A DNA stretch of 62,042 bases from a plasmid, in sequence record NZ_CP117297.1. One strand, given 5' to 3'. The position numbers were made by a program, and so were the translations under genes. Numbering within the stretch: the first letter of the stretch is position 1; the number at the start of each line of letters is the position of its first letter. Positions 1 through 62,042 of the stretch are shown here, one piece after another. A model generated the notes under the pieces. It was not told the origin of the DNA. It searched no databases and worked only from the letters and a program-made list of their open reading frames with translations.

Positions 1-1110
1 ATGACAAAATCAACAAATTTTAATTACTATGAAGCAGATAACGTATATGGAGCCTTATTTTTCCAGTTTCCTAAGGTATTAATGTATGGCGAGCAATATA
101 AACATTTAAGCAGTGATGCTAAATTGGCTTATATGGTACTGAAAGACCGGCTCGAGTACTCTTTGCGCAACAACTGGGTTGATGAAGAAGGACACGTCTA
201 TTTTACTTTTACCAATCAAGAACTCGAAAATTTATTTAATTGCCATAATCAAAAAGTCGTCAAAATAAAAAAAGAACTCGAAACCTCTCATTTGCTGATG
301 CAAAAACAACTGGGCTTTAACCCAAAGACTAAAAAGAATGAACCGAATCGCTTATATCTGTCCAAGCTCGATGTGAAAGCAACCGATGTCTATTTACGCG
401 GTGAAGATAGCCCAAAAGTGTCTCAAACCCTTGCTACAAGCGGAAATGTGAAAATCACACTTCCGCAGGAGACCGCTCAAACCCTTGCTACAAGCGGAAA
501 TGTGAAAATCACACTTCCGCATAAGTCCGTTGACGAGACCGCTCAAACCCTTGCTACAAGCGGAAATGTGAAAATCACACACAATCTATATAAAGACTTT
601 AAAAACATAGATACTAATAGATACGACATAGATACTCAAAAGTTGGACTTTTCCACAGCCAATTTTTCACCAGCTGAAATTGAAGCCCAAAATCGGGATT
701 TAGTAAAACATGCTGATGAGTTTTTAACTGACGAAGATAATGGGTTGCCGGTCTTCTTAGAGCCAGAAACAGTGCAACTACTTAGCTTTTGGTGCCGTAC
801 CCCACAACAAATGCGGCGCTTTATTGGTATTATCTTAAACGCCAAATATGCTGTTGAAAAAGAACATAAGGATTTAGGCGTATGGATTCTATTAGATGAC
901 CCTGATTTAAAAAAAATGATGACCAAAACGTTAAGACGCTATTTTAATGCCCTAAGAAGCGATGAGAAACATATCAAGAATGTTGAGAACTACCTGTACG
1001 GCACTATGCAAAACCTATTTGATGTTTGGTGGAACCAACAAGCAGCTAGAGACTATGCGGCCAAGCACCCTAAAGAACAAAATATTGATAACGAGCGTTT
1101 TTGGAATTAA
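1..1110 (+). CDS. Plasmid replication initiator, RepA_N-like family
   Basis: 369 aa with a conserved N-terminal RepA_N-like region. The coding sequence carries internal tandem repeats, consistent with an origin lying inside rep. An RBS (aaagggag) for the ATG at position 1 sits at window end 62027-62034. Confidence 0.75.
   Translation: MTKSTNFNYYEADNVYGALFFQFPKVLMYGEQYKHLSSDAKLAYMVLKDRLEYSLRNNWVDEEGHVYFTFTNQELENLFNCHNQKVVKIKKELETSHLLMQKQLGFNPKTKKNEPNRLYLSKLDVKATDVYLRGEDSPKVSQTLATSGNVKITLPQETAQTLATSGNVKITLPHKSVDETAQTLATSGNVKITHNLYKDFKNIDTNRYDIDTQKLDFSTANFSPAEIEAQNRDLVKHADEFLTDEDNGLPVFLEPETVQLLSFWCRTPQQMRRFIGIILNAKYAVEKEHKDLGVWILLDDPDLKKMMTKTLRRYFNALRSDEKHIKNVENYLYGTMQNLFDVWWNQQAARDYAAKHPKEQNIDNERFWN
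418..582. repeat. Three tandem direct repeats inside the rep coding region; candidate iterons/origin
   Basis: A conserved 37-bp core (caaacccttgctacaagcggaaatgtgaaaatcacac) occurs at 424-460, 479-515 and 544-580. It encodes a repeated peptide TLATSGNVKIT. Confidence 0.6.
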
Positions 1111-1249
1111 ACGTCATATTAGCTCATTTAAGCCGTTTTAAGTGCTACATGCATAAATTATATTAAAATCGCTTAGAAGCAAAAATAGGCACCTTGAGTG
1201 GCTAAATTGGCGATGACTGAACTAAGGGAATGTGAAAGGAGCTTTTTAA

Positions 1250-1447
1250 ATGACCAAATCCAGCAAAGAAGTCGAAACAATTGATCAATTGTTGGCTGAC
1301 CCATGGACAGTCGATATTCAAGCCCTTTGGGAGCAAGCAGCCCATAATCCAGATCCTGATAAACGCAAGCTGTTTGACGCGTTACACACTTATGTTTTAG
1401 ATAAACGCCAAGAAAGAATTATCAACGAAAAGCATTTTGTGAATTAA
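1250..1447 (+). CDS. Small conserved protein (65 aa), paralog of 2885-3079; candidate antitoxin/partner of the downstream Doc/Fic-like gene
   Basis: Shares the motif PDPxKRKxxDALxTYxLDKRQxxxIxxKxFV with the ORF at 2885-3079. Ends 50 bp upstream of the Fic/Doc-like gene. Confidence 0.5.
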   Translation: MTKSSKEVETIDQLLADPWTVDIQALWEQAAHNPDPDKRKLFDALHTYVLDKRQERIINEKHFVN

Positions 1448-1497
1448 CATGGTCAGGTCAAATAATCAGTGATTGAAATAAAAAGGAGGCACAAAAT

Positions 1498-2244
1498 ATG
1501 GCTAAGACACGAACATATATGGACAAGTATAAATTCACAGTTGCAGAAAACCAGCGGTTTGCCCGAGCAAATTTTACCAAGTTAGTGCATACTAATGCTC
1601 GCTTTGAAGGCGTAAATACCACTTTACCGCAAACACAAACCATTATGGACGGCATGAGTGTGGCGGGTGTTCCTGTTGAGGATATTTTGACAATTGTTAA
1701 CTTAAAGCGTGGGTGGCAATATATCACTGCTCAAAATGCCCCTTTAACGTTAACCATGGAAAAACAAATCAATAAGATTGTGGCAGCGGAAGACGCCTTA
1801 GTACCAGGAGAATTACGGCAAGGGAAAGGGGGAGTTGATTTAGGCAGTGAAGACTTTTTTGAACCGCCTTTAATTAACGAAAAACAAGAACAATCCTTTT
1901 TACAAAAAATCTTGGCTGATCCACAAATGACGACCACTGATAAAGCATTGACTGTCATATATCATAATATGCGTCAACAAATTTTTTGGGACGGAAACAA
2001 GAGGACGGCAACTTTAAGTGCCAATAAAATTATGATTGACGGTGGTGCTGGCTTAATCAATGTCCCATTAGATAAGTGGGATCAATGGAACGAACTAATT
2101 GCCAATTATTATCGGACTAATGACATGACTAAAATTAAACAGTGGACATATGATAATGGTATTCAAGGATTACAAATTCGAGCAAACAAAAAATTAAGTG
2201 CTAATGAATTGAACCAGATGTACAAGCAACTAAAAAACGGATAA
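1498..2244 (+). CDS. Fic/Doc family protein with degenerate Doc-like motif
   Basis: 248 aa. The motif QIFWDGNKRTAT aligns to the Fic/Doc core HxFx(D/E)GN(G/K)R, with the His replaced by Gln and a Lys as in Doc. RBS aaaggagg precedes the ATG. Confidence 0.6.
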   Translation: MAKTRTYMDKYKFTVAENQRFARANFTKLVHTNARFEGVNTTLPQTQTIMDGMSVAGVPVEDILTIVNLKRGWQYITAQNAPLTLTMEKQINKIVAAEDALVPGELRQGKGGVDLGSEDFFEPPLINEKQEQSFLQKILADPQMTTTDKALTVIYHNMRQQIFWDGNKRTATLSANKIMIDGGAGLINVPLDKWDQWNELIANYYRTNDMTKIKQWTYDNGIQGLQIRANKKLSANELNQMYKQLKNG

Positions 2245-2569
2245 ATTAGAACTTAAATTAGTTGAAGACGAGATTATTAAAAGAACCCAAAACCAGCTCA
2301 AAGACTTTGCTAAAAACAATCTATCGGAATGTTGATAACGAGCGCACTTGGGGTTAAAACGCCGTATAAGCTTATTTAAGACACTTTAAGCCAAATTGGC
2401 ATAGATTATACTAGATTGTATTTTAAATTCGTCTCTGCACGTTTTAGAGGCCAAATATTAGATACTATTGAAAAAGGGTAACTAACATGTAGCTTTCGAA
2501 GACTTATACAATTGAAGTGGTACTCAAGAGGTAGTATGATGGTAGTAGTTAAGGGGGAGTGAGACGATC

Positions 2570-2797
2570 ATGGCAGTTAAAGAAAAGAAACGGGTACAAG
2601 TTAAAATTGATAAAGACTTGGCTGATAATACGGAAGCAGTTTTAAACGAGTTGGGTCTAAATCCAACCACAGCGATTAACATGTTTTATAAGCGGATCGT
2701 AGCGGAAGCAGCGTTACCGTTTAAACCAGCTCTAAGCGAAGCGGAAAGAGCTAATTTACGCTTTTTAAAGGCGACCGAAGGGACGTCACCGAGTTAA
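2570..2797 (+). CDS. RelB/DinJ-family ribbon-helix-helix antitoxin-like protein
   Basis: 75 aa. The N-terminus (VKIDKDLADNTEAVLNELGLNPTTAINMFYKRIVAEAALPF) matches the DinJ/RelB antitoxin pattern. No RelE/YafQ partner follows. Confidence 0.6.
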   Translation: MAVKEKKRVQVKIDKDLADNTEAVLNELGLNPTTAINMFYKRIVAEAALPFKPALSEAERANLRFLKATEGTSPS

Positions 2798-2884
2798 AAG
2801 ACGCTAAAGGAGTCAGCGATTGGCTCAATGATCCAGATGAAGACTAATGGCTTATCAGATTAAATAAATTAATAACTTGGGAGT

Positions 2885-3079
2885 GTGATTAACATGAAAG
2901 ACACAATTACAATCAATGACTTTTTTGAAATCGCCAAAAAAATTGATTTGAAAGATTTACTTGATAAATCATTACATGAGCCAGATCCAGAAAAGCGTAA
3001 AGTATATGATGCTTTGTATACCTACTTTTTAGATAAAAGGCAAGATGAGGTTATTAAGCGAAAGGACTTTGTCCGTTGA
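2885..3079 (+). CDS. Small conserved protein (64 aa), paralog of 1250-1447; candidate antitoxin/partner of the downstream zeta-like kinase
   Basis: Same PDPxKRK..DALYTY.LDKRQ motif. Its stop overlaps the TTG start of the next gene (TTGA, 4-bp overlap), suggesting translational coupling. Confidence 0.5.
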   Translation: MINMKDTITINDFFEIAKKIDLKDLLDKSLHEPDPEKRKVYDALYTYFLDKRQDEVIKRKDFVR

Positions 3080-3630
3080 TAGATAAACCCCAATATATTA
3101 TTGTTGCTGGTATTAACGGAGCAGGTAAGAGTACGCTGTACGATACATTTCCCATATTGTTTGATAAAACAATACGGATTAATGCTGATGAGATTTTACG
3201 ACAAATGGGTGGCGATTGGCATAAAGACAGCGACAATTTAAAAGCCATGCGTGAAGAAATAAAGCAACTACACTATTCCTTAGATAACCGACAAAGTATT
3301 CATGTAGAAACGACACTTGCTGGAAGAGGTAAGGCTCAACTAAATTTGATTGATAAAGCGCATGAAAATGGCTTTGAAGTGACTTTATTGTATGTTGCCC
3401 TACGAGATGAAAATTTAGCTATTAAGAGAGTAGAGGATCGGGTACAAAAGGGTGGACATGGTGTGCCATCAGAAATAATCAAAAATGATTTGATCCATTT
3501 CCCTTGGATAAATCAAAATATTAATTGTTCAGAAAATGTGCAAAAACAGTTAAAAAATTTTGCAGATCATAACCCAGAAGTTAAGCTAAAAAATGATCCT
3601 GAAAACAAAAACGATCGGCCTAGTTATTAG
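3076..3630 (+). CDS. Zeta-toxin-family-like P-loop kinase (AAA/NTPase) protein
   Basis: 184 aa. Walker A motif GINGAGKST near the N-terminus. Size and layout resemble short zeta-toxin/UNAG-kinase homologs on Firmicutes plasmids. TTG start. Confidence 0.5.
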   Translation: MIDKPQYIIVAGINGAGKSTLYDTFPILFDKTIRINADEILRQMGGDWHKDSDNLKAMREEIKQLHYSLDNRQSIHVETTLAGRGKAQLNLIDKAHENGFEVTLLYVALRDENLAIKRVEDRVQKGGHGVPSEIIKNDLIHFPWINQNINCSENVQKQLKNFADHNPEVKLKNDPENKNDRPSY

Positions 3631-3898
3631 GTTGATCGTTTTTGAATTTGTTCGGTTTATGGGCGTTAACGTAATTAGCAAATATTTTTAAAAGTTCTTC
3701 GGTTTGTTCGACTGATAAGTTATCAGCCTGAAAGTATTTTTCGAGTAAGGCTCCTTTTTGAATTAGTCGGCGAGAACGGGCTTTACGGGCTTGCCGATTT
3801 TCATAGTATTTAGATTGCCGTAATTTAAAATCTTCCCGCTCAATTTTTTGTTTTAAACGCGCTTGCTGCTCGACTAATTTTTCATATTGATTAGACAT
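3620..3898 (-). CDS. Putative mobilization accessory protein (basic, coiled-coil)
   Basis: 92 aa, lysine/arginine-rich. Divergent from the relaxase gene across the putative oriT. Confidence 0.3.
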   Translation of the reverse strand: MSNQYEKLVEQQARLKQKIEREDFKLRQSKYYENRQARKARSRRLIQKGALLEKYFQADNLSVEQTEELLKIFANYVNAHKPNKFKNDQPNN

Positions 3899-3920
3899 GG
3901 AATTTCCCCATCTCGTATGG

Positions 3921-4169
3921 CTAATGATCTACGGACTTTACCTTTAAAAATTCAGAAAATTGCTTAGCTAAAAGCTTAATCTGATCGTTAGACAAATTAG
4001 CATAATCTAAATTGGCTTGACTGATGATTTGTTTACCTAGCCGTTGTTCAATCTTATTTTTTTCGTCCTTAATTTTTTGATTAAGGGCTTTTAATTTAGC
4101 TTCTTGTTTTTCTAAGTTACTTTGAGACATAACGATCTCTCCAATCATATTAGAAATAATCACTGACAC
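3921..4169 (-). CDS. Putative MobC-like relaxosome accessory protein
   Basis: 82 aa coiled-coil protein immediately divergent from oriT/mobA, as in RSF1010-type mob regions. Confidence 0.3.
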   Translation of the reverse strand: MSVIISNMIGEIVMSQSNLEKQEAKLKALNQKIKDEKNKIEQRLGKQIISQANLDYANLSNDQIKLLAKQFSEFLKVKSVDH

Positions 4170-4269
4170 TATATCATAAGGGAAACGTTAAGTCAAAGTA
4201 TAAAATTTGAAATAGCGAAGCGGAAGGCATACACTAAGTTAAAGTTAAGGGAATCAGAAGACCGAGTGA

Positions 4270-4320
4270 AACGAGGTCAATGCGCACTTACACCCCACTA
4301 AATACTTATGGGGTAAATCG
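4270..4320. promoter_or_regulatory. Candidate oriT (MobQ/RSF1010-like nick region)
   Basis: The minus strand reads GTAAGTGCGCA, close to the RSF1010 nic core TAAGTGCGCCCT. Adjacent inverted repeats acccca/tggggt (4292-4314) and gtcgcc-gtt-ggcgac (4343-4357). Lies between divergent mobC-like genes and the relaxase. Confidence 0.45.
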
Positions 4321-4398
4321 TGCTAAAATCTTGTATCAGAAGTCGCCGTTGGCGACAACAAAATCAACCAATAGATCCAAAGAAAGACGGTGACTAGT

Positions 4399-6462
4399 AT
4401 GGCAATTTTTCATATGAGTTTTAGTAATATTAGTGCTGGGAAAGGACGAAGTGCCATTGCCAGTGCCGCTTATCGAAGTGGTGAAAAATTATTTGATGAT
4501 CAAGAAGGTCGCCACTATTTCTATGCTCGGTCAGTTATGCCAGAGAGTTTTATTTTAACTCCTAAAAATGCGCCAGCATGGGCAAGTGATCGAGAAAAAT
4601 TATGGAACGAAGTAGAAAGAAAAGATCGGCGAGCAAATTCTCGGTATGCAAAAGAGTTTAACGTGGCTTTGCCAGTTGAACTAAGCGAAGATGAACAGAA
4701 AGAATTACTGACAAAATACGTGCAAGAGAATTTTGTTGATCAAGGCATGGTGGCTGATGTGGCAATTCATAGAGATCACCCAGACAATCCGCACGCACAT
4801 GTGATGTTAACTAACCGACCATTTAACCCAGACGGGACATGGGGAATCAAGAGTAAAAAACAATATATTTTAGATGAGAATGGCAATAAAATGTATACCG
4901 GAACTAGCAAGTACCCTAAGAGTAGAAAGATACTGATGGTCGATTGGGATAAGAAAGAAAAAATAATTGAATGGCGTCATAATTGGGCAGTTAGCGTCAA
5001 TCAGGTTTTAGAGCAAAAAAATATTCCGGATCGAATCAGTGAAAAATCCTTTGAAAATCAAGGAATAGATGAAATTCCAACTCAACATGAGGGAATCAAT
5101 AGTAAGCGGCATGAAAGAAGAAAATTTAATCAACAAGTTAGCGCACAAAGAAGCGCCCAAGCTAAATATCATAATCTTGACGAAAAGATAAGAAATCATG
5201 AACATTTTGACGCGTTAACTGACGAGCTATCATTCTCTGAAAAACACACAATTAGTCATCTAAGTCAGCAATTGAAAGCCTATGTCGATTTAGAACATTT
5301 AGACGATAAACAGCGCATGCTATTTAATTGGAAAAACAGCTTATTAATTAAACACGCGGTTGGTGAAGATGTGACCAAGCAATTACTCACGATTGACCAG
5401 CAGACCACATCACTAGCACAAGCTAACCAGTTGTTAAATAAAGTGGTGGAACGAGTAACGAAACAGCTTTATCCGGAACTTAATTTTAAACAGACAACCG
5501 CAGCTGAACGACGGGAACTAATTAAAGAAACTAATAGTGAACAAACGATTTTTAAGGGTAGCGAATTGGCAGAACGGTTAGCGGATATTCGAAGTGACTT
5601 ATTAACCCAGCAATTATTGACGTTTACCAAGCGGCCATATACCAGCTGGCAGTTAGTTAATCAGCAGGCCCAAACAATTGAGAAGCAATTAACCACGGTA
5701 CTAGCCAAACATGGTCACCAGTTAGACGATTTGAGGCATACTGATCGGGGCATGCTAGCCGCTTATCAACCTAACGAACTCGAATTCATTTCGAAAGCGG
5801 TGAAAAATTTACGGGTCATGCGGGAAGTTAAAGCCGTAGTTCAAACCCAATACAACAGCATTCTAACGACTGCTTTTCCGGACAGTGACCTGGATAAGCT
5901 AGAGACGATTGATAAGGAGCAAATCTATACCGCTGTGGTTTACTATGACCCAGAATTAAAGCCATTAAGTGCCGATGATCTTAGGCAATTGCAACAGCAG
6001 CCACCGGTCGTCTTTACTAGTCAGCAACACCAAGCCGGTTTAAATTACCTGTTAGGTAAAATGGAATTAAAAGATATTCAGGATCATCGACTGCAACGGG
6101 TCTTAAAACATGATGGCACCCGGCAACTATTTATTGGCGAATGTGGCCAAGATCCTAAGTTGGATCACCAACAAATTGAAATGGTGCAAACCCGTTTGAA
6201 ACAACAGACAATGCGCTTTGATCAATATAAGCAAGCTCAAGTTAAGGACTATCAGGCCATTAATTATTACCCAACTAGCCCGAAAAACTACCTGACTAAT
6301 ATTTTGGACGAAGCCTTAATGACCATTTTATATGCGAAAAATACGGACTATCTAAGAAAACAGCAACTACGCGGTTTAAAAGAGACCGAGTGGGCAATGA
6401 CGAAAAAGCAGCGGCAACACCAAACCCGGAATCGGCATGAAGATGGGGGTATGCACTTGTAA
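4399..6462 (+). CDS. mobA: MobA/MobL-family (MobQ-type) conjugative relaxase
   Basis: N-terminal relaxase domain starting MAIFHMSF. Histidine triad [13 protein letters not shown] is present. Long coiled-coil C-terminal half. Confidence 0.85.
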
Positions 6463-6731
6463 TTTAAATGTAAAATAAAAAAGCTATCAGCCCGAGCGCT
6501 TAATCAGTTATATCAAAGCTTGCAACAACAAGTTCAGCAAGCAAGGAACCCACAACAAAAATCAGAACTAAAAAATAAACTAAATGATATACACCATGAA
6601 ATCAGTAAGCGAACACAAAAACAGCTGCAAGCATTTACTGAACAGAATCCGTCAATCAAACAACCCAAATCCGAACTGGATCAAAGTTTAAAGCGTTAGC
6701 CAGTTTTTAAAGGTCATGCTATAATATAAAC

Positions 6732-6857
6732 AGAAAAGGAAGCCCCGCTAGAACAGGACTTCCCGCGCAAGCCGCTTCAAAGGCGGTGGCATTAGTTAAC
6801 TAAACGATAATGTCGTCCCGTAACTCGCCAAAGTTATGATCGGGGCGGCTTTTTTAT
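6732..6857 (+). ncRNA. Candidate antitoxin sRNA of an Fst/Lpt-like type I TA module (copy 1)
   Basis: Extended -10 tgcTATAAT at 6717-6725. Conserved 5' segment acagaaaaggaagccccgctagaacaggacttccc..gccgcttcaaaggcggtggc with two predicted stem-loops. Intrinsic terminator cggggcggcttttttatttg overlaps the 3' end of the toxin ORF. The element recurs four times in the window. Confidence 0.5.
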
Positions 6858-6943
6858 TTGTGGTGTTTGTCGATATAGCTGAGTAGCGCGATTAAAAACG
6901 TGCCAAACAGCAACATCAACGAGAGTGTCTGGAAGAAGCTCAT
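6854..6943 (-). CDS. Fst/Lpt-like type I toxin peptide (29 aa) MSFFQTLSLMLLFGTFLIALLSYIDKHHK
   Basis: Short hydrophobic transmembrane peptide with a charged C-terminus. Convergent with the sRNA and overlapping it at the terminator. Its own -10 (tataat in ccctgtataatgg, minus strand) is near 7040-7050. Confidence 0.55.
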   Translation of the reverse strand: MSFFQTLSLMLLFGTFLIALLSYIDKHHK

Positions 6944-7330
6944 TGACTGTGAAACCTTCCTGAAGATTATTCCATGTTCCCATGGGCCTCACCTCACAAG
7001 GGAAAAGACAGCCACCGCCCTTAAAACTTCTTGCTCAATCCATTATACAGGGAAATTAAAAATCAACCAAGAGCAATAAAACTGCTCTTGACAGCAAAGG
7101 AAAGCTACAACACTAGCAAGGTCAGCAAGCAAGGCTAATAGTACTGCTGCAATGGGAAATAACAAGTGTCCAGTAGGGCGGTCCAAGAGCGGGCACAAAT
7201 CCTACCAGACAGTACGATTACAAAAGTAAAGAAGGTCATAAAATCAGCTACTAGAGGGAACTGTGGTAAAAGACGAATAAGATGGTTAAATGATGACTAT
7301 AAAGTCAAGTCAGATAAACAGGTATTTGAG

Positions 7331-7365
7331 CATATAAATTGCTTTTGACATTTTACTTACTTATA
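7331..7365 (+). promoter_or_regulatory. Sigma70-like promoter for the oxidoreductase gene
   Basis: TTGCTT - 17 bp - TATAAT upstream of the 7408 start. Confidence 0.4.
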
Positions 7366-7407
7366 ATAAGTACAATAATAAATGACTAGTAAAAGGCGGG
7401 TAAAACA

Positions 7408-8757
7408 ATGGATAAATTTAAAAATATTATTATTGGATTTGGTAAGGCGGGTAAGACATTAGCTAAGTACTTGGCGCAGCATGATGAGACCGTGCTTCTG
7501 ATCGAACGGTCTAAACAAATGTACGGAGGAACTTGCATCAATGTTGGCTGCCTACCATCTAAAAATTTAATTTTTAATGGCCAACGTGGCGTGGACTTCA
7601 CTACAGCAGTTAATAAGCGTGGTGAGATGACTAGACAGTTGCGAAACAAAAACTATCATATGGTGGCTGATGAGCCACTAGCAACGGTTTGGGATGGGTC
7701 AGCCCGTTTTATCGACAATTATGTTTTGGCAGTCGTAATGAGTGATGGAACGACTAAGAAGGTGAGAGGTGAACGTATCTTTATTAATACTGGAGCAGTT
7801 CCAAATTGGCCATCAATCCCAGGGTTAGAATTTAGTCAGCGGATTTTTACGTCTAAAGAAGCTATGGAATTGAAGAAACAACCGAAACGACTAGCAATTA
7901 TTGGTGGCGGTTATATTGGCCTTGAATTTGCTGGAATGTTTAATTCCTTTGGTACGCATGTAACGATTTTCGACCAACATACCAGATTGTTAGAGCGCGA
8001 AGATCCTGATATTGCGACCGAGGTCGTAGCAGATCTGACTGACGCAGGGATCGAGATTAAACCGGCGACTCAACTAACTCAAGTAAAAGATAATGGTGAG
8101 AAGGTTACGTTATATTATCAACAAGGTGGTCAAACTAACACTGCGGAATTTGATGCGGTATTAGTTGCAGTCGGTCGGCGACCTAATATAAGTAGTTTAG
8201 GACTAGAAAATACTGATATTGCTTTAACCAATCGCGGTGCTATTCAGGTCGATGATCATTTAAGAACTACAGTACAAAACATTTGGGCTTTAGGTGACGT
8301 TAATGGTGGCCCTATGTTTACTTATGTCTCATTGGATGATTTTCGTATTATCATAGATCAATTGTTTGGTAAGGGGAATCGCTCAACGGCTGATCGATCG
8401 GTAATACCAACTGCTTCATTCCTAAATCCACCGCTGGCCAACGTTGGCTTAAATGAACGTCAGGCCAAGAGTGCAGGTTATAACTTTCAAACTTTCAAGC
8501 TATCAGTTAAGGCGATTCCAAAGGCCCGGGTCTTGGAGGATCAACGCGGGCTTTATAAGGTAATCGTTGATCAAAAAACACACCTTATTTTAGGGGCAAC
8601 ATTATATGCCGCTGAGGCTCATGAAACCACCAATCTAATTGCATTGGCAATGAAGGCCAAATTACCTTACGAAAGATTACGCGACATGATCTATACTCAT
8701 CCAACAATGTCTGAAGCCTTGAATGATCTTTTTAAGACCCCGGTTGTGAAAAGCTAA
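7408..8757 (+). CDS. Class I pyridine nucleotide-disulfide oxidoreductase, RclA/YkgC-like
   Basis: 449 aa. FAD-binding GFGKAG, redox-active pair GGTCINVGCLPSK, a second Rossmann motif IIGGGYIGLE, and a C-terminal dimerisation domain with HPT. Confidence 0.6.
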   Translation: MDKFKNIIIGFGKAGKTLAKYLAQHDETVLLIERSKQMYGGTCINVGCLPSKNLIFNGQRGVDFTTAVNKRGEMTRQLRNKNYHMVADEPLATVWDGSARFIDNYVLAVVMSDGTTKKVRGERIFINTGAVPNWPSIPGLEFSQRIFTSKEAMELKKQPKRLAIIGGGYIGLEFAGMFNSFGTHVTIFDQHTRLLEREDPDIATEVVADLTDAGIEIKPATQLTQVKDNGEKVTLYYQQGGQTNTAEFDAVLVAVGRRPNISSLGLENTDIALTNRGAIQVDDHLRTTVQNIWALGDVNGGPMFTYVSLDDFRIIIDQLFGKGNRSTADRSVIPTASFLNPPLANVGLNERQAKSAGYNFQTFKLSVKAIPKARVLEDQRGLYKVIVDQKTHLILGATLYAAEAHETTNLIALAMKAKLPYERLRDMIYTHPTMSEALNDLFKTPVVKS

Positions 8758-9164
8758 CTCCCTAGAAACACAAAGCCGACTAGTTAATCGAGGAAACAAT
8801 CAAGAAATCACTGTTAAAATTATTACGCAATGTGATTAACAATGCCCTTAATCTAAAGGACCGGGTTTACCAGATCTTTGAGCATTGTGATCTACCTTTA
8901 CACAATAACCACGATGAGCAAAAGATCCACTCTCCCACGCCGGTGCGAAAGAATAAGTCTGTTCACAAGACCAACGGCAGGCGCAAAGGCTAATACGATC
9001 TGGTTTGGTATTGTGCAAATGGAAAAAGTAAATAAACTGGACGTCTTTAAGTATTTTTAACCATTACTAACGGTTTACACGCAACGTAACACGCCAGATA
9101 TTGAGGCTTATTTACCGGGGCCCAGAAATTCAGGCCATGTGTCGTGTTTAATAGAGAAACCAAA

Positions 9165-9213
9165 GCGGGCGACTAACGCAGAAAACTGCGTTGGTCGCCC
9201 GCTATTTTTGTTT
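9165..9213 (+). terminator. Rho-independent terminator
   Basis: Stem gcgggcgac / gtcgcccgc followed by tatttttgttt. Confidence 0.5.
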
Positions 9214-9282
9214 GAACCCAGGGATCTGAGATACCATCAATGGTTAAGATTCAACCCGGTTCGTTGTGGAGTGCTTACGATC

Positions 9283-9420
9283 ATTCAATCATGATCAAAT
9301 AGTAAATCTACTTATAACTACTAAACCTAAGTTTAGCAATAACGTCACTAGTCCGATTAACATCATACCCATTGATGATTCATTACCTGTTTGAGGTAAT
9401 TTACCTGTTTTTTCGTAGGT
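9283..9420 (-). pseudogene. Remnant of an LPXTG cell-wall anchor C-terminus (gene body missing)
   Basis: The minus strand encodes KTGKLPQTGNESSMGMMLIGLVTLLL.., similar to the anchor of the 23634-25982 adhesin. No upstream ORF remains. Confidence 0.55.
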
Positions 9421-9674
9421 TTTACGGTCAAGTCCAAAATGTTGGTGTAAATTAAATTCCGCGAATTTATCATTTCACAAACTTAAGCTTACCGTCTTCT
9501 TCTGAGGTGGCATCTTTTTCAATCCTGTCATGACACTTTAGCTCAATGTTCAACTAAATTTAACATACTTTGGAAGGCTTTTCCAATTTACACAAAATTA
9601 TTGACACTCTCAGAGCTTTCCCCAGCCACTAAAATTTAACTTGTAGCTGTGTTAATTTGATGGAGTTAACCTTC

Positions 9675-12221
9675 TCAGGATCTCTTTTTGAAAAAAGAAG
9701 CTAGCTGAGTGAATCCCAAGAACGAAACCATGGCTAACAAAATCGTCCCCAGCATCCTTTGCTTGGTATCTTTCTCGTCCCCAGTTTGAGGAAGGCGTTT
9801 TTCATTAGTTGGTTGGGTTACGGTAGAAGTCTGCCGTATCGCTTTTACAGGGCTAGGTTTTGTTGGCTCTGCTGGCTTGTTTGGTTCAGTTGGCTTATTT
9901 GGCTCCGCTGGCTTATCCGGCACCGTCTCTTTAGCAACCTTCACTACTTTGGCTAAATGCCACTCAGCACTTGGGACCTCGGGAGCTTGCGGTTTTTCAC
10001 CCGGCTTCTCATGGTCAAATTCTGGTTTCGGTGCGGTTGGCGATTTAACAGTTTCCAATTTCGAAACCGTGAGCTGGTTGTATTCAACATTCGCAGTCGG
10101 CTTAACAGGTTGTGCCGGTGGATTACCAGGATCTTGCGGAACGGCAATCGATGAATTGATGTTAAACCAGTAAGAGGTGTTAAAGTCTGGCGTATTACCG
10201 CTGACATCAAATTCAATAGAGTCCCCGGTTAGCTTCATCGCCCCGGCCCCGTAGTACTTGTTTACCGGCCACTTGCCGTCGTTGACGCTTGGCACATCAT
10301 CCCATCCAACGGTTTTCGACGCCGCAACCCAATTCTGGGCCCCGCCATGGGCTAAGATATATTTATTATTGGTAATGTCTGAATCAGAAGTGTAGAAGGT
10401 TTCGCCCGTCTGCTTGTTTACGTACCCATACATATCATCAGCATCAAACTTTGCACCTTCGGAAACCCTTTGGTTACTATTGACCGAGTAAACCCAGCCG
10501 TTCTCATTAAGGGTTACTGACGAACCAGGAATACCCACAAATTCATTATTACCAATGTTAACCCTTTCCAAGTGGTTCATCTGAATGGTTTCTTGCTGCC
10601 CACTATCGCTAATGTATGGAATGGTCGTGTAGTGGTTCAAGGATGCTAAGCTCAAAACGGCCTTCCCGTCTGAGGTATCAAACTTATTACCGTCGCTACC
10701 ATAGAAGGCAATTGTCATCTTAACTCGTAAATGATTATTAGGGTCGGTGGAGTTGCTTCCCACCCAGATGGTTTCGGTTGGGTCGTGCATAATCTGAGCC
10801 ATGACTTCATCTGTGCCGTCAGATGAGCTCTCCAGTTCATACTTATAAACGACATGATCAATCGGCTTCCCATTGTACGTCGCCCCGGTAAGGTTGTGGT
10901 AGGTGACGGTCACCGGCTGGCCCTTTTTTAAGACGATCCAAGTATTCTCGGCTTCTCCATGAGGATTGTTCTGCTGGTAAGCTGTTTTATTGCCACTGGC
11001 ATCCTGCATGGCATCAAGAGCTGCTTTATCAAAACGGCTAATGACGTCTTTGCTATTAAGCTGATCCGATACTTCCTTCGTCATGTAGATATCGGCCCCT
11101 TCAATCGTCATCGTCGCATCCTTTTGCTGTTCAAAAACCAGGCCTTGCGCGGCCACTACTGCCCCGGCCCCTTGCGATTCCGCGGCTTGTTTTTGATATT
11201 CCTTAAAGGCCTTGTCCTCTTCATCCCACTTCTTTTTCTGATCAGCGTAGACGGCCATTTGCGCTTCATAGTTACTAAGTGCCTGCTGGTATTCAGTGAT
11301 TGCCTTGTTGATCGCCTCTGTCATCGTGGCGTACTTGCTCAAAGCATCAGCACTACTATCAGCTTCGGATGAATCGTTCTGGTTAACAGTCATGCCCAGC
11401 TGCTGGGCTTCCTTAATAGCCTTCTCCAGTTCGGTTGGTAATTTAACCGTCGCGCTAGTTACCGTTTCTTCATTCCCATTACTGCTCGTAGTGGTTTGGG
11501 AAACATCGGTTAAATTACTATCGTTCTTAAAGTCAGCAAGGTTTTGAGCATTTCTTTCTTTGTAGCGCTGGTATTCCGCTTGCTCCTGATTGTACTTTGC
11601 TAACGCCTGTTCATATTCTTGCTTAGCAACCTGGTAGCTATTAACCGTATCGTTGTATTTCTTCAGTGAATTCTGGAAGGCTTGAACGGCTTGCTTATAA
11701 TCACTGGTTGTCTTGTTAAGATTGTTAATTTGGTTAGCGTAGTCATTACCAGCCGCCTGAACATTGTCATACGTTTGGTCGGCGGTCTGGGTCGTCTTTA
11801 CGCCGGCAGCATTGGCCTTATTAACTTCTGAATTAAGGGACGCCGCTTGATCATTGGTGGATAAATTGGTTTTGGGATCTAACGTTCCGGTCGTTGTCGT
11901 GGTGGTCGTTGTCCCCTGGCTATCCTTCGTGGTGGTTGTTGTGGTCGTCTTATCAATTAAGTTACCGTCACTTGCCTGATTACCGGCGACCCTGACATCA
12001 TCCGTAGAAGCCGAAGACGACGCACTAGCCCCGCTGGTTTGAACACTGGCAGCGGGGCTAGTATTACTTTCCGAAGAGGTTGCGGCGTGGACTTGAGGCG
12101 AGCTCAATACAAAAGGAAACAGGGCAACCGACGCTACTCCAATGCTGAGCTTCCTAAGCGAGTAACGCGTAACCTGTTCCCGATACTTTTCCTCTTTTAA
12201 GCGATAATTCTTCTTCCCCAT
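9675..12221 (-). CDS. LPXTG-anchored surface adhesin with YSIRK-type signal peptide; antigen I/II- or GbpC-like
   Basis: 848 aa. YSLRKLSIGVASV signal motif. Thr-rich linker. Ala-rich heptad region (YQVAKQEYEQALAKYNQEQAEYQRYK) resembling the AgI/II A-region. Globular middle domain. Pro-rich repeats (PNKPAEPTKP). C-terminal LPQTG plus a hydrophobic/charged tail. Confidence 0.55.
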   Translation of the reverse strand: MGKKNYRLKEEKYREQVTRYSLRKLSIGVASVALFPFVLSSPQVHAATSSESNTSPAASVQTSGASASSSASTDDVRVAGNQASDGNLIDKTTTTTTTKDSQGTTTTTTTTGTLDPKTNLSTNDQAASLNSEVNKANAAGVKTTQTADQTYDNVQAAGNDYANQINNLNKTTSDYKQAVQAFQNSLKKYNDTVNSYQVAKQEYEQALAKYNQEQAEYQRYKERNAQNLADFKNDSNLTDVSQTTTSSNGNEETVTSATVKLPTELEKAIKEAQQLGMTVNQNDSSEADSSADALSKYATMTEAINKAITEYQQALSNYEAQMAVYADQKKKWDEEDKAFKEYQKQAAESQGAGAVVAAQGLVFEQQKDATMTIEGADIYMTKEVSDQLNSKDVISRFDKAALDAMQDASGNKTAYQQNNPHGEAENTWIVLKKGQPVTVTYHNLTGATYNGKPIDHVVYKYELESSSDGTDEVMAQIMHDPTETIWVGSNSTDPNNHLRVKMTIAFYGSDGNKFDTSDGKAVLSLASLNHYTTIPYISDSGQQETIQMNHLERVNIGNNEFVGIPGSSVTLNENGWVYSVNSNQRVSEGAKFDADDMYGYVNKQTGETFYTSDSDITNNKYILAHGGAQNWVAASKTVGWDDVPSVNDGKWPVNKYYGAGAMKLTGDSIEFDVSGNTPDFNTSYWFNINSSIAVPQDPGNPPAQPVKPTANVEYNQLTVSKLETVKSPTAPKPEFDHEKPGEKPQAPEVPSAEWHLAKVVKVAKETVPDKPAEPNKPTEPNKPAEPTKPSPVKAIRQTSTVTQPTNEKRLPQTGDEKDTKQRMLGTILLAMVSFLGFTQLASFFKKRS

Positions 12222-12407
12222 AATAATGTCTGCTCCTTTCTAAAAATCCGATTCTACATTGTCTAACTAATCAGCAACCGTAATACGTAATATATGATCA
12301 GTAGTGGAAAGGTTCTTGTTCTTTTTATCAGAATCAGTATTTGTTCAACTATATTTTATGATATTTTTTCATCAAGTTCTATCCAAAATAAGTTATTTTT
12401 AATTAAA

Positions 12408-12650
12408 TTGGGTACACTCAAATTTAACAATTAATCCTATATGGTTTAATCAGGATCCACCGTATATTTGAAGAGGATTCTATGTATTTAGAGATAATTT
12501 ATGTTACAATTTAAGTGTCTAAACTAAGTGTACCCTAAATGGATAATAAACATTATACTAGGAACATAGGGAAAAAACGAGATTCTATTGGGTATGGTAA
12601 GCGATTCTTGAATCTGTTAGAAAATGTCCAATTTGAGTGTCTAATCTATT
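12408..12650. promoter_or_regulatory. Candidate res / recombination site region upstream of the resolvase gene
   Basis: AT-rich. Inverted repeats gggtacactcaaattt (12411) and aatttgagtgtctaa (12631), with a central taagtgtctaaactaagtgtaccctaaatgg. Confidence 0.3.
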
Positions 12651-12690
12651 ACCAATAGCATAGGGTAAATTTTCGAGAGGAGAAGTAGTG

Positions 12691-13308
12691 ATGAAAATTG
12701 GATATGCCAGGGTTAGTTCAACTGATCAGAATTTATCGCGTCAAATCAAATCACTTAAAAAAGCTAAGTGTGAAAAAGTATTCGAAGAAAAGCAATCGGG
12801 GAAATCAACCGAAAATCGACCAGAATTACAGGCCGCCATTGCGTATGTTCGGCAGGGTGATACATTAGTTATTTCGTCCTTGGATCGCTTGAGTCGTAAC
12901 TATGATGATGCTAGTGATATCATCAAGCAGATCAGAGACAAACAAGTTAAAATGGAAGTCTTAGATGCGCCATTTCTGTCTATGCGAACCGGCGATTCAG
13001 ATATGGATAAATTTATGTTTGACCTATTGACCAAGCTGCTAGCTTATATGGCCCAGACGGAGAGAAAGAAAATTCGCGAGCGTCAACGACAAGGAATTGA
13101 AATTGCCAAAGCCAATGGGAAATATCGGGGAACTCGTCCCGCCTATGCCGCAGACGCACCTAATCCACAAAAACGATTTATTTATCGTTGTATCGTTAAT
13201 CAGTTAAAAAACAAAGCAGCTGGTGCTCCAATTAGCTATCGTGCGATTGCGGCTGAAACTGGTGTATCGGCGCAGACAGTGATTAATATTAAAAATAGGT
13301 TGGTATAG
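12691..13308 (+). CDS. Small serine recombinase / resolvase
   Basis: N-terminal YARVSSTDQ catalytic serine motif and C-terminal HTH. RBS gaggag lies 8 nt upstream of ATG 12691. Confidence 0.8.
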   Translation: MKIGYARVSSTDQNLSRQIKSLKKAKCEKVFEEKQSGKSTENRPELQAAIAYVRQGDTLVISSLDRLSRNYDDASDIIKQIRDKQVKMEVLDAPFLSMRTGDSDMDKFMFDLLTKLLAYMAQTERKKIRERQRQGIEIAKANGKYRGTRPAYAADAPNPQKRFIYRCIVNQLKNKAAGAPISYRAIAAETGVSAQTVINIKNRLV

Positions 13309-13532
13309 CTGTTAAATAAGTGCTATCCCTCACGATTAGATAGCATATGATCATAGGTTATATTGTTCCGCCACTTTCAGCTAATTTAAAGTACTAAAAA
13401 ATAGCCCCTACTTAGCCACTTGGCTAAAGTAAGGGGTGTGTTTTGGCATTCTTAAGGTTCCATTTATCACATATGGTCCCTAAATTTAAAAGAGAGTCTT
13501 ATTAGTAAAGGATAGAGTGTAATTTTTACAGA

Positions 13533-14093
13533 TTACGTAGTAGTATACTTAAAAGGACAGTCTTCAATATGATCGTTAATTAGGCCTACCGCTTCAAGAA
13601 AGGAGTAGGTTGTTACCGGACTCATAAATTGAAAACCTATTTCTTTAAACTCTTTTGCTAGGTTTCGAGATAGTCTATTTTGGGTCGGTATGTCAGTAAA
13701 CTGTTGAGGGTGGTTAATGATTGGCTGTGGAATTAAGGTTGTTAGTACTGTACACAATTGATGCCCTTCACGGTGCATTTTCGTCATTACACGGGCATTA
13801 TTAATGGCGGCATCAATTTTTCGCTGATTACGAATGATTCCTCGGTTTTTCAGTAATTGCTTACGTTGATTACTGGTAAATTTTGCAACCCGCTCCACAT
13901 TAAAGCCTGCAAAGGCTTGTCGAAAATTTTCTCGCTTATCCAAGACTAATTGCCAACTAAGTCCCGATTGAAAGGATTCTAGAACCATCATCTCATATAA
14001 GTAATGCTCGTTAAGGTTCAGCTTACCCCATTCATGGTCATGATACTTCGTAAGGAGTGGAGCATCATCGTTTTTCGGAAAGCAGCGTTTCAT
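13533..14093 (-). CDS. tag: DNA-3-methyladenine glycosylase I
   Basis: 186 aa. YHDxEWG motif and a Tag-like pattern throughout (ESFQSGLSWQLVLDKRENFRQAF .. GLINDHIEDC). Confidence 0.75.
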   Translation of the reverse strand: MKRCFPKNDDAPLLTKYHDHEWGKLNLNEHYLYEMMVLESFQSGLSWQLVLDKRENFRQAFAGFNVERVAKFTSNQRKQLLKNRGIIRNQRKIDAAINNARVMTKMHREGHQLCTVLTTLIPQPIINHPQQFTDIPTQNRLSRNLAKEFKEIGFQFMSPVTTYSFLEAVGLINDHIEDCPFKYTTT

Positions 14094-14137
14094 TTAATTC
14101 CTCCTAATAGTAATTTTGATCAATTAGAATTTGAACA

Positions 14138-14164
14138 TAAAAAGGGCATCTGAAAAGATGCCCC
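14138..14164 (-). terminator. Rho-independent terminator downstream of the MFS gene
   Basis: gggcatc/gatgccc stem; on the minus strand it is followed by cttttt. Confidence 0.5.
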
Positions 14165-14278
14165 ATATTGTTGCTACTTTCTAAGAAGCAACCAAAAAAA
14201 CTGATTAAGTACATTAACATTTCAGCAAAACAAATCAGTGCCTGTCGCGTGTGACAGGTGTTTTTGTTAGTCTTAGAG

Positions 14279-15631
14279 TTATTTGAAACTATTTTTATTT
14301 AGGGCAAAATCTAGAGCTATTGCAATTATAATTAAGCATCCTGCAGTAATCCAACCAAGTTTAATAGCTGTTACTAGTTCATGAGACCACATGTTTAAAA
14401 ATACTGAACCTGTTGCTGTACCCATAGCAATAGCAACATTTTGAACCATTCGTTGGAGTGACCCAATAGTACCCTGTGAAGTGATATCAGTAGACTTCAT
14501 AATTACAGATATGTTCGCCGGTTGGAAATAGCCACCACCCACACCATAAATAAACAAACAAATTGTAACTAAAATATATGGTAAAGATGTTTGATATAGA
14601 CTCAAGAGTAGTAATGAACAAAGAATAATAGATAGTCCGACTTTAGAAAAGGAATTATCTTTCAAACCATTATTATGTGCACTAGATATTCTAGAAAATA
14701 AAACTAGACCTATAGGTGCACCTAGTACCAGTATACCCGTCAATCCTGAATTTAATTTAAAGACAGTTTCAAACAAATAAGGCGGCATAAGAAAGATTAT
14801 GGCTGAAGCAAAGCCAAAGGCAATCGTTTCATATAGATATACCAGTAGCGATTTATTCTGAATAAGATTTATTACATTGACAACAGGAGTTTCTTTATTT
14901 CTTTCTACTTTAAACAAAATAATTGCAGCTATTAAACTAGCAATTATTAATGCTATCCCAATAATACTATGTGAGCTTAGCAATGACAATCCACTAATAA
15001 GCAGTATCACAAATAGTCCATTAGTAAGACTTCCAGGGTAATCAATGTGTTTAGCGTATTTATTCTCAGAGATATTTGTAATTAATTTGTGATTACAAAT
15101 GAGTCCCAGAAGGACGAACGGAATGTTTAACCAGAATATTCCTCTCCAACTATTTAATGATAGTAGCAATCCACCTAATGAAGGACCAAGTACAGGACCG
15201 ACACCAATCATAATTCCTAAAACTCCGATAGCAGAACTGGATTTTTCAGCTGAAACTAAGGTAGTAATTAAAGAGGCTGATGTTGCTTGTAATGCAGCTG
15301 CACCAATACCTTGGAAAATTCGAAACATAATTAGCATTTGAATATTAGCTGAAAGCCCGCAAAGTAATGAGCTAAGCCCAAAAATTATCAGTCCAATATA
15401 CGAGAACGATAGTTTACCAAATTTATCACTAAGTAGTCCAAAAGGAAGAATAAAAACAGCAAGGCTAATAGTATAACCCGTAACTGCAATAGCAGCAATG
15501 TCTGCTGTAGTTTCAAAGTAAGATTTAAAAAATGGTAATGCAACATTGATAATCCCTGTATCTAATGTTGATAATAACATTCCTATGCCAGCAACTATAA
15601 CGACTAAATCATCTTTAGTTCTTATATTCAT
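14279..15631 (-). CDS. MFS transporter (12-14 TMS, drug:H+ antiporter-like)
   Basis: 450 aa and highly hydrophobic. AT-rich. Its start codon overlaps the stop of the upstream ThiF-like ORF (ATGA). Confidence 0.7.
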   Translation of the reverse strand: MNIRTKDDLVVIVAGIGMLLSTLDTGIINVALPFFKSYFETTADIAAIAVTGYTISLAVFILPFGLLSDKFGKLSFSYIGLIIFGLSSLLCGLSANIQMLIMFRIFQGIGAAALQATSASLITTLVSAEKSSSAIGVLGIMIGVGPVLGPSLGGLLLSLNSWRGIFWLNIPFVLLGLICNHKLITNISENKYAKHIDYPGSLTNGLFVILLISGLSLLSSHSIIGIALIIASLIAAIILFKVERNKETPVVNVINLIQNKSLLVYLYETIAFGFASAIIFLMPPYLFETVFKLNSGLTGILVLGAPIGLVLFSRISSAHNNGLKDNSFSKVGLSIILCSLLLLSLYQTSLPYILVTICLFIYGVGGGYFQPANISVIMKSTDITSQGTIGSLQRMVQNVAIAMGTATGSVFLNMWSHELVTAIKLGWITAGCLIIIAIALDFALNKNSFK

Positions 15632-15912
15632 AGCGTATTCTCCAGAAAGAATGAAAGTCTACCATCTTTTAATGTATCTGGGTCTGCTAATTTTAGATTT
15701 CGAACACCTATTCGAACTAACCGTTGTGCAAGTTGTCCTCCTATTCCACCAGTGCCTGCTATTCCAATTACAACATTTTTCAATTTTTCTTGTTTATTAT
15801 GTTGTTCCTGTTTGGTGTCACCGAGCCAACCCAAACTACGATTTACCCTTTCCCAATACATCTCTTCGTTTGGGATTGCTGTGTATTTTAAGTGCTTTTT
15901 GTCGTGAATCAT
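15628..15912 (-). CDS. Truncated ThiF/MoeB (E1-like) family protein, N-terminal 94 aa only
   Basis: Rossmann nucleotide-binding stretch VVIGIAGTGGIGGQLAQRLVRIGVRNLKLADPD is typical of ThiF/E1. Strong RBS aaggagg before the ATG. Ends after ~94 aa directly into the MFS start, so it is likely a deletion remnant. Confidence 0.5.
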   Translation of the reverse strand: MIHDKKHLKYTAIPNEEMYWERVNRSLGWLGDTKQEQHNKQEKLKNVVIGIAGTGGIGGQLAQRLVRIGVRNLKLADPDTLKDGRLSFFLENTL

Positions 15913-16008
15913 TATATTAATCCTCCTTGTTAGATTGTGCTAATTATGTTAATTTATATTCAATTAACAATCAATCGATTCAAGAAATATCGAATTAAAG
16001 AGGACAAA

Positions 16009-17115
16009 ATGACTATTAAGATAAACTTTAGTAAATACTCTACTGTAACAGACGAGACACTAACTCAAAGATTTCAGTTTGTTTATTCACCACTGAATGA
16101 ACTTCTTAGAAGTCTTCATGTCTTGATGAATCCTAGGCATCATGGGTTAGTTGTAGATTGGGCCTTAAAGACAATGGAACAATTAGATAAAGAGGATATT
16201 GATAATTTGTACTACTTTAGTCCTGTATATGAATTAGGTGTTCCTCCCACTGTACTTTGTAATTTTCAATACAATGCTAGTAATCTAAAGGATGAACTAT
16301 CCATGCTTCGCGCTTTTCTTAGTAGGCAAAGTAATGTAAATGGACTAATTAATGAGTTATCCACCTTAAATCACGATAGAAGTAACACGTTCATTCCAAA
16401 TTTAGCTAAAGGTCTTGAATGGCGGGATTTTTCTATTAACCGGAATTCATTACTTATAAAAGACCTTAGTGGCAACCCGCAAACTGTCATTAACCGTTTT
16501 TTTAAATTTATCGTTAAGTATAATGACAATGTTTTTTCTGCGGTTTGGGAAAAAAATAATATTAAAAAACTGTTATTTCAGGAAATCAAGATACGGGCGA
16601 ACTCAATTAATATTCATGGTATTCGAAGTACTATAGATGAATTGCAAGTAGCCCGTATGCACTGGAAAAATGGTACTTTAATTATTAATAAGCCTTTTGA
16701 GAGAGAAATTGATCTTAAAGATACTGACACAATTATGCTCATACCAAGTTTTTTTACTTGGCCTCATCTATTCGTTGATACATTTAAAAATGGAGTGGTC
16801 ATTACTTACGGACTACAAAAAAGAGCAGATCTAATTTATACACCAAAAGAACTATTATTAACTTTTAAGGCTCTTAGTGAACCAACCAGACTTCAGATCT
16901 TGAAAACCGTTTCGAAGTCACCTTGTACTACACAAGGACTGTCACAGCTTTTATCACTAGGTACCTCGACTGTATCCAGGCATTTACAAATATTAAAAGA
17001 AGCAAATTTACTAAGAACTACAAAACAAAAAAAGTTCGTTCTTTATCAAATAACAAATAGAATATTTGAGTTAATTCCTAATTTTTTAGATTTTATGAGA
17101 GATGATAACAAATGA
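16009..17115 (+). CDS. DUF5937-like domain fused to a C-terminal ArsR/SmtB-family wHTH regulator
   Basis: C-terminus LSEPTRLQILKTV..LSQLLSLGTSTVSRHLQILKEANLL matches the ArsR HTH. N-terminus (IKINFS..RFQFVYSPLNELLRSLHVL.NPRHHGL..W) resembles the DUF5937 pattern. RBS agagga precedes the ATG. Confidence 0.45.
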   Translation: MTIKINFSKYSTVTDETLTQRFQFVYSPLNELLRSLHVLMNPRHHGLVVDWALKTMEQLDKEDIDNLYYFSPVYELGVPPTVLCNFQYNASNLKDELSMLRAFLSRQSNVNGLINELSTLNHDRSNTFIPNLAKGLEWRDFSINRNSLLIKDLSGNPQTVINRFFKFIVKYNDNVFSAVWEKNNIKKLLFQEIKIRANSINIHGIRSTIDELQVARMHWKNGTLIINKPFEREIDLKDTDTIMLIPSFFTWPHLFVDTFKNGVVITYGLQKRADLIYTPKELLLTFKALSEPTRLQILKTVSKSPCTTQGLSQLLSLGTSTVSRHLQILKEANLLRTTKQKKFVLYQITNRIFELIPNFLDFMRDDNK

Positions 17116-17684
17116 GAGTTGTAAATAGTGCACTTACCTGTAATAAATGGTTGACTGTTAATGAACTGTCAAAAGTCTGCCATTTAAGCAGAGAAGAAGT
17201 AATAAGTCAACTTCAGTGTGATGAAACTATTATTTCATTACATTTTTACGGTAGATGGTATTACAAAAATAAAATGAGCTACAATGTAACGAAATTAGGT
17301 AATGCCAGTAATAACATGTTGGATAGTAGAAATACCATTAGTAATTTAGGAATTGCAAGAACCTGTTTACATCATCTTGGTGGAAAACTAGAGGTCACTA
17401 TTTTTAGGTATGCTGAGCTTAAACATCTAATCTTTACTTCTGACAAAGTTAACTATTCTTTTACTGAAAAAGGGAAAAATATATTCAGTAAGTTTTGTAA
17501 AGTAAACCAAACCACTGTACCCTGTTGCTTAGATTTCTCGGAGCGAAATTTTCATTTTGGAGGAAGAATAGGAAATGATCTTCTAAATTACTTATTGGAA
17601 AACGATTTGTGTAAGTTAACCGAAAGTCGAAAAGTAGACCTTTGTAAAGAGCCATCTAGTATTGTTCAGTCGGTTTTTACCTAA
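17112..17684 (+). CDS. Hypothetical Cys-rich protein with putative N-terminal HTH
   Basis: 190 aa. Start overlaps the upstream stop (ATGA). LTVNELSKVCHLSREEVISQL is HTH-like. A diverged paralog of its 3' end lies at 46930-47184. Confidence 0.35.
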   Translation: MRVVNSALTCNKWLTVNELSKVCHLSREEVISQLQCDETIISLHFYGRWYYKNKMSYNVTKLGNASNNMLDSRNTISNLGIARTCLHHLGGKLEVTIFRYAELKHLIFTSDKVNYSFTEKGKNIFSKFCKVNQTTVPCCLDFSERNFHFGGRIGNDLLNYLLENDLCKLTESRKVDLCKEPSSIVQSVFT

Positions 17685-17723
17685 GTTACGAAATAGGACT
17701 TTTAGTTTGGGTACTGTACCCTG

Positions 17724-18596
17724 TCAAGTTGACACATTAAATAATAAAAACTGGTTGGCCTTGCCGAAGCGGTATTCTGCTGCGGTAAGGTCATTTCTTT
17801 TGCCTGAAATAAAGGAATGCGTAAAGTAATCGATACCTTCTGTCACCAGCTGTTCTAAGTCTTCAAACGTTTGTGGTTGTGGTGAGTGTGCCAACCAGAT
17901 AGATTTAAAATCAGCCCACCAGTGCTCTATCACCGCATTATCAGCTGGCGTTCCTGGGGCTGAGTAACTATGTTGGCTGTTATTACTAGCAAAGTAGTGG
18001 TTGAATGCTTTGGAAGTATATGCTGCTCCGCGATCAGTGTGGATTAGCGGTGCCAGACCTCCGGCTTTCTGCTTGGCCATTTGAAATACTTTAATAGCCC
18101 CAGTACTCGTTTCTGTAGGCGTAATAATCCAGCTAAGTGGGTATTGACCGTATAGATCCAGGACAACGTGTAGACGGACTTTGTACTTACGAATGTTGTA
18201 GGCAATTTCCGTCGTGTCCGTCACCCACACCTGATTTGCGGCAGCTTGTTCAAACTGGCGGTTCAGGGTATTCTGTGCTTCATAAGTTTCCTGCTCCTGC
18301 ACACGTTTTCTCTTAGGCTGACGATAGTCCGCTTTAATACTGTGTTCCTTCGTAATGCGCATGACGCGCTTCTTGTTAACTGTGTATGATAATCTTTCCT
18401 GCTTTATCAAACGGGTCATCTTGTCATAACCAACGCAGTGTTTATGTTGTGCTTCTAACTGTTTAACGAGCTTTAGAATTTCTTGATCTTGAATATCATG
18501 AACCGTCGGTTCATGGGTAAGCCACTTGTAGTAAGCCTGCCGACTTACCCCGGCTGCTTTAACTAGATCAGATACCTTATACCCACTTTGGCTCAT
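17724..18596 (-). CDS. IS3-family transposase OrfB (integrase core)
   Basis: DDE-type rve domain (TDRGAAYTS .. HSYSAPGTPADNAVIEHWW). Confidence 0.8.
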   Translation of the reverse strand: MSQSGYKVSDLVKAAGVSRQAYYKWLTHEPTVHDIQDQEILKLVKQLEAQHKHCVGYDKMTRLIKQERLSYTVNKKRVMRITKEHSIKADYRQPKRKRVQEQETYEAQNTLNRQFEQAAANQVWVTDTTEIAYNIRKYKVRLHVVLDLYGQYPLSWIITPTETSTGAIKVFQMAKQKAGGLAPLIHTDRGAAYTSKAFNHYFASNNSQHSYSAPGTPADNAVIEHWWADFKSIWLAHSPQPQTFEDLEQLVTEGIDYFTHSFISGKRNDLTAAEYRFGKANQFLLFNVST

Positions 18597-19157
18597 TTCC
18601 TGAATCGCTTGATATCGTCCGGCCGTTCCACCTCCCGATTGTGTATTTCGACCAATTTTTTTGCGAAGGCAATCTGTACCTCCCGTTCCTTCGCTTTAGC
18701 TTTCAGCTGCCTTACTTCTTGTCGTAATCTTTCCACTTCATTGGTTGGTGTTTTGCCTTTATGGCAACCCCGGTTATCCTGAAGGGATTCCCAATCGTGA
18801 GTTCTTTGGTACTTTCGTACCCATGAATAGACCCGTTGATAGCTGACATTAAATTTTTCTGCCGCGGCTTGATAGTTATACTCGTGATCAATTGTCCATT
18901 GAGTAATTTGGCCGTTTCTCCTCAAAAGTAACTTTTCGGCCCACTTTCCTAGCTCGCTTTCTTGTTGCATAAGCAACACTTAATTGTCCACTATTGTACC
19001 GGACAATCCATTGATGTAGTTGGGAAAGACTACGAATTTGATATCTATTGAGAATTGCTTGGCCTGACAGGGTACCTGAAAGGTAAGCTTTAACGGCTGA
19101 TAGCTTGGTTTGAAGTGTGTACCTGTGATTGTGTTCAGGGCGAATCAATCCAGCCAA
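18593..19157 (-). pseudogene. IS3-family OrfA (HTH), split by a frameshift into two ORFs
   Basis: Two overlapping ORFs (18888-19157 and 18593-18979) both with transposase OrfA features. Confidence 0.6.
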
Positions 19158-19391
19158 ACCAGCCGTTAAAAATTATTTAATCCATCTGTTAAGGCTAGAG
19201 GTCCGCACCTGGTGATAACCCGCGTATACCCCGAGTGAGTAGTCTGAATCTTGGTAATTACTGAGTAACCTTAATTTTTCCGTCGTTGAATATGTTCTTA
19301 TTCAAAACACCCCCTAGAGATGACACTTTTATTATTTAAAGTGTCAACCCTAAGGGGTATTGTACGGTTATAAAAGAGTATGGTTTTATTT

Positions 19392-19847
19392 TTAACTATA
19401 CCTTCTATGTATCTTGGTGAGACTATCAGTTCCTCCTAGATATGAGCTAAGTATGTCAATTGCTTGGTCTACTTCGTTGGTACTAGGAACCTTTTTCTCT
19501 ATAATCCGGTTGAATTTAATATTGATACTATTAATTTTTGGTATCAATTTTTTACCTTGAGATGTTAAACAAATTAGACTCACTCTTTTATCTTCTTTAT
19601 TAACTTTTCTTTCTAATAATCCTCTTTTTATTAGTGACTGAACTAATCGACTAGGTGATTTCTTCTCACATATTAACAAATTTCCCAAGTCTTTTACAGA
19701 CATTGCGCCATAGGCGTTAAGGATCGTTAGTACTTCGACCTGATTGGGGGTTAGACCTAAATCTTTAAGTAAATCATTGAAGATATGCAAAAATTCGCGC
19801 TCACAGCTTTTAATTAAAAATCTCAAAATTTCAATTTTTTTATCCAT
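19392..19847 (-). CDS. MarR-family transcriptional regulator
   Basis: wHTH region LTPNQVEVLTILNAYGAMSVKDLGNLL. RBS ggagtga before the MDKKIEIL start. Confidence 0.7.
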   Translation of the reverse strand: MDKKIEILRFLIKSCEREFLHIFNDLLKDLGLTPNQVEVLTILNAYGAMSVKDLGNLLICEKKSPSRLVQSLIKRGLLERKVNKEDKRVSLICLTSQGKKLIPKINSINIKFNRIIEKKVPSTNEVDQAIDILSSYLGGTDSLTKIHRRYS

Positions 19848-20010
19848 TTTTATATCACTCCGTAATAGCAATTAGTAATATTAATTGGATTATATTATAA
19901 AGTTCTAATTAATACTAGAAAAAACGTGACATGTAGTCTATTATAGTGAATACATGATATATCATGTATTTACTACAACGTATAAAATTATTTGAGAGGA
20001 TGTTAATTAG

Positions 20011-20700
20011 ATGATTGAATTTGAAAAAATTGATAAGGAATATCATGTTGGTGATCAAAGAGTTAAAGCTCTTCATAATGTAAGTTTCCATATTAAACCA
20101 GGTAATCTAACTATTATTTTAGGTCCCTCCGGTTCCGGGAAAAGTACTCTTTTGAACATTCTTGGTGGTATGGATCGGCCAACTCATGGCAAAGTTAGAT
20201 TTGATAAAAGTTTAGTATCTGATCTAAATGATCACGAACTAACAAATTATCGTAGGGACAAAATCGGATTTGTCTTTCAATTCTACAATTTAATTCCTAG
20301 TTTAACCGCTTTAGAAAATGTTGCCATTGCCGCCCAATTGAGTGGTAATGGGCAACATGCTAAAGAGTATTTACAACAGGTCGGCCTAACTAAGCGATTA
20401 AATAATTTTCCTAATCAAATGTCGGGTGGTGAAATGCAACGAGTTTCAATCGCACGAGCACTATCTAAAAAGCCTAAATTACTTTTATGTGACGAGCCTA
20501 CTGGTGCTTTAGATTCAAAGACAAGTATGAAAATTATGAAAATTCTCCAAGAGATCTCAAAGTCAACAGAAGCGGCTGTTGTAATGGTAACACATAATCC
20601 AAAATTTGAAGACTATGCTGACCGAGTTATCAGACTAAAAGATGGTCAGATTGAGGGAATTTATGATAATCAAAATCCAGCGGTTGTAGAGGAGGATTAA
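20011..20700 (+). CDS. ABC transporter ATP-binding protein (MacB/LolD-type)
   Basis: Walker [13 protein letters not shown] signature [15 protein letters not shown], Walker B LLLCDEPT. Confidence 0.85.
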
Positions 20701-20703
20701 TCA

Positions 20704-22956
20704 TTGAAACTATTAAACCGAAAGCTTTTCCGTGATATTAAGCATAATTGGGCCCAATTCATGTCCGTCTTTTTAATGGCAATGCTCTCTATTATAGTGT
20801 TTGTTGGTTTGCAAGGTGCATGGCATGGATTACAAGTTAGCTTAAATAATTATCTAAATCAAAATCAATTACCAAACTATTGGATACAAAGCCAATATAT
20901 TACTAATAATGATAAAAATAAATTACTGGCAACTCAGGGAATTAAAAAAGTTGCTACCGGAACTAGATTACAGGTTACACAAAATGACCATCATTTAATT
21001 ATCGAATCTTATCAAAAACCAATAACTAGTTGGCATCAGATTAAGGGAGCTAAGTATAATAGTCAAAGTAGTAATGGTATCTGGCTTAATAAGGAATATG
21101 CAAAAGCTAATTCAATTAAAGTTGGTGATACGCTCCCAGTAACTTATAATAGCAATAAGGTTAACTTAAAAGTAAAGGGAATTATTCAAAGCCCTAACCA
21201 TATCTATTTCACAGGAACACAAGATTTTATTGCTCCAAATTATTCCAATTATGGTTATGCGTATGTCTCGCCAAATACCCTTTATGGAAAGCTAGGTTAT
21301 CAAGGACAGCAAAATATTGTAGAGATTACTGGCAAACACACAAACTTTAGGCAAGTAAGTGAAAAGATTTTTGGTAAGAGACTATTAACTTACTATAATC
21401 GACAAACTTTATCTGATATTTCAACGGCTACAGATCGAGTAATCGAAATTAGAAATCTATCATACCTTTTTTCATTTATCTTTGTTTTACTAGCAATTTT
21501 AGCCATGTATACAACTATTCAGCGACTAATTAAAAGTCAGATAGGTGAAATTGCGACATTCAAAGCACTAGGTTTTTCTAATATTCAGATTGAAAGTCAT
21601 TATGCAAGTTTTGGACTTATTGTCGGTGTGCTCGGAACAATTGTTGGAATTATAGTAGCTCCATTAGTTTCTTGGTTTGTTCTAAATTCGCAAAGGAAAA
21701 TGTTTTCGCTGCCAAGCTGGCAAATATCATATAATTTTTCTGCCCTGTTGGTAATGATTATTATAGTTTTAATCTGTGTATTCTCAGCTTACTTTGCAGC
21801 TAGAGGTGGCACTAAAGGGTTACCGGCTATTTATTTACATGGGACAACAGAGAATCAAGGAAGAGAGGTATGGCTTGAACATTGGCATGGATTATGGAAA
21901 CACTTAACGTACACAAGTAGGTGGGGACTTAGAGATGTTTTTATTAATCGAACGCGAACATTGATGGGAATTGTTGGAGTAGCTGGTGGAATGATGCTTA
22001 CAATTGCTGGTATTGGAATGCCACAATCAATGAACCATCTAATTAATAAAACATATAATAATAATTACTCGTATCATCAGCGCGTAAATGTCAATAATAT
22101 TAATTCATTCAAGCAGTCACATCCACAAGCTAAACAATGGCTTCAAGTTAATCAAGCACATTTTAGTCCTGATGACGGTTATAACCGATCACTAATTATC
22201 GTTGACCGTGGACAATTTGTTAATGTCAAGACAACAGAGGGTAAGCATATTCAAGATGGTGGTTTATATGTTACTCACGGTTTTGCACAAAGAGCTAAGA
22301 TTCATAAAGGTAATCACCTTAAAGTTAAGACGTTTGGAAGTGATAAACAGTATACTTTTAAAGTTAAGGGCATAGTTAATTCAGAGACCAATCAGGGTGC
22401 TTATATTACCGCTCATACCTGGCAAAAGGCTCACGGTTTTTATCAACCATCAATATTGCTAACTGATAAAAACTATCAACATAGTAAAGAAAATACCACT
22501 TCTATTGTTTCGATTAATGAACAAAAGAAGAATGCTCACAACTTTATTAATAGTTTAATGAGTATCTTTGCATTGATTATTTTCTTTGGAGCTTTGCTCA
22601 TTATTATTGTCCTTTATAATCTTGGTTCATTAAGCTTTATTGAAAGAACAAGAGATTATGCTACTCTTCGTGTCCTCGGTATCCATAAAAAAGAATTACA
22701 GGAACTAACGTTAATTGAAAACCTCATTACGACTCTCATTGGTTGGGTTGTTGGTATTCCCGCGGGTATTTGGTTCTTAGGTCGATATGTAGATACTTTC
22801 TCGACAATTAATCTAGAGTACACCAGATATTATAACTGGCAAACAATCTTGCTTTCCTCGCTCTTTGTTTGGCTATGTTCACTATCAACAACACTCTTCA
22901 TTAGCCGCAGGATTAAAAATATTGATATGGTACAGGCATTAAAAGGTGTGGAATGA
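20704..22956 (+). CDS. ABC transporter permease with two FtsX-like domains (MacB-type)
   Basis: 750 aa; two four-TMS blocks each preceded by a large extracytoplasmic domain. Confidence 0.75.
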   Translation: MKLLNRKLFRDIKHNWAQFMSVFLMAMLSIIVFVGLQGAWHGLQVSLNNYLNQNQLPNYWIQSQYITNNDKNKLLATQGIKKVATGTRLQVTQNDHHLIIESYQKPITSWHQIKGAKYNSQSSNGIWLNKEYAKANSIKVGDTLPVTYNSNKVNLKVKGIIQSPNHIYFTGTQDFIAPNYSNYGYAYVSPNTLYGKLGYQGQQNIVEITGKHTNFRQVSEKIFGKRLLTYYNRQTLSDISTATDRVIEIRNLSYLFSFIFVLLAILAMYTTIQRLIKSQIGEIATFKALGFSNIQIESHYASFGLIVGVLGTIVGIIVAPLVSWFVLNSQRKMFSLPSWQISYNFSALLVMIIIVLICVFSAYFAARGGTKGLPAIYLHGTTENQGREVWLEHWHGLWKHLTYTSRWGLRDVFINRTRTLMGIVGVAGGMMLTIAGIGMPQSMNHLINKTYNNNYSYHQRVNVNNINSFKQSHPQAKQWLQVNQAHFSPDDGYNRSLIIVDRGQFVNVKTTEGKHIQDGGLYVTHGFAQRAKIHKGNHLKVKTFGSDKQYTFKVKGIVNSETNQGAYITAHTWQKAHGFYQPSILLTDKNYQHSKENTTSIVSINEQKKNAHNFINSLMSIFALIIFFGALLIIIVLYNLGSLSFIERTRDYATLRVLGIHKKELQELTLIENLITTLIGWVVGIPAGIWFLGRYVDTFSTINLEYTRYYNWQTILLSSLFVWLCSLSTTLFISRRIKNIDMVQALKGVE

Positions 22957-23058
22957 TTTTATATCTATATATTAGTAATTGATCTACAGTAATTCTCACT
23001 GTTATAGTTAAGTATAATCGTATTTAAGATAATTAAATTAATAGAGTCAGTGTAGACG

Positions 23059-23400
23059 ATGAATAAGCGATCAAATAATACTAGTAAATGGATATTAGCG
23101 ATAATCGGTGGAATAATTCTATTACCTATCGTGCTCACAGTGTTATTCACAATGTCTATTAGAATACATTCCTCTTACGTAGATTCGCTAATGTATAGAT
23201 TTAAACAGGTTAGATATTATAATAAGAAATATCAGAGGAGGATTCAAAAGATATCTATAGAGAATGGTCTTAAAGGTAAAGTCAAGATAACAAATTACTA
23301 TGCTGATCATACAGAAGCAGGTACTAATGTAGACATCCAGGTAACATATAGCAAGAAAATTAATAGTATAAGAAACTATTTCATTACCACATCCGTCTAA
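23059..23400 (+). CDS. Small membrane-anchored protein (113 aa), unknown function
   Basis: N-terminal TM helix after a basic stretch, then a soluble domain. Follows the ABC permease gene. Weak RBS. Confidence 0.3.
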   Translation: MNKRSNNTSKWILAIIGGIILLPIVLTVLFTMSIRIHSSYVDSLMYRFKQVRYYNKKYQRRIQKISIENGLKGKVKITNYYADHTEAGTNVDIQVTYSKKINSIRNYFITTSV

Positions 23401-23633
23401 GATAGATGACAGATGTAGCTTTACCACTGCTAAGATGAAATTCACTGATATTAGTATACCATTTGGTATTGGACATCAATGCTAAAATGTCGTGATAAAT
23501 TATATTTGGAAAAAGAAAGAACCGTTTAGAATTTCAAATGAAACTCTAAACGGTTCTTCTTCTTAGGAGGCTTATGTCATAAACCCTCTAATAAATTACC
23601 TATATTAGTCCACTAAAGGCCATCCAATCATGA

Positions 23634-25982
23634 TCAGATAGTAAACCTGTTTATAACTACTAAACCTAAGCTTAATAGTAACATTACTATTCCAACGAAC
23701 ATCATACCTATTGATGATCTATCACCTGTTTGAGGTAATCTACTTGTTTTATCGTACGTTTTACCTTGAGTGAAATCTTTTGGTACTACCTTATTTCCAT
23801 TATTAGGAACTTGAGGTTTCTTAGGCGTTGTCGGGTTATTAGGAACCTGGGGCTTCTTAGGTGTTGTCGGATTATGGGTATTAGTAATATTGTAACCATC
23901 GATAGTACTTGTGTACCCAGCAACTGCATCTTCCGTTACCGTGTAGGTAATCTTCTGACCATTAGCGTAAGCGGCTAAGTTGTCAAAACTGTATTGCCAG
24001 TTATCACTAGCACTAACCGTCTTACTTGCGACTTGCCGACCGTTAGCCAACAAGTTCACGGTGATTGAACTTGGGCGGATTCCATCTTGATTGTTGTTAT
24101 CCTTCCAAGTCTTGGTTCCAGATACCTTGACGGTAGCAGGAGTGTGGCTGTTAGTTACGTTGTAACCATCAACAGTACTTGTGTACCCAGCAACTGCATT
24201 TTCCGTTACCGTGTAGGTAATCTTCTGACCATTAGCGTAAGCGGCTAAGTTGTCAAAACTGTATTGCCAGTTATCACTAGCACTAACCGTCTTACTTGCG
24301 ACTTGCCGACCGTTAGCCAACAAGTTCACGGTGATTGAGCTTGGGCGGATTCCATCTTGATTGTTGTTATCCTTCCAAGTCTTCGTCCCTGAAACTGAGG
24401 TTTTCTCAATCTTATCGATAATTTTAATAACGGCCCCTTTTGAATCAAAATTTGTAGAAGTTACGATTACCGTATCTGCTAATTGATATCCCTTAGGTGC
24501 ACTGACCTCTTTCAATTGGTAACTATCACGTAACAACCCATAGATAGTGCCCTGGCCTGAGGAATCTGTTGTGATAGTTCCTACAACTTCTCCAGTTGAC
24601 TGTCGAATTACATCAAAGATAGCGTCATGTAATGGATTGCCAGATTCATCCACCTTTTTTATTGTTAAACTATAATTATATCCGTTTGCAGTACCATTTG
24701 CCTCTTGATAATATACTGTATTAGTAAACTCATTCATCTTATGGTCGTTATACGAATAACTTGATGAATTTTTAATTTGTTCTCCGTTAATCAACTTATG
24801 AGAAGGCTTTACCTTATAGGTGATAGAGAAACCCTGATTGATATTACCAAGATTCACAGAAAAAGATGAGCCATTGAATTCAGGGGTATATTTTTCAGTT
24901 ACTTCTTTAGGGTTAGACAATGACCAATAGTTATTGGCGTCCTTAACCCAAGTTCCAGTTGCAATTTTTATGCTTGACTGTTCGTAATTAACTCCAGCAG
25001 AATTAAGAATATCCTTAATAATAACATTATTCCGTTTAGAATTAGTTGTGTTTATAGCAATATGGTATTTAAGTTCATTGTTATCATAATCCATCCATCC
25101 ATATTTATAAAAATCAATATCACTATCACCTTTATTAACTTTATAGCTTATACCCGTGCTATCGATAGTAACTACATTCCCGTTTATTTTAATTGTTGCA
25201 GGGAGTATCGTGTCCTTTTTCACCTTTTCTGTGTCAGCCATTATTTGCATATTAATGTGGCCGGTAACATCATCATGTGTATTTACATAGTCCGTGTATG
25301 TTAAGACCAACGTCTTTTTTTCTTTATTAATAATTGCACTAGCAACCGTAGTCACCCCATCAGGAGCGTAGACATTAAATGATTGATCTCTAGTAAAATC
25401 CAACTCATTAGGAAGTGATATTGTCGTATAATCTCCGGATCTTACTGAATTAGGAACAGAAAAGTCAAAAGAGAATTCTGTAGTTCCTCCACCTGAGATC
25501 TCCTTAGTTGATGATCTCTGATTGGTAATTGTAATATCAACGCTAGTTCCTTTATTATATGCAGATGGGGAACTATTATTCTTAGAAATACTATTAACTG
25601 ATGGACCCTGATTAGTATTAGCCCCACTATTAGAAGTCGAGTATTGACTATTACTTATATAATTACGGTCCTCCTGAACTGGCTGATTATTGTCAGTTGG
25701 TGCTCTCGGTTGTGCTTCTGTATTAGTAACTTGTTTCTGAGACGTCTGATCGTCCGAAGAACTAGTATTATCTGTGGTATTACTATTAACGGTACTTATC
25801 TGCGGTTCTTCCTGTTGATTAATAACAGTCCCGGACTCCGTACCGTTCTGGGTAATATTTGTCTTGCTATCAGCATATACGGTCATACCATTATTAGATG
25901 ATATCCATATTGACCCTAATAACGAAAATAAGACTAGTCCCATCATAAATAAAAGTCGACGATGCCTAGATTTATTACTCAT
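23634..25982 (-). CDS. LPXTG-anchored adhesin with two CnaB-type repeats and an N-terminal collagen-binding-like domain
   Basis: Signal peptide after MSNKSRHRR (RBS aaggagg). Ser/Thr/Asn-rich region. Two 90-aa repeats TWKDNNNQDGIRPSSITVNLLANGRQVASKTVSASDNWQYSFDNLAAYANGQKITYTVTE (CnaB-like). C-terminal LPQTG. Confidence 0.7.
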   Translation of the reverse strand: MSNKSRHRRLLFMMGLVLFSLLGSIWISSNNGMTVYADSKTNITQNGTESGTVINQQEEPQISTVNSNTTDNTSSSDDQTSQKQVTNTEAQPRAPTDNNQPVQEDRNYISNSQYSTSNSGANTNQGPSVNSISKNNSSPSAYNKGTSVDITITNQRSSTKEISGGGTTEFSFDFSVPNSVRSGDYTTISLPNELDFTRDQSFNVYAPDGVTTVASAIINKEKKTLVLTYTDYVNTHDDVTGHINMQIMADTEKVKKDTILPATIKINGNVVTIDSTGISYKVNKGDSDIDFYKYGWMDYDNNELKYHIAINTTNSKRNNVIIKDILNSAGVNYEQSSIKIATGTWVKDANNYWSLSNPKEVTEKYTPEFNGSSFSVNLGNINQGFSITYKVKPSHKLINGEQIKNSSSYSYNDHKMNEFTNTVYYQEANGTANGYNYSLTIKKVDESGNPLHDAIFDVIRQSTGEVVGTITTDSSGQGTIYGLLRDSYQLKEVSAPKGYQLADTVIVTSTNFDSKGAVIKIIDKIEKTSVSGTKTWKDNNNQDGIRPSSITVNLLANGRQVASKTVSASDNWQYSFDNLAAYANGQKITYTVTENAVAGYTSTVDGYNVTNSHTPATVKVSGTKTWKDNNNQDGIRPSSITVNLLANGRQVASKTVSASDNWQYSFDNLAAYANGQKITYTVTEDAVAGYTSTIDGYNITNTHNPTTPKKPQVPNNPTTPKKPQVPNNGNKVVPKDFTQGKTYDKTSRLPQTGDRSSIGMMFVGIVMLLLSLGLVVINRFTI
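23886..24425. repeat. Two tandem near-identical 270-bp repeats (CnaB-domain coding)
   Basis: 23891-24160 and 24161-24430 are near-identical at the nucleotide level. Confidence 0.8.
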
Positions 25983-26558
25983 ACTGTTGCCTCCTTCTTT
26001 GTTTTCTATGCGCAATACTAAAGATTATCACATACCCTTATATTATCATATTCTTATAGGAAATTTCACACTAACTTCACCAACCGTCAACAGTGATATC
26101 ACTAGTATTAGCGTAGTTATCAAATATATGTTCCCGATGACATAACAAAGGCGCTGTATCGACAGTGAAAAAGCCGGCACAGCGCCTTTTGTTATATTCA
26201 AACTCTGGTCTCCCCTAAAGTTTCCCAATTTCATATTCATACATATTTTACAGGTCACGTTTGGGAGCCTTCCCTAAGGCCCTTACGAGTAAATACGATT
26301 CTACCCCCCTAAAACAAAAGTTTAAAGGAAACACTAAAGTAATAGCTCGACTGATTATACCATACTACATAAGGTGAACCCTCGGTCAATTATGAGCGAT
26401 AAAGAAACGTTTGTCCAATAAAGTGAAAATTTGTTGAATATTTTTTAATAGCTTCTCACTACTTATGGATATAAAAAATGACACTAGCTAACAATCCCAT
26501 TTTACCGGGGTTATGTATGAGCTGGTGTCAAAACTTAAAGTTATGAAGCAGAAATTGA

Positions 26559-27941
26559 TTATGCTTTCCGTTTTAGAACGAACTGAATTAACAAAGATGC
26601 TACTAAGACATACAAAATTACATTGATTAAAAATGTCGCCTGAATAATCCCATTCCAATTTGAACCTAGATTAGAAATAATCATACCCATTATTGCGGTT
26701 CCAAATAAGCCACCAATTTGTTTATTTGCATTCAGTGTTGCCCCAGCGATACTTGAATATTGTTTGCCCGAAGCTTGCATTAATAATGTTGTACTTGATG
26801 GCACCACAACACCAATCCCAATACTCATAATTGCAAAATTAATAATAATAAGCCAAGCAGGCACTGGTTGAACTAAAAATGAGCTAATGAGCATTAATGC
26901 CGCTCCAAGTAGCGTCAATAATGTCGCATAAATGGCTAATTTTTTCGACCCAATTGTGTTGGCATATTTTGTATAAAATAAGTTCCCAATAATCAACACC
27001 GTCATACCCGGTAAAATCAATAAGCCAGCTAACATGGAAGAAAAGTGAAGTGCCATCTGATAGTAGAGGCCAAGTACTAAAACAATTCCGTATAGCGAAA
27101 CGTTGGTTAAAAAGCCGACCAAGTTTGTTGCCGTGAACTCTGGGTTCACAAGCAGTTGCCTAGGAATAATCGGTGCAGAACTTCGACTAATTTTCAGAAT
27201 AAACAATCCACCAAATATAAAGGTTGCAATTAAGAAAGTAAGAATTCGCCCACTATCATAACCAAACTGATTACCTTCTACTAAGAAGATAACCAAGCTA
27301 GAGATCGTCAAGACTAACAGTAAGTTGCTGATCACATCAATTTTACTATGATTAATGGGCTGATCATGGGCTACTGTCATCAAAATGTATGTAACCGTCA
27401 CAATCCCAATGGGGACATTAATTAAGAATACACTTCGCCAGCCAAAGTACTGAATTAATGTTCCCCCAATAAAGGAACCCGTACCTGTCGCTACTGAAAT
27501 AATCGTTGTCCAGATTCCGAGCATTTTTGGTAACTTTCCAGACGTTGAAAATGCCTGATATAAAATTGCCATTGAGGCAGGCATAAATAACGAAGCACCT
27601 AACCCTTGAATAAAGCGTAACAAAATCAGCAAATTAATATCTCCAGCGAATGAACATCCTAATGAAGCCAAAACAAATAGCGACATTCCAGTCACTAACA
27701 TTCGGCGAGCACCAAATTTATTCGCCAAGTTCCCTGCTAATAGCAAAAAGGTTCCTAATGCTAACGTATAAGCATTGATAATCCAAATTGAATTGCTGAT
27801 AGAAACCACTAAAAACTTCTTAATTTCCGGAACGGCCAAAACCACCCCGGTCGTATCTAAAACTGCCATTACAAACCCCAAGGATAGAATAACTAGCAAG
27901 GTGATTGATTTTCCCTTAGTTAATTGAGCTTCTTGTTTCAT
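26559..27941 (-). CDS. MFS transporter, DHA2 (EmrB/QacA)-like, 14 TMS
   Basis: 460 aa hydrophobic protein. Divergently transcribed from an Rrf2 regulator. Confidence 0.7.
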   Translation of the reverse strand: MKQEAQLTKGKSITLLVILSLGFVMAVLDTTGVVLAVPEIKKFLVVSISNSIWIINAYTLALGTFLLLAGNLANKFGARRMLVTGMSLFVLASLGCSFAGDINLLILLRFIQGLGASLFMPASMAILYQAFSTSGKLPKMLGIWTTIISVATGTGSFIGGTLIQYFGWRSVFLINVPIGIVTVTYILMTVAHDQPINHSKIDVISNLLLVLTISSLVIFLVEGNQFGYDSGRILTFLIATFIFGGLFILKISRSSAPIIPRQLLVNPEFTATNLVGFLTNVSLYGIVLVLGLYYQMALHFSSMLAGLLILPGMTVLIIGNLFYTKYANTIGSKKLAIYATLLTLLGAALMLISSFLVQPVPAWLIIINFAIMSIGIGVVVPSSTTLLMQASGKQYSSIAGATLNANKQIGGLFGTAIMGMIISNLGSNWNGIIQATFLINVILYVLVASLLIQFVLKRKA

Positions 27942-28217
27942 AGATCTATTGTCCTCCTAGCTTGGCAACCCATTTGGGATCAGATATTATCCCAGCAAAT
28001 TGATTTATCACTCACAAATTCCACTTCCATCCTCAAATTTAAACATTCTATATTCTCTTTGGTAGAAAAACCCGCAAGAATAGGTTAAGATATGAAGGAG
28101 ATATCTAATAGACCCGATTATTCAAAAAAGAAAGCATTCAGATCTATTAGAAACATTCTTTATCCCTAAATCGAATTTTATGGTTTTTAATATAAATGTA
28201 TGTAAGGAGAATGTCAA

Positions 28218-28706
28218 GTGAAAATCTCATCAGGATTAGAGCAAAGTATCTATGTACTATTAATATTATCAAGAGTGCCGCAAGGGGAAACGTTAAGTTC
28301 CATTGTAATTAGTGAGCGACTAGATGTTTCACATTCTTACTTAAAGAAAATTGTTAAGTCACTTGTTCATGAAGGCTTAGTGAATTCAACCCCTGGGAAG
28401 AATGGAGGATTCTCTATTTCAAGGCCCTTAAATGAAATTAACTTATATCAGGTATTTACTGCGGTAGAAGGAAAAGGCAGCATCTTTAATAGTCAATACC
28501 TCATTAAAGATTTCATTGAAGGAACTGATAACGGAAATGAAAAAGAATGTGTCATCTCTCAGGTTATGGATACCGTTGAACAAAAGCTAAGAATATCATT
28601 ACAGTCAGTTTTATTGTCTCAAATTCTAGCGAATATCAAAGATATTTACGATATTGATAAACTCGATCGTTGGATTAGTGATGTGGTTGCTGAACCGGCC
28701 AAATGA
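28218..28706 (+). CDS. Rrf2-family transcriptional regulator
   Basis: N-terminal wHTH with YVLLILSR .. SSIVISERLDVSHSYLKKIVKSLVHEGLV. Confidence 0.65.
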   Translation: MKISSGLEQSIYVLLILSRVPQGETLSSIVISERLDVSHSYLKKIVKSLVHEGLVNSTPGKNGGFSISRPLNEINLYQVFTAVEGKGSIFNSQYLIKDFIEGTDNGNEKECVISQVMDTVEQKLRISLQSVLLSQILANIKDIYDIDKLDRWISDVVAEPAK

Positions 28707-29020
28707 ATATAAATCTTATCATCACTTGGCCGATCAAGATCCCAATTAGCCCCATAAGATTTTGGAAAACGGCAGCGCACGTTAGCTACCTTCCTTACTA
28801 CATTTTATGGATGGGGGGGGTTACGCCTAATCTTCCTAGAGGATATTTGAATTTTTAATCGGTAACACTAATTTTGACATCTTGACGATCTCCCGCGTTA
28901 TTTTTTGGTCACTGGGTCCTTGTAACCATTAATACAGATAAATCGATGATCGATAATACAGATAAATCCCAGTTGATTTATTTAAATCACTTTGTTAAAT
29001 GTGGTACAACTAGAGATGTT

Positions 29021-29156
29021 CAGCTTCACTAAGGACCACTAATGGGACTTTTAAGGGGTTAAGTCCCCGGGCAACGGCTTCGCAACTAGCATAAGACTTG
29101 TTATCAATTAAGAAGATCACGCCATGGGGTTCATCATCAGTAAACAATTTCATCAT
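29021..29156 (-). pseudogene. N-terminal fragment of a UmuC/Y-family DNA polymerase gene
   Basis: Minus strand encodes MMKLFTDDEPHGVIFLIDNKSYASCEAVARGLNPLKVPLVVLSEAEHL then stops. Paralogous to 32393-32656. Confidence 0.5.
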
Positions 29157-29273
29157 TTCCGTTAGCTTTTACCTGTATTGTAGCACAGAAGGCAAACGTG
29201 TGTTCCCTAAAAGCTGCTAGGAAGCTGATTAAAAATAGTCGAAAATCAGTTATAGTCATGCTATAATGTAGAC

Positions 29274-29400
29274 AGAAAAAGGAAGCCCCGCTAGAACAGG
29301 ACTTCCCATGCAAGCCGCTTCAAAGGCGGTGGCGAAGTTAATAAGACAGCATTAAGCTACCCTGTAACTGGCCAAAGTTACGCAGGGTGGCTTTTTATTT
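29274..29400 (+). ncRNA. Candidate type I antitoxin sRNA (copy 2)
   Basis: Same conserved promoter/5' element (tgctataat at 29259-29267) and terminator cagggtggctttttatttg overlapping the toxin ORF. Confidence 0.5.
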
Positions 29401-29484
29401 GTGGTGCTTGTCGATATAGCTGAGTAGCGCGATTAAAAATGTGCCAAACAGCAACATCAACGAGAGTGTCTGGAAGACGCTCAT
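29395..29484 (-). CDS. Fst/Lpt-like type I toxin peptide (29 aa) MSVFQTLSLMLLFGTFLIALLSYIDKHHK
   Basis: One substitution relative to copy 1. Convergent with the sRNA. Confidence 0.55.
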   Translation of the reverse strand: MSVFQTLSLMLLFGTFLIALLSYIDKHHK

Positions 29485-29930
29485 TGACTGTGAAACCTTC
29501 CTGAAGATTATTCCATGTTCCCATGGGCCTCACCTCGCAAGGGAAAAGACAGCCACCGCCCTTAAAACTTCTTGCGAAGTTTATTATACAAAGAAACTCG
29601 CAACAACATCAAGCAGATCGAAGTACTAGATTTTGTTTAACGTAGTAACAAAACAAAGGAGAGGCTACCAATGTGTGTACCTAATTTATTGCAGTTTGTA
29701 CCTAATGATTATATTGCAAATAATTATTTAAAAACTAATTTTTATTTAAAAGATGTTCTATGCTATAGAAAATTGGTCTCCTTCCATTCATGCTGATGTT
29801 CCATTAGTAAAAGTCTTAGTGTCATGCTTTTCTTATTGATTAGCATGGCTTTTCTTTTGCCTATTCTCAAAAAACCCGCTACCTTCCCAATGAGTGAAGT
29901 GCAACAAAAAAGTTAGACAAAATTGATTAT

Positions 29931-30671
29931 TTAAGCTACCAAGGTATGATTTCGGTATTCAACCGGAGTCATACCTTTTGTTTTTAAGGAGATACGTTGG
30001 TAATTAAAGTAATGAATGTATTGAGCTGAGAGTGATTTTAATTCAGCTAAGTCTTTACATGGTGGGAAACCATCTAATAACTCTGTCTTAAACAGGTGAA
30101 AGAAACTCTCCATTGGTGCGTTATCATGACAATTTCCCTTACGGGACATACTTTGAATAAAGTGATTATCAGCTAACTTTTGGGTATAGTACCCCAGTTG
30201 ATAGTGCCACCCCTGATCAGAATGAATAATTGGTTGAGCATTATCAGGCAGCTTTGTACATAGCTCGTTGAGAGTAGCGGTAATCAACTGTCGATCAGGA
30301 TGTTGACTCAATTGGAAGGCTAAAACTTCCTTACTGGCTTCATCGATAATTGAGGAAATATAAGCCCAACTGTGATTAGCTAAGCGAACTTGAGAAACAT
30401 CTGTGTGGAGGACTTGATAAGGAATGGTGGCCTGAAATTGTTGTTTTAGTAGATTATCCGCAACTGTGCCCACATTACCTTCATAAGATGAGTATTTACC
30501 ACTACGGTGGCGATTATACAGTGCCACTTGAACATCTAATTTCGCCATCAACTTGTTCACCGTCATGTCCGCCAAATGAATGCCCATTGCCCGCAGTTTT
30601 TGGTTCACGCGACGATAACCGTAGGTCCATCGTCCGCGGACTTGCCCTTCTTTAGCCACGCTAAGAATCAC
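29931..30671 (-). CDS. IS3-family transposase OrfB
   Basis: rve integrase core (HSDQGWHY .. GNCHDNAPMESFF). Confidence 0.8.
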   Translation of the reverse strand: MILSVAKEGQVRGRWTYGYRRVNQKLRAMGIHLADMTVNKLMAKLDVQVALYNRHRSGKYSSYEGNVGTVADNLLKQQFQATIPYQVLHTDVSQVRLANHSWAYISSIIDEASKEVLAFQLSQHPDRQLITATLNELCTKLPDNAQPIIHSDQGWHYQLGYYTQKLADNHFIQSMSRKGNCHDNAPMESFFHLFKTELLDGFPPCKDLAELKSLSAQYIHYFNYQRISLKTKGMTPVEYRNHTLVA

Positions 30672-30826
30672 TTGCTTAACACTCGCATATTTATCATGAT
30701 GGTTAGCGATGCGCTTGCGCTCATCATGGTAAGTAGCCTTAGGAAGGTTGATTTTATGGAGAATGTCACCAATCTTATAGCGATATTTCTTCGGTAGCGA
30801 TGCTTGATCTGCCCTGATCTGATCAA

Positions 30827-31399
30827 CTATTTGCGTTTTCTCTTTGCCTTGGAGGGTCCGAACAGGGCCAACGATTTTTTTAAGATGTCACGTTCCAATT
30901 TTGTGTCATAGAGTTCTTGGCTTTTCTTGGCAAGTTCTTCTTTTAAACGTTCCACTTCAGTCTTATTAGTAAGACGACGAAGTCGTTTCTTAGTATGTTT
31001 CACCTTTGACGGCCTACCTTTCGGGTGAGGTTTCAAGGCTTCAATACCATCTCGCTTGAACTGTGACCGCCAAAGTGAAATTTGGCACGCTTGCACGTCA
31101 AATCGAGCCGCTACTTTAACCATCGATTCCTCATGAGTTTGGTAGTAGTCTATCACACTCAACTTAAAATCTGCGGTAAGGGTTCGTGGATGACGACGCC
31201 GTTTCAAGGCGTCTATCCCACTTAAGCGATATCTTTGAATCCATTTCCTGATCAGTCGGCTACTGATACTGTATTTGCGCCCCAAGGCTCGAGAACTTTG
31301 TGGAGTAGTCAGATATTCGTGGACAATTTTAGCTTTAAAGTCAGGTTTGTATTTAGTCATAAAAAGTGCCTCACAATCGTTAGAACTTTTGTCTAACAA
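30827..31399 (-). CDS. IS3-family transposase OrfA (HTH)
   Basis: 190 aa with HTH and leucine zipper typical of IS3 OrfA. Confidence 0.75.
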   Translation of the reverse strand: MLDKSSNDCEALFMTKYKPDFKAKIVHEYLTTPQSSRALGRKYSISSRLIRKWIQRYRLSGIDALKRRRHPRTLTADFKLSVIDYYQTHEESMVKVAARFDVQACQISLWRSQFKRDGIEALKPHPKGRPSKVKHTKKRLRRLTNKTEVERLKEELAKKSQELYDTKLERDILKKSLALFGPSKAKRKRK

Positions 31400-31499
31400 T
31401 TATGAGGCACTTCAGAGGTAACGGGCCTTTTGGTATAACACTGTTAGTAACTTCAGCCCTGTTACTAAAAGTGTTATATCACGTGAACCATATAATTTC

Positions 31500-31952
31500 C
31501 TATCCAAATAGTCCAGCTTTCTTCCAGCCACATTGTTTCAAATAATCTCGAATCGACTTTTTAATGATTGAAGTATCTAACTTAGATTCAACAATTCCAA
31601 CTTTACCGCTCTTCTTGTCCTGTCCAATGCCAAAAGAAATACTTTTCTGATAAGTCTTTCCCTTAGAAAAGGAGATGTCTTTACTGAAAGATAGTTTACC
31701 GTTATGCATCCTAATACTTGATGTCTTACTAGAAGTGCTATCAACTTCCTTCCATTTCCCGTTATCTTTCAAAGTAACTGTAAAAGTAAACTCTTTGTCC
31801 TCATCGGAGATTCCACCCTCAGTGAAAAACCGGGCATCCATCCATTTCCATGTACCAATAATCGAATCTCCTTCAACAGTAACTTCCCAAGGATTGTTAT
31901 CAGAATTTAGAACCTTTGGTGCATCGCTTAAAACTTTTTCTTTCTCAATCAT
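31500..31952 (-). CDS. Hypothetical protein (150 aa); identical second copy at 44298-44750
   Basis: No signal peptide; Lys/Ser-rich. 8-bp overlap with the upstream LysM gene. Confidence 0.4.
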   Translation of the reverse strand: MIEKEKVLSDAPKVLNSDNNPWEVTVEGDSIIGTWKWMDARFFTEGGISDEDKEFTFTVTLKDNGKWKEVDSTSSKTSSIRMHNGKLSFSKDISFSKGKTYQKSISFGIGQDKKSGKVGIVESKLDTSIIKKSIRDYLKQCGWKKAGLFG

Positions 31953-32463
31953 AAGAAATCATCTCCTTCTTTTGATAATCATTATTAAACATAACTAATC
32001 TTATAATACCAAGACCAGTCATATCGCCAGTAGTAAACCTGATCATACTATAACCGTAGTATACAATATCAATGATTCTAGATATAGCAAGAAGCAAAAA
32101 TTGATCGATTGTCCGGCCAATTTTATTAACTAGGGGCGATGTATCATGTAGAAATGATAAGCCGACGTCCATATGGAGCCATGATGATGGGATTTTCACC
32201 AGATTAAAGCCATATTGGCCAATCGACAAGACATCGACGGCTTTGGCACAATTCACCTTTAACAGCTCCTCGACTGACATGGCATACTTATAGGCAATCG
32301 TCCACCAAGTATCGCCGGGCGTCACCTGATAGTAATCATTTAACTTCAACTGTTCTTTGGTCGGTTTATCTAAGTCCGATCCCGTAATCCAATTAATGAA
32401 CCATAAAATAGCTTCGATTGCTAAGTAAGCACAGAAAAGCCGCCGAAGTATTCTTAGAAACAC
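31945..32463 (-). CDS. LysM-domain protein with N-terminal TM segment
   Basis: LysM motif YQVTPGDTWWTIAYKYAMSVEELLKVN follows a hydrophobic N-terminus. Confidence 0.5.
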   Translation of the reverse strand: MFLRILRRLFCAYLAIEAILWFINWITGSDLDKPTKEQLKLNDYYQVTPGDTWWTIAYKYAMSVEELLKVNCAKAVDVLSIGQYGFNLVKIPSSWLHMDVGLSFLHDTSPLVNKIGRTIDQFLLLAISRIIDIVYYGYSMIRFTTGDMTGLGIIRLVMFNNDYQKKEMISYD

Positions 32464-32656
32464 CGCAAGCCTTAGCTTCGGGTGACGTGGCTAAAATGAG
32501 TCCACCATTAGTATTTTCAGCTTCACTAAGGACCACTAATGGGACTTTTAAGGGGTTAAGTCCCCGGGCAACGGTCTCGCAACTAGCATAAAAGGACTTG
32601 TTATCAATTAAGAAAAACATGCCATGCGGTTCACCATCAAGAAATATTTTCATCAC
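32393..32656 (-). pseudogene. N-terminal fragment of a UmuC/Y-family DNA polymerase gene
   Basis: MMKIFLDGEPHGMFFLIDNKSFYASCETVARGLNPLKVPLVVLSE matches the UmuC N-terminus (FYASCE..). It then runs out of frame into the LysM gene. Confidence 0.55.
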
Positions 32657-32772
32657 TTCCGTTAGCTTTTACCTGGATTGTAGCACATAAAGCAAACATA
32701 TGTTCCCTTAAGTTGCTAGGAAGCTGATTAAAAATAGTCGAAAATCAGTTATAGTCATGCTATAATGTAGAC

Positions 32773-32892
32773 AGAAAAAGGAAGCCCCGCTGGAACAGGA
32801 CTTCCCATGTAGAGCCGTTAAAGACGGTGGCAGATTTTAACGATATTTAATAACCGCTAGCTGACCAGAGCTAAGGCGGCTATTTTTTTTGC
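32773..32892 (+). ncRNA. Candidate type I antitoxin sRNA (copy 3, divergent 3' half)
   Basis: Conserved promoter and 5' element (tgctataat at 32758-32766). Different variable region and terminator (agccgctag..ctaaggcggctatttttttt) overlapping a different toxin ORF. Confidence 0.45.
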
Positions 32893-32984
32893 TGACTTTT
32901 GATCAGCTCAACAATTAATGCAATTAAGGCCACGATAAAAGTACCGAAAGCCAGCATTAATTGTAAAGCGTCCGCAACGGACAC
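32880..32984 (-). CDS. Divergent Fst-like type I toxin peptide (34 aa, GTG start) MSVADALQLMLAFGTFIVALIALIVELIKSQQKK
   Basis: SD aaaggag 7 nt upstream of the GTG. Hydrophobic TM plus charged tail. -10 tataat (minus strand, cctgtataat) near 33090. Confidence 0.5.
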   Translation of the reverse strand: MSVADALQLMLAFGTFIVALIALIVELIKSQQKK

Positions 32985-33310
32985 TTAGGCTACTCCTTTC
33001 ATTAGGATTTATGGGCTTTAAAGGCTTAACACCATAAGCACCACCTCCGATCGGAAATAGCCACCGCCTTAACTTCTCTACAAAGAACTATTATACAGGG
33101 AAATCAAAAACTTGAAACGATCTTGTTATGGCTTTGCCAATCAAAATTTCTTCTTCCTAAGAATTGACTGTATATTTGTATAAAAAAAGTCCCCCACATT
33201 CCTGTGGAGGACTCAGATATTAATCAATACCAGTTGACTAATACCCAGAATATCGAAATATGGTTTTAAACAGAGCTAATTAATAATACGTCCCAAATTT
33301 GGGGTTCATA

Positions 33311-33733
33311 TCACCTTTCATATTCAATTTTTACGCTTTTTAAGGTTCTTGAACTATCATGGTCCTTTTTTATGCCTAGAACTTGCTCATAGTCATCAAA
33401 GGAAACTAGAATCATAGGACCATCTTTATAAAATTCATCCCGTGTATCTTCACCAATACGTAGTTCTCGTTTGTTATTTACCGTAATGTCCATAGCATAT
33501 GATCCACCACCGACAGCATTTGGTCTATCTAATTTGCCAACTTTTAACTCATTAACACCCGAATAATTTTGTACCAACCATAAGGCCGCCTTCTCTTGCG
33601 CTCATCTTTCTTCATTCGCCGCATTTGCCTGACTTTGTTTAACAGTTACGTACCTCACTGCAATACCTCCCACTAACAAGATCATGAGGATTGTGAAGAT
33701 TAACCAGCCTTTCTTACGCTTATTCATTATCGT
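33311..33733 (-). pseudogene. Frameshifted gene for a small N-terminally membrane-anchored protein
   Basis: MNKRKKGWLIFTILMILLVGGIAVRYV.. (41-aa ORF, 33608-33733) continues after a -1 frameshift into the 88-aa ORF 33311-33577. Confidence 0.4.
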
Positions 33734-34035
33734 CCCACCTCATGATTAATTTGGCGCGTGTGATTTGCCATCCTACAAAGACATTTAATTCATCTTCCCC
33801 CACGATTGATTTGTGGTACTGTCCATCAGCCTTGATTAATTGTTGGTCCATGATCTGGGAACTAATGGCCCCGCCGGAATATTCTTCTTCAAGGCCTTGG
33901 TTAAATTATTAAACGCCCGTGTAAACTCAAGCTGGTTCGTCTGTCGTTCACGCTTTACTTTTTCAATGATCGGAATTGTTAGAAAGCTGATTAAAGATAG
34001 TCGAAAGTCAGTTATAGTCATGCTATAATGTAGAC

Positions 34036-34163
34036 AGAAAAAGGAAGTCCCGCTGGAACAGGGCTTCCCACGCAAGCCGCTTCAAAGGCGGTTGCAGAAA
34101 GTTAACTAAACGATAATGTCGTCCCCGTAACTCGCCAAAGTTATGATCGGGGCGGCTTTTTTA
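34036..34163 (+). ncRNA. Orphan copy (4) of the type I antitoxin-like sRNA with no toxin ORF
   Basis: Promoter, 5' element and terminator are near-identical to copy 1. The terminator is immediately followed by the 3' end of mazF instead of a toxin peptide ORF. Confidence 0.45.
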
Positions 34164-34505
34164 TTTGTCATCAATACTAAACAATAATTTGTACAAAGTG
34201 ATTATTTCTTCTAGTTCTTCACGCGATACATGATCGACAATAGCTTCGTCAGCAACATGTCTTGCCCGCAAATCTAAAGCTATTGTTTGATCTAACAATA
34301 CTTTTCCATATACTGTTTGACTACTAGTTAGTCGATGATACATTGGAAAATTCCGCTCGGTACTGCTAATTGGAGCCACAATCGTCATGTTACTTGTTTG
34401 GTAGACTAGATCATTGCTTAGAGCAATGGCTGGCCGCCTATTCATCTGTTCATGACCACGGCTTGGATTAAAGTTAACATAGAATATATCGCCCTGACTT
34501 ACCAT
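34161..34505 (-). CDS. mazF: MazF/PemK-family endoribonuclease toxin
   Basis: 114 aa. GDIFYVNFNPSRGHEQ .. RPAIALSND matches the PemK/MazF N-terminus. Confidence 0.8.
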   Translation of the reverse strand: MVSQGDIFYVNFNPSRGHEQMNRRPAIALSNDLVYQTSNMTIVAPISSTERNFPMYHRLTSSQTVYGKVLLDQTIALDLRARHVADEAIVDHVSREELEEIITLYKLLFSIDDK

Positions 34506-34762
34506 TGAAGTTCATTACCTTCTGACTTTCCCCAATCAAGCTCGTGATCACGTTTCCCGTCATCTTGCCAGTTCTTAAATAGTTCGTGAATATTAGTCGG
34601 ATTCTTTTTTATTGGTGTTAAAACAATCGATCCATTTTCAATTGTTATTGTCATATCTTGGTTATCATCTAATTTCAATTGTCTAATAATCTGGCTAGGA
34701 ATTCTAGCAGCTTTCGAGTTGCCCCACTTTGCCAGGCGTGTTTGTTCTTTAATAAGTTCCAT
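34499..34762 (-). CDS. mazE: MazE/PemI-family antitoxin (AbrB/SpoVT fold)
   Basis: 87 aa. LAKWGNSKAARIPSQII motif. 7-bp overlap with mazF. Confidence 0.75.
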   Translation of the reverse strand: MELIKEQTRLAKWGNSKAARIPSQIIRQLKLDDNQDMTITIENGSIVLTPIKKNPTNIHELFKNWQDDGKRDHELDWGKSEGNELQW

Positions 34763-34848
34763 AATTTTGCCTCCTAATTCGTTGTTCTGGTTTTAGTATA
34801 TCCCACATAGATACGAAAATGCAAATGTTCTTACTGGAGGTCATTTAT

Positions 34849-35082
34849 ATGCAACCTGATAATCCGGCTAAAGTCGCCGAGTTCTTTGAGAACTTCTTTA
34901 AAGATAACCAAGAATTAAGGCATCTTTTCCATGTAGTCGTCGATGATGGTAACTATCAAGCTGAGTGGGCCGTTGCTGGGCGTAAACGTAGTGGAAAAAT
35001 ATTTGCATTTCATGGTTTTGACACCTACCAATTTGACCAGCAAAACAAAATAAGCTTCTTAAAAGTTAAACTTGAAAAATAG
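34849..35082 (+). CDS. Hypothetical small protein
   Basis: ORF from MQPDNPAKV. No recognised motif. Confidence 0.25.
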   Translation: MQPDNPAKVAEFFENFFKDNQELRHLFHVVVDDGNYQAEWAVAGRKRSGKIFAFHGFDTYQFDQQNKISFLKVKLEK

Positions 35083-35186
35083 AAACAAAAAAGGCCAATA
35101 GGGTACACCCTATTGGTCTTTTTTATTTCTGTGCTATACTAGGAATTGCAAGTGTTCATTAGAACTGTCCAAAAGGAGAATTGAAA

Positions 35187-35771
35187 ATGGCTAAAATCGG
35201 TTATGCGCGTGTGAGTTCCAAGGAGCAACATTTAGATCGACAGTTAGCGGCTTTAAAAGACGTTGATAAATTATTTACGGATAAATTAAGTGGGGCTAAC
35301 ACTAATCGGCCAGAACTGCAAAAAATGCTGGCCTATATTCGTGAGGGTGATATTGTCCTGGTCACTGAATTAGATCGCTTAGGCAGAAACAACCAGGATT
35401 TAACTAAGATTATGAACACCATTCAAAATAAAGGCGCCACCTTAGATGTGTTAAATTTACCGTCCATGACAGGGATTGCTGATCCTAACTTGCGTCAACT
35501 GATGACTAACCTCATCATTGAACTGTATAAGTATCAGGCGGAAAGCGAACGTAAGCGGATCATCGAACGTCAGCAACAAGGGATTGCCTTAGCTAAGCAG
35601 CAGGGTAAATATCATGGGCGCAAACCCCAATACACCCAAGACGATCCCCGCTTGCAACATGCTTTTAAGCTTTACCAGGCAGGCATGAGTGACATTGATG
35701 TGGCTCGAAATACTGGGATTAAACGGACGACCTTTATCAGATATCGCAAAAAGCTTAATATAAAAAGATGA
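35187..35771 (+). CDS. Small serine recombinase / resolvase (second copy, distinct sequence)
   Basis: YARVSSKEQ catalytic motif and C-terminal HTH. RBS aaaggag before ATG 35187. Confidence 0.8.
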   Translation: MAKIGYARVSSKEQHLDRQLAALKDVDKLFTDKLSGANTNRPELQKMLAYIREGDIVLVTELDRLGRNNQDLTKIMNTIQNKGATLDVLNLPSMTGIADPNLRQLMTNLIIELYKYQAESERKRIIERQQQGIALAKQQGKYHGRKPQYTQDDPRLQHAFKLYQAGMSDIDVARNTGIKRTTFIRYRKKLNIKR

Positions 35772-36032
35772 GACTTATATGTCAGGTAAATTAAAAACCG
35801 TTTTTTATGAGCAGCAAAATTATTTTGAAAAAATGATGGGAATTAAGTTAGAGTGATATCATTTATTAATCAGAATGCAAACAACTGTGCTCAACATAGT
35901 TCTGGAAGTGTTTGTTGTTCCATTCTTCGATTGCATGCTTAGTAGCTTTCGATTCATCGTACACGTTTTTATTTTCAAGATTGTATTTGAAAATAAAATG
36001 TTACCTTTTACCCTAGAAAGGTAACACCAAAA

Positions 36033-36069
36033 GAAAAATTCCCAATGTATTTAGCAAAGGGAATTTTTT
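36033..36069. terminator. Bidirectional intrinsic terminator
   Basis: gaaaaattccc..gggaatttttt hairpin with T-runs on both strands. Downstream of pncA (minus). Confidence 0.5.
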
Positions 36070-36111
36070 GTAATTAATTCGTGGTTTTTTTGATAATCAT
36101 TTGAAAGTGAA

Positions 36112-36660
36112 TTATCGAATTGTGGCCCCTAATACGTTTTTAAAATGATTCATCGCCCATTCGGCACCAGCTGGTGAGAACGTGGCCACGGCTGCTTGTG
36201 GAATCACAATGTGGTAATCCAGGTTGTAGGCACTGATTGCGGTGTGGAGGACACAAATATCAGTGCAGACACCAGCAATCCAGACTTCATCAATCCGCCG
36301 TTCCCGCAGGTAGTTATCCAAATTGGTGTTTTGGAAGGAGGAGTAACGGTTCTTATTGAATTTGTAGACATGGGAGTCGTCATGATGTTGATCAAACCAG
36401 CTGCCGACTTGGCCGTATAGTTTCTGACCGGTCGTCCCAATAATATTATGGGCCGGATATAGTTTGGTTTCTGGATTGAATGGGTCATTAAGCCGGTGAC
36501 CATCAGTAGGAAAGATCACATAATCATGCTGGCTTAAGAATTGATCGGCTAACCGCATAATTTCTGGGGCCAACGTCTGCGCTGGCTTGCCAACCGTTAG
36601 TGATCCCTTATCAGCCACAAAGTCGTTTGTATAGTCAATAATTAAGAGCGCTTTAGCCAT
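36112..36660 (-). CDS. pncA: Nicotinamidase / isochorismatase-family hydrolase
   Basis: 182 aa. Cysteine hydrolase core GVCTDICV, with D and K catalytic residues. Adjacent to pncB. Confidence 0.7.
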   Translation of the reverse strand: MAKALLIIDYTNDFVADKGSLTVGKPAQTLAPEIMRLADQFLSQHDYVIFPTDGHRLNDPFNPETKLYPAHNIIGTTGQKLYGQVGSWFDQHHDDSHVYKFNKNRYSSFQNTNLDNYLRERRIDEVWIAGVCTDICVLHTAISAYNLDYHIVIPQAAVATFSPAGAEWAMNHFKNVLGATIR

Positions 36661-36661
36661 C

Positions 36662-38101
36662 TTAATGTTCCTCCGTAAATTGAGCTTTAGTAATTAACTG
36701 TTCTTGCAATTCAGCCAATGTAGCTGTTAAGTAAACTGGGTACCGATCGGGGTTAACTAACCGTTTTGTGGCTTCTGGTAATTCTGCCACTTGATCCATT
36801 GAGAATTGCTGAATCTTAAAGAGATCATTTTCGATTGAGGAAGCATTGGAACCCAGATATTCTTGCATCAATGGCTTAGCATTAAAGCTAGTCAGAACTT
36901 GGCTGGCGTGCGTGGCTGCCGAATTAGCATTAACCACTTTCAATGGAGCCGTGATGTGCTCATCAGCCAGGGCAATCACATCGGCGATCGCTTGGTGAAG
37001 GTTATCTTGCCGATAAATCCGGTAAACTTGCTTATTACCAGGCAGGGTGATCTTTTCTCTGCTATCACTAACCTTAATTTTTGGGATCAATTGATCATTA
37101 ATCTTTTCCTCGGCGAGCTTATAAACGCCACTTAATACCGGACTGGAGGAACTGGTAATTAAACGTTCCCCAATCCCAAAGTTATCAATTGGAGCTCCTT
37201 CATCCAATAACGACTTAACTACATGCGCATCAAGGGCATTTGAAGCTGTAATCTTCGCCTTGGGGAAGCCAGCATCATCGAGCATCTTCCGGGCTTTGAT
37301 GGCTAATTGAGAAATGTCACCGGAATCGATCCGGATCCCGACTGGTTGGTGCCCTTGAGCGCTAACTTGCTTGAAGACCCGAATCGCGTTCGGCACTCCT
37401 GACTTCAAGACATCATAAGTATCAACGAGCAAGGAAACTTTGTCAGGATAAACCTTGGCCCAAGCTTGAAAGGCACTTAATTCATCAGAGAAGCTTTCGA
37501 CCCAGGCATGTGCCATTGTGCCGGCCGCGGGAATATTAAATTGACTGGCTGCTTGTAAGTTCGACGTGCTGGTACAACCGCCGATCACCGCGGCTCGCGC
37601 CCCATACGTGGCGGCATCAGGGCCTTGCGCCCGCCGCGCGCCAAATTCCATAATTGGTCGGCCTTGAGCGGCATGGTTGATTTGCCAAGACTTCGTCGCA
37701 ATTAATGATTGATGGTTAATGATGTTTAGAATAAAGGTTTCTAACAGCTGGGCTTCAATCAACGGTCCACTAATTGAAATAATTGGTTCCCGTGGGAAAA
37801 CAGGGGTTCCTTCTGGTAAAGCCTTAATCGAGCAGTGATTTTTAATCTCGCTCAGGTAATCCAAAAACTCGGGAGTAAATTCATTCAGGGAGGTCAGGTA
37901 TTCAATATTCTCCTTAGTGAAATGCCAATTTTGAACTTGTTCTACCACTTGCTGGAGACCAGCGACAATGACAAAACTACCGTTGTCGGGAACCCGGCGA
38001 TAAAAGACGTCGAAGCGAGCTTGTCGATCATGGGGTAGGGTAGCGTAGTACCCATTGGCCATGGAAAATTCATATAAGTCGGTTAATAGTTGTAGATTCA
38101 T
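36662..38101 (-). CDS. pncB: Nicotinate phosphoribosyltransferase
   Basis: 479 aa. N-terminus TDLYEFSMANGYY and NAPRTase family pattern throughout. Confidence 0.8.
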   Translation of the reverse strand: MNLQLLTDLYEFSMANGYYATLPHDRQARFDVFYRRVPDNGSFVIVAGLQQVVEQVQNWHFTKENIEYLTSLNEFTPEFLDYLSEIKNHCSIKALPEGTPVFPREPIISISGPLIEAQLLETFILNIINHQSLIATKSWQINHAAQGRPIMEFGARRAQGPDAATYGARAAVIGGCTSTSNLQAASQFNIPAAGTMAHAWVESFSDELSAFQAWAKVYPDKVSLLVDTYDVLKSGVPNAIRVFKQVSAQGHQPVGIRIDSGDISQLAIKARKMLDDAGFPKAKITASNALDAHVVKSLLDEGAPIDNFGIGERLITSSSSPVLSGVYKLAEEKINDQLIPKIKVSDSREKITLPGNKQVYRIYRQDNLHQAIADVIALADEHITAPLKVVNANSAATHASQVLTSFNAKPLMQEYLGSNASSIENDLFKIQQFSMDQVAELPEATKRLVNPDRYPVYLTATLAELQEQLITKAQFTEEH

Positions 38102-38216
38102 CTTAAACGCTTCCTTTTAAGTAAAAATTACTTTAATTTGGCTAAAAATAAAAGTATGGTTGACTTTTATTTACGTCTAGTATAAATACTTTGCAGCAAA
38201 ATGCAAATGATGCCCT

Positions 38217-38921
38217 TTAGTTAAGTTGGTAGAGCTTTGGTGGCCGCCCAGAATGGTTCAAAGTGGCGGCCCCGACTTCTTTGAAGAGGTGGTTATGAGT
38301 TTTCTTAAAGTTGGAATTATCAATCTTGTCAATTGTCGTACCTAAGAAAGCCGCAAAGACTTCGCGCGCTTGGCGCAGGGTAAAGGTATTACCTAAGATC
38401 CGAAGAATTTGGGGTTGATAGTCCAGCTTGTTTTTAATCCGATTAATGGCGGTGGTAATGATTTGAATATGATCAAAGACCTGGTGACCGGCGGGGCTTA
38501 GGATAATCTCCTGTTGGTCATGGGTGATCACATAGTTGCCCTGATCTTTATCAAGCACGAACCATTGGGCATCTGTGGCCCCATACCCTGGATGCAATTT
38601 TGGGGTTGATGGTAAATAGGTCATATAGGCGAGTGCTAGTGCCCGAGTTCCCGTAACCCGCTTGGGATCTGTAAAGGTGGCCAGTTGTTCGGTTGAATTC
38701 ATCGGAACTTGCAGGCCAATTTTATCGTCAATTAGACGAATGCAGGCCGCGTCGGCACTCTCTTTACTCCGCAAGAAGGTTTCGGGGAGGGCCCAATGTC
38801 CCTTTAGAGGTTCATCCGCCCGCTTAATCAGTAGTAATTGTGGTCGGTGTAATTCAGTATTAAAACTCCAAATGACGTTGGTGATGGTCACCAATGGCCG
38901 GGCAATAATTTCACTATCCAA
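38217..38921 (-). CDS. nrtR: NrtR-like Nudix-related transcriptional regulator (Nudix-like N-domain plus C-terminal wHTH)
   Basis: 234 aa. Nudix-like fold (LLLIKRADEPLKGHWALPETF) then a C-terminal HTH-like region. Located upstream of pncB-pncA, as is typical for NrtR regulons. Confidence 0.6.
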   Translation of the reverse strand: MDSEIIARPLVTITNVIWSFNTELHRPQLLLIKRADEPLKGHWALPETFLRSKESADAACIRLIDDKIGLQVPMNSTEQLATFTDPKRVTGTRALALAYMTYLPSTPKLHPGYGATDAQWFVLDKDQGNYVITHDQQEIILSPAGHQVFDHIQIITTAINRIKNKLDYQPQILRILGNTFTLRQAREVFAAFLGTTIDKIDNSNFKKTHNHLFKEVGAATLNHSGRPPKLYQLN

Positions 38922-39143
38922 TTGACGCTCCTCCCTTCATAATTATTAACTCAACTCTATTTTAGCATTTCTCGGCCACTAGTAATTGCCCAGTTGCTTT
39001 AAATCATGTTTGACGAGGATTGCTAAATTTTGAATGGTGATCGACGTCGGCTGGGCTAACCATAAGCAAAAAGTATTCCAGAAAATACCGACGGCAATGC
39101 GGGTCATATATTCAACTTTGGTATCGTTAGTGACATCGACGTG

Positions 39144-39452
39144 TCAAGCAACACTGGGGTGGCGGAGATGGAAACGCCGAAAGAAAACCGGCATCGTTTG
39201 GTTAGCATTATCCAAGATCTTATAGCTTAAACCAGCTTTAACTAACAAAGCCAATTTAGCTGAGTGAGCTGGCCAGTAAGTAAAGAAGTCATCGATGACT
39301 TCTTTATAGGTTTGGGGGTTAACTTGCAAGATCCAATCAGTGTATTTCTTTAGTAAGGAAATAACATACTGATTAATCACATCGTCTTTGCTTTTGAAAT
39401 TCCGGTAAAAAGTCCGCCGGGAAATATGGGCTTGGTTACTAATATCGATCAC
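39144..39452 (-). pseudogene. Truncated TetR-family regulator fragment
   Basis: HTH piece ISRRTFYRNFKSKDDV lacks its first helix and start codon. Confidence 0.4.
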
Positions 39453-39852
39453 GAAAATTTCTTGGTACGGTTTGACGGTTAATAATTTTTTACAGGCTCA
39501 AACCAAAGAATTATCAGCTTTTATTGAGCTACTTAAACAGCAGTTAGAGGTTAAGGACGAACAGATTGCAACGACTAATAGGATTGCCGATCAAGCACAA
39601 CAATTAGATTTAACTACACACAAACAATCACAACCATCATTACCTCAACAAACCGAATCTGAACACCCGCACAATAAAAAGTATGGATTGTTATGGTGAA
39701 TAACACATTAATCAACAAATTTGATCAGCTGATTACTTATACGAACAGGCGGAGTGTCTGAAAAGATACTCTTTTTTATACTGGTTTTTAAGTTAGGATC
39801 CATTTTATAAATAACCCCTCAAGAATCCTGAAAAATATGAAGTGCCTCATAA

Positions 39853-40425
39853 TTGTTAGACAAAAGTTCTAACGATTGTGAGGCACTTTTTATGACTAAA
39901 TACAAACCTGACTTTAAAGCTAAAATTGTCCACGAATATCTGACTACTCCACAAAGTTCTCGAGCCTTGGGGCGCAAATACAGTATCAGTAGCCGACTGA
40001 TCAGGAAATGGATTCAAAGATATCGCTTAAGTGGGATAGACGCCTTGAAACGGCGTCGTCATCCACGAACCCTTACCGCAGATTTTAAGTTGAGTGTGAT
40101 AGACTACTACCAAACTCATGAGGAATCGATGGTTAAAGTAGCGGCTCGATTTGACGTGCAAGCGTGCCAAATTTCACTTTGGCGGTCACAGTTCAAGCGA
40201 GATGGTATTGAAGCCTTGAAACCTCACCCGAAAGGTAGGCCGTCAAAGGTGAAACATACTAAGAAACGACTTCGTCGTCTTACTAATAAGACTGAAGTGG
40301 AACGTTTAAAAGAAGAACTTGCCAAGAAAAGCCAAGAACTCTATGACACAAAATTGGAACGTGACATCTTAAAAAAATCGTTGGCCCTGTTCGGACCCTC
40401 CAAGGCAAAGAGAAAACGCAAATAG
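39853..40425 (+). CDS. IS3-family transposase OrfA
   Basis: Identical to 30827-31399. Confidence 0.75.
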   Translation: MLDKSSNDCEALFMTKYKPDFKAKIVHEYLTTPQSSRALGRKYSISSRLIRKWIQRYRLSGIDALKRRRHPRTLTADFKLSVIDYYQTHEESMVKVAARFDVQACQISLWRSQFKRDGIEALKPHPKGRPSKVKHTKKRLRRLTNKTEVERLKEELAKKSQELYDTKLERDILKKSLALFGPSKAKRKRK

Positions 40426-40580
40426 TTGATCAGATCAGGGCAGATCAAGCATCGCTACCGAAGAAATATCGCTATAAGATTGGTGACATTCTCCATAAAA
40501 TCAACCTTCCTAAGGCTACTTACCATGATGAGCGCAAGCGCATCGCTAACCATCATGATAAATATGCGAGTGTTAAGCAA

Positions 40581-41321
40581 GTGATTCTTAGCGTGGCTAA
40601 AGAAGGGCAAGTCCGCGGACGATGGACCTACGGTTATCGTCGCGTGAACCAAAAACTGCGGGCAATGGGCATTCATTTGGCGGACATGACGGTGAACAAG
40701 TTGATGGCGAAATTAGATGTTCAAGTGGCACTGTATAATCGCCACCGTAGTGGTAAATACTCATCTTATGAAGGTAATGTGGGCACAGTTGCGGATAATC
40801 TACTAAAACAACAATTTCAGGCCACCATTCCTTATCAAGTCCTCCACACAGATGTTTCTCAAGTTCGCTTAGCTAATCACAGTTGGGCTTATATTTCCTC
40901 AATTATCGATGAAGCCAGTAAGGAAGTTTTAGCCTTCCAATTGAGTCAACATCCTGATCGACAGTTGATTACCGCTACTCTCAACGAGCTATGTACAAAG
41001 CTGCCTGATAATGCTCAACCAATTATTCATTCTGATCAGGGGTGGCACTATCAACTGGGGTACTATACCCAAAAGTTAGCTGATAATCACTTTATTCAAA
41101 GTATGTCCCGTAAGGGAAATTGTCATGATAACGCACCAATGGAGAGTTTCTTTCACCTGTTTAAGACAGAGTTATTAGATGGTTTCCCACCATGTAAAGA
41201 CTTAGCTGAATTAAAATCACTCTCAGCTCAATACATTCATTACTTTAATTACCAACGTATCTCCTTAAAAACAAAAGGTATGACTCCGGTTGAATACCGA
41301 AATCATACCTTGGTAGCTTAA
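40581..41321 (+). CDS. IS3-family transposase OrfB
   Basis: Identical to 29931-30671. Confidence 0.8.
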   Translation: MILSVAKEGQVRGRWTYGYRRVNQKLRAMGIHLADMTVNKLMAKLDVQVALYNRHRSGKYSSYEGNVGTVADNLLKQQFQATIPYQVLHTDVSQVRLANHSWAYISSIIDEASKEVLAFQLSQHPDRQLITATLNELCTKLPDNAQPIIHSDQGWHYQLGYYTQKLADNHFIQSMSRKGNCHDNAPMESFFHLFKTELLDGFPPCKDLAELKSLSAQYIHYFNYQRISLKTKGMTPVEYRNHTLVA

Positions 41322-41403
41322 ATAATCAATTTTGTCTAACTTTTTTGTTGCACTTCAATAAACCCTAATGTCTAGTTAGGGGTTATTATTTTAATATATG
41401 TGA

Positions 41404-41706
41404 TTATTCACCTTGATTTTGCGGGTTAAAAGTCACTGACAAGATGTAATTAGCCAGTTGATGGTTGGCAATATCTTGAACCTTAAACAGTGTCCACACC
41501 CGTTCATCAGGTTGGGTATCTTGTAAGTACTGTCGAATGGCCGCCAAGTACGGTTTAATTCGTTGAATATCCAAAAATAGGATCCCCGTATTCAACAAAC
41601 ATCGCCGCTCAGCGTCATCAAGCTGCATACCGGCTTGTAATTGTAAGTCTTCGTCCGTTTCCGTAATGATTTCCCGATTATTTTTGAGCATAGTAATAGC
41701 CTGCAA
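41404..41706 (-). CDS. Hypothetical protein (100 aa)
   Basis: ORF only; followed on the minus strand by hairpin ggcgctcgtgagcgcc. Confidence 0.25.
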   Translation of the reverse strand: MQAITMLKNNREIITETDEDLQLQAGMQLDDAERRCLLNTGILFLDIQRIKPYLAAIRQYLQDTQPDERVWTLFKVQDIANHQLANYILSVTFNPQNQGE

Positions 41707-41860
41707 GATTTATTTTTTGTCACAAATCCTGTTCGGCGCTCGTGAGCGCCTTTAGTAAAAACCATCCTTAACTCAAGAGACTTCTGCTGCCATGATATAA
41801 TTAAAGGGCTGTCACATTCTCACTTAGAATCCACTTTCTAATGTTGGGAGGTGAGAACCA

Positions 41861-41959
41861 ATGAATTTTCTGATAACCTATCTTTTACACTATTTATCAC
41901 AATTATCCCTCGTGGTAGTTCCCGTTTACCTGGCGTATTGGTTAAACCATCGTAAGTGA
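41861..41959 (+). CDS. Small hydrophobic peptide (32 aa) MNFLITYLLHYLSQLSLVVVPVYLAYWLNHRK
   Basis: Strong SD ggaggtga 6 nt upstream of the ATG. Single predicted TM helix and basic C-terminus. Followed by an intrinsic terminator near 41992-42040. Confidence 0.4.
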   Translation: MNFLITYLLHYLSQLSLVVVPVYLAYWLNHRK

Positions 41960-42114
41960 TAATAGTCAGTGACAGCATCTAACCCACAATTAAAGCCCCT
42001 TGGTAATTATGGCGGATTACCGAGGGGCTTTTGTGTTAGTGAGAACCAAATGCATAATCCTCACCTATCCTTTACATTTATATTATAACATGAATCAACC
42101 AAAGGACAATTAAC

Positions 42115-42675
42115 ATGAAACAACTAGTTTTACCCATCAAGGATTCCAATATTCTGCACAAAGTCGAGGATACTTTGCTCAATAACTTCAAAGCTGGCCG
42201 TCGCAGCTACACGATTTTCCAAGTTGGCAAGGCGACCCTGCTCAGAGTGAGTGATGTATTAGTGCTCAGACGCACTGAAATTTTCAATGATGATGAGACG
42301 GTCGTTAAAAATGCGTACATTCGGGATAAAAAGACCGGTAAGCCCAATATTTTGTACCTAAAACCTGTTAAACAGGACTTATTAACCTATTTTCAATGGT
42401 TAAACCAACAAAATCTCCACTCTGACTGGCTTTTTCCCTCCATTCAGCACCCTAATCGGCACATTACTGAGAAACAATTCTACAAAATTATAGCCAAAAC
42501 CGGCGATTTACTCGGTATTGACTACTTGGGCACCCACATCATGCGGAAAACGGGGGCTTATCGGGTTTACACGCAAAACCATTACAATATCGGTCTGGTC
42601 ATATCACTACTTAATCACTCCTCCGAAGCCATGACCCTCAAATATTTAGGACTAGATCAAGTTAGTCGGGAATAA
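42115..42675 (+). CDS. Small tyrosine recombinase (catalytic domain only; FimB/FimE-sized)
   Basis: 186 aa with R..HxxR..Y-type motifs (LRVSDVLVLRRTE; GTHIMRKTGAYRVY). No N-terminal core-binding domain. Confidence 0.55.
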   Translation: MKQLVLPIKDSNILHKVEDTLLNNFKAGRRSYTIFQVGKATLLRVSDVLVLRRTEIFNDDETVVKNAYIRDKKTGKPNILYLKPVKQDLLTYFQWLNQQNLHSDWLFPSIQHPNRHITEKQFYKIIAKTGDLLGIDYLGTHIMRKTGAYRVYTQNHYNIGLVISLLNHSSEAMTLKYLGLDQVSRE

Positions 42676-42851
42676 GTGCTCAATGAAGTTAAGTTCGATT
42701 AGGCACTATCTCCCAATTTCACTCGTTAATCAGGTTAGGTTTAGCCATAAACCGGTCTGATTAACGAGTCTAGCAAGCGATAGCGCGGTAGTTTACATTT
42801 ATTTGTATTTTAATAGTATGGTATACTAACATACAAATAGAGGTGATTTAG

Positions 42852-43142
42852 ATGAAAAGAACACCAACTACAATTCGTCTTGACGATAAGCTCAAGAAGG
42901 AGTTAAATAAGGAACTCAAATCTATGGGATTAAGCATTAATGGGTACTTCAACTTAGCTGCTCGTCAATTAATCATTCAGAAAAAGGTTCCCTTTGAAGT
43001 GCTGGCTGAAACTGATGAACCAACCGAAACGACTAAGAAAGCCTTAGTCACTGCCCAAGCGAAGGAACTCGGCATTATTCCCGATGATTCCCCTAGCTTC
43101 GACAATGTAGACGAGTTAAAGAACTACTTGGATAAAGAATAA
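42852..43142 (+). CDS. RelB/DinJ-family antitoxin (orphan; toxin site occupied by IS256 remnant)
   Basis: 96 aa. TIRLDDKLKKELNKELKSMGLSINGYFNLAARQLIIQKKVPFEV matches the DinJ pattern. Only a 10-codon ORF follows before the IS256-family transposase. Confidence 0.6.
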   Translation: MKRTPTTIRLDDKLKKELNKELKSMGLSINGYFNLAARQLIIQKKVPFEVLAETDEPTETTKKALVTAQAKELGIIPDDSPSFDNVDELKNYLDKE

Positions 43143-43200
43143 TGTATCAATTAAAAGCGGTTATGTCCGTATAATTGGTGTAAATTCTAAATAGGACTTT

Positions 43201-44036
43201 GTGAAATCTGAAAGGAACTTCATTATGCCAAAGGTTGAATTAAATCTAGAAGATGACGAACTAAAGGAACTATTACTAGGTGATCGGGATAAGGCCATGC
43301 AATCAATTATGGCCAAGATTCTTGATGAAATTCTTAAGTCCGAAGCGACTGAGCAGATTAAAGCTAGGGCTTATGAACGTTCGGATGAACGTACCAATTC
43401 ACGGAATGGTTATCGAGTTCGTCAGCTTACCACACGAGTAGGGACACTTGAACTACACGTTCCTAAACTCCGTCATGGTAATTTTTCAACGCAACTGTTC
43501 AAACGCTATCAGCGTAGTGAACAGGCTTTTGATTTGGCATTAATGGAAATGGTAATCCAAGGTGTTTCAACTCGTAAAGTAGCTGAGATTACTAAGAAGT
43601 TATGTGGGACAACCTTTTCTAAAAGTACGGTCTCGGCTTTATGCAGTAATTTGGACGACCAAGTGCTAGACTTTAACCGACGTCCCCTTACGCAAAAGTA
43701 TGCTTTTGTGTATGCCGACGCAACTTTATTTAAGGTTCACCGTGGTCATGTTGTGACGAGTAATAGTTTACTCGTTGCGATTGGAATCGACCCTAGCGGT
43801 CGTCGAGAAGTGCTCGGTTTTGATAGCGGGTTAATCAAGAAATCCGGCGTCGTGACCGTGTAATCCGGATATTCCCGAATGATCTAAGTGTCTTGCGACT
43901 AATGGGGGCACTACTGATTGAACGGAATGAAAAATGGGCTGCTGGTCCACGATACTTAAACATGACCGTTTACCACGGGATTGAAAAAGATGCCGACTCA
44001 GAAGAAGTCGGTAAGCTTAAGCTTGTGAAATGATAA
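43201..44036 (+). pseudogene. IS256-family transposase with an internal deletion/frameshift
   Basis: N-terminal 220 aa (43201-43863) and a C-terminal ~58 aa piece (IRIFPNDLSVLRLMGALLIERNEKWAAGPRYLNM..) in another frame. The central DDE region is missing. Confidence 0.6.
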
Positions 44037-44077
44037 ATTCGCGGAATTTAATTTACACCAACATTTTGGACTTGACC

Positions 44078-44146
44078 CTTTTATAGTAAGATATTTATAG
44101 CTCATACCGGATACCTCGAATTGTTTGATTTGGTCGTTAAACGTAC
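44078..44146 (-). mobile_element. IS30-family left-end fragment (remnant A, ~65 bp)
   Basis: ttatagtaagatatttatagctcataccggatacctcgaattgtttgatttggtcgttaaac matches the ends at 47396-47576 and 59160-59458. Confidence 0.5.
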
Positions 44147-44213
44147 AATAGCCTTAAAAGTTGTCACTTTTTATTTCTCAAAGTGACAACTTTTAAGGCT
44201 ATTGTACGCCCAC

Positions 44214-44880
44214 GAGGTAACGGGCCTTTTGATATTATTCAATAGTAACTTTAGTCCTGTTGTTAACAGTATTATATCACGTGAACCATATAATTTCCTA
44301 TCCAAATAGTCCAGCTTTCTTCCAGCCACATTGTTTCAAATAATCTCGAATCGACTTTTTAATGATTGAAGTATCTAACTTAGATTCAACAATTCCAACT
44401 TTACCGCTCTTCTTGTCCTGTCCAATACCAAAAGAAATACTTTTCTGATAAGTCTTTCCCTTAGAAAAGGAGATGTCTTTACTGAAAGATAGTTTACCGT
44501 TATGCATCCTAATACTTGATGTCTTACTAGAAGTGCTATCAACTTCCTTCCATTTCCCGTTATCTTTCAAAGTAACTGTAAAAGTAAACTCTTTGTCCTC
44601 ATCGGAGATTCCACCCTCAGTGAAAAACCGGGCATCCATCCATTTCCATGTACCAATAATCGAATCTCCTTCAACAGTAACTTCCCAAGGATTGTTATCA
44701 GAATTTAGAACCTTTGGTGCATCGCTTAAAACTTTTTCTTTCTCAATCATAAGAAATCATCTCCTTCTTTTGATAATCATTATTAAACATAACTAACCTT
44801 ATAATACCAAGACCAGTCATATCGCCAGTAGTAAACCTGATCATACTATAACCGTAGTACACAATATAACTGTAAACTCT
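44214..44880. repeat. Second copy (IS-free) of segment 31415-32068, including a full copy of the 150-aa ORF
   Basis: Near-identical over ~650 bp. Begins with cacGAGgtaacgggcc, i.e. the uninterrupted form of the IS copy A target site. The left flank also resembles 29870-29894. Confidence 0.7.
44298..44750 (-). CDS. Hypothetical protein (150 aa), identical to 31500-31952
   Basis: Identical translation. Confidence 0.4.
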   Translation of the reverse strand: MIEKEKVLSDAPKVLNSDNNPWEVTVEGDSIIGTWKWMDARFFTEGGISDEDKEFTFTVTLKDNGKWKEVDSTSSKTSSIRMHNGKLSFSKDISFSKGKTYQKSISFGIGQDKKSGKVGIVESKLDTSIIKKSIRDYLKQCGWKKAGLFG

Positions 44881-45136
44881 GGCGATATGGATAGGACAAG
44901 TGATTTTGATTTAATAAAACATAACCTGACAGATGTAATTGAATTCACCAAAATTATCATTGATTATGACGGATTCAACCCAACCACAGATTTTTGGCAA
45001 CCCCTAGTAACAACATACTTTAAATTAATTGATCTCCCGACCGATCACGACCCCCATGACGGGAGCCATCCAATCCGGGGCGGGCGTCCCCTGGGAGTAG
45101 GTAGAGCCAGTGGCGAAAATCATGGAAGCCCTCCTT

Positions 45137-45763
45137 TCATTCTTGCGTATCTTCGGAAAGCCGGAAGGTATCGACGAACTGCTTGTATTCCGAGCTGGAA
45201 GTTCCAAAGGATTCGAGGCCATAGAGGCCAGCGGACGAGTAAACGACCTCTCGACGCATGATCACCGAGGAGTCCTCGCTATCGTGACCGGTGTAGGAAA
45301 TGGCCATATGCCCGTCCACGGTGGTGAAGGAATACTTGTCAATCTGCAGAAGACGAGCGACATTGGTCAAGACCTTACGTTTCTGCGCGTCATTGAACCC
45401 CTTGGAGTCCTCGACTTGCTTCCGAGTGAATTTGGTGACGGACACAGCGTAGTTGATGTGATCCTTGTCATTGACCGTCGAATAGCGGGCATAAGCGCCG
45501 GTGGGATCCTTATAGGTGTCCTTCTCCGGAACGCCCGGGAAATAGACGGAATAGCCCAGATCCTTGGACGTGAACTTCTTCCAGCCCTGGGGGGCAGTGA
45601 CGGAGGAAGTGGCTTTGTTCGCCGATGGGGCAGTCGACTGGGAGGAACCGCAGGCGGCCAGACCTGTCGTGAAAGCCATCGTTGCTATGACAGCGGAAAT
45701 CCGCCTGAAAAACCTTTTCATATCAAACCTATTTTTCTTTCTTGTCATTTCTTGCTTTTCCAT
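45137..45763 (-). CDS. Lipoprotein (lipobox LAAC) encoded largely by a GC-rich (~58%) foreign segment
   Basis: Signal peptide MKRFFRRISAVIATMAFTTGLAACGSS. RBS gaaggtg before the first ATG. The body 45000-45700 is much more GC-rich than the surroundings. Confidence 0.55.
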   Translation of the reverse strand: MEKQEMTRKKNRFDMKRFFRRISAVIATMAFTTGLAACGSSQSTAPSANKATSSVTAPQGWKKFTSKDLGYSVYFPGVPEKDTYKDPTGAYARYSTVNDKDHINYAVSVTKFTRKQVEDSKGFNDAQKRKVLTNVARLLQIDKYSFTTVDGHMAISYTGHDSEDSSVIMRREVVYSSAGLYGLESFGTSSSEYKQFVDTFRLSEDTQE

Positions 45764-45789
45764 TGTAACACCTTCTAAAGTATGCAGAT

Positions 45790-45965
45790 AAAAATAATCT
45801 GGAATGGTTTTATCTTCAATTAAACACTGAACAATATATTTCCAAGGACTCCGCTTTTGATCATCAAGCTCTTGAGGTAGTGAACTTTTAAATATTGAAC
45901 GCCACTTGGGGTCTTGGCGCCGCTTTTTGAACTGTTTTTTAAAAGCTTTGGTATATTTAATTACT
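45790..45965 (-). pseudogene. YafQ/RelE-like toxin N-terminal remnant (no start codon, truncated)
   Basis: Minus strand: IKYTKAFKKQFKKRRQDPKWRSIFKSSLPQELDDQKRSPWKYIVQCLIEDKTIPDYFYLH, similar to the YafQ N-terminal half. Abuts the GC-rich insertion. Confidence 0.4.
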
Positions 45966-45974
45966 CTTGCCGTT

Positions 45975-46309
45975 TATTTTGAAGACTCCAATGCGTCATC
46001 GGAGCTAAGCAATTGATCTAATTCTTTAAGGTTACGGGCTTCGGGTAGCTTTTCTTTTCCAGATAGAGCATCAATAACTTCTTGAATCTAATTTTTTAAC
46101 TGCCAATTAGGGATTGAATAATATTTAGGTAAACCATCATGAGCAACTGTTGTTAATGTCATGCGCATAAAATCAGAAATTGTTAGACCATGATTAGCCA
46201 ATACGTCTTTGGCTTTACTTTTAATAATTCCGTCAATTCGAGCTTCAATTCTTGCCATTCTCATCACCTCAGTAATATTGTACGTTATCTGGCGTACAAA
46301 TCCAACCAT
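45975..46309 (-). pseudogene. DinJ/RelB-family antitoxin with frameshift near the C-terminus
   Basis: 46088-46309 encodes MARIEARIDGIIKSKAKDVLANHGLTISDFMRMTL..YSIPN. The expected C-terminal part (IQEVIDALSGKEKLPEARNLKELDQLL..) continues in another frame. Confidence 0.45.
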
Positions 46310-46438
46310 ATTTAACTAGGTTAAACTCTTTACAGAACGAGCAAAGATTCTTACATTAAAGACAACCATACAGTCAGAAAGCCGGGAGCAAGCTGCTTTT
46401 TTAGTATTTCTTATGATATACTTAAATTAAAAGTCGAG

Positions 46439-46735
46439 GTGGCCTTTATGTTTTTATTAAAACTACATGATTTAATCAAGCATAATTATGAAAATGGCTT
46501 GGATTCCAAAGATTACAGCTATAGGTCTAATAATTCTAATAGCCTATCAGACTTTGATAAAGGAAAGTTTCAAGCTCAGACTGATTATCAAAGTGGAAAA
46601 GCGATCAAACACTATCCTAAATTACTATTTGAATTTTTAAATTTTGTTTTTTTACGAAAGATGCAGGAAATCGTAAATTTCATAAATGGATATAACTATG
46701 AAATGAGAAAACTGCAAAAAATGGATAAAAATTAG
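46439..46735 (+). CDS. Hypothetical protein (~95 aa)
   Basis: ORF with SD aggtgg. No recognised motif; Asn/Ser/Tyr-rich. Confidence 0.25.
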   Translation: MAFMFLLKLHDLIKHNYENGLDSKDYSYRSNNSNSLSDFDKGKFQAQTDYQSGKAIKHYPKLLFEFLNFVFLRKMQEIVNFINGYNYEMRKLQKMDKN

Positions 46736-46864
46736 ATTAGCTAATTATTCAAACCAGTGGTAGGGTTTCTGCAAGGTTAATATTCACTTTTGATATATCA
46801 GAAAGGAGCTAAATAATAACTAAACCTTATAAAGAGGCTCTTTATAATATAAGCCAACTGAAAC

Positions 46865-46929
46865 TTGAAAGCGCAGAATAGCGGGTTTAACCCGTCATTC
46901 TGCGCTTTCAAGTTTCAGTTAAACATCTA
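46865..46929. repeat. Perfect 24-bp inverted repeat with palindromic 17-nt loop (strong hairpin/cruciform)
   Basis: aactgaaacttgaaagcgcagaat / attctgcgctttcaagtttcagtt with loop agcgggtttaacccgtc. Sits exactly at the junction with the duplicated gene fragment. Confidence 0.7.
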
Positions 46930-47184
46930 ATCCTCACTTCTGATAAAGTTAACTATTCTTTTGCTGAAAAAGGGAAAAATATATTCAGCAATTTTTGTAA
47001 AGTAAATCAAATCACTGTACCCTGTTGCTTAGATTTCTCGGAGCGAAATTTCCACTTTGGAGGAAGAATAGGAAATGATCTTCTAAATTATTTATTGGAA
47101 GACGATTTGTGTAAGTTAACCAAAAGTCGAAAAGTAGACCTTTGTAAAGAGCCTGCTAGTATTGTTCAATCGGTTTTTACCTAA
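46930..47184 (+). pseudogene. Diverged 3' fragment paralogous to the end of gene 17112-17684
   Basis: Encodes ..KHLILTSDKVNYSFAEKGKNIFSNFCKVNQITVPCCLDFSERNFHFGGRIGNDLLNYLLEDDLCKLTKSRKVDLCKEPASIVQSVFT. About 8 aa substitutions versus 17430-17684. Followed by an IS30 remnant. Confidence 0.55.
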
Positions 47185-47395
47185 GTTAAGTTACGAAATA
47201 GGACTTTTAGTTTGATCGTTTAAGCGCATTTGTACAATTTTAACGTTCCAAATTGAAAATTGTTTACCAAATAAAATAACGATAACTAGATAAGAAATAG
47301 GAAGCAAACATTACTTATGGTGGTAATGTTTACTCCCTTGTTTATTTTGCAAAGGCATTTTATGATCAGCAATTATTCCTTTAGATAGTTTCCCT

Positions 47396-47576
47396 TGATC
47401 TTTTATGATAGATAACCCTTTAGCTCGTAAAAGGATAAGCATTTCACGTTCTTTTATAGTAAGATGTTTATAGCTCATACCGGATATCTCGAATTGTTTG
47501 ATTTGGTCGTTAAACATATTCTACCCGGTATGGGTTTATTTTTTACTTTGTGTTGTATTTCAATTGTAAATTCGCC
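47396..47576 (-). mobile_element. IS30-family left-end remnant B (truncated transposase N-terminus)
   Basis: Encodes MFNDQIKQFEISGMSYKHLTIKEREMLILLRAKGLSI, then diverges. The IS end is ..caattgtaaattcgcc at 47576. Confidence 0.6.
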
Positions 47577-47785
47577 ATCATACCAGCGTCACCAAGTGCA
47601 GGGTTCAATTCTTACAGTAGACCAGCTTTGCAGAAGTAATTTTGCAAGATTTATTTTGTTAATTAAAATAAAATTAAGAGATTTTGCCCAATTAGAAATT
47701 TCTTCAAAAATGCCATCAAATCAGCATTTATAACTCACTTATAATATTTAACCGCGCTATTACAATAACACGATCTTCAAAAAAT

Positions 47786-47816
47786 AGTTTGACAATCAAA
47801 ATAAATTCATTATAAT
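47786..47816 (+). promoter_or_regulatory. FabT-box-like palindrome overlapping the fab operon promoter
   Basis: AGTTTGACAATCAAA (47786-47800) matches the FabT operator consensus ANTTTGAnnnTCAAANT. -10 TATAAT at 47811-47816. A second palindrome tcgaatattttgatattcga lies at 47826-47845. Confidence 0.5.
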
Positions 47817-47870
47817 TTGACTATCGAATATTTTGATATTCGAAATACTTTTGCAAGGCAGATGACGTAA

Positions 47871-48317
47871 TTGGCAATAATGGACTCCCAAGAAATCATG
47901 GACCTAATCCCGAATCGTTACCCGATTTGTTACATTGATTATGTCGATGAACTGACTCCTGGCGAAGAGATTGTAGCGACAAAGAACGTGACCATCAACG
48001 AGTCCTTCTTTCGGGGCCACTTCCCCGGCAATCCAGTGATGCCTGGTGTACTGATTATTGAAACACTGGCCCAAGCGGCATCAATCTTAATTCTTAAATC
48101 GCCAGAATTCTTCAAAAAGACTGCTTACCTAGGCGCCATCCACAATGGAAAGTTTCGACAAATGGTCCGCCCTGGAGACGTTCTTAAGCTACACATCAAG
48201 ATGGTTAAGAAACGCCGACAGATGGGAATTGTCGATGCGGTAGCAACGGTAGCGGGCAACCGCGTTTGCAGCGCAGAATTAGTTTTTATCGTTGCTAACC
48301 GTGACGCTAAGCTATGA
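47871..48317 (+). CDS. fabZ: 3-hydroxyacyl-ACP dehydratase FabZ-like (first copy)
   Basis: Hotdog-fold motif [20 protein letters not shown]. Confidence 0.8.
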
Positions 48318-48393
48318 TGAATGATTTCGGCTATAATGTATTTTGAAAGTAAAAATATTTGATACAGCAAAATAACCAAAGGAGAAATACATT

Positions 48394-48834
48394 ATGGCGG
48401 ATGAATATCAAAGAATTAACCATGCCCTAATCAAGATTTACAACGGTATTTTATGGATCGAAGAGAAAAAGCTTCGGGAGAGTACCTTCAGCGATCTGAC
48501 CATCAAGGAGATGCACGCAATTGACGCAATCTCCATGTATGACCACCAGACTGCCAGTCAGGTCGCAAAAAAACTGCACCTGTCCCCTGGCACGATGACT
48601 GCAACTGCTAACCGGTTGATTGCTAAGGGTTACGCTGAACGTTTCCGCGACCAGGAAGACCGGCGGATAATTCGTTTGGGTCTCACTCACAAGGGCCGGG
48701 TCCTTTACCGGGCTCACCGTGCCTTTCATAACATGATGGTCAAGCGTTTCTTGAAGGGAATGAATGATGAAGAGCAGTGGACAATCCGCAAGGCTCTCCG
48801 CAACCTGGAAGATTTCTTGGAAGAAAATTCTTAA
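48394..48834 (+). CDS. fabT: MarR-family fatty acid biosynthesis regulator FabT
   Basis: 146-aa MarR protein at the conserved position between fabZ and fabH. Confidence 0.65.
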   Translation: MADEYQRINHALIKIYNGILWIEEKKLRESTFSDLTIKEMHAIDAISMYDHQTASQVAKKLHLSPGTMTATANRLIAKGYAERFRDQEDRRIIRLGLTHKGRVLYRAHRAFHNMMVKRFLKGMNDEEQWTIRKALRNLEDFLEENS

Positions 48835-48852
48835 AATTTAAGGAAGAAACAC

Positions 48853-49818
48853 ATGAATAATTGGCAAATCGTTACAACGGCAAGCTATGTACCGCAAATG
48901 ACAGTATCCAACGACCGGTTAAGTACCATAATGGATACTTCCGACGAGTGGATTCGAACACGGACCGGAATTAGACAACGCCATATCAGTCAAGGGGAAA
49001 ATACAGCGGACCTCGCCACTCAGGTTGGCCAACGGCTATTAGCCAAGGCTCACTGGGCGCCAACCAGTCTTGACCTAATCATTATTGCGACCATGTCACC
49101 AGATTCCTATACCCCATCGACCGCGGCAATTGTTCAAGGACTCTTAGGCGCAACTGCTGCCCGAGCGTTCGATGTTTCAGCTGCCTGTTCTGGTTTCGTC
49201 TACGCTCTCGATATTGCCAGTCGCTTCATCGGTTCGGAATGTCATCGCGTCATGGTGATCGGCAGTGAGGTGCTCTCAAAGATCACCAACTGGCAGGACC
49301 GGACCACCGCAGTGCTTTTTGGTGATGGGGCAGGAGGTGTCTTAATCGAGACTGATCCAGAACCCCACCTGTTGGGTCAACACCTCGCTACGTTTGGGGA
49401 CCGCGGTAACCAGCTTGTTGCTGGGCAGACCCGGGTTAACCACCAATTTCCCCCTACCATTACCGACGTGAGTCCCTTTCAGATGAATGGACGAGCCGTA
49501 TATCGGTTTGCAACCCATGCGGTCCCAATATCAATTCAGACGGCCTTACAGAATGCTGGATTGACCGCTGATCAAGTGGATCGTTTCATCCTTCACCAGG
49601 CCAATATACGCATCATCCAACAGGTTGCCCGGCGTCTGGTTCAACCGATGACTAAGTTTCCCACCAACATTGATCAATACGGCAACACCTCAGCCGCTAG
49701 CGAACCAATTCTTCTAGACGAGTGTGTCCGACAAGGACTAATTCGTCGCGGCGACTTGGTAGTCCTTAGTGGCTTTGGTGGTGGCCTGACCGTTGGAACA
49801 ATGATTATTAAATACTAA
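48853..49818 (+). CDS. fabH: Beta-ketoacyl-ACP synthase III
   Basis: 321 aa. Active-site Cys in AACSGFVYALDIA. Terminal GGGLTVG. Confidence 0.85.
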   Translation: MNNWQIVTTASYVPQMTVSNDRLSTIMDTSDEWIRTRTGIRQRHISQGENTADLATQVGQRLLAKAHWAPTSLDLIIIATMSPDSYTPSTAAIVQGLLGATAARAFDVSAACSGFVYALDIASRFIGSECHRVMVIGSEVLSKITNWQDRTTAVLFGDGAGGVLIETDPEPHLLGQHLATFGDRGNQLVAGQTRVNHQFPPTITDVSPFQMNGRAVYRFATHAVPISIQTALQNAGLTADQVDRFILHQANIRIIQQVARRLVQPMTKFPTNIDQYGNTSAASEPILLDECVRQGLIRRGDLVVLSGFGGGLTVGTMIIKY

Positions 49819-49851
49819 ATTACATTAATAAATATAAGAGAGGTTTTTATT

Positions 49852-50103
49852 ATGACTAAAGAAGAAATTTTTGAAACTGTTCAATCAATTGCTGCTGATG
49901 AATTGGACACTGACGCAGACAAAATTAGCATGGACACCAGCATTCAAAACGACCTGAACGCGGACAGTCTGGACGTTTTCGAAATCATGAACGAACTGGA
50001 AGACAAGTTTGATATCGAACTAGATGGCGACAACGCCAAGGCGGAAACAATCAGCGACGTAGTGGACCTGGTTGCCAAGCAACTGGCCGCAAAGGATAAC
50101 TAA
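49852..50103 (+). CDS. acpP: Acyl carrier protein
   Basis: 83 aa. Phosphopantetheine-attachment motif LNADSLDVFEIM. Confidence 0.85.
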   Translation: MTKEEIFETVQSIAADELDTDADKISMDTSIQNDLNADSLDVFEIMNELEDKFDIELDGDNAKAETISDVVDLVAKQLAAKDN

Positions 50104-51032
50104 TGAAAATCGGGATTCTTTTTAGCGGCCAGGGTGCCCAGAAACCGGGGATGGGGCTTGATCTGCTGGTCGATCCCCTCTTTGCCCAGACGGTCGCTGA
50201 AGCAAGTGCCGCCACTGGTTTAGACATCACCACGATCCTTCGCAGTGAACATGGCGAACTCGACCAGACAGCAAACGTACAGCCAGCCCTGGTAACCGTC
50301 AGCTACGGTCTTTACCGAATGCTGCGCCGGGACCTGCCGAAGCTGCCAGTTGCTGGATTGGTTGGCCTTTCGCTCGGTGAATATGCCGCCCTGTTAGCTG
50401 CTAAGGCAGTCTCGGCCGCAGACGGTTTTAAGCTGCTGACTGACCGTGGCCGTTACATGCAGACCGACGCTGATGCCCAAGCTAGTGGGTTAGCCGCTCT
50501 GGTTGACCCCCAGGAAAAGGTGGTTGACCAGGTGTTGGCCACATCAGCAGTACAGGTTGCCAATTACAACTCCCCCCACCAACTAGTAATCGGGGGGCCT
50601 GTTGCTGAACTAAAAACGGCTGTTTCGCAGCTCAAGACGGCCAAGGCAGCAAAGAAAATCGTTATTCTGCGAGTTAGTGGGGCTTTTCATACCCCACTAT
50701 TTAATAATGCACGGCAAAAGATGCATGATCGCCTAGCAACGGTCACTTTTGCCACACCACAGGTTCCTGTCATCAGTAATACGACGGTTTACCCGTTCAC
50801 CGCTGATAACCTTTCCGAAATTTTGGAACGACAGTTAGCCGTCCCGACCCACTTTGGAGAGGATCTGCAATACTTGATCGACCACGAAAAGATCGATCAG
50901 ACGCTCGAAATTGGTCCGGGGAAGGCCCTTTCGCACTTTGCTCGGCAGGTTGATCGCAATCTTCAGCGGGCAAATATTGCTACCATGACGGATTACGAAA
51001 ATTACGTTAAGGAGCATCAGGAATGGATTTAA
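50103..51032 (+). CDS. fabD: Malonyl-CoA:ACP transacylase
   Basis: Nucleophile-elbow motif GLSLGEYAAL. Confidence 0.85.
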   Translation: MKIGILFSGQGAQKPGMGLDLLVDPLFAQTVAEASAATGLDITTILRSEHGELDQTANVQPALVTVSYGLYRMLRRDLPKLPVAGLVGLSLGEYAALLAAKAVSAADGFKLLTDRGRYMQTDADAQASGLAALVDPQEKVVDQVLATSAVQVANYNSPHQLVIGGPVAELKTAVSQLKTAKAAKKIVILRVSGAFHTPLFNNARQKMHDRLATVTFATPQVPVISNTTVYPFTADNLSEILERQLAVPTHFGEDLQYLIDHEKIDQTLEIGPGKALSHFARQVDRNLQRANIATMTDYENYVKEHQEWI

Positions 51033-51754
51033 AAGATAAAGTCGTGCTCGTTACCGGGAGCACACGCGGCATCGGAGCAGCCACAGCCCTAGCCTTTGCA
51101 AAAGCGGGTAGTCGGGTCATTCTGCATGGTCGACACCCCCTTGGCGAAGACATCAAGGACCGGCTGACAGCAGTCAATGCCAGGTACGCCTTTCTTACGG
51201 CTGACCTGGCAAACCCGACAGCCCTCAAGCAGTTTGCCAAGGACGCCTGGGACCAATACGGCCAAATCGATGTCGTAGTTAACAATGCCGGAATTAATAA
51301 TGATAAGTTGCTGGTCAGCATGAATCAAGCCGACTTTGATTCCGTAATCAACGTCAACCTTCGGAGTCCTTTCTTGCTAACTCAGGCCCTACTTAAAAAG
51401 ATGTACAAACAACAGCACGGTTGCATCATCAACCTCGCCAGCGTGGTCGGGCTTCATGGTAATATCGGCCAAGCCAATTACGCCGCTAGCAAAGCAGGGA
51501 TCATCGGCCTGACAAAGACCACCGCGCGGGAAGGGGCGCTTCGCGGAATCCGGTGCAACGCTATCGCTCCGGGAATGATTCAAAGCGACATGACCGCAGC
51601 ACTCTCATCCCGCGCTCAGCAACAGATTCTCAACCAAATTCCCGCCAACCGTTTCGGTACCGTTAATGAGGTCGCTCAAACCGCCGTTTTCCTGGCACAG
51701 AACGATTACATTACGGGTCAGACAATTGTAGTTGATGGCGGAATGACCATTTAG
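51023..51754 (+). CDS. fabG: 3-oxoacyl-ACP reductase
   Basis: SDR family. TGSTRGIG NADP-binding motif and YAASKAG catalytic motif. Confidence 0.85.
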   Translation: MDLKDKVVLVTGSTRGIGAATALAFAKAGSRVILHGRHPLGEDIKDRLTAVNARYAFLTADLANPTALKQFAKDAWDQYGQIDVVVNNAGINNDKLLVSMNQADFDSVINVNLRSPFLLTQALLKKMYKQQHGCIINLASVVGLHGNIGQANYAASKAGIIGLTKTTAREGALRGIRCNAIAPGMIQSDMTAALSSRAQQQILNQIPANRFGTVNEVAQTAVFLAQNDYITGQTIVVDGGMTI

Positions 51755-51764
51755 AGGTGAAAAA

Positions 51765-52997
51765 ATGAATCGGGTAGTAATTACTGGAATGGGCGTAATC
51801 GCCCCCAATGGGAATGGCCTCGACGCTTTTGTTGCCAACACATTAGCAGGTAAGGTCGGAATTAAGAAAATTAGTAAGTTTGATGCCCATGACACCGGAA
51901 TTACGGTGGCTGGGGAGATCGACGATTTCGATCCGCGGGCCGTGGTTGGTAAAAAAGCCGCTCGCCGAATGGACCTTTATTCCCAGTACGCCGTTCAAAC
52001 TGCGGCTGAAGCAGTCGAGATGGCTGGCATCAACGCCAACAACACCAATCCCGAAGAAATGGGGGTCATTTATGGCTCAGGGATTGGTGGTTTAACCACC
52101 ATTCAGGAACAAGTTATCAAGATGCATGACAAGGGTCCCCGGCGGGTATCACCGCTCTTCGTCCCGATGGCCATCTCAAACATGGCTGCCGGTAACATTG
52201 CCATCCGCTTTGATGCTCAGAACATCTGCAGTTCCGTTACCACCGCTTGTGCGACTGGAACGAATGCCATTGGCGAAGCCTACCGGCAAATTCAAGATGG
52301 CCGGGCTACAGTGATGATCGCTGGCGGGGCCGAGGCATCAGTCAACGAAATTGGGATTTCTGGCTTTGCAGCTCTCAGTGCCCTCTCCACGAGCACTGAT
52401 CCCCAAGCCGCCTCCCTGCCTTTCGACCGCGACCGGAACGGTTTTGTACTCGGCGAAGGTGCTGGAACCCTAGTCCTTGAAAGCCTAGAACACGCCCAAC
52501 ATCGCGGCGCCCGTATTCTCGGTGAAGTGGTCGGCTACGGCGCAACTGGGGACGCATATCACATTACTGCACCAGATCCTGAAGGAAAAGGTGCTGCCCG
52601 GGCCATGCAACAGGCCATTGCTGAGGCTGGTATCCAGCCCCAGGCAGTTGACTACATTAACGCGCACGGGACAGCCACCCACGCCAACGACAGCGGTGAG
52701 TCCCTGGCTATCAACAAGGTTTTTGGACCGGATAACCAGGTTCTGGTCAGTTCCACCAAGGGGATGACCGGTCACCTGCTCGGTGCGGCAGGAGCCATTG
52801 AAGCTGTGATTACCGTTGCCGCCTTAAAGCGTGGACAACTGCCCCAAAACGTGGGCTGTTTCCACCAGGATCCCGAATGCAATATTAATTTGGTTAGTGA
52901 GGATAATCAGGCGGCCCCAGAGGCCCAGTATGCCCTAAGTAATTCCTTCGGCTTCGGTGGTCATAACGCCGTCCTCGCTTTTCGGAAATGGGGGTAA
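51765..52997 (+). CDS. fabF: Beta-ketoacyl-ACP synthase II
   Basis: 410-aa KAS. Active-site Cys in TACATG plus the HGTAT and GHLLGAAG motifs. Confidence 0.85.
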   Translation: MNRVVITGMGVIAPNGNGLDAFVANTLAGKVGIKKISKFDAHDTGITVAGEIDDFDPRAVVGKKAARRMDLYSQYAVQTAAEAVEMAGINANNTNPEEMGVIYGSGIGGLTTIQEQVIKMHDKGPRRVSPLFVPMAISNMAAGNIAIRFDAQNICSSVTTACATGTNAIGEAYRQIQDGRATVMIAGGAEASVNEIGISGFAALSALSTSTDPQAASLPFDRDRNGFVLGEGAGTLVLESLEHAQHRGARILGEVVGYGATGDAYHITAPDPEGKGAARAMQQAIAEAGIQPQAVDYINAHGTATHANDSGESLAINKVFGPDNQVLVSSTKGMTGHLLGAAGAIEAVITVAALKRGQLPQNVGCFHQDPECNINLVSEDNQAAPEAQYALSNSFGFGGHNAVLAFRKWG

Positions 52998-53004
52998 CAA
53001 TTAA

Positions 53005-53448
53005 TTGCAATTTGATGAACTGCAAAAATTAATACATGAGTTTGAGCAATCCTCGGCCCGTGAATTAAAGATTGACGATCATGATTTTCATTTATATCTA
53101 AGCAAAAATCAGCAATCGATCCAGCAGCCAACTGCCGGCGCCCCGACAGTCAACAATCAAACTGGATCGACGACTCCCGCAACGGCTGACACAGCTTCTG
53201 ACAACCGTCATCAGATCAAGGCCCCCCTCGTCGGAACGGTCTATCTCCAGGCTAAGCCTAAGCAGCCACCGTACGTCACGGTCGGCCAGCATATCCATAA
53301 AGGAGATATCGTCTGCGTAGTTGAAGCAATGAAAATGATGACCGAAATTAAGAGCGATGTCGACGGGGTCGTCACATCAATCGACGTTGATAACGGCGAA
53401 CTGGTTGAATGTGACCAGTCTCTTTTCACAATAACGGAGGCAAAGTAG
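53005..53448 (+). CDS. accB: Biotin carboxyl carrier protein of acetyl-CoA carboxylase
   Basis: Biotinylation motif EAMKMM near the C-terminus. Confidence 0.85.
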   Translation: MQFDELQKLIHEFEQSSARELKIDDHDFHLYLSKNQQSIQQPTAGAPTVNNQTGSTTPATADTASDNRHQIKAPLVGTVYLQAKPKQPPYVTVGQHIHKGDIVCVVEAMKMMTEIKSDVDGVVTSIDVDNGELVECDQSLFTITEAK

Positions 53449-53449
53449 T

Positions 53450-53884
53450 ATGACAAAAGTTAATTGGGGGTCTGAAAAGATCCAACAAATTATCCCACAC
53501 CGCTACCCAATGCTATTGATTGACCAGGTCGAAGAAGTGGTCCCGGGGGAGATGGCCATTGCCAAGCGTAACATAACTGTTCACGAAGAAGTCTTCAACG
53601 GTCACTTCCCGCACAATCCAGTCCTACCAGGCGCACTGATCGTCGAATCACTGGCCCAGACTGGCGCGGTGGCTTTGCTATCTGCCCCACAATTTAAAGG
53701 AAAGACCGCTTACTTCGGCGGGATCCAGTCTGCCGAATTTCGCCGAGTTGTTCGGCCTGGCGACACGATGAAGCTGTCGGTTCATTTGACCAAGATTCGT
53801 CACAACATTGGAATTGGCAAGGCCGAGGCCACCGTTGATGGTGAACGGGCTTGTTCGGCCGAATTAACATTCTTTATTGGTTAG
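53450..53884 (+). CDS. fabZ: 3-hydroxyacyl-ACP dehydratase FabZ (second copy)
   Basis: HFPHNPVLPGALIVESLAQ hotdog motif. Confidence 0.85.
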   Translation: MTKVNWGSEKIQQIIPHRYPMLLIDQVEEVVPGEMAIAKRNITVHEEVFNGHFPHNPVLPGALIVESLAQTGAVALLSAPQFKGKTAYFGGIQSAEFRRVVRPGDTMKLSVHLTKIRHNIGIGKAEATVDGERACSAELTFFIG

Positions 53885-53898
53885 GATGTGAGACGCAT

Positions 53899-55290
53899 AT
53901 GTTCACAAAAGTCTTAGTTGCTAATCGTGGTGAAATCGCCGTTCGTATTATCCGTTCACTGCATGAACTTGGAATCAAGTCGGTTGCCATCTACTCCACG
54001 GTTGATCGCGAAAGTCTCCACGTCCAGCTTGCGGACGAGGCCGTCTGTGTTGGCGGTCCCCGTCCCCAGGATTCTTATCTCAACATGCAGAATATCCTGG
54101 CGGCCGCGGTTGGTACGGGGGTCCAAGCAATCCATCCCGGCTTTGGCTTTCTTTCGGAAAATAGTCAATTTGCCGAAATGTGCCAGGAGTGTGGCATCAC
54201 CTTCATCGGTCCTCAAGCCCAAACGATCGACCTGATGGGCAATAAGGAACATGCTCGTCAACAGATGAAAAAGATCGGTGTTCCAGTCATCCCAGGCAGT
54301 GATAGCTATATTAATAATGTGAACGAGGCCATCGAGGTTGCCGATCGAATTGGTTATCCAGTTCTAATCAAGGCAGCTGCCGGTGGCGGTGGCAAGGGAA
54401 TCCGCCGAGTTACGGATGCTCAGGAAATGAAGGCGGCCTTTCACGAAGCACAGAGTGAGGCCCGCCTTTCTTTCGATAACGACCAAATGTATATCGAAAA
54501 GATCATGGAAAATGTTAAGCACATCGAGATGCAGATTTTCCGGGACCGGTTTGGCCACAGTGTCTATTTCCCTGAACGGGACTGCTCGCTTCAGATTAAC
54601 AAGCAAAAGGTCCTGGAAGAGAGCCCCTGCAAGCTAATCACTCCCACAGAGCGGAAAGAGCTGGGGCAGATCGCGCTCCGAGCAGTCAATGGGATTGACT
54701 ATCTCAATACTGGGACTCTCGAATTTCTGATGGATCAGGACCATCATTTCTACTTCATGGAGATGAATACCCGGATTCAAGTTGAGCACACAGTCACCGA
54801 GATGGTCACTGGTATCGATATCGTCAAGGCTCAAGTCAGGGTAGCGGCTGGTGCTCCCCTCCCCTTTGACCAATCAGATATCCAATTGCAGGGCGCGGCA
54901 ATCGAGTGTCGGATCAACGCTGAGGATGCGGAACACGGTTTTATTCCTTCGACCGGCCAGGTTAAGTACCTTTATCTGCCCGTCGGCAACCTTGGGATGC
55001 GGATCGATACCGCCCTTTACCAGGGCGCAACCGTCACCCCCTTCTATGATTCCATGATTGCAAAGGTCATCGCCCTCGGCCATAACCGGGAAGAAGCAAT
55101 CGAAAAGATTAAGCGGTTATTGAACGAAATGGTCATTGTCGGAATCAATACCAATCAGACCTTTCAACAGGCCCTGCTCACCGATCCGAATTTTATTAGC
55201 GGCCAGTTTTCAACTGCTTATCTTGAAAAACAGTTCCTACCTCTTTGGAAAGAAAGGATAAGTCAAGATGAACCTGTACGATCAAAATAA
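53899..55290 (+). CDS. accC: Biotin carboxylase subunit of acetyl-CoA carboxylase
   Basis: Starts MFTKVLVANRGEIAVR; ATP-grasp and biotin carboxylase motifs throughout. The ORF-track start at 53851 is probably too far upstream, since it overlaps fabZ. Confidence 0.85.
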   Translation: MFTKVLVANRGEIAVRIIRSLHELGIKSVAIYSTVDRESLHVQLADEAVCVGGPRPQDSYLNMQNILAAAVGTGVQAIHPGFGFLSENSQFAEMCQECGITFIGPQAQTIDLMGNKEHARQQMKKIGVPVIPGSDSYINNVNEAIEVADRIGYPVLIKAAAGGGGKGIRRVTDAQEMKAAFHEAQSEARLSFDNDQMYIEKIMENVKHIEMQIFRDRFGHSVYFPERDCSLQINKQKVLEESPCKLITPTERKELGQIALRAVNGIDYLNTGTLEFLMDQDHHFYFMEMNTRIQVEHTVTEMVTGIDIVKAQVRVAAGAPLPFDQSDIQLQGAAIECRINAEDAEHGFIPSTGQVKYLYLPVGNLGMRIDTALYQGATVTPFYDSMIAKVIALGHNREEAIEKIKRLLNEMVIVGINTNQTFQQALLTDPNFISGQFSTAYLEKQFLPLWKERISQDEPVRSK

Positions 55291-56104
55291 TACGCTCAGT
55301 ACCCACCACATAAAGGCCGACCAGCAGGCAGATGCTAAGGTGCCAGATGGACTTTGGCGAAAGTGCCCAAAGTGCGGAACAGCAATCATCACTAAGCACC
55401 TTGACCAGTACAACACTTGTCCTCATTGCCACTTTGGCTTTCGAATTGGTGCCCGGCAACGGCTTGCTTGGTTAGTCGACGACTTTACCGAAACTGATCA
55501 GGACCTGTTGAGCCAGGATCCGCTGAACTTCCCCGACTACCAGCAAAAGCTTGCGACCTGTCGGCAGAAAACGACATTAAATGACTCTGTACTTACCGGA
55601 ACTGCCCAGATTGGCGACCAGCACTTTGGACTAGGAATTATGGATCCCTACTTCATCATGGGGTCCCTCGGAACAGTTACTGGGGAAAAGATCACCCGCC
55701 TATTTGAACGGGCTACCCAAGATCGGCTCCCTGTCATATTGTTTACGGCTTCTGGCGGTGCTCGAATGCAGGAAGGCATCTTGTCCTTAATGCAAATGGC
55801 CAAGATCAGTACGGCCATCAAGGAACATTCTACGGCAGGGCTGCTTTACATTACCGTCTTGACCGATCCCACCACCGGTGGGGTCACGGCCAGCTTTGCC
55901 ATGCAAGGAGATATCATCCTGGCCGAACCTCACTCCTTAGTCGGCTTTGCGGGGCGCCGGGTGATTGAACAAACCATGCATCAGCGGATACCCAAGGACC
56001 TGCAGGATGCAGAAACGCTGCTGAAAAATGGTTTCATTGATCGGATCGTGGAACGGCAGGAAGAGAAATCAGCCCTGCAATGGTTATTAAAGTATGGAGG
56101 GTAG
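55268..56104 (+). CDS. accD: Acetyl-CoA carboxylase carboxyltransferase beta subunit
   Basis: N-terminal C4 zinc finger CPKCGTAI..CPHCHFG and a carboxyltransferase domain. Confidence 0.85.
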   Translation: MNLYDQNNTLSTHHIKADQQADAKVPDGLWRKCPKCGTAIITKHLDQYNTCPHCHFGFRIGARQRLAWLVDDFTETDQDLLSQDPLNFPDYQQKLATCRQKTTLNDSVLTGTAQIGDQHFGLGIMDPYFIMGSLGTVTGEKITRLFERATQDRLPVILFTASGGARMQEGILSLMQMAKISTAIKEHSTAGLLYITVLTDPTTGGVTASFAMQGDIILAEPHSLVGFAGRRVIEQTMHQRIPKDLQDAETLLKNGFIDRIVERQEEKSALQWLLKYGG

Positions 56105-56879
56105 CAAAGTGAAAAGACAAGCTGGACAAGTTGTGGCAGCGGCCCGTGATCTGCATAAGGTCACAGGACCCGAGATTATCCACTCATTGATCAACCACTT
56201 TACGGAGCTGCATGGTGACCGCCTCGGTGAAGACGATCCCGCCATCATCGGCGGCATAGGCCTATTTCATGATCTGCCTGTGACCGTGATCACGACTGAC
56301 CGGGGACAATCAGCTGCCGAGCGGATTGCCAAACATTTCGGCTGCCCCACTCCGGCAGGCTATCGCAAGTCTTTACGGCTGATCAAACAGGCGGCCAAGT
56401 TCCACCGCCCCGTCATCTGCCTCGTTAATACTCCCGGCGCCTATCCGGGACAATCAGCAGAGGAACATGGTCAGGGGGCGGCAATCGCACAAAACCTGTT
56501 GGAAATCAGTCAGGTCCCGACTCCAATCATCACGATTATTCTTGGTGAAGGAGGTAGCGGAGGAGCTCTTGCCCTGGCCTGCGGTGACCAGATCTGGATG
56601 TTGGAAAATAGTACCTATTCCATCCTCTCGCCGGAGGGCTTTGCTTCAATCCTCTGGAAGGACAGCAGTCGTGCCGATGAGGCTGCCGCAATTATGCAGC
56701 TGATTCCCGAAGACCTGCTCCGCAAGAAGGTCATTGATGGCATCATTGAAGAACCCACCGACCATGCCGCGGTGCTTAGCAACATTGACAAGATTCTCCA
56801 ATATGAAATTTTCCACCTGCAAAAATTAAGCACCACTGACTTATTACGGCAGCGACATGATCGTTATCGACAATTTTAA
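56094..56879 (+). CDS. accA: Acetyl-CoA carboxylase carboxyltransferase alpha subunit
   Basis: Conserved position after accD. GGSGGALALACGDQIWMLENS is a carboxyltransferase alpha motif. Confidence 0.8.
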   Translation: MEGSKVKRQAGQVVAAARDLHKVTGPEIIHSLINHFTELHGDRLGEDDPAIIGGIGLFHDLPVTVITTDRGQSAAERIAKHFGCPTPAGYRKSLRLIKQAAKFHRPVICLVNTPGAYPGQSAEEHGQGAAIAQNLLEISQVPTPIITIILGEGGSGGALALACGDQIWMLENSTYSILSPEGFASILWKDSSRADEAAAIMQLIPEDLLRKKVIDGIIEEPTDHAAVLSNIDKILQYEIFHLQKLSTTDLLRQRHDRYRQF

Positions 56880-57661
56880 TGGAGGTTAGTTTTAAATTGG
56901 CAGGAATTTTAACAGACAAAAAGATTATTGTAATGGGTGTGGCAAATAAACACTCCATTGCCTGGGGATGTGCCCAAGCAATGGCGGCCCAGGGAGCAAC
57001 AATTATCTACACTTACCAAAACGAGCGGCTCAAGCGTAGCGTTAGCCGTCTCGTCAAGGCAACGGACAACCTGGTCGAGTGTGATGTTGCCGACGATAAC
57101 AGTATCCAGGACGCATTTTCAACCATCAAGCAACGGTTCGGCACCGTTGATGGAATTGTTCACGCCGTTGCTTATGCCAAGAAGGATGAGCTGGGCGGTT
57201 CTATTCTTGACGCCAGTCGGGACGGCTATGCCCTGGCTCAGGACATTTCATCATATTCACTGATCGCCGTGGCAAAGGCAGCCAGTCAGTTTAAGCTGCT
57301 GACGAATCCCGCTAGTATCGTGACCCTAACCTACTTTGGATCAGAACGGGCCATTCCAAACTATAACGTGATGGGGATTGCCAAGGCCGCCCTAGAAGCC
57401 AGTGTTCGTTACCTAGCCCGTGATCTGGGGACGGCCGGTGTACGCGTCAATGCCATTTCGGCGGGGGCCATCAAGACCCTGGCCGTCACGGGAATTAAGG
57501 GTCACGGTGAGCTGTTGAAGATGTCAGAGGACCGGACAGCCGATGGTAATAGTGTAACCTTGGAGCAGATCGGTAACACCTGTGCATTCTTAATGAGCGA
57601 CCTATCAACCGGTGTCGTCGGTGACGTCATTTATGTTGATAAGGGAGTGCACCTTATTTGA
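56879..57661 (+). CDS. fabI: Enoyl-ACP reductase (NADH), FabI-type
   Basis: SDR fold starting KKIIVMGVANKHSIAWG, with Tyr/Lys catalytic pattern. The true start may be TTG at 56897, after the GGAGG RBS. Confidence 0.75.
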   Translation: MEVSFKLAGILTDKKIIVMGVANKHSIAWGCAQAMAAQGATIIYTYQNERLKRSVSRLVKATDNLVECDVADDNSIQDAFSTIKQRFGTVDGIVHAVAYAKKDELGGSILDASRDGYALAQDISSYSLIAVAKAASQFKLLTNPASIVTLTYFGSERAIPNYNVMGIAKAALEASVRYLARDLGTAGVRVNAISAGAIKTLAVTGIKGHGELLKMSEDRTADGNSVTLEQIGNTCAFLMSDLSTGVVGDVIYVDKGVHLI

Positions 57662-58458
57662 TGAATATACCTAAAAGCAAGGACTTATCAACACGCGCGA
57701 TAAGTCTTTTTTGTTCACGTTTTAACGGTCAGGTGGTCGTGAAAGCAACTACCCCCTCAACCCAATTACTAGCCCGTCACTACGTCAAAAACCAACGGCC
57801 AAATAAATCAATCGCCTTCTTTGCTGACCAGCAGACCGCGGCCTACGGCAAGGGAGGCCGGCCTTTTTACGCCCCCAAGAACACTGGGCTCTACTTCAGT
57901 CTGGTCCTACCACCACGACTTAGCCCACAACTGGCTAACATCGGCCTTTTTACTACCGGCGTTGCCGTAGCAATCCGCCGGGCCCTCCATACCTTCTATC
58001 CGTACCATGACTTTCGGCTAAAGTGGGTCAATGACCTATACATCGAACAGCAAAAGGTTGCTGGAATCTTGAACGAACTAATTTTTTGCCCAGCACTTGA
58101 TCAGTCCTGCTGTGTGCTCGGCATTGGCATTAACCTGACCACCACAACCTTTCCTACCAAGTTACAATCCGTAGCCCGGGCCATCGATCCCAACAGGTTG
58201 GTTGATCGCAACCGGCTGGCGGCCGCCCTTCTCGACCAGCTCACTTACACCATTTTTCACTATCAGGATGGACAATTATTGACGGATTACCGTGCGCATT
58301 CCCTATTGATTGGTCACTGTGTCCGGGTAGTCATGAACCACACTGTCATTCTCGGCACAGTCATAACTATTGATGACCACGCTAAGCTAGTGATCGAAGA
58401 CGACCAGCACCGGTTTCACCATCTAGCAAGCGGGGATGTCACCAAGATAATTTTTTAA
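57658..58458 (+). CDS. birA: Biotin--[acetyl-CoA-carboxylase] ligase (group I, no DNA-binding domain)
   Basis: QTAAYGKGGRPFYAPKNTGLYFS matches the BPL motif QTAGRGRRGRxWxSP. KWVNDLY is also present. Confidence 0.65.
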   Translation: MMNIPKSKDLSTRAISLFCSRFNGQVVVKATTPSTQLLARHYVKNQRPNKSIAFFADQQTAAYGKGGRPFYAPKNTGLYFSLVLPPRLSPQLANIGLFTTGVAVAIRRALHTFYPYHDFRLKWVNDLYIEQQKVAGILNELIFCPALDQSCCVLGIGINLTTTTFPTKLQSVARAIDPNRLVDRNRLAAALLDQLTYTIFHYQDGQLLTDYRAHSLLIGHCVRVVMNHTVILGTVITIDDHAKLVIEDDQHRFHHLASGDVTKIIF

Positions 58459-58483
58459 GCAGAAACATGGAGTAACACACAAA

Positions 58484-58514
58484 AGGGCCTCCAGCGTTCA
58501 AACGCTGGAGGCCC
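58484..58514. terminator. Intrinsic terminator (mainly minus-strand)
   Basis: gggcctccagcgtt / aacgctggaggccc hairpin with ttttgtgtg on the minus strand. Confidence 0.55.
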
Positions 58515-58627
58515 CTTCATGCTTACGGGGATTCGAAAACGAACTAGTAAACTAGTTCTGTCTCGCCTTCCCTACTGTTGCTTAAAAAGCAAGCACTTAT
58601 GTATGGATGTTTTAGTAAATATATTTT

Positions 58628-58891
58628 TTAGTGTAAGACGGTAAAGAACGTGATGAACCCGAAAAAGATCCCAGGGAAATTAGCCACAAATACAGCCCAA
58701 TCCCGTTCGCTCTTAAACCAGGCATAGATTGACCAGAGGGTACAATTCAGGCCTGCAACAAACGGTTGTAGTGGTGCACAATAGGCGCCATGAAGGTTGT
58801 TGATGATCTGTGGAATATACGAAACATACATGCAGACAGCAATGACACTCGCAATTACGCTCAAAACCCGGATAAATTTAGTTTCCTTCAT
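58628..58891 (-). CDS. SemiSWEET / PQ-loop family small sugar transporter-like membrane protein
   Basis: 87 aa with three predicted TM helices. PQ motif in helix 1 (YIPQIINNL). Confidence 0.45.
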   Translation of the reverse strand: MKETKFIRVLSVIASVIAVCMYVSYIPQIINNLHGAYCAPLQPFVAGLNCTLWSIYAWFKSERDWAVFVANFPGIFFGFITFFTVLH

Positions 58892-58914
58892 GAATTGTTC
58901 CCTCTCTTTCTAAA

Positions 58915-59142
58915 TCAATTGGTTGCAGCCTTCAAGGCCAATGCAAAGTCCCCGATTGTGGCAGAACCATTGTGCTGGGCCAGTGGCATCATAATGTATT
59001 CATCGACGTTGCCCACATCGACATAGTTGTTCAGTAATTTTTTGAATTCGCGCCGAACCTTCTTCAGAAAGTCTTCACTGACGACGCCACCACCAAAGAC
59101 GATCTGATCAGGTCGGAACATCAAGGTGGTGTCAAGGGCCAC
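58915..59142 (-). pseudogene. C-terminal fragment of a ROK-family sugar kinase/regulator
   Basis: ..QIVFGGGVVSEDFLKKVRREFKK.. resembles the ROK C-terminus. Its upstream part is replaced by an IS30 remnant. Confidence 0.45.
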
Positions 59143-59159
59143 TTGTTGGCTGCTGCCTC

Positions 59160-59458
59160 TTATGGCAATTCCGCCGCCTTTTGATGATAGTCATTTTCTG
59201 CTTTACTTGGGGAATAATTACCTACACAACGTTTTAATTCTCGTGAAATAGTACTTGGATTTCGCCCCAGCCGTAACGCAACAGCCCGGATAGATAACCC
59301 CTTAGCTCGTAAAAACATAAGCATTTCACGTTCTTTTATAGTAAGATGTTTATAGCTCATACCGGATACCTCGAATTGTTTGATTTGGTCGTTAAACATA
59401 TTCTACCCGGTATGGGTTTATTTTTTACTTTGTGTTGCATTTCAATTGTAAATTCGCC
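59160..59458 (-). mobile_element. IS30-family left-end remnant C (transposase N-terminal 79 aa)
   Basis: MSYKHLTIKEREMLMFLRAKGLSIRAVALRLGRNPSTISRELKR is the IS30-type HTH. The end ..caattgtaaattcgcc is at 59458. Same orientation as remnant B. Confidence 0.65.
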
Positions 59459-59581
59459 CCATAAAAAAAGCACCTCACAATTGTTAGAACCTTTGTCTAA
59501 CCATTACGAGGCACTAGCAGTAGAAACAACGTACATAATATAGTACAATATAATGCAAGAGAAAAGAAAGGAGTCCTTATT

Positions 59582-59881
59582 ATGCCAATTGCTACTACTC
59601 AAAGTGATTTCCGTAATCATATTAAAGACTACTTAGATAAAGTCAATGATGAAAACCAAACAGTACTAATTGCACGTTCTAATCAACGAGCAGCAGCTGT
59701 TATCTCACAAGAACAACTCAATACCCTTCTTGAAGCTGTTAATGCTAAAGAAGATTCACTAGATTATGCTATTGCCAGAGATAAGTTAATCGAAATGCAT
59801 ATCTTACCTGATGATCCTATCGTTGAACCAACTGACGATTATTGGAACAGTTTTAAGCCAAAGGATAACAGTAACCAATGA
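59582..59881 (+). CDS. yefM: Phd/YefM-family antitoxin
   Basis: 99 aa. The N-terminus (SDFRNHIKDYLDKVNDENQTVLIARSNQRAAAVISQEQLNTLLE) matches the YefM pattern. 4-bp overlap with the downstream toxin. Confidence 0.65.
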   Translation: MPIATTQSDFRNHIKDYLDKVNDENQTVLIARSNQRAAAVISQEQLNTLLEAVNAKEDSLDYAIARDKLIEMHILPDDPIVEPTDDYWNSFKPKDNSNQ

Positions 59882-60213
59882 GATATCAATATAAACCACG
59901 AAAATCGTTTGAACGAAACTTAGCTTATCTTGCACAGCTTGATGTAACAATTATTGATGAAGTAAAAGATGCTATTTTTATTCTCCTCGATGGCGACATA
60001 CTTCCCGATGATTTTCATGATCACGAACTAGAAGGAAACTATACTGGCTATCGAGAATTTCATCTTCGTGATACTCCCAAAGGGCAGCAACCAACTGAAA
60101 CAAATGACATTGTAGTTATCTATAAAGTTAACAATCAAGATTTAGTACTCGTTGCCGTTAATATTGGTTCTCATAAAAAATTATTCCATGGGCGTTACCG
60201 CAAGAAGCGTTAA
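59878..60213 (+). CDS. yafQ: YafQ/RelE-superfamily toxin
   Basis: 111 aa. DHELEGNYTGYREFHL .. IGSHKKLF resembles YafQ (HPLxGxWKGxRDxHV .. GTHxxLF). Confidence 0.6.
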   Translation: MRYQYKPRKSFERNLAYLAQLDVTIIDEVKDAIFILLDGDILPDDFHDHELEGNYTGYREFHLRDTPKGQQPTETNDIVVIYKVNNQDLVLVAVNIGSHKKLFHGRYRKKR

Positions 60214-60368
60214 AAGTTGTTGGTTAGGGACTAGCCTTGGCAAAATAGCAAAGTTCTGTAAGGAATTCTTTATTAAGCCGGCTAAAATTGTTATGTTAGT
60301 TATTTAATAAATTGTTTATTTATTTGTCTGCTAACGATATAATTAAACTAGACAAAGGAGGTATCAAG

Positions 60369-61175
60369 ATGAAAATTATTACTTTTACTGCTATCAAGGG
60401 TGGTGTCGGTAAAACAACCTTGACTTTAAATTATGGTGATTGGTTAGCCAAACATGGCAAGAAGGTTCTATTAATCGATTTAGATCATCAGTGTAATTTA
60501 ACAACCGTTTTTGAAAAGACACGACGAAACAATACCATCGCTGAAGCATTTAAAGAAGACGATAATGCTCAAAAAGTAAAAATTGACAGTGTCGGACCAA
60601 ATCTAGATTTAATCGCCGGTTTTATAGACCTAGATGTTTTGGGAAGTTATCTAGAAAATAACAGTAACAAAGAAATGATGTTATTCATGTGGTTTAAAAA
60701 CAACTCCGATTCATTAAACTTAACCGACTATGACTATATCTTAATTGATACACACCCAGATTTTAGTACCATCACTAAAAATGCTATTGCTATCAGTAAT
60801 TACCTTCTTAGTCCCATCACACCCAGTGAGCATGGTTACAATGCTAAGTTTGACCTAGAAACACGACTCGAAAATTTCAGAAAATCACTTTTTGATTATC
60901 GAACTGGCGAAACTTACGTAGACGCAAAACTTTTCTTTATCGTTAATATGATTAGACATAATACAAGTATGTCTCGCGATTTGCTAAAACATATAGAAGG
61001 TGATGAAACAGTCGCAACTATAATTCCAGCAAGAGAGCTCTTTAATAAAGCTACTGCAAGGCACGCTTCGATATTTGAATTAGCCAATCACGATAAATCC
61101 GTTTTAAAGCAAAATCAAAAGTTCATAAAAAAAGCCGATCATCTTTTTCAAGAATTAGCAAGTAAAACCAAGTAA
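60369..61175 (+). CDS. parA: ParA-family partition ATPase
   Basis: Deviant Walker A KGGVGKTT. RBS aaggagg before the MKIITFT start. Confidence 0.85.
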   Translation: MKIITFTAIKGGVGKTTLTLNYGDWLAKHGKKVLLIDLDHQCNLTTVFEKTRRNNTIAEAFKEDDNAQKVKIDSVGPNLDLIAGFIDLDVLGSYLENNSNKEMMLFMWFKNNSDSLNLTDYDYILIDTHPDFSTITKNAIAISNYLLSPITPSEHGYNAKFDLETRLENFRKSLFDYRTGETYVDAKLFFIVNMIRHNTSMSRDLLKHIEGDETVATIIPARELFNKATARHASIFELANHDKSVLKQNQKFIKKADHLFQELASKTK

Positions 61176-61188
61176 GGAGAGTTAGCTT

Positions 61189-61437
61189 ATGAGTTTAGAT
61201 TCATTCAACCATAAAAAAGACGAAGAAATGAGAGAAAGTTACGAAACTACATTGAAAGATAACAAGAATGACGCAGTAGCATTTTTAAAAAATATCAGTC
61301 GAAAAGAAGTAGAGCGTAAGCGATCAGTAACCTTCTCAATTACTGAAAGTCAATTAAAAAAAATGGACACGGCTGCCCGAAAAAACGGATTTAAAAATCG
61401 GTCAGAATTCTTAGCTTCAATCATAGATGCAATTTAA
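61189..61437 (+). CDS. ParG/ParR-like ribbon-helix-helix partition (centromere-binding) protein
   Basis: 82 aa; C-terminal RHH-like ARKNGFKNRSEFLASIIDAI. Immediately downstream of parA. Confidence 0.55.
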   Translation: MSLDSFNHKKDEEMRESYETTLKDNKNDAVAFLKNISRKEVERKRSVTFSITESQLKKMDTAARKNGFKNRSEFLASIIDAI

Positions 61438-61781
61438 TAAATAAATAATTAATAAAACAATTTATTTAATTAACTCGTAATTAGACAAAAGCTTGTAAAG
61501 TGTACCGGACCAAATAAAGTTGCCGGTTAGAAAGCACTATGCTAGACTAAAACTAATTTAACAACCGAATAAAGAGATCAAGCTAAACTAAAAAGATCCC
61601 CAGTTCACGAGGAATCAGGGACCTTTGGTTTAGCAAGTAGCTACACGACAGCTACTTAGATTCAGTCGATTTTAACTTGGCGGTCTAAATCGACTGAACA
61701 TTGTTCTTAATTTGTAGGTTAATTATACCGCAAACCAGTCCCAAAGGACAAGTTAAGGATAGTTAAAAACAAATTGAAGCC

Positions 61782-61826
61782 AATGGACTAAGTAGCTAAC
61801 TGGAGCTATTTAGTCCATTTTTTGTT
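61782..61826 (+). terminator. Intrinsic terminator
   Basis: atggactaa..ttagtccat hairpin followed by tttttt. Confidence 0.5.
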
Positions 61827-62042
61827 GTTAGAAATTAAAAAAGTTGCCGACTGGGCAACTCACAAACAGATACATGTGGACACATATAGACACATGCTGG
61901 TAAATTTACAAAGCCGATCACGTCCAATGTTCGCTTTGTAATTCAGTTAAAGCATACCAGATTTGTATTTTAAAGCAAATCAAATGTTTTAGCAACTCTC
62001 TTTTGAGACAGCATGTGTCAGTCAAGAAAGGGAGTTTTTATT

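Follow-up and report, generated by a model that had tools for sequence, protein, structure and literature searches.

Small proteins paired with short zeta-like kinases and a cassette slot downstream of repA on plasmids of Lactobacillales

Introduction

In the epsilon/zeta and PezAT systems a toxic kinase phosphorylates UDP-N-acetylglucosamine, and the antitoxin blocks its ATP site. Epsilon has about 90 aa and zeta about 250–290 aa, and in the omega-epsilon-zeta module of pSM19035 an RHH gene lies upstream of the pair. A second group of toxins, represented by Phd/Doc and FicT/FicA, is built on the Fic fold, whose core motif HxFx(D/E)GN(G/K)R includes a catalytic His. Antitoxins can also serve against a toxin encoded elsewhere, an example of such orphan anti-addiction being the chromosomal ccd acting against the ccd of the F plasmid. 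For plasmids of Lactobacillus, a published analysis lists an operon of RelB, a 192-bp hypothetical gene and a Zeta toxin, for which no antitoxin was detected (PMC6662855).

Here we describe a locus on a plasmid (record NZ_CP117297.1; the analysed stretch of 62,042 nt is called the window below) in which two related small genes, small1 and small2, stand upstream of a Fic-like gene and a zeta-like kinase gene, respectively (Table 1). The locus resembles epsilon/zeta and PezAT in that the gene of a small, predicted helical protein immediately precedes that of a P-loop kinase of the Zeta_toxin family, with translational coupling between the two, in its location on plasmids beside replication functions with further copies on chromosomes, and in that, among solved structures, zeta and PezT come closest in fold to the model of the kinase. 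It differs in the size of both partners, the small proteins having 60–70 aa and the kinases 185–230 aa, and no sequence or fold relationship of the small proteins to epsilon or PezA was detected. We consider it probable, at roughly 0.6 for the explanation as a whole, that the zeta-like kinase is the cognate partner of the small-protein family, that the adjacency of small1 to the Fic-like gene reflects a cassette swap in a plasmid slot, and that the copy in the window is decaying.

Table 1. Features at the start of the window, with positions counted from its first nucleotide
Feature	Position	Strand	Remarks
repA, RepA_N-family theta replication initiator	1..1110	+	Pfam RepA_N 117 bits, Bac_RepA_C 132 bits
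small1, 65 aa, unnamed family of three predicted helices	1250..1447	+	post-repA subtype of RepA_N plasmids
Fic/Doc-like gene without catalytic His	1498..2244	+	Q161; QIFWDGNKRTAT at residues 161-172, nt 1978-2013
Out-of-frame remnant of shared cassette tail	2246..2320	+	LELKLVEDEIIKRTQNQLKDFAKNN
Vestigial 3' end of another repA with downstream non-coding DNA	2328..2413	+	VDNERTWG and stop at nt 2331-2357
relB/dinJ, RHH antitoxin/repressor family, frameshifted	2570..2797	+	TIGR02384
small2, 61 aa from ATG 2894 (64 aa from GTG 2885)	2894..3079	+	kinase-linked subtype
Short zeta-like P-loop kinase	3076..3630	+	Walker A GINGAGKST at nt 3109-3135
Hairpin, 18-bp stem, bidirectional terminator	3606..3644	.	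within shared tail; right slot boundary
DUF3847-like backbone gene	3620..3898	-	convergent, overlapping the tail
Second small gene beyond the DUF3847-like gene	3921-4169	-	
mobQ	4390-6462	+	

Results and discussion

A narrow family of small proteins

The five open reading frames on which an earlier note on this DNA was based were all recovered at the same coordinates, and small1 and small2 are indeed paralogues (43% identity over 61 residues, E 6e-19) which share the motif PDPxKRKxxDALxTYxLDKRQ..K.FV. ATG 2894, the start codon that PGAP annotates in relatives, is more probably the start of small2 than GTG 2885. The earlier note had recognised no named family, and none emerged here: neither protein has a match in Pfam, NCBIfam, PADLOC or PHROGs, and the family is narrow. 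Among 1.84 billion proteins it amounts to 68 representatives when clustered at 50% identity, not one of which has a name, and to 247 clusters at 90% identity. Its members come from Lactobacillales, have about 60–70 aa and are predicted to form three helices. Literature on COG4185, on the TA systems of plca36 and on Lactobacillus zeta/Fic modules yielded no characterisation of the small gene. The 80 related loci kept from a search with a 6-sequence alignment are biased to the small1 subtype and to a third subtype, small3, and small2-type loci were consequently sampled through plasmid searches only.

Pairing with a zeta-like kinase

The pairing of a small gene with a zeta-like kinase, first noticed at small2, proved to be conserved in distant relatives, where the two genes are tightly coupled and co-diverge. 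Downstream of divergent family members, which share 36–46% identity with the window proteins, stands a Zeta_toxin/AAA_33 gene with about 56% identity to the plasmid kinase. At the junctions the two genes overlap or are separated by 1–2 nt (TTGA, ATGA, TAGTG, TAA-C-ATG), as seen in the window, where the TTG start of the kinase overlaps the small2 stop as TTGA, and in loci L009, L015, L019 and L031. Chromosomes as well as plasmid-like contigs carry such pairs (L009, L015-18, L019; a stub in L005-8), and the chromosomal pairs (L015-17, L005) lie among housekeeping genes, far from any replicon.

On RepA_N plasmids the pair can be preceded by a relB gene, and the resulting relB-small2-kinase operon recurs in 77 plasmids (coverage at least 80%), directly after repA in plca36 and in an L. 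hilgardii plasmid. It is the very operon listed in PMC6662855. The two upstream products are joined in a natural RelB::small2 fusion protein (P0122). The three-gene layout that was earlier likened to omega-epsilon-zeta is a recurrent operon with an RHH gene upstream, as in pSM19035, with the difference that this gene, which may encode a repressor, belongs to the RelB/DinJ family and is not omega.

Since the kinase is the recurring, coupled partner on plasmids and chromosomes alike, our best reading of the small protein is as an epsilon-like antitoxin that is not homologous to epsilon, and the small family probably represents a new antitoxin type. The module would most likely function in the manner of epsilon/zeta, as a type II toxin-antitoxin or addiction system in which the small protein would be translated first from the common mRNA and then bind and block the kinase, while on RepA_N plasmids the upstream RelB/DinJ protein may take an omega-like repressor role. 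If the small protein does inhibit these kinases, it adds a further family to the antitoxins known for the zeta-toxin superfamily and would answer the puzzle, present in the literature, of Lactobacillus plasmid zeta toxins that appear to lack an antitoxin (PMC6662855).

The position of small1, directly 3' of repA in all cases, and the presence of solitary, selected small genes beside other replication functions (a pUCL287-type repA, or after Mob_Pre) would also suit a plasmid-backbone factor, such as a regulator of transcription, replication or copy number or a mobilisation accessory, to which the kinase or Fic gene is attached as downstream cargo. We regard this as unlikely given the chromosomal pairs remote from replicons and the translational coupling to the kinase that is conserved across divergent pairs. 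Moreover, a DNA-binding fold or family was looked for in the small proteins and none was detected. A resemblance to the C-terminal domain of RepA, raised by a weak match to 4cwc (E 0.18) and a DPDxKK likeness seen by eye, was rejected, as hhalign and hmmsearch of the small protein against the window RepA gave no signal (-3.8 bits, below most shuffles).

The zeta-like nature of the kinase, as proposed in the earlier note, is upheld by Pfam Zeta_toxin (PF06414; 50.3 bits against a cut-off of 22.3) and by a structure model (pLDDT 87) whose closest folds are zeta toxin (1gvn_B, E 1.6e-7, TM 0.66) and PezT (2p5t_B). The kinase is only distantly zeta-like: generic P-loop kinases nearly match these fold scores, and sequence and profile searches of the PDB with the kinase reached neither zeta nor PezT. 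This distance from validated toxins, the near-equal generic kinases and the existence of chromosomal copies are what might be expected of a metabolic or nucleotide/sugar kinase with the small protein as its regulatory or stabilising subunit, the two forming ordinary two-gene cargo. Such a reading is very unlikely, however, in view of a Zeta_toxin score well over threshold, an operon headed by a gene of the RelB/DinJ antitoxin family, a plasmid slot that also houses TA cassettes of the classical kind, relB with a PemK-like gene among them, and a kinase gene that is often pseudogenised while the small gene stays.

Decay of the module in the window

Compared with close relatives, the window kinase carries an in-frame deletion of 126 bp after nt 3468 (GGHGVP), which removes 42 conserved residues (184 aa versus 226 aa) and would probably leave the enzyme inactive. 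Intact kinases have 226 aa in plca36 and 229 aa in the type of locus L031. The relB gene has lost 4 bp near nt 2785, again by comparison with close relatives, and the frameshift costs its product the last 18 aa (75 aa versus 93 aa); the lost C-terminus, TELKDAKGVSDWLNDPDED followed by a stop, survives in a different reading frame at 2788-2847. Upstream of relB lie GGTAGTA repeats. With a deleted kinase and a frameshifted relB, the kinase module of the window is decaying. Disruption of the kinase is common, affecting 11 of 15 species, whereas the Fic-like gene is intact in 26 of 27 (p 3e-6), as expected if the kinase is costly.

Membership of the 2570 gene in the RelB/DinJ family is clear from TIGR02384 (58 bits against the NCBIfam cut-off of 45.65) and from Pfam RelB (34.4 bits against 22.4), and as in RelBE and DinJ-YafQ a close relative of this gene, about 85% identical in DNA sequence, is found on sister plasmids in direct coupling with a toxin-like gene, here of the PemK/MazF-like type. 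The window copy departs from RelBE and DinJ-YafQ in being frameshifted and in its neighbours: beside it there is no partner of RelE or YafQ type, the toxins that the C-terminal tail of such antitoxins binds, the next genes being small2 and the kinase.

A Fic-like gene without the catalytic His

The protein encoded at 1498-2244 scores 23.9 bits with Pfam Fic (PF02661), marginally below the cut-off of 24 bits, and matches TIGR01550 (Doc) weakly; many of its homologues have precomputed PF02661 matches. The degenerate Fic core described earlier is borne out, the window sequence reading QIFWDGNKR, with Gln in place of the catalytic His and a Doc-like Lys. The substitution is not peculiar to the window, as Gln occupies this position in 25 of 25 diverse homologues and in all 27 species loci with a readable motif. 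Residues 27-192 align weakly to FICD (E 0.08), and an internal TNARFEG element aligns to the autoinhibitory TVAIEGN of FICD. With about 220–250 aa and an N-terminal FICD-like element, the protein is nearer to autoinhibited class II Fic proteins than to the 126-aa Doc.

Several features recall Phd/Doc and FicT/FicA, namely a 248-aa protein with a putative Fic/Doc-type core, the Doc-like Lys (GNKR) and a small open reading frame upstream. The present system differs from those in the family-wide replacement of His by Gln and in the homologues that stand alone on chromosomes, where no small-family gene was found within 3 kb (best E 0.77; the two window small genes, as positive controls, gave E 6e-29 to 6e-30). 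It differs also in the upstream protein, since small1 is not Phd/YefM-like: the small proteins have no Phd or YefM match in Pfam or NCBIfam and do not contain the inhibitory motif (S/T)xxxE(G/N) of FicA. We posit that the Fic-like gene is probably non-toxic and self-contained.

The earlier note had proposed that the same small partner serves interchangeable toxins. The interchangeability itself is real: of 48 species, 30 have the Fic-like gene downstream of small1, 15 have a zeta-like kinase there and 3 have neither, and two distinct small1 protein sequences are each found with both. An antitoxin or adaptor role of small1 towards Fic, on the other hand, is not borne out. Identical small1 proteins precede either gene, and the Fic-like family always carries Gln and is encoded alone on chromosomes. 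The Fic-like gene is also intact in four species in which small1 has a premature stop (L023, L057, L063, L067), although small2 is present in 2 of these 4 loci and could stand in for small1. Constraint on small1 is weaker beside Fic (dN/dS 0.28) than beside the kinase (0.12).

A small protein acting as modular antitoxin or adaptor on the Fic/Doc-like protein as well as on the kinase, perhaps through occlusion of an ATP site common to both kinds of enzyme, must nevertheless be weighed. Apart from the identical small1 sequences, 50 nt separate small1 from Fic throughout 30 species, one locus having 49 nt, and 24 of the 30 Fic loci have an intact small1, on which purifying selection still acts there (dN/dS 0.28). 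About 750 plasmids keep the pair. All of these small1-Fic pairs, however, are confined to one lineage of closely related plasmids, whereas the kinase pairing spans the whole family, and conservation of an adjacency, even in some 750 plasmids, can reflect one successful recombinant lineage and not functional coupling. Together with a Fic-like family that never has the catalytic His and brings its own FICD-like element, with small proteins devoid of the Fic inhibitory motif, and with cassette exchange as an explanation of the adjacency, this makes modular neutralisation of both proteins quite unlikely.

A cassette slot downstream of repA

The adjacency of small1 and the Fic-like gene is probably a case of cassette swapping at a plasmid hot spot and not a second TA pair, the body of the kinase having presumably been exchanged for a chromosomal-type gene in a slot with shared flanks. 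This slot, which the present comparison documents 3' of repA, begins at repA, joined by small1 or relB, and ends on the right in a tail of about 100 bp that is conserved and contains the bidirectional terminator. It holds at least four contents: small1 with the kinase, small1 with the His-less Fic-like gene, relB with small2 and the kinase, and relB with a PemK/MazF-like gene. One C-terminal tail and hairpin are common to the kinase, a second kinase type, 273-aa Fic forms and the PemK-like gene. The 273-aa forms arise in other plasmids by in-frame fusion of the tail to Fic, and the corresponding stretch of the window (2246-2310) matches the Fic-tail junction of locus L029 in blastn (81.5% over 65 nt, E 3e-14). 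The thought that the tail 3' of Fic is a kinase-specific remnant was dropped, the same tail also ending the PemK-like gene, which marks it as a shared backbone flank. A chromosomal-type Fic gene would thus have replaced the kinase body and become a non-cognate neighbour of small1; we infer the direction of this swap, from kinase to Fic, from the family-wide association with the kinase.

Two slot contents follow one another in the window, presumably through recombination of two backbones, as suggested by the repA 3' remnant between the contents. This remnant matches window positions 1081-1165 (75% over 88 nt, E 2e-10) and is the junction mark between two RepA_N backbones. The repA at 1..1110 contains an internal tandem repeat at 422-580 (unit about 57–66 bp, 2.7 copies). 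For the genes downstream, an identity with the 'RepB' of pUCL287 was ruled out, RepB being a DUF536 protein of a different replicon.

Small genes without a kinase

Small genes are also found by themselves on small plasmids of the rolling-circle and pUCL287 types, where they have no toxin-like neighbour, and this is not predicted by a purely modular antitoxin. The third subtype lies about 700–900 nt upstream of a pUCL287-type repA wherever the sequence of the locus extends far enough, and other solitary members lie just 3' of Mob_Pre on 3.2-kb rolling-circle plasmids. Purifying selection acts on the solitary genes of small plasmids, whose dN/dS is 0.11, and suggests that they are of value independently of any linked toxin. 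There are thus three settings in which selection preserves an intact small gene, beside broken kinases, beside Fic and alone on small plasmids, and such retention is not required of a simple antitoxin.

In their lack of a kinase, their purifying selection and their location on small plasmids of the co-resident type, these genes resemble orphan antitoxins and anti-addiction modules, with the difference that here it is their distribution that points to neutralisation in trans. Our best guess, a speculative one drawn from that distribution, is that kinase-less small genes are retained for an anti-addiction role and may confer immunity to kinases encoded elsewhere in hosts with several plasmids. 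A wider version, in which the small protein is a broad inhibitor of ATP-using toxins, both zeta-like kinases and Doc-like Fic proteins, and the solitary copies are anti-addiction devices, seems to us improbable. If it were true, rolling-circle and pUCL287-type plasmids or their hosts would escape post-segregational killing by co-resident RepA_N plasmids, and the small family would serve as a currency in the competition between plasmids of lactobacilli. Hundreds of plasmids from food-fermentation and probiotic lactobacilli carry the module or its orphan relatives, which makes the module relevant to plasmid stability, incompatibility and vector design in these bacteria.

Backbone layout and relatives

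The first 6.5 kb of the window are backbone DNA of a theta plasmid of the RepA_N type from Lactobacillaceae, with the nearest public records being plasmids of Ligilactobacillus salivarius and Limosilactobacillus gastricus (93–96% identity), in which PGAP annotates the small genes as 'hypothetical protein'. The earlier note had proposed that the two small genes, small1 and small2, are paralogs, which was confirmed (43% identical, E 6e-19), and its readings of a Fic core motif and of a translationally coupled P-loop kinase also held, the latter with GINGAGKST present and a TTG start overlapping the small2 stop. The G+C content of positions 1–4200 is 0.367 vs 0.406 for the whole 62-kb window. A tandem repeat inside repA, followed by a shorter repeat, may represent the internal origin or iteron repeats typical of RepA_N replicons.

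Features of the window and of compared loci (L numbers)
Feature	Record	Coordinates	Remarks
repA	window	1-1110	first gene of the backbone
repA-internal tandem repeat	window	422-580	unit of ~57-66 bp x2.7, encoding repeated peptide (ET)AQTLATSGNVKITLP
10-bp repeat	window	605-636	x3
small1	window	1250-1447	65 aa
Fic/Doc-like gene	window	1498-2244	248 aa
Fic core motif	window	1978-2013	QIFWDGNKRTAT
Out-of-frame tail remnant	window	2246-2320	81.5% to L029 Fic-tail junction
Remnant of second repA 3' end (VDNERTWG, stop) and its downstream DNA	window	2328-2413	75% to window 1081-1165
relB promoter region as in plca36	window	from 2519	81.8% to plca36
Direct repeats	window	2519-2550	GGTAGTA-TGAT-GGTAGTAG
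relB/dinJ	window	2570-2797	
Lost RelB C-terminus, other frame	window	2788-2847	
small2	window	2894-3079	
Zeta-like P-loop kinase	window	3076-3630	
Hairpin, bidirectional terminator	window	3606-3644	18-bp stem; overlaps convergent backbone gene
Two convergent small genes, then mobQ	window		after kinase
PemK/MazF-like gene	L109	697-1203	168 aa
PemK/MazF-like gene	L110	2114-2620	168 aa
Third small subtype	L090	3983-4180	
Third small subtype	L021	3670-3882	minus strand
Schleiferilactobacillus operon	L103-L105	1593-4487	chromosomal

Pairing of the small proteins with zeta-like kinases

On the best-supported reading of these data, short zeta-like kinases have the small family as their cognate partner, and the small protein most likely inhibits the kinase. 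The relB-small2-kinase arrangement is a recurrent three-gene plasmid unit (77 records at ≥80% coverage), found directly after repA in plca36 and in an L. hilgardii plasmid. An analysis of L. pentosus MP-10 plasmids described exactly this operon as a zeta toxin without a detected antitoxin (PMC6662855), indicating that the small gene went unrecognised. In several of the loci looked up, divergent small proteins are also followed directly by a Zeta_toxin/AAA_33 gene, including P0127 (L009), P0154 (L019) and the chromosomal P0139 (L015–18, between an amidase gene and yibE/F), while for P0126 (L005–8) the kinase is reduced to a 37-aa stub. The junction in these divergent pairs is always an overlap or a 1–2-nt gap, and their kinases are ~56% identical to the plasmid kinase and their small proteins ~43% identical to small2, the pattern expected of pairs that diverged together. 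The small-kinase pair would act in the manner of epsilon/zeta and, once RelB is included, of omega-epsilon-zeta; the small protein itself falls outside the epsilon family.

The window kinase is placed in Pfam Zeta_toxin (50 bits), and nearly all homologs have precomputed matches to this family. For an undamaged 226-aa homolog, the predicted structure (pLDDT 87) has zeta (1gvn_B, E 1.6e-7, TM 0.66) and PezT as its closest folds, with PFKFB-type and polynucleotide kinases narrowly behind; PDB sequence and profile searches from the kinase did not reach zeta or PezT. The label 'zeta-like' is thus justified at the level of family and modelled fold.

Association of small1 with Fic-like genes

Comparison of 48 small1-type loci, one per species, revealed a Fic-like gene downstream in 30 at a constant gap of 50 nt (49 nt in one locus), a full-length-type zeta-like kinase in 15 (~66% identical to the small2-linked kinase), and neither in three. 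Where its start is intact, the small1-linked kinase begins 1 nt past the small1 stop codon. Only four of the 15 kinases are intact and 11 are pseudogenised; many database entries are truncated and the window copy also carries a deletion.

The earlier note read small1 as a possible antitoxin or adaptor of the Fic/Doc-like protein, and the evidence argues against a cognate pair of the two. Two distinct small1 protein sequences were each seen with Fic and with kinase, so that small1 varies independently of the gene beside it. Premature stops in small1 occur in six loci, all of them Fic loci, and Fic is intact in four of these, two of which also carry small2. Purifying selection acts on small1 in both contexts, though less strongly beside Fic (dN/dS 0.28) than beside the kinase (0.12). 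The Fic-like family is a large one within Lactobacillaceae (875 matches), and its catalytic His position holds Gln in all 25 sampled members and all 27 motif-readable species loci. Family members on chromosomes are free-standing: one lies in a LemA-TPM-FicQ-Fic operon, another follows the gene for an ECF riboflavin transporter S component, and the 3 kb around them hold no gene of the small family (best E 0.77 vs 6e-29 to 6e-30 for window controls). Furthermore, TNARFEG of the window protein aligns to the autoinhibitory TVAIEGN of FICD, as in self-contained class II Fic proteins, and the FicA-type inhibitory motif is absent from the small proteins. The proposal of a modular antitoxin is supported in part. 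Pairing with the kinase is conserved and coupled, and divergent pairs show the pattern of joint divergence; a role of small1 as antitoxin of Fic is not supported, and its adjacency to Fic would be a by-product of cassette replacement.

The Schleiferilactobacillus operon encodes LemA, TPM_phosphatase, a His-less Fic-like protein and a canonical Fic (265 aa; Pfam Fic 68 bits), and the His-less Fic may work together with this catalytically competent paralog.

A probable cassette-exchange slot and damage to the second module

Four unrelated genes share their last ~30 codons (...QKQLKDFAxxNPEIKPKNxPENKNDRPSY, then stop) and the following hairpin: the small2-linked kinase, the small1-linked kinase, 273-aa forms of Fic and a 168-aa PemK/MazF-like gene coupled to a relB ~85% DNA-identical to that of the three-gene operon. 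This indicates that the slot between repA and the tail can be filled in at least four alternative ways. In L109 and L110 the PemK/MazF-like gene occupies the same backbone slot with an 11-nt relB overlap; it has no Pfam match in either locus, and looks like half of an unusual RelB-MazF-like pairing.

The window carries two slot contents in tandem, separated by tail and repA remnants, and is best explained as a recombinant in which the small1-Fic cassette is intact and the relB-small2-kinase cassette is decaying. Its five-gene layout is shared by only six plasmid records; the small1-Fic half occurs in ~750, all at ≥80% DNA identity, and represents a single successful lineage. The second module is damaged by comparison with relatives: relB lacks 4 bp near nt 2785 that L001 and L002 have, leaving a product of 75 aa vs 93 aa without the last 18 aa, and an in-frame loss of 126 bp after nt 3468 costs the kinase 42 residues of conserved core (..IKKRYxQSxxNL..). 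The same 184-aa kinase variant occurs elsewhere (P0306, 99% identical). The lost RelB C-terminus is still legible in another frame, and across the kinase deletion junction DNA identity to relatives falls from ~97% to ~90%. Direct repeats overlapping the predicted -10 upstream of relB, kept in plca36, are a candidate RelB operator.

Solitary small genes and family diversity

Wherever the available sequence is long enough, a third small subtype, 54–58% identical to small1 (L071–L102 and L021), lies ~700–900 nt upstream of pUCL287-type repA/repB(DUF536). A tyrosine recombinase and a 121-aa hypothetical usually lie on its upstream side, and no kinase or Fic gene was found beside it in the flanking DNA covered (up to 4 kb each side). 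Another member follows Mob_Pre on 3.2-kb rolling-circle plasmids, as does a small1-type gene in L059. The dN/dS of ~0.11 for solitary genes indicates that they are functional. Such constraint is not predicted by a simple cis-acting antitoxin; an orphan antitoxin or anti-addiction role in multi-plasmid hosts, inferred here like antitoxin function and kinase toxicity themselves, would account for it, as would a backbone function independent of any toxin.

A profile built from small1 and small2 recovered 247 clusters at 90% identity, none with a name or Pfam domain, and an exhaustive search of 1.84 billion proteins yielded only 68 representatives at 50% identity. One metagenomic protein (P0122, 128 aa) is a natural in-frame fusion of a RelB N-terminal RHH domain with the C-terminal two-thirds of small2, recalling the PezA architecture of DNA-binding plus antitoxin domain. 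Weak profile matches (P0147, P0180–P0182; E 3e-9 to 5e-4) are long proteins with 4–10 NPDPEVQRVYA-type repeats, and the small protein has a helix-DPD-helix core similar to HEAT-like repeat units, probably through convergence of a helical-hairpin motif.

What the first reader, a model, noticed from the sequence alone, without database searches (positions are those of the whole stretch)
6700..7055. Family of four Fst/Lpt-like type I toxin-antitoxin modules sharing one sRNA promoter and 5' element
A conserved element recurs at 6717, 29259, 32758 and 34021. It comprises an extended -10 tgcTATAAT, the segment acagaaaaaggaagccccgctagaacaggacttccc..gccgcttcaaaggcggtggc, a variable segment and an intrinsic terminator. 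In three copies the terminator overlaps, convergently, the 3' end of a 29-34 aa hydrophobic peptide ORF with a charged tail (MSFFQTLSLMLLFGTFLIALLSYIDKHHK and variants). Each peptide ORF has its own conserved -10 (cctgtataat). This matches the par/Fst (RNAI/RNAII) architecture, and no ORF-based annotation would show it.
Basis: partly seen in the sequence, partly recalled or inferred. Interest (0 to 1): 0.6.

Follow-up and report, generated by a model that had tools for sequence, protein, structure and literature searches.

The report
Known RatA-type plasmid toxin-antitoxin modules
The repeated element is real and is a small-RNA-controlled toxin-antitoxin system (three complete copies and one antitoxin-only copy on a Lactobacillus-type plasmid), but it belongs to the already catalogued TxpA/RatA-SprG/SprF family rather than the Fst/Lpt family, so it is ordinary.

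Summary
A ~125-nt plus-strand unit (extended -10, conserved 5' part, variable linker, terminator) occurs four times. Three copies converge on 29-34 aa hydrophobic ORFs.

The type I toxin-antitoxin reading is right, but the family and architecture are wrong. All four plus-strand units match Rfam RatA (RF01776) above threshold. The minus-strand units match Rfam rli28 (RF01492). The peptides match Pfam Hol_Tox, not Fst. The published Lpt locus shares no DNA or RNA-family similarity with these modules.

The "conserved sRNA 5' element" is the reverse complement of two toxin-mRNA structures. One is the toxin's own intrinsic terminator. The other is the 3' arm of a ~20-bp helix that pairs the mRNA's 5' end with its 3' UTR; covariation in 22 homologs supports it. 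The sRNA is therefore fully antisense to the toxin 3' UTR, as in RatA, SR4 and SprF1. There is no par-like pairing to the toxin 5' region.

RefSeq already annotates the peptides as "putative holin-like toxin" in more than 500 plasmids. A 93%-identical copy was transcribed and knocked out in L. casei Zhang, where it was called "rli28". Copy 4 is an orphan antitoxin fused to a pemK/mazE operon. Novelty is low.

The parts
6717..6725 (+). Module 1: antitoxin sRNA promoter, extended -10 (TGCTATAAT)
   Evidence: Read from sequence. Promoter scan gives 10/12 matches with TG. The motif is conserved at a fixed distance past the toxin terminator in homologs, including E. faecalis.
6732..6856 (+). Module 1: predicted antitoxin sRNA (~125 nt), RatA family. 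Terminator hairpin 6812-6849 plus U-run 6850-6855.
   Evidence: Rfam RatA 57.6 bits against a gathering score of 49 at 6722-6811. Fold. Ends are predicted, not mapped.
6854..6943 (-). Module 1: toxin ORF, 29 aa, MSFFQTLSLMLLFGTFLIALLSYIDKHHK
   Evidence: ORF list. Pfam Hol_Tox 45 bits, E 9e-12. RefSeq homologs are annotated 'putative holin-like toxin'.
6730..7035 (-). Module 1: predicted toxin mRNA (~306 nt). 5' arm about 7011-7034 pairs with 3' arm about 6767-6790. Intrinsic terminator 6764->6737 plus U-tail.
   Evidence: Terminator scan: 12 bp plus T-run. MFE fold. Covariation. Rfam rli28 36.1 bits at 6873-7056, below the gathering score of 45.
7042..7049 (-). Module 1: toxin promoter, extended -10 (TGTATAAT on the minus strand)
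   Evidence: Read from sequence. Conserved in 20 of 22 aligned homologs.
29259..29267 (+). Module 2: antitoxin sRNA promoter, extended -10
29274..29397 (+). Module 2: predicted antitoxin sRNA (~124 nt), RatA family
   Evidence: Rfam RatA 58 bits at 29264-29353. Fold.
29395..29484 (-). Module 2: toxin ORF, 29 aa, MSVFQTLSLMLLFGTFLIALLSYIDKHHK
   Evidence: ORF list. Pfam Hol_Tox 50.3 bits.
29272..29576 (-). Module 2: predicted toxin mRNA (~305 nt) with 5'-3' helix, terminator 29307->29280, and promoter -10 at 29583-29590
   Evidence: Rfam rli28 45.0 bits at 29414-29598.
32758..32766 (+). Module 3: antitoxin sRNA promoter, extended -10
32773..32889 (+). Module 3: predicted antitoxin sRNA (~117 nt), RatA family
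   Evidence: Rfam RatA 94 bits, full model length, at 32763-32852. Fold.
32880..32984 (-). Module 3: toxin ORF, 34 aa (GTG start), MSVADALQLMLAFGTFIVALIALIVELIKSQQKK
   Evidence: ORF list. Pfam Hol_Tox 64 bits, E 1e-17. Closest solved chain is 7ns1_A. Purifying selection acts in this reading frame.
32771..33084 (-). Module 3: predicted toxin mRNA (~314 nt) with 5'-3' helix, terminator 32806->32779, and promoter -10 at 33090-33097
   Evidence: Rfam rli28 53.2 bits at 32918-33104. 93% identical to the transcribed 'rli28' knockout target of L. casei Zhang.
34021..34163 (+). Copy 4: orphan antitoxin sRNA gene (promoter 34021-34029, predicted RNA 34036-34163) with no Hol_Tox toxin. Its terminator abuts the pemK stop codon.
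   Evidence: Rfam RatA 53.1 bits at 34026-34116. Alignment with copy 1 gives 111/128 identity over the sRNA, and similarity to the modules ends just past the stop codon, at about 34168 (repeat family D11). On the minus strand the former toxin terminator is weakened.
34161..34762 (-). Neighbour of copy 4: type II pemK/mazF (34161-34505) and mazE/pemI (34499-34762) operon, convergent with the orphan sRNA
   Evidence: ORF list. Pfam PemK_toxin E 5e-20 and MazE_antitoxin E 6e-11. The same junction occurs in plasmids H86, H87 and H90.

Best explanation
These are three complete copies and one antitoxin-only copy of a type I toxin-antitoxin module of the TxpA/RatA-SprG/SprF family (Rfam RatA plus rli28; Pfam Hol_Tox), carried on a mosaic, mobilisable Lactobacillaceae plasmid.

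Shown by sequence and comparative analysis:
- Each toxin gene has an extended -10 promoter and specifies a ~305-315-nt mRNA.
- The first ~25 nt of that mRNA pair with a segment of its own 3' UTR, forming a ~20-bp 'main helix' immediately before an intrinsic terminator.
- The Shine-Dalgarno/start region lies in a local hairpin.
- The ORF encodes a 29-34 aa single-helix membrane peptide.
- From an extended -10 just beyond that terminator, a ~117-128-nt sRNA is transcribed in the opposite direction. It starts in the complement of the toxin terminator's U-tail, runs through the complement of the terminator and of the 3' arm, then a poorly conserved linker. It ends at its own terminator, whose U-run overlaps the toxin stop codon.
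- The sRNA is thus perfectly complementary to the whole toxin 3' UTR.

Inferred from characterised relatives (RatA, SR4, SR5, SprF1):
- The abundant but labile sRNA pairs with the toxin 3' UTR, and the duplex is cut by RNase III so the mRNA decays. It may also open the main helix and expose the 5' end.
- When the plasmid is lost the sRNA disappears first. The structured, stable toxin mRNA is then translated and the peptide damages the membrane (post-segregational killing or growth arrest).

Copy 4 arose by recombination within a 15-nt microhomology at the stop codon. This swapped the toxin for a pemIK operon. Its sRNA could still act in trans on module 1.
For: - Rfam: RatA is above the gathering score for all four plus-strand units (53-94 bits against 49). 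rli28 is at or above it for modules 3 and 2, and module 1 scores 36 bits.
- Pfam: Hol_Tox for all three peptides. Sub-threshold NCBIfam hits to PepG1 and ComI. The closest solved chain is 7ns1_A, a 31-aa PepG1-type peptide.
- Minus-strand intrinsic terminators (12 bp plus T-run) lie exactly on the 'conserved 5' element' in modules 1-3.
- MFE folds of all three toxin mRNAs give the same 5'-3' helix.
- RNAalifold on 22 homologs from Lactobacillaceae, Leuconostoc and Enterococcus recovers this helix independently.
- For that helix, 95.9% of cells are paired against 36-50% when partners are slid. Six pairs changed on both sides. 0 of 500 shuffles reach the covariation score.
- For the whole structure, 94.7% of cells are paired and 23 of 59 pairs changed on both sides.
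- The toxin terminator has 59 G.U cells against 4 C.A cells on the toxin strand, so it is selected on that strand.
- The antitoxin extended -10 is conserved at a fixed position in divergent homologs.
- The ORF is under purifying selection: 645 synonymous against 592 nonsynonymous codon differences in frame, compared with 235/1042 and 74/1217 in the other two frames.
- Homolog evidence: a ~110-nt sRNA antisense to the EF3263 3' UTR, and EF3263 toxicity (PMC2887945). rli28 and RatA are among the most highly expressed genes of Listeria plasmids (PMC9484302). A 93%-identical 'rli28' and an 88-93%-identical 'ratA' were detected in L. casei Zhang, and the rli28c knockout grows better (PMC8249650). 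The S. aureus PepG1 locus hits the same Rfam pair and folds with the same helix.
- Mechanism precedent: 3'-end pairing over 100-140 bp and RNase III cleavage (PMC6562991).
Against: - No transcript ends, toxicity data or RNase dependence exist for these particular copies. Promoters, transcription starts and terminators are predictions.
- Much of the covariation separates the two subtypes (29-aa and 34-aa), so the number of independent compensatory events is modest, roughly 5-7 lineages.
- Module 1's toxin RNA is below the rli28 gathering score.
- B. subtilis TxpA itself is 59 aa. The peptides here resemble EF3263 and PepG1 much more than TxpA.
- Whether the sRNA acts by mRNA decay, by translation inhibition or by both is not known for this branch of the family.
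Confidence: 0.85

Rival explanations
1. One reading: a par/Fst (RNAI/RNAII) or Lpt-type module. The antitoxin would pair through 5' direct repeats with the toxin's translation-initiation region, and the two RNAs would share one bidirectional terminator.
For: The genes are convergent and the toxins are small and hydrophobic. The peptide length (29 aa) equals that of Lpt. Pairwise BLASTP of Lpt against the module-1 peptide gives 38% identity over 26 aa, E 2e-4 for that single comparison. A 5'-end helix and SD sequestration also exist in fst RNAI (PMC5608710).
Against: The peptides hit Hol_Tox, with no Fst_toxin match at E<=1, whereas Lpt hits Fst_toxin. The Lpt locus has no RatA or rli28 hit at E<=1 and no DNA similarity to the modules. 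Complementarity between the sRNA and the toxin 5' region is not above shuffles (z from -1.3 to +1.6), and the best local helices are not conserved between subtypes. There are two separate strand-specific terminators, and the overlap covers the whole sRNA.
Confidence: 0.03
2. The minus-strand transcript works as a non-coding regulatory sRNA ('rli28') that slows growth, as interpreted for L. casei Zhang. On this reading the small ORF is incidental.
For: Rfam classes rli28 as an sRNA. Knockout of the 93%-identical rli28c in L. casei Zhang improved growth and acid production, and the authors attributed this to an sRNA (PMC8249650).
Against: The ORF is conserved from Lactobacillaceae to Enterococcus and Staphylococcus with a coding signature: 52% of codon differences are synonymous in frame against 18% and 6% out of frame, and third-position changes dominate. 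It matches Hol_Tox strongly. Homologous peptides (EF3263, PepG1) are toxic when expressed. A better-growing knockout is what loss of a toxin gene predicts.
Confidence: 0.05
3. No stand-alone sRNA is made. The plus-strand 'element' is conserved only because it is the 3' UTR and terminator of the toxin mRNA, and the TGCTATAAT motif is fortuitous.
For: The most conserved part of the element is explained by toxin-mRNA structure. No transcript data exist for this window.
Against: The extended -10 is kept at a fixed distance in divergent homologs: TGCTATAAT, TGTTATAAT, and TGGTATAAT in E. faecalis. The plus-strand terminator hairpin covaries (helices 6 and 7) and carries a U-run. Copy 4 retains promoter and terminator without any toxin. 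Antisense RNAs of this kind were detected for EF3263, on Listeria plasmids and in L. casei Zhang.
Confidence: 0.04
4. The peptides are not addiction toxins. They would serve another plasmid-benefiting role, such as ComI-like inhibition of competence or killing of competitors as reported for PepG1. The RNA circuit would then merely set their dose.
For: Sub-threshold NCBIfam hits to ComI (24.6-35.9 bits against a cutoff of 55). sprG1 peptides are reported to lyse competing bacteria and host cells (PMC8158120).
Against: The scores are well below the ComI cutoff. Multi-copy carriage on mobilisable plasmids next to other TA systems fits a maintenance role. The two roles are not mutually exclusive.
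Confidence: 0.08

Closest known systems
SprG1/SprF1 (and SprG2-4/SprF2-4) of Staphylococcus aureus
   Same: The S. aureus PepG1 locus hits the same Rfam pair: rli28 at 95.9 bits on the toxin mRNA and a convergent RatA at 38.9 bits. It has the same predicted 5'-3' helix core (GGUGGCUAU / AUAGCCACCGUC) followed by a terminator. The peptide family is the same: 7ns1_A matches the 34-aa peptide at E 7e-4, with NCBIfam PepG1 hits. Both occur as several paralogous copies with possible cross-regulation (PMC8158120). The antitoxin has a purine-rich 5' end.
   Different: The location is a Lactobacillaceae plasmid rather than a prophage or island. The peptides are 29-34 aa with a single start, not two nested products of 44 and 31 aa. 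Ribosome binding by the sRNA 5' end is shown for SprF1 only. NCBIfam PepG1 scores are below the cutoff (24-46 bits against 70).
EF3263 / ref40-ref46 module of Enterococcus faecalis (TxpA family; Fozo 2010, Fouquier d'Herouel 2011)
   Same: A short TxpA-family toxin with a ~110-nt sRNA antisense to its 3' UTR. In strain V583 a mazEF operon is inserted in, and converges on, this module. That resembles copy 4 next to pemK/mazE. An E. faecalis plasmid homolog (L127) aligns with the window modules and keeps all helices through compensatory changes.
   Different: The E. faecalis locus is chromosomal. In V583 the type I toxin is retained and a 167-nt repeat flanks mazEF. In copy 4 the toxin is gone and no such flanking repeat was seen.
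txpA/RatA of Bacillus subtilis (founder of the family)
   Same: The genes are convergent. The antitoxin pairs with the toxin mRNA's 3' end over about 100 nt or more. RNase III-dependent decay is the documented mechanism (PMC6562991). The Rfam family name of the sRNA is RatA.
   Different: TxpA is 59 aa, RatA is 222 nt, and the locus lies in the skin element. The window sRNAs are ~120 nt and the peptides 29-34 aa. Sequence similarity to B. subtilis RatA itself was not tested here.
bsrG/SR4 and bsrE/SR5 of B. subtilis
   Same: The toxin mRNA has a 'main helix' and a sequestered SD. The antitoxin binds the 3' region, starting from terminator and other loops. Both features resemble the architecture found here.
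   Different: Rfam BsrG scores only 21.4 bits against a gathering score of 55 on module 3, so this is not the same RNA family. SR4's induced SD refolding is not demonstrated or predicted here.
rli28 + RatA on Listeria plasmids, and 'rli28c'/'ratA' of the L. casei Zhang plasmid
   Same: They are the same two Rfam families in the same convergent arrangement, with a small ORF inside rli28. The L. casei Zhang sequences are 93% (toxin region) and 88-93% (sRNA) identical to the window's copies, and were shown to be transcribed.
   Different: Those papers treat rli28 as an sRNA. The Listeria paper speculates about a BsrH-like toxin. The toxin-mRNA reading, the 5'-3' helix and the terminator overlap are worked out here.
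par (Fst/RNAII) of pAD1 and Lpt/RNAII of Lacticaseibacillus plasmids
   Same: They are type I modules on plasmids of lactic acid bacteria with convergent RNAs, ~29-33 aa membrane peptides, and 5' structures that restrain translation.
   Different: The toxin family differs (Fst_toxin against Hol_Tox). In par, pairing is through 5' direct repeats plus a shared terminator, and the overlap excludes the ORF. No sequence or RNA-family similarity was found.

Membership tests
TxpA/RatA-SprG/SprF type I TA (Rfam RF01776 + RF01492, Pfam PF16935) | Toxin is a short single-TM peptide matching Hol_Tox above the curated cutoff | tested here: met
   Scores are 45, 50.3 and 64 bits against a cutoff of 23.3.
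TxpA/RatA-SprG/SprF type I TA (Rfam RF01776 + RF01492, Pfam PF16935) | Antitoxin RNA matches the RatA covariance model at or above the gathering score | tested here: met
   All four copies score 57.6, 58, 94 and 53.1 bits against 49, over the full model length.
TxpA/RatA-SprG/SprF type I TA (Rfam RF01776 + RF01492, Pfam PF16935) | Toxin transcript matches the rli28 (sprG-type mRNA) covariance model | tested here: met
   Module 3 scores 53.2 bits and module 2 scores 45.0 bits, against a gathering score of 45. Module 1 scores 36.1 bits, below threshold, but it is 95% identical to module 2 over 205 nt. The bona fide S. aureus PepG1 locus scores 95.9 bits.
TxpA/RatA-SprG/SprF type I TA (Rfam RF01776 + RF01492, Pfam PF16935) | Convergent genes, with the antisense RNA on the 3' side overlapping the toxin 3' UTR and the end of the ORF | tested here: met
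   This rests on predicted promoters and terminators. The criterion is as stated in the T1TAdb paper. Transcript ends are not mapped.
TxpA/RatA-SprG/SprF type I TA (Rfam RF01776 + RF01492, Pfam PF16935) | Both RNAs are expressed | not testable with these tools
   Only homolog data exist: L. casei Zhang (93% and 88-93% identical), Listeria plasmids and EF3263.
TxpA/RatA-SprG/SprF type I TA (Rfam RF01776 + RF01492, Pfam PF16935) | Peptide is toxic on overexpression, and the cognate RNA neutralises it (RNase III-assisted decay) | not testable with these tools
   Shown for TxpA, BsrG, EF3263 and PepG1. Not shown for these copies.
par/Fst-RNAII, including Lpt/RNAII | Toxin belongs to the Fst/Ldr family (Fst_toxin; A-P-x-x-V-G type core) | tested here: not met
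   There is no Fst_toxin hit at E<=1 for any of the three peptides. Lpt (MNSFDKAIIAPLLVGVFLLLLKYALDNHK) does hit Fst_toxin. Only a weak pairwise similarity is seen.
par/Fst-RNAII, including Lpt/RNAII | Antitoxin pairs with the toxin 5' region and start codon through direct repeats | tested here: not met
   Duplex energies against the non-overlapping 5' part are within the shuffle range (z from -1.3 to +1.6). The longest local helices are not conserved across subtypes.
par/Fst-RNAII, including Lpt/RNAII | The two RNAs overlap only at a shared bidirectional terminator, and the ORF is not overlapped | tested here: not met
   There are two distinct, strand-biased terminators. The whole ~120-nt sRNA is overlapped, and the sRNA U-run covers the stop codon.
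par/Fst-RNAII, including Lpt/RNAII | Sequence or RNA-family similarity to the published Lpt locus (pLBPC-2) | tested here: not met
   There are no Rfam hits in the Lpt locus at E<=1. blastn finds nothing better than E 0.04 against the modules and nothing in the whole window at E<=1e-3.
bsrG/SR4 (Rfam RF01412) | Toxin mRNA matches the BsrG covariance model | tested here: not met
   Module 3 scores 21.4 bits against a gathering score of 55. The resemblance is architectural only (main helix, 3' overlap).

The most novel reading that the evidence does not exclude
The conserved 5'-3' main helix and the sRNA may form a strand-displacement switch. The sRNA carries the same sequence as the toxin's 5' arm (AAGGCGGUGGC), so it competes with that arm for the 3' arm. 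Binding would unzip the helix and expose the 5' end to decay.

Two further roles are possible for the purine-rich sRNA 5' end (AGAAAAAGGAAG) and for the orphan copy 4. They could give these plasmid sRNAs a SprF1-like ribosome-binding function. They could also couple a type I antitoxin to a type II pemIK operon, in cis on its 3' UTR and in trans on module 1.
Probability: 0.15. Interest if true: 0.5.

Novelty: already known. Interest (0 to 1): 0.2.

Why it matters
As a discovery it matters little. The RNA and peptide families are curated in Rfam and Pfam. RefSeq annotates the toxin ORFs. Near-identical modules sit on hundreds of sequenced lactic-acid-bacteria plasmids.

The useful outcomes are corrective:
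- These modules should not be filed with Fst/Lpt.
- The strongly conserved 'sRNA 5' element' is explained by constraints on the toxin mRNA, namely its terminator and the 3' arm of a family-wide 5'-3' helix.
- The 'rli28c sRNA' reported to slow growth of the probiotic L. casei Zhang is almost certainly the toxin mRNA of such a module. That changes how the phenotype should be read.

For plasmid biology of food and probiotic lactobacilli, carrying three such modules plus an orphan antitoxin next to pemIK illustrates how densely addiction systems are stacked and recombined.

Tried and rejected
(1) par-type 5' pairing. RNAduplex of each sRNA against the non-overlapping toxin 5' part, and a longest-helix scan with shuffles, gave nothing conserved (the first attempt timed out). 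Two local matches were seen but are not supported. One is a 12-nt match between the 34-aa-type sRNA's 3' end (GGCUAUUUUUUU) and the SD region (AAAGGAGUAGCC); 7-23 of 100 shuffles do as well. The other is a G.U-rich 16-nt helix present in only 3 of the 7 sequences of the 29-aa type.

(2) A genuine Fst/Lpt module elsewhere in the window. tblastn with Lpt gave weak hits at 23661-23723(-) and 9322-9363(-). These are the LPxTG/TM anchor of a 793-aa Cna-B surface protein and a remnant copy of it.

(3) Copy 4 as a simple deletion derivative of a full module next to pemK. The L. salivarius pSF118-20 hit (H88) looked like this, but it is two separate pieces in a different order.

(4) The degenerate DNA pattern scan of genome contigs returned mostly chance hits in unrelated phyla. 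Only about 17 of the 120 loci were real modules.

(5) My first regex screens for toxin ORFs and terminators missed divergent homologs. Annotation coordinates and alignment replaced them.

(6) L125 and L126 were left out of the covariation set because one end of the module is missing or replaced.

(7) The accession AP012543 was not in the collection. NZ_AP012543 worked.
Full report
OBSERVATION

The 27-mer GGAAGCCCCGCTAGAACAGGACTTCCC is found at 6738, 29281, 32780 and 34043 with 0, 0, 1 and 3 mismatches, against 0.00 expected by chance. The repeat finder groups the four copies as family D1. Three copies face small hydrophobic ORFs on the minus strand: 6854-6943 (29 aa), 29395-29484 (29 aa) and 32880-32984 (34 aa, GTG start). 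The fourth copy has no such ORF.

WHAT THE PARTS ARE

A search of the whole window against Rfam at curated thresholds returned RatA (RF01776, 'RNA anti-toxin A') for all four plus-strand units, at 53-94 bits against a gathering score of 49. It returned rli28 (RF01492) for the minus-strand regions of modules 3 and 2. Module 1 scores 36 bits, below threshold. A permissive scan found no further copies.

All three peptides match Pfam Hol_Tox (PF16935) at E 1e-12 to 1e-17 and do not match Fst_toxin. NCBIfam gives sub-threshold hits to the S. aureus type I toxin PepG1 and to ComI. The closest solved chain is 7ns1_A, a 31-aa PepG1-type peptide.

In the plasmid collection, 531 records (megablast, module 1) and 777 records (blastn, module 3) carry similar modules. 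They come mostly from Lactiplantibacillus, other Lactobacillaceae, Leuconostoc, Pediococcus and Enterococcus. The ORF is annotated 'putative holin-like toxin'. The claim that ORF-based annotation would miss it is therefore wrong for the toxin. The sRNA is indeed not annotated in the gene tables shown for these records.

ANATOMY

The simple terminator scan found a 12-bp hairpin plus T-run on the minus strand at 6764->6737, 29307->29280 and 32806->32779. The toxin mRNA therefore runs from its extended -10 (TGTATAAT) through the ORF and on through the whole sRNA gene. It stops about 7 nt before the sRNA's -10. This gives ~305-315-nt mRNAs whose 3' UTR is perfectly complementary to the entire ~117-128-nt sRNA.

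MFE folds of the three predicted toxin mRNAs all contain the same long-range helix. The first ~25 nt (for example GCAAGAAGUUUUAAGGGCGGUGGC) pair with GCCACCGCCUUUGAAGCGGCUUGC, immediately upstream of the terminator.

COMPARATIVE TEST

I collected homologs from a genome scan and from divergent plasmid hits. The plasmid hits were Leuconostoc, Apilactobacillus, L. rhamnosus, Lentilactobacillus, L. paracasei and E. faecalis. I aligned 22 distinct toxin-sense units.

RNAalifold independently predicted four elements: the 5'-3' helix, a hairpin enclosing the SD/start region, the hairpin corresponding to the sRNA terminator, and the toxin terminator.

For the 5'-3' helix alone, 95.9% of cells pair, against 36-50% when partners are slid by 1-3 columns. 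Six pairs show changes on both sides. Examples of 5' arm / 3' arm are GUAGAG/CUCUAC, GCAAG/CUUGC, GCAGA/UCUGC, GAUAG/CUAUC and GUAAAG/CUUUAC. None of 500 shuffles reaches the covariation score. For the whole structure, 23 of 59 pairs changed on both sides, and 0 of 500 shuffles reach the observed value on any of the five measures. One caveat applies. Much of this signal separates the 29-aa and 34-aa subtypes, so there are only a handful of independent events.

Strand asymmetry shows which RNA each hairpin serves. The toxin terminator has 59 G.U cells on the toxin strand, which would be C.A mismatches in the sRNA, and only 4 of the reverse kind.

Mean column identity is 0.82 for the toxin terminator, 0.80 for the 3' arm and 0.41 for the linker between the 3' arm and the sRNA terminator. 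The antitoxin's extended -10 is kept at a fixed position even in E. faecalis.

The ORF carries a coding signature. There are 645 synonymous against 592 nonsynonymous codon differences in frame, compared with 235/1042 and 74/1217 in the other two frames.

FAMILY ASSIGNMENT: NOT Fst/Lpt

I fetched the published Lpt locus (pLBPC-2; Folli 2017, PMC5608710). Four results separate it from the window modules:
- Lpt is MNSFDKAIIAPLLVGVFLLLLKYALDNHK and hits Fst_toxin.
- Its locus has no RatA or rli28 match at E<=1.
- It has no DNA similarity to the window's modules.
- Only a weak pairwise peptide resemblance exists: 38% identity over 26 aa, E 2e-4 for a single comparison.

The par hallmark is antitoxin pairing with the toxin's 5' region through direct repeats. 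It is absent here: duplex energies are within shuffle range, and the best local helices are not conserved. T1TAdb's criterion also places these modules with TxpA/RatA and SprG/SprF, because there the antisense RNA overlaps the ORF, whereas in Fst/RNAII it does not.

CLOSEST KNOWN SYSTEMS

Fozo et al. 2010 already put Lactobacillus casei, Leuconostoc and Enterococcus peptides in the TxpA family. They detected a ~110-nt sRNA antisense to the 3' UTR of E. faecalis EF3263, and EF3263 was toxic in E. coli.

The S. aureus PepG1 (sprG1) locus, fetched from a phage record, hits the same Rfam pair: rli28 at 95.9 bits and a convergent RatA at 38.9 bits. It folds with the same 5'-3' helix core, GAUGGUGGCUAU / AUAGCCACCGUC, before its terminator. 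[quoted passage not shown]

On Listeria plasmids, rli28 plus a convergent RatA with an internal small ORF was proposed as a type I TA. Both RNAs are among the most highly expressed plasmid genes.

The L. casei Zhang study is the most relevant. It prints its plasmid 'rli28' and 'ratA' knockout targets. The former is 93% identical over 185 nt to window 32915-33099 and contains the toxin ORF start. The latter is 88-93% identical to all four window sRNAs. Their 'rli28c sRNA' is induced in stationary phase and in the gut, and its knockout grows better. It is thus best read as the toxin mRNA of this module type.

MECHANISM

Shown here by sequence and covariation:
- two extended -10 promoters;
- two strand-specific terminators;
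- full antisense overlap of the sRNA with the toxin 3' UTR;
- a 5'-3' helix and an SD/start hairpin in the toxin mRNA;
- a peptide under purifying selection.

Inferred from RatA, SR4, SR5, SR6 and SprF1: the sRNA binds the 3' UTR, RNase III cleaves the duplex and the toxin mRNA decays. Loss of the plasmid removes the labile sRNA first, and the stable, structured toxin mRNA is then translated.

A further inference is untested. The sRNA carries the same sequence as the toxin's 5' arm, so binding should displace that arm and expose the mRNA's 5' end.

CONTEXT AND COPY 4

The window is a mosaic Lactobacillaceae plasmid with no full-length match in the plasmid collection. Module 1 follows a MobA/MobL relaxase gene. 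Modules 2 and 3 lie in a ~320-bp duplication that includes the 5' end of a truncated Y-family polymerase gene.

Copy 4 keeps its promoter and terminator, but its terminator abuts the stop codon of pemK (34161-34505), which sits downstream of mazE. Identity to module 1 ends just past that shared stop codon, at about 34168. Typical pemIK loci become similar from 34154-34156 onward. The junction therefore lies in a 15-nt microhomology, ACAAATAAAAAAGCC on the minus strand. The same junction occurs in three other plasmids (H86, H87, H90).

The copy-4 sRNA would hybridise to module 1's toxin 3' UTR almost as well as the cognate sRNA: -228 against -258 kcal/mol. The other non-cognate pairs give -127 to -178 kcal/mol. 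The arrangement recalls E. faecalis V583, where mazEF is inserted into the EF3263 module.

VERDICT

This is a real, correctly spotted repeat family and a correct call of 'type I TA'. The family and architecture were wrong, and the system is already known and catalogued. Interest is low. The residual value lies in three points: the structural explanation of the conserved element, the family-wide 5'-3' helix, and the re-reading of the published 'rli28c' phenotype.

Noticed in passing
window 34021-34762: The orphan RatA-type sRNA gene is fused, at a 15-nt microhomology spanning the stop codon (34154-34168), to a pemK/mazE type II operon that converges on it. The same junction occurs in three other plasmids (L. 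helveticus, L. fermentum, Lactobacillus sp. JM1). It resembles the mazEF insertion in the E. faecalis V583 EF3263 module.
   Followed up: partly
window 32915-33099 compared with the sequence printed in PMC8249650: The 'rli28' knockout target of L. casei Zhang is 93% identical to module 3's toxin region and contains the toxin ORF start. The growth-repressing 'rli28c sRNA' of that paper is most likely a Hol_Tox toxin mRNA. The paper does not say this.
   Followed up: yes
Rfam RF01492 / RF01776 matches at window 32918-33104(-) and 32763-32852(+): Both Rfam models begin inside the promoter -10 box (model positions 10-16 UAUAAU, and 1-4 UAAU). The rli28 model stops inside the ORF, so it omits the 3' UTR, the 3' arm of the 5'-3' helix and the terminator. 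Its annotated structure therefore cannot contain the helix found here.
   Followed up: partly
window 32883-32890 (A8 run on the minus strand, end of the 34-aa ORF); homologs L091, L122, L124, L125: The ORF ends ...CAG CAA AAA AAA TAG. Homologs with A7 instead of A8 read through to C-terminal extensions (...QQKNNRLS...). The same run is the U-tract of the sRNA terminator. This could be real slippage polymorphism or homopolymer sequencing error.
   Followed up: no
window 6732-6745, 29274-29288, 32773-32787, 34036-34050: All four sRNAs start with a purine-rich, SD-like tract (AGAAAAAGGAAG), which is the complement of the toxin terminator's U-tail and stem. A purine-rich 5' end of S. aureus SprF1 is reported to bind ribosomes, so an analogous second function is conceivable.
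   Followed up: no
window 29016-29333 and 32513-32832: Modules 2 and 3 sit in a ~320-bp duplication (repeat families D12, D9, D1). It includes the start of a divergently oriented, truncated Y-family DNA polymerase (IMS/UmuC-like) gene. An IS3-family element (29931-31399) lies between the two modules.
   Followed up: partly
window 422-595: Three tandem 54-nt direct repeats (CTCAAACCCTTGCTACAAGCGGAAATGTGAAAATCACACTTCCGCAGGAGACCG), each containing an inverted repeat. They could be iterons or an origin-related array.
   Followed up: no
window 23634-26015(-) and 9295-9372(-): A 793-aa Cna-B/LPxTG surface protein with an internal 270-bp tandem duplication (23869-24395, family D4). A remnant copy of its LPxTG anchor lies at 9282-9425 (family D8). 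These hydrophobic anchors gave spurious weak tblastn hits with Lpt.
   Followed up: yes
window 23515-23602(-): A weak Rfam hit to Staphylococcus sRNA sau-5971 (40 bits against a gathering score of 90), just downstream of the surface-protein gene. It is probably only its terminator region.
   Followed up: no
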